DNA of 42,619 bases from a virus, in the IMG/VR virus record IMGVR_UViG_3300001528_001028, positions 1-42,619 of that record. The stretch is one strand, 5' to 3'. The position numbers and the translations under genes are program-made. Below are positions 1 through 42,619 of the stretch, in pieces. The number at the start of each line of letters is the position of its first letter. Within the stretch, counting starts at the first letter, position 1. The notes under the pieces were generated by a model. The model saw only the letters and a list, made by a program, of their open reading frames with translations. It searched no databases and was not told where the DNA came from.

Positions 1-26758: not shown

Positions 26759-26983
26759 CTATCGTTCCTTTTGTTTTGGGTTAAAATTCCGCGCAACGCC
26801 GACAACACAGCCGAGCCACGCATAGCTTACCTTTTTTACGCGCACCCGCAAACCGAGCTTGCGAGCCACCTTGTAAAAAAGCTTTCTGTCCGCGTCCGAT
26901 TCCAAACGCACGGGCGCGACGCGCGAACTTTCCACAAGCCGCGCCATATACTCGAAGCGCGAAAGCATTTCCTCAAACACCAT
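26759..26983 (-). CDS. Hypothetical protein (74 aa)
   Basis: ORF 3 nt upstream of ssb. Confidence 0.45.
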   Translation of the reverse strand: MVFEEMLSRFEYMARLVESSRVAPVRLESDADRKLFYKVARKLGLRVRVKKVSYAWLGCVVGVARNFNPKQKER

Positions 26984-27037
26984 AAAAACTTTCCTTCCGT
27001 TTTGAACACAACCCCCCGAACATTTCCGCCATCTTTA

Positions 27038-27130
27038 CGATAGCCCATAAAAACACGCGGCAACGCCTGCGGGAGTCGCGGGCGCGAACGCGCCCCAATT
27101 CTTCATTCTTCATTCTTCATTCTTCGTTCC
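27038..27130. repeat. Half-element E8 (spacer, box cgcctgcgggagt, hairpin gggcgcg/cgcgccc, ttcttca arm; no left arm)
   Basis: A 46-nt stretch is identical to E9 (cggcaacgcctgcgggagtcgcgggcgcgaacgcgccccaattctt). Confidence 0.8.
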
Positions 27131-27498
27131 TTAACGTGTTCCCCGTCGTCAACGGCGACAAACGGCAATTCTGGGTGAACTGCAAACTCCACAAGACAGA
27201 GGTTGGCAATGTCCACCAAATGCTCGCGGTTCTTGTCCGCCTCGTACAGCGCAAGCCGCTTTTTAATGCTTCCCACATTGTCGTACTTGTGCCTGCCCAC
27301 CTGCGCGGGAAGCGCGCCGTAGCGGAAATACCCCATCGCCATTCGGTTTCGCATAGCGTCCTCGAACTGGCGCGACCATTGCATTTTATAGATTTCGTCG
27401 AGCGACGGCGCAGGCGCACAGGGTGGGAAAATTCCCGCGCGCGCCAAGAGCCGCCCGCGAATCGCGTCGTGCTCGCACATCGGGTGAACGTCATTCAT
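27103..27498 (-). CDS. Hypothetical protein (132 aa), possibly all-alpha and NTP-pyrophosphohydrolase-like
   Basis: ATG at 27498 (MNDVHPM) overlaps the upstream stop. Contains a motif of the kind GYFRYG...EHLVDIANLCLVEF. The C-terminal RRMKNEE comes from the E8 arm. Confidence 0.4.
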   Translation of the reverse strand: MNDVHPMCEHDAIRGRLLARAGIFPPCAPAPSLDEIYKMQWSRQFEDAMRNRMAMGYFRYGALPAQVGRHKYDNVGSIKKRLALYEADKNREHLVDIANLCLVEFAVHPELPFVAVDDGEHVKERRMKNEE

Positions 27499-27781
27499 CT
27501 TTTCCCCCGAAAACGCACCTGTCCCACGCCTGCAACATAAAGCTTTCCGCCGCCGACGCTTCGGCAAGCAATACCAAAAGCCGCAAAACGCGTTCCCGTT
27601 CGACATTGCCCTTGTATGCTTCCATAGCTCCAGCGCGCGCCAAGTTGAGGTTCGCCCTGAACTGCCTGCCGCATTGCATAATTTCGCAACCCTGCCGCGC
27701 AAATTCAATACGCTGCTTGAAGACGGACTCCATTTCGTCCATTATGGCTTCCTGCTTCGTTTCGTCGTCGTTTAGCTTCAT
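27491..27781 (-). CDS. Hypothetical protein (96 aa)
   Basis: ORF coupled to both neighbours by overlaps. Confidence 0.5.
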   Translation of the reverse strand: MKLNDDETKQEAIMDEMESVFKQRIEFARQGCEIMQCGRQFRANLNLARAGAMEAYKGNVERERVLRLLVLLAEASAAESFMLQAWDRCVFGGKDE

Positions 27782-27921
27782 TTGTTTTTCCTCCTCCTGT
27801 CTGTCATAATCCGAGCAAGCCTGCTCTTGTGGATATGCGTTTTCGGTTTCGATTCCTGCGGCGCGGGGCGGACAATCTGCCCGCGCGCTACCGCTCTTTC
27901 TATAAGCTCCTTGTTCGTCAT
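27778..27921 (-). CDS. Very small basic protein (47 aa; below the ORF-track cutoff)
   Basis: My translation: MTNKELIERAVARGQIVRPAPQESKPKTHIHKSRLARIMTDRRRKNK. ATGA overlap with the next gene. Confidence 0.35.
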   Translation of the reverse strand: MTNKELIERAVARGQIVRPAPQESKPKTHIHKSRLARIMTDRRRKNK

Positions 27922-27922
27922 C

Positions 27923-28243
27923 TTATAACCTTTCCGCCGAAAGAATGTTTTCGTACATCGAAAATATCGGGATTCTCACGCCAATCAGACGCAGACGGTA
28001 GCAATCGCCTTTCCGAATACGCGCGTAGACATCGGAGGAATCGAACTTCAAACGCAGAAACTCGTCCTTGTTCGCATAGACGCCAGTGTTCGCGTAAATC
28101 AGATAAAACGAACCGTCCTTGTCCACCTTTACGGCTTTGTCTTCGATTCGGCAGATAACTTCGTGGTCGTTGAATACAAATAGATACAACGCCGCAAGAC
28201 CTATAAAGCCCAATATAAGCACAGCCAACCAATCTCTCCTCAT
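27923..28243 (-). CDS. N-terminally membrane-anchored protein (106 aa)
   Basis: Hydrophobic WLAVLILGFIGLAALYLFVF at the N-terminus. Confidence 0.5.
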   Translation of the reverse strand: MRRDWLAVLILGFIGLAALYLFVFNDHEVICRIEDKAVKVDKDGSFYLIYANTGVYANKDEFLRLKFDSSDVYARIRKGDCYRLRLIGVRIPIFSMYENILSAERL

Positions 28244-28446
28244 TTCTCGTCCTCCCGTTCTTCGGCTTTGCGTTTAAACAGTCCGTAAACCGCATTCGCA
28301 CACAGCAATTCGTCGGTTAGGTACAACATCAGCCCAATCAAAGCCAATCCCACGCCGCAGTTTAGGTTGCCGCAAAAACAAAATCCCGCGCCGACAAACA
28401 CGATTATTTGTCCGACAATACATTCAATCATTCTGTACTTGCTCAT
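28240..28446 (-). CDS. Small two-pass membrane protein (68 aa)
   Basis: aaggagg SD, 6-nt spacer, then ATG at 28446. ATGA overlap downstream. Confidence 0.5.
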   Translation of the reverse strand: MSKYRMIECIVGQIIVFVGAGFCFCGNLNCGVGLALIGLMLYLTDELLCANAVYGLFKRKAEEREDEK

Positions 28447-28834
28447 CTTTCGCCTCCTTAAAATCTTTCCAACGGATAACAACCATTTCGAGTTCTTTCT
28501 CTACATATACATTATAAAAAAACATAAAAAAATCGCGCACGCCATCAAAGCCGTCCCGACCCGACAAATCTTCCAAATCTGAATAATACAACAGAAAATC
28601 TCCAAGCGGAGTATGCGCTTCAACCCAATCGTCCACCGATTGGAGCGTTATCGGCGTAATACTCTCCACGACCGCTTCGCCAAGCTTGCGGCATTGTTTC
28701 GTCCGCAAGCCCGTATATAAAGTGAGCTTGTCGCCCACCTTGACGTTTTTCCATTTCGGCGAAGCGCGGCGGATAGTCTGCCGCTTTTCGCCCGCCAAAA
28801 TTTTGTCGATAAAAACCGTAAAATTTACGTTCAT
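28424..28834 (-). CDS. ASCH (PUA-like) domain protein (136 aa)
   Basis: FIDKILAGEKRQTIRR...VGDKLTLY pattern. ATGA overlap with the upstream gene. Confidence 0.5.
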   Translation of the reverse strand: MNVNFTVFIDKILAGEKRQTIRRASPKWKNVKVGDKLTLYTGLRTKQCRKLGEAVVESITPITLQSVDDWVEAHTPLGDFLLYYSDLEDLSGRDGFDGVRDFFMFFYNVYVEKELEMVVIRWKDFKEAKDEQVQND

Positions 28835-29190
28835 TTTACCGCCTTTCCCTTCGTAGTATTTGCACGCCGCTTTTTCGCGCAAATTGCCTTGCGTTCAGAA
28901 AGTTTTGCGCCAACTACTATTTTTTTAGAAACTGGTACTTCGTTAGTACTTGGAACGTCGGATTCAATTTTCAAACCGAAAACCGAACGCGAAATCGCAC
29001 CAATAAACTGAATGCACCAACCCGCAACACTTGCGCGCGACAGCGGCGAACCCTCGCGAATCAGCATACTGCGAATGTCGCCACCGCCTCCGTTGATGAC
29101 AAAATAAATCTCCGTTCTGTCGTCGTACGTCGCCACCTTGAAATAGCACGGGAAGCCCTCAGCCCTGATTCGGTATGTGTCGTATTTCAT
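28831..29190 (-). CDS. Hypothetical protein (119 aa)
   Basis: ORF in the coupled operon. Confidence 0.45.
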   Translation of the reverse strand: MKYDTYRIRAEGFPCYFKVATYDDRTEIYFVINGGGGDIRSMLIREGSPLSRASVAGWCIQFIGAISRSVFGLKIESDVPSTNEVPVSKKIVVGAKLSERKAICAKKRRANTTKGKAVK

Positions 29191-29504
29191 TGCGCCGCCT
29201 CCTTGTTTTTGAATGCTTTTTTTCGGTCGTTTTCGTACAAAACGTTATTCAAACCAAGCAACATATCCCATTCGACATTGATACTATCGTTGAATGCTTC
29301 CACTGCCTTTCGCATTTGGGGGCTGTATTCGTCTACTTTCAACAACGGCACTTTTTTTACCAACGTTTCGTAATTGGCATTTAGTGTTGCCAAATGCAAT
29401 TTGCCTAAATTCAGCTCTATAAGCTGTTTGGCGACTTCCACTCTCACTTGAAATAACCTTTCGAGCGTATCAAACAATTTTTTTGTCGGAATTTTACTTT
29501 TCAT
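29187..29504 (-). CDS. Hypothetical helical protein (105 aa)
   Basis: ATG at 29504 (MKSKIPTKK). Confidence 0.45.
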   Translation of the reverse strand: MKSKIPTKKLFDTLERLFQVRVEVAKQLIELNLGKLHLATLNANYETLVKKVPLLKVDEYSPQMRKAVEAFNDSINVEWDMLLGLNNVLYENDRKKAFKNKEAAQ

Positions 29505-30003
29505 CACCGACCTCCATTTCCCAAGTGTACACGTCGCCGTCAATTCTCAAACGCACGCCCTCAAAGGGGAAAGCGTATTTCCAACGGGCAAGAAGCTTAG
29601 ACCCTGGGTGTCCCGACAAAAAGCGAGGTTCGCCGAGTTGCGCAGCGCATTTTCCCGCATACTCTCCGTTCGTCCATTGTTTCCCGTCATCGGAAAATGA
29701 GCAAAATTTCCCGATTTCCAACTTTCTGCCCGTCGAGAACTGCTCTTTCGAAATCCACCCAATAACCTTATCAAGGTATTCGTCGCGCTCGTCATTTGAG
29801 TCGAAATATCTCGTGGCAATTCCATTGGTATGTTCCGCTTTGTTGAGCGAAATCCAAACGGCACTATCGGCAAAATCCAAACCGTATCCGATAAATCTAA
29901 CACAATCCGATTCTTCAAAGAACTCTTTGCCCTCAACGCCAAGCTGTTGCCCTACAAGCACACGTTCGAATTTAGCAAACCGAATTACAAGTTTCTTTGT
30001 CAT
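29494..30003 (-). CDS. Hypothetical protein (169 aa)
   Basis: ORF in the coupled operon. Confidence 0.5.
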   Translation of the reverse strand: MTKKLVIRFAKFERVLVGQQLGVEGKEFFEESDCVRFIGYGLDFADSAVWISLNKAEHTNGIATRYFDSNDERDEYLDKVIGWISKEQFSTGRKLEIGKFCSFSDDGKQWTNGEYAGKCAAQLGEPRFLSGHPGSKLLARWKYAFPFEGVRLRIDGDVYTWEMEVGDEK

Positions 30004-30007
30004 CGCC

Positions 30008-30502
30008 TTACCTTTCGTCTCCGTCGCCCTTGATTACGCCGCGCGCGGCTCTGTCGCGCAGCTTTGCAATGTTGATTTCCGCGACCTGTTCGAGCGTGTA
30101 GCCATACCCTTTGGCAAGCCCGCCGACCTCAAAAACGATGTCGGCTAAATGCTCGTCTTCGCAGTCCAAAAAAACACCTACCCAATAGACGAGCAACCGC
30201 ATTATAGTTTCGTCGAACCTGTCGTCGTCTACTTCTTCCGAAAAACAATTTTTGAGTTCTGCGGAAAAATTCGCGTCATTGTTTTTGTCATAGTAGTCCG
30301 CCAAGTTCGCGACAAACCAAAGTATGTCGCTCAGTTCTTTGATAAACGCCTTTTCGTCAAACACGCCGTCGCGCCTGCGCTTTGCAAGCTTGCCCGCCGC
30401 TTCGCCGACCTCTGCAATGAGTCCCAACGTCAAGTATTCTTCGTTGTCCGCCGTTTCCGTCCTAAACGATACGGCTTGTTTTTGGTATTCTTCAAATGTC
30501 AT
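30008..30502 (-). CDS. MazG-like nucleoside triphosphate pyrophosphohydrolase (164 aa)
   Basis: LGLIAEVGEAAGKLAKRRRDG...ELSDILWFVANLA, a typical all-alpha NTP-PPase EXXE/D pattern. Confidence 0.7.
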   Translation of the reverse strand: MTFEEYQKQAVSFRTETADNEEYLTLGLIAEVGEAAGKLAKRRRDGVFDEKAFIKELSDILWFVANLADYYDKNNDANFSAELKNCFSEEVDDDRFDETIMRLLVYWVGVFLDCEDEHLADIVFEVGGLAKGYGYTLEQVAEINIAKLRDRAARGVIKGDGDER

Positions 30503-30539
30503 TTTTATCCTTATTTTTGTTTTGGTTAATCATACCCAC

Positions 30540-30631
30540 GGATTGCCAATAAAACTTTCGGCAACGCCTGCGGGAGTCGCGGGCGCGAACGCGCCCCAAT
30601 TCTTAATTCTTCATTCTTCGTTCTTCGTTTC
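30540..30631. repeat. Half-element E9 (same end type as E8; no left arm)
   Basis: See E8. Arm aattcttaattcttcattcttcgttcttcgtttc at 30598-30631. Confidence 0.8.
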
Positions 30632-30922
30632 TTTCACAAATTCTTCGGCATTCGCCACCGCCTCGCGGCAGTTGTCAAAAACCATATTTTCCGCAACCGT
30701 TATGAGCTTGCTAAATCCCTCCGCGCGAAATTCGCAGTACACCTTGTACCACATACCGCCGCGCGCGTTCAGACACACAAGCTTCACAGTTCCCTCGACA
30801 ACTTGGCAAAGCCTGCCGTAGCCGAAGTTTTCACACGGCAACACCACAAATACCCTGTCGCCTATTAGGGGTTTCGAACGCGCGCAAGGCGCGTCCACAC
30901 ACATTACTTCATTGTTTTCCAT
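30611..30922 (-). CDS. Hypothetical protein (103 aa)
   Basis: ORF whose C-terminal ETKNEE is encoded by the E9 arm. Confidence 0.45.
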   Translation of the reverse strand: MENNEVMCVDAPCARSKPLIGDRVFVVLPCENFGYGRLCQVVEGTVKLVCLNARGGMWYKVYCEFRAEGFSKLITVAENMVFDNCREAVANAEEFVKETKNEE

Positions 30923-30962
30923 TGTTGTTTCCTTTGTTTTTTGGTTAGCACTAAGTTGAAAT

Positions 30963-32948
30963 TCAAATCCCCAAATCGCCCATCACTGGGCTTCCCTCCA
31001 CAAAATGCCGAATCGGCTTGCCGTACTGGTCGCGAAACTGCTTCGAGCGCACGTCAAACCAAACCTGCTTGTACGCCAATTCGCCCGTCCCGTTGCGCTG
31101 CTTGCCCACAAAGAACGTCGCGTCCGCCTCCGTCTGAATGCTCTTCCAATTATCGCCAATCATTCGGGCGCGCTCCATTCGCTCCGTCTTGGAAATGTTG
31201 CGCCATACGATAACCACGTTGTGAGCCAAGTCTGTTATGGACTTCGAACCCGAAACGTCGTATTTCGTCGGCGGGTTTTTGTCCTCGCGCCGCTTGTCGT
31301 TGGGCTTTTTCGCGTGGGCTACAACAAACAAATGGCAGTCGAACTCGATTACAAACTTCGCGAGCTTCTGCATTACCTTTTTGACGGAATCCAAATCGTC
31401 CTCGGCAATGTCCAAACACATTACGGAGTCCAGACAGAACAAACGCACGCCGTAGCGGCGCGCCGCATACGAGAACACCTCTATCACGTCGTCGATTCGC
31501 GCAACGCCCACACAGTCGTAGAACAGAAAATACTGCTCCAAAAAGTCGAACGCATTTTGGCGCAAGCCCGCAATCGGGTATCCCTCCTCCGTGAAGTCGT
31601 CCTTGCGCCCCGCAGTCTGACACCAAAGCGAATAAAGCGTCTTGTCTATCGGCACTTCAAGGGACGCAATGCACGCCCGCTCGCCGCCCTCCACACAAAG
31701 GTTCAAGAGCAAATCGTTCAGCCATTCCGTCTTGCCGTGCCCAGAATATCCCGAAACCACCGTAAGCTCGCCGTTGCGAATCCTGAAATGGTCGCCCAAA
31801 TTCCACGGCATCTTGCGCCCGATGTAAGCCTGCTTGCCGTCGAGCCTGTCCCAAAGCTTCTGCTTGTAGTCCGAGGGACGCTTCAACTGAATCGGGTCAA
31901 TAGCCCTGCTGCAATCAACGGCATTTTTGATGTAGTCGGGATTGTCCAAGAGCAGGTCGTTCGGGTCTTTCGCGGGCGCGGGAATCTCCACAAGCTCGCA
32001 CCTATGCGCACCCAAACGGCGGTAGAGAGTCTGCGCGGCGGCTTTGCCCACCTCGTCGTTGTCCATACAGATTTTTATCCGCTCGAAACGCGAGAGCCGC
32101 TCCCAGTCGTTGTCAATCCATTGGTTGGCGGCGTTCACCTTGCCGTCGGCGGAGTCCGCGTGAGCACCCTGCGGAACTGAAACTGCATTGTATCCGCACA
32201 TCGCAACACTCATCGCGTCGATTTCGCCCTCGCAAATTACAAGCTCGCTCGCGTCGTCGTCGATAGCCTGCCAACCCCATAAGTGGCAAGTGCCGTTCGG
32301 GTCTTGCGAACATTCCTTGTTTCCCTTTGCGTTGCGCTCCACCGCAATGTACTTGACGTTTAGCACCTGCGCCTTGTCGCCCTTGCAACTCCACACGGGA
32401 AAGGCAATCGCGGGCACTTCCTTTCCGAAGCCGCCGAACCACCTGTTGCACTGCTGAACCCTGTATTTGCGGAGAACTTCGGGGGTAAGACCGCGCTTTT
32501 CCGTGAGATAGCGGAATACTTCCGAATCCTCGGTAAGCGGAAACAAATGCTTTACGGCGATTTTCCGAACGTCCTTGTCGCTCTTGGCGGTTTCCGAAAC
32601 CTTGTAGCGGTAGTCCGACGGAGAGGAAATTCCCAGCCAGTCCCGCGCAAATTTCACCGCCTGCGGATAGGTCATTTGGCGTTGCGCCATAATGATGTTG
32701 ACAATCGAGCCGCACTTGCGCCCGCCGTCGGCAGGCTCGCCGTTCTCGAACCATAAACCGCAATTTCTCGCGTCGGAATCGTCAATGTTTACCACAAACG
32801 AATCGCCGCCCCTGTTCGAATCCAAAATGTCCGAAGCACACCAATACTTGCCCTTGCGCTTGCCGTTGGGCAGGAACTGCATACAAAACTGCAAAGCCCG
32901 CCTGTTGAGCGCGTCGGTTATCTGCCTGAAATCCGAAGCAACAGCCAT
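30963..32948 (-). CDS. Bifunctional primase-helicase (TOPRIM plus DnaB/T7-gp4-like), 661 aa
   Basis: TOPRIM motifs LVICEGEIDAMS and DNDEVGKAAA. Walker A GYSGHGKTEW. Walker B LFCLDSVM. Start at MAVASDF preceded by gaggtg. Confidence 0.8.
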   Translation of the reverse strand: MAVASDFRQITDALNRRALQFCMQFLPNGKRKGKYWCASDILDSNRGGDSFVVNIDDSDARNCGLWFENGEPADGGRKCGSIVNIIMAQRQMTYPQAVKFARDWLGISSPSDYRYKVSETAKSDKDVRKIAVKHLFPLTEDSEVFRYLTEKRGLTPEVLRKYRVQQCNRWFGGFGKEVPAIAFPVWSCKGDKAQVLNVKYIAVERNAKGNKECSQDPNGTCHLWGWQAIDDDASELVICEGEIDAMSVAMCGYNAVSVPQGAHADSADGKVNAANQWIDNDWERLSRFERIKICMDNDEVGKAAAQTLYRRLGAHRCELVEIPAPAKDPNDLLLDNPDYIKNAVDCSRAIDPIQLKRPSDYKQKLWDRLDGKQAYIGRKMPWNLGDHFRIRNGELTVVSGYSGHGKTEWLNDLLLNLCVEGGERACIASLEVPIDKTLYSLWCQTAGRKDDFTEEGYPIAGLRQNAFDFLEQYFLFYDCVGVARIDDVIEVFSYAARRYGVRLFCLDSVMCLDIAEDDLDSVKKVMQKLAKFVIEFDCHLFVVAHAKKPNDKRREDKNPPTKYDVSGSKSITDLAHNVVIVWRNISKTERMERARMIGDNWKSIQTEADATFFVGKQRNGTGELAYKQVWFDVRSKQFRDQYGKPIRHFVEGSPVMGDLGI

Positions 32949-32956
32949 CACACACC

Positions 32957-33943
32957 TCACATTCCGACGGAGGGTTCTTCGTTCTGCCACGCGCCCAACG
33001 GAACACCGAGAGGGGCGGGCGCGGAGTTTTTATTGAATTTTTTTTCGCCCGAAGCCTTCTTTTTTAGGATTTCCTCGTCGAAACACCAATCCTGCCACTC
33101 CCTCGCCATCGACTTGTCGAACATTTCCAAGACCTGCTCCACGGAAAGCCCGTCAACGTCTATGCAGTCGGCTACACGCTTTCCGTGCCTGCGCGCGGTT
33201 TCGGGCTTAATGGGCTTGCGCTTGACCGTCTTGCGGTACTCCACCCACTCGGCAAACTTGTCTTGAAGCCGCTTTATGCCCTCGGGAGAAAGCTCCGCAC
33301 CCAAATTTTCGTCCAATCCCAATTTGAAATTTTCCGCACAAGCCACCCTAAGGGGGGTTGGGGGGGTTAATATCTTATCTATCTTATCTATCTTATCTAT
33401 CGCTTGGGGGGTTGCTTGGGCACTGCTTGGGCACTGCTCGGGCACTGCTTCACCACCGCTTGGGCACTGCTTGGGCAGTGCTTCGTCTTCGCTTGTGTCC
33501 CGCTCGGTCTTCGTTTCCGTTTCGCTTGCCGTTCGCTTATGCTTCGCTTGCCCATCGCTTCCGCTTCGCTTGCCTTTCGCTTGGGTAGAGCTTGGGCACT
33601 GCTTGCCCTTTGCTTCGCTCGCCTTTCTGTCGCCGTTTTTCCAACATACGAACAGAGAGCGGTTTACCTCTGCATAGTCGTGAAGACGCACAAGATTCTG
33701 GAAGTTCTCCTCGTCTTCGCCAAGCTCTTCTATAAGGTTCAGCTCCAAGAGAGAGCTAAAAAACAGCCCTTTTTGCCCTTGAAACTTGGCGATTGCCTCC
33801 AACTGTCTTTTCGGGAGCAAGTCCGATTTTCTGATTTGGGCAAACGCCCAAAGACGGAGCAGACACCGCAAAGCCGATTCGCCGCAAGACAAGATGAGGG
33901 CTTCGATTTTCCAGTGGTCGGGTAAGTCGGTTTCGATAATCAT
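32957..33943 (-). CDS. Replication initiator/organizer-like protein with an embedded repeat array (328 aa)
   Basis: Position directly upstream of the primase-helicase, central disordered linker, start at MIIETDLPDH (ATGA overlap upstream). Confidence 0.4.
   Translation of the reverse strand: MIIETDLPDHWKIEALILSCGESALRCLLRLWAFAQIRKSDLLPKRQLEAIAKFQGQKGLFFSSLLELNLIEELGEDEENFQNLVRLHDYAEVNRSLFVCWKNGDRKASEAKGKQCPSSTQAKGKRSGSDGQAKHKRTASETETKTERDTSEDEALPKQCPSGGEAVPEQCPSSAQATPQAIDKIDKIDKILTPPTPLRVACAENFKLGLDENLGAELSPEGIKRLQDKFAEWVEYRKTVKRKPIKPETARRHGKRVADCIDVDGLSVEQVLEMFDKSMAREWQDWCFDEEILKKKASGEKKFNKNSAPAPLGVPLGAWQNEEPSVGM
33372..33622. repeat. Candidate origin/centromere array: 3.3 x atcttatct (33372-33401) followed by 19 phased 11-bp units (33414-33622)
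   Basis: GCTT/GCTC/GTTT recurs at exact 11-bp steps from 33414 to 33612. The best unit is gcttgggcact. Confidence 0.6.
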
Positions 33944-34176
33944 TTCGAAGCCCTCCCGTCGTCGATTATGTCGCAGAACGAAACTACGGCAAGCAGTACA
34001 ATGGAAGACATTCCGCAAACAACCACCGTGCCGAGACACAACGCGGAACATACGTTAAGGAAGTTCGGACTGGTAATGAACGCCGCGGCAACCAGAAACC
34101 CGACCGTCGCAATAATCGCGACAAGGAAAAGGTACAACGCCGAACGCAGGAGTATGATTTCGGTTTCGCGCGACAT
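33940..34176 (-). CDS. Small two-pass membrane protein (78 aa)
   Basis: Two hydrophobic segments. Overlaps of the TAATG and ATGA kind with its neighbours. Confidence 0.5.
   Translation of the reverse strand: MSRETEIILLRSALYLFLVAIIATVGFLVAAAFITSPNFLNVCSALCLGTVVVCGMSSIVLLAVVSFCDIIDDGRASK

Positions 34177-42619: not shown

Follow-up and report, generated by a model that had tools for sequence, protein, structure and literature searches.

The replication origin of phage lambda is situated centrally within gene O, where iterons are accompanied by an AT-rich region and where extra iterons lengthen the O protein (PMC7466680). The locus described here resembles ori-lambda, as found in lambda, in gene 18 of P22 and in Stx phages, in several respects. 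The candidate origin is placed within the initiator gene, where an N-terminal domain for DNA binding gives way to a C-terminal one for recruitment; an AT-rich region is found on one side of repeated initiator sites (putative in our case); the number of sites varies between relatives and alters the length of the protein; and the helicase, or its loader, is encoded by the following gene. The layout is different, however. Lambda has 4-6 iterons of ~19 bp, which are imperfect inverted repeats each bound by an O dimer, whereas here the repeats are direct, number 19-21, have a 7-bp core and an exact 11-bp period, and run through all three reading frames. The protein showed no sequence similarity to lambda O (no Pfam match), and the partner is a T7-gp4-like primase-helicase, whereas that of lambda is a P-type loader for the host DnaB. 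Such a set of 19-21 sites of 7 bp is unlike any characterised lambda-type origin. We nevertheless consider the array and its AT-rich tract to be probably a lambda-O-type replication origin within an initiator gene, with a layout different from that of lambda, and put the probability of this reading at about 0.65; we infer both binding to the repeats and the start of replication at the array. An earlier note on this DNA, made from the sequence alone, had cited lambda ori as a precedent, in our judgement rightly.

Other origins share some of these features. At oriCII of Vibrio cholerae the initiator RctB binds short direct-repeat sites beside an AT-rich region, its binding is cooperative, and how the sites are spaced and phased on the helix matters (PMC4551981). 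Like the present locus oriCII has an array of 11-12 bp direct repeats adjoining the AT-rich region, but oriCII-min contains six 12-mers with Dam sites, needs a DnaA box, is intergenic and chromosomal, and has an unrelated initiator. In SaPI origins a winged-helix domain reads iterons of 5-6 bp, 6-12 in number, which occur with an AT-rich region (PMC9371898). As here, the short iterons and the AT-rich region belong to a primase/helicase replication module (Rep/PriRep self-loading helicases); the SaPI iterons, however, are downstream of rep, on both sides of the AT-rich region and in opposite orientations, and the helicase itself contains the winged helix. Rep_3/RepA iteron origins have iterons of 17-22 bp with a spacing of ~22 bp and a Rep with two winged helices, whereas the present locus has an 11-bp period, a 7-bp core, no Rep_3 match and a single winged-helix-like domain in the model.

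A repeat length of 11 bp is also found in systems that form filaments. In the parC/ParR system of plasmid R1 the 11-bp repeats bring the bound proteins to the same side of the helix, which leads to a cooperative superhelical filament. To our knowledge, filament arrays in which each helical turn bears one site have so far been mainly plasmid centromeres. The 'bind' locus of pMV158 RepB has 11-bp direct repeats with one-face binding and a cooperative superhelical filament (PMC1851628, PMC9943647). It differs from ours in that the repeats are three in number and the initiator is of the rolling-circle HUH type, a partner that is not present here.

The repeat array and the AT-rich tract

The window, meaning the whole stretch of viral DNA of 42,619 nt that was analysed, carries on its minus strand an iteron-like direct-repeat array of 20 units (putative iterons, 33402..33622), which was delimited by motif count, TRF and autocorrelation. 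With GCTT as the plus-strand anchor, 19 units are in exact 11-bp register with starts from 33414 to 33612, just as the earlier note had described; the anchor is GCTC in two of them and GTTT in one. The 20th, terminal unit has its GCTT at 33402, at a 12-bp offset from 33414. On the coding (minus) strand the unit consists of a 7-nt core, AAGCGAA (TTCGCTT on the plus strand), and a variable 4-nt spacer, and six or seven units of the array belong to the sub-type AAGCAGTGCCC. Thymine is scarce on the coding strand, accounting for 12 of the 220 bases across the array.

Autocorrelation, the check suggested at that time, was run on the bases of 33403-33622 and gave 0.64 at lags of 11, 22, 33 and 44, against ~0.2-0.3 at most other lags and weaker values of 0.35-0.39 at lags of ~5-6 plus multiples of 11. 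This is the strongest period at lags of up to 40 in the 42.6-kb window (0.65, the next best being 0.47, over a window-wide background of 0.262 +/- 0.039 in 78,440 window/lag combinations). Period-11 arrays were reported by TRF at 33413-33483, 33521-33583 and 33579-33605. Moreover, the best 11-bp unit, GCTTGGGCACT, had been counted six times with at most one mismatch, and this number was confirmed: all six copies are within the array, 0.57 are expected, and six were reached in none of 100 shuffles. In the rest of the 42,619-nt window neither the repeat motifs nor a second array were found.

The last repeat is directly adjoined by a tract of 3.4 copies of the AT-rich 9-mer ATCTTATCT (33371..33401, minus strand; TRF, 100% identity), which bears out the adjacent 9-mer copies noticed earlier. 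On the coding strand the 9-mer reads GATAAGATA, and it encodes IDKIDKIDK. The tract has a GC content of 20% and its low stability makes it a putative DNA-unwinding element: the least stable 30-mer within 32001-35000 (+/-1.5 kb) is the one at 33367, and within the whole window 33371-33400 belongs to the 0.03% of lowest stability. Opposite the repeats the tract is flanked by a G6-TT-G7 run (33352..33366, no strand assigned), which forms C-runs on the coding strand and encodes TPPTP; similar runs occur in the orthologues. The 9-mer was also compared by eye with the DnaA box and was rejected as such, given that TTATCTATC and TTATCCACA agree at only 6/9 positions. The GC skew has no clear inflection at the array or the tract and is uninformative as evidence for an origin.

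The gene holding the array and its neighbours

The gene in which the array lies (32957..33943, minus strand) encodes a protein of 328 aa starting with MIIETD and is a putative replication initiator gene. Its start codon was set by the family alignment, in which M1 is invariant. The N-domain (residues 1-105, 33629-33943) is winged-helix-like, with a pLDDT of 78.5 and a pTM of 0.69 in its AlphaFold2 model, and the C-domain (residues 198-298) is helical in AlphaFold2. Between the two domains the array encodes a disordered linker, residues ~105 to ~185-191; the 11-aa pseudo-period that had been placed in such a linker is thus confirmed, the pLDDT being <50 at residues 95-191. Foldseek matched the full-length model to winged-helix proteins only, and nearly all the leading matches of the N-domain model are of this fold too, although the similarity is weak (E 0.03-0.2, TM 0.35-0.5). 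Rather hydrophobic residues make up the helix in the position normally used for recognition (residues 58-67), which counts against a clear DNA-reading surface.

Searches with the 328-aa protein against Pfam, PHROGs (E <=0.01), PDB sequences and PDB profiles gave no match. Because the protein itself matches no family in these collections, the initiator label comes to it only indirectly, through its relatives: PHROG 9474, 'replication initiation protein', is matched by 40 of 47 diverse, HMM-defined family members, with a best E of 8e-37. The earlier description of the gene as initiator-like is therefore backed by family homology and synteny, but not by any Pfam or PHROG match of the protein itself.

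A gene for a 78-aa hydrophobic protein (33940..34176, minus strand), whose place is unchanged in all close relatives, ends with a stop codon that overlaps the start codon of the initiator (ATGA). On the other side a primase-helicase with Toprim and DnaB-like parts (30963..32948, minus strand) had been proposed immediately downstream, and its identity was confirmed by Pfam Toprim and DnaB_C and by phrog_239 (E 6e-91). Comparison with 661-aa orthologues puts its start codon probably 9 nt past the initiator stop codon, and it is the likely client of the proposed origin. The element encodes an integrase, its relatives are integrated in chromosomes, and it is a temperate phage. The flanking GlnRS gene was used in an attempt to identify the host, but its best match, from a Verrucomicrobiales MAG, is only 64% identical.

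These surroundings bear on the suggestion that the array might be a centromere, that is a partition site like R1 parC coated by a small DNA-binding protein which is coupled to a segregation motor. The ten 11-bp repeats of R1 parC and the presence of TubR, a winged-helix centromere binder, among the weak Foldseek matches speak in its favour. Nevertheless the parC repeats are placed in a promoter and not, as here, in a coding region, and they have a role in segregation, their partners being an RHH protein and an ATPase of the actin-like kind, which are not present here. No partition ATPase of the ParA, ParM or TubZ type was found in any of the ORFs scanned. As for the two RHH proteins that had been proposed nearby, Pfam and PHROGs gave no match for ORF 34176-35006, and ORF 36706-37026 has a sub-threshold NikA-like (RHH) Pfam match only (21.5 bits vs a cut-off of 27). 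In addition, a phage that carries an integrase and whose relatives are integrated in chromosomes does not fit a partition site, and the array gene is always linked to a helicase gene and not to a par operon. We regard a partition site as very improbable. Of the 'origin or centromere' that had been put forward it is the origin half that is favoured, with the DNA-level signal, the initiator family and the melting tract on its side.

Purifying selection on the 11-bp periodicity

The 11-bp periodicity is a property of the DNA level, as had been argued before, and is under purifying selection. When the amino-acid sequence was kept fixed and the synonymous codons were redrawn (2000 resamples), the lag-11 autocorrelation fell at 0.34-0.36 +/- 0.03 with a maximum of 0.49, whereas 0.65-0.71 is observed in the window and five orthologues; in the same sequences AAGC occurs in register 13-18 times against the 4-6 times expected from synonymous resampling. 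Over 116 units each position of the AAGCGAA core holds ~1.0-2.0 bits, whichever of the three codon phases is taken and third positions included, and the 4-nt spacer ~0.3-1.0 bits per position. Moreover, when orthologous 21-unit arrays were compared, the core showed 0.03-0.07 differences per site and the spacer 0.21-0.29 (0.027 and 0.286, respectively, at third codon positions), so that core divergence is about six-fold below that of the spacer.

The copy number among close relatives ranges from 15 to 21 units and changes only by threes. The corresponding protein lengths of 280, 302, 313, 324 and 335 aa follow steps of 11 aa, each equal to three units, and in an alignment of 19 sequences the lengths of the homologues differ almost entirely by whole 11-aa steps, with no full-length homologue frameshifted. 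Variation in copy number, together with a unit length that is not a multiple of 3 and a T-poor coding strand that would tend to spare the forward frames stop codons, could suggest that the array has no function at the DNA level and is either a slippage-prone low-complexity linker with its period as a by-product or a phase-variable contingency tract. However, the same core is found in all three codon phases, although slippage in frame by three units has no means of making these alike, the periodicity is far above the level imposed by the protein and persists in clades with ~30% N-domain identity, and the full-length homologues differ by unit triplets and are never frameshifted. Slippage is further disfavoured because the units are imperfect. 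Phase-variable contingency loci have near-perfect repeats and copy changes that shift the frame, whereas the array has imperfect units and lengths almost entirely in 3-unit steps. Phase variation and a pure protein-level repeat are in fact rejected on the resampling and codon-phase tests, and an array devoid of any DNA-level function is hardly credible.

The initiator family and the proposed mechanism

The family comprises 3,412 clusters at 50% identity and comes from uncultured phages and prophages. The N-domain of the 328-aa protein aligns to the family N-domains with 20 invariant residues, and distant relatives have an N-domain identity of 27-36%. Conservation of the periodicity in relatives, on which the earlier note had laid weight, extends beyond the orthologues: lag 11 is the best lag in 10 of 13 N-domain clusters, eight of which are above all 1000 resamples. 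The arrays of distant relatives have ~8-10 units with the core (A/T)AACCCA and end in AACCGATA; the order is an 11-bp-phased AACCCA array, a GATA/GAGA purine tract where the window has its 9-mer tract, and then the helicase gene. In two of these lineages, L004 and L006, a DnaB-like helicase directly follows the initiator-family gene. The architecture of array, tract and helicase is conserved across this very large initiator family, and the conserved pairing of array and tract is as expected for an origin made of iterons and an unwinding element.

The same pairing weighs against the array being a regulatory or titration site, to which the initiator or some other phage protein would bind to control how the replication operon is expressed, by autorepression or as a roadblock, or to limit initiation by titration or handcuffing, with the true origin elsewhere. 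A DNA-level array under selection is all that the data show, its binding being putative, and control arrays are common in iteron replicons, the inc 11-mers of V. cholerae oriCII for instance being negative regulators (PMC4551981). On the other hand the least stable DNA of the region is immediately next to the array, the array-plus-tract pairing is conserved family-wide, and the window has no second array of the same motif. A purely regulatory site is thus unlikely, and an origin at the array is preferred.

The C-domains of the family match O-like, primosomal and DnaD-like families. They are of several unrelated types, each starting right past a conserved TDRE/EKIEK tract. This boundary could point to a module junction or recombination hotspot, at which the array and the GATA tract promote the exchange of initiator modules and the repeats are kept for mosaicism. 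Shuffling is expected anyway at an inter-domain linker, however, and the strict 11-bp phasing, the 7-bp core with its free 4-bp spacer and the six times higher conservation of the core would all be left unexplained; we find this quite improbable.

Among cultured phages, full-length matches of L024, a distant family member whose C-domain type differs from that of the window protein, share the C-domain only. In the cultured phages that share this C-domain type the gene is placed as O is in lambda, with a P-like or DnaC-like loader after it. A tblastn search with three family members against INPHARED (50,697 phage records) found no cultured phage with this N-domain, the DNA of the locus had no match in cultured phages, and a GTDB genome scan for the initiator gene found no relative. 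Pfam, Phage_rep_O included, had no match for the window protein or for the 47 family members, and neither this family nor origin repeats read in three frames turned up in literature searches.

For an origin at the array the following course of events can be proposed. The winged-helix-like N-domain of the 328-aa protein would bind the 7-bp cores head to tail. The bound proteins would lie on one face of the DNA, since the sites are 11 bp apart, about one helical turn, and would form a cooperative filament over ~220 bp; each unit exceeds the 10.5 bp of a turn by 0.5 bp, which would give about one superhelical turn over ~21 units. Strain in this complex would then open the adjoining GATAAGATA x3 tract, the least stable DNA nearby, and the helical C-domain would bring the primase-helicase, whose gene is 9 nt downstream, to the strands so opened. 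In the window clade all the invariant N-domain residues are kept, yet the core is AAGCGAA and not AACCCA (the two cores share AA-C), which makes a simple model of a protein reading the core awkward.

More tentatively, and with the odds rather against it, these features may represent a distinct origin architecture in thousands of uncultured phage lineages. A monomeric winged-helix initiator would polymerise head to tail on 8-21 sites of 7 bp, one per helical turn, and a superhelical filament like that of ParR/parC would melt the purine-rich GATA tract and load the helicase, while the binding code would span all three frames of the initiator's own linker. The origin itself, if confirmed, would provide a sequence signature by which to find where replication starts in uncultured phages and prophages of a very large group, and would extend lambda-type origins to filament-forming arrays that have a site at each helical turn.

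Overlapping codes, too, are seen here in an unusually clean natural form, in which a putative protein-binding DNA array is selected in all three frames of a gene, shapes the 11-aa pseudo-repeat of a disordered linker and forces expansion three sites at once. With the code running across the three linker frames, the filament proposal would have the origin dictate the protein sequence and limit changes of copy number to site triplets. The linker residues dictated in this way may be KR / xS / QA here and NP / ETH / xP elsewhere.

The repeat array and the adjoining AT-rich tract

On the plus strand, 19 units marked by the tetranucleotide GCTT (GCTC twice, GTTT once) follow one another at steps of 11 bp, the first at 33414 and the last at 33612, and an extra GCTT lies at 33402, 12 bp out from the regular array. 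The 19 exactly phased repeats described in the earlier note were recovered in this register, and TRF likewise calls period-11 arrays at the site. The autocorrelation proposed there as a check was 0.64 at lags 11, 22, 33 and 44 over 33403-33622, with most other lags at about 0.2-0.3 and weaker values of 0.35-0.39 around lags 5-6 plus multiples of 11. No other periodicity of the window at lags up to 40 is as strong (0.65; background 0.262 +/- 0.039; next best 0.47). The unit singled out as the best, GCTTGGGCACT, does occur six times with at most one mismatch, every copy being in the array, against 0.57 expected. Moreover, the paired-core pattern AAGCGAA-N4-AAGCGAA is confined to the array save for one match with two mismatches at 37745, and six to seven units belong to a further sub-type, AAGCAGTGCCC. 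Strand asymmetry is strong in the array, T accounting for 12 of 220 coding-strand bases; GC skew along the window was uninformative as to an origin.

The AT-rich 9-mer array reported next to the repeats is a perfect one, ATCTTATCT being present in 3.4 copies at 33371-33401 (TRF) with a GC content of 20%. The least stable 30-mer of 32001-35000 starts at 33367 (-28.2 kcal/mol, compared with a window mean of -43.1 +/- 4.1), and the tract itself (33371-33400, -28.9 kcal/mol) is among the least stable 0.03% of the window's 30-mers.

One DNA word in three reading frames

The array sits inside a minus-strand ORF (32957-33943) whose start is placed by family alignments at 33943 (MIIETD, with an invariant M1); the upstream ATG at 34051 was rejected on the same alignments. 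Synonymous resampling, in which amino acids were kept fixed and codons were redrawn from local codon usage (2000 draws), gave a lag-11 autocorrelation of 0.34-0.36 +/- 0.03 (maximum 0.49), against 0.65-0.71 observed in the window and five orthologues, and 4-6 in-register AAGC where 13-18 were observed. When 116 units from six loci were stacked on the coding strand, the unit resolved into a core of 7 nt (AAGCGAA) and a variable spacer of 4 nt. Information in the core amounts to about 1.0-2.0 bits per position in all three codon phases, third positions included. Depending on the frame, this word is read as K-R, x-S-E or Q/E-A-K, and for this reason the protein has only an 11-aa pseudo-period. 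Among three orthologous 21-unit arrays, divergence per site was 0.03-0.07 in the core versus 0.21-0.29 in the spacer (0.027 and 0.286, respectively, at third codon positions). In addition, homologues of 280, 302, 313, 324 and 335 aa differ in steps of 11 aa, equal to three units, and their arrays contain 15-21 units; in-frame slippage by three units is unable to maintain similarity among the phases, so that a core common to all three requires DNA-level selection. All four tests agree that the array is a real, selected, DNA-level feature, as had been claimed for its periodicity. A pure protein repeat or a contingency locus is contradicted by the resampling, codon-phase, orthologue and copy-number results, together with the presence of the array throughout the family.

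The encoded protein and its relatives

The 328-aa product has no match in Pfam, PHROGs or PDB sequences, nor among cultured phages. Its structure was predicted with AlphaFold2 as full-length and N-domain-only models. Residues 10-90 are modelled as helix-helix-strand-helix-helix-strand-strand (N-domain-only model: pLDDT 78.5, pTM 0.69), residues 95-191, which coincide exactly with what the array encodes, as disordered, and residues 198-298 as a confident helical C-domain; the disordered linker with an 11-aa pseudo-period suspected earlier agrees with this model. Nearly all leading Foldseek matches of the N-domain are winged-helix proteins (MarR, ScpB, HxlR, ArsR-type, TubR, ORC/Cdc6 WH), which supports that fold class for the predicted domain, although they are weak (E 0.03-0.2, TM 0.35-0.5) and hence name no specific relative. 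A weak point of the binding role proposed below is the hydrophobic character of the helix that lies where recognition usually takes place.

A profile search returned 3,412 relative clusters (50% identity), 512 of them at E <= 1e-30. A common plan is retained in IMG/VR loci with an N-domain identity of only 27-36%: a conserved N-domain, a short linker, a TDRE/EKIEK tract and a C-domain of one of several unrelated types. M1, H10, W11, K12, W32, N94 and G104 are invariant in 47 diverse members, and D9, R30, L31, Q36, R38, K39, W101 and N103 in alignments of 31 sequences. No cultured phage with this N-domain was found by tblastn in INPHARED, and literature searches gave no description of the family, no member of which has apparently been studied by experiment.

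The periodicity is kept in the homologous genes of relatives, 11 bp being the best lag of the linker DNA in 10 of 13 N-domain clusters, eight of which exceed 1000/1000 synonymous resamples. These linkers hold about 8-10 in-register units in which (A/T)AACCCA recurs as the core at 11-bp steps, with AACCGATA at the end and then the purine tract GATAAGAGAAGAG; in three frames AACCCA yields the family protein motifs NP, ETH/ETQ and xP. In some clades (those of loci L068/L069, L005 and L002) the 11-bp three-frame type is replaced by a 12-bp in-frame array with NPRD/NPRV repeats, for instance GATAACCCACGG x4, coding NPRD repeats, at about nt 326-385 of the L068/L069 gene. The same core thus occurs at two different phasings, 11 and 12 bp; DNA and protein signals are inseparable in the 12-bp in-frame arrays (L002: 506 of 1000 resamples at or above the observed value). 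The nearest outgroup of the window and its close orthologues (L012, 36-41% identity) retains AAACCCAA followed by GATAGATAAGACAGATAAGACAGATAGA, so that the window clade has switched its core to AAGCGAA, with AA-C in common with AACCCA. This clade also has about twice as many units and no longer carries the KGGRPKK motif. Although its core is new it retains every invariant N-domain residue, which sits awkwardly with the binding proposed below.

A putative origin and its genomic setting

The label of replication initiator comes to the window protein indirectly, through relatives. PHROG 9474, "replication initiation protein", is matched by 40 of the 47 diverse members (best E 8e-37), and members' C-domains match "replication initiation O-like", "primosomal protein", "DnaD-like helicase loader" and "replisome organizer" families. 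Loci L004 and L006 have a DnaB-like helicase gene directly 3' (DnaB_C, E 1e-73). Cultured phages with the C-domain type of a distant member (L024) carry that gene in the lambda-O slot, between cI-cro and a P-like or DnaC-like loader followed by ninB, and these genes also contain short mid-gene repeats. The primase-helicase reported immediately downstream in the window is borne out by Toprim and DnaB_C domains and by phrog_239 (E 6e-91), and its start, judged from 661-aa orthologues, lies 9 nt past the initiator stop codon. A 78-aa hydrophobic ORF overlaps the initiator start by ATGA.

Since its anatomy is that of ori-lambda, 33371-33622 is most likely a lambda-type phage origin of novel architecture, embedded in the initiator gene. 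In lambda the iterons and AT-rich region likewise sit midway through gene O, and additional iterons make for a longer O protein (PMC7466680). The differences are substantial, though: the 7-bp cores here are direct and number 19-21 where lambda has 4-6 inverted repeats of 19 bp, the putative initiator has no detectable kinship to lambda's and the helicase is phage-encoded. There are precedents for winged-helix initiators that recognise short sites, namely SaPI origins (PMC9371898) and, in V. cholerae, the 12-mer array of oriCII (PMC4551981). In the proposed mechanism the cores would be the binding sites of the N-domain, and one site per turn would place the bound proteins on one helix face, favouring cooperative filament formation; the GATA tract would open, the primase-helicase would be recruited by the C-domain and initiation would take place at the array. 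The repeats may instead form a control or titration array, but the unstable tract has kept its place beside them in relatives, which speaks for an origin. They may also act at recombination junctions, perhaps as a side effect, which leaves the phasing unexplained. Of the two functions first proposed, origin or centromere, the latter was rejected, as no partner genes were found in the ORFs scanned and a centromere is unnecessary for an integrating phage. The putative origin is of a known kind; what is new is the three-frame design with one-turn phasing, and how widely it occurs, in a large family of uncultured phages.

Taken as a whole, the window is a temperate phage with genes for a major head protein, an adaptor/portal-like protein and an integrase, besides a 2364-aa ORF, and close relatives were found inserted into bacterial contigs 119 and 607 kb long; the best match of a flanking gene is in a Verrucomicrobiales MAG (64% identical). 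Insertion sites vary from relative to relative, one prophage lying about 1.5 kb from the host contig's cas1-cas2 (L011, 6976-8271) and another (L016) adjoining restriction-modification and Vsr genes. The 2364-aa ORF (1092-8186, minus strand) corresponds to a giant gene of relatives that matches the polyvalent-protein domains LPD3 and LPD38, an unusual cargo in a 42-kb temperate phage.

Two genes upstream of the initiator gene, the minus-strand ORF 34176-35006, whose protein has no Pfam or PHROG match, contains a 102-bp tandem repeat (34478-34883, x4, 90% identity) coding a 34-aa unit (NSAVREKLVDEGVLLGN..DGSRRVLGGSA); the gene in this position codes 222-280 aa in relatives. Within the same ORF, an inverted repeat with a 15-bp stem (34345-34377, plus strand; CCGCGCGGATAG TTA TCC TGATTATCCGCGCGG) is terminator-like by consensus scan. 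An IS1595-family transposase gene (35200-35907, plus strand; DDE_Tnp_IS1595, E 6e-25) is placed where the minus-strand block gives way to the plus-strand block, and is followed at 36000-36700 by a stretch of 64% GC with overlapping ORFs crowding both strands.

Among the late genes an intergenic element about 170-230 nt long is present in five or more copies (10796-10965, 16918-17149, 17702-17886, 20367-20550 and 25649-25838), with possible further copies near 12848, 13613, 14231, 26329, 27098 and 30599. It is built of an arm of about 35 nt (the 7-mer AACGTAG about five times), a core that is conserved over about 115 nt, and an inverted arm (CTACGTT x5). It has no Rfam or tRNA match and could be a structured RNA, a MITE-like repeat or a regulatory cassette. 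RNAalifold gave 62 pairs on the minus strand, eight with two-sided changes, and in the copy at 10796 both arms have changed together, to AACGAAG and CTTCGTT.
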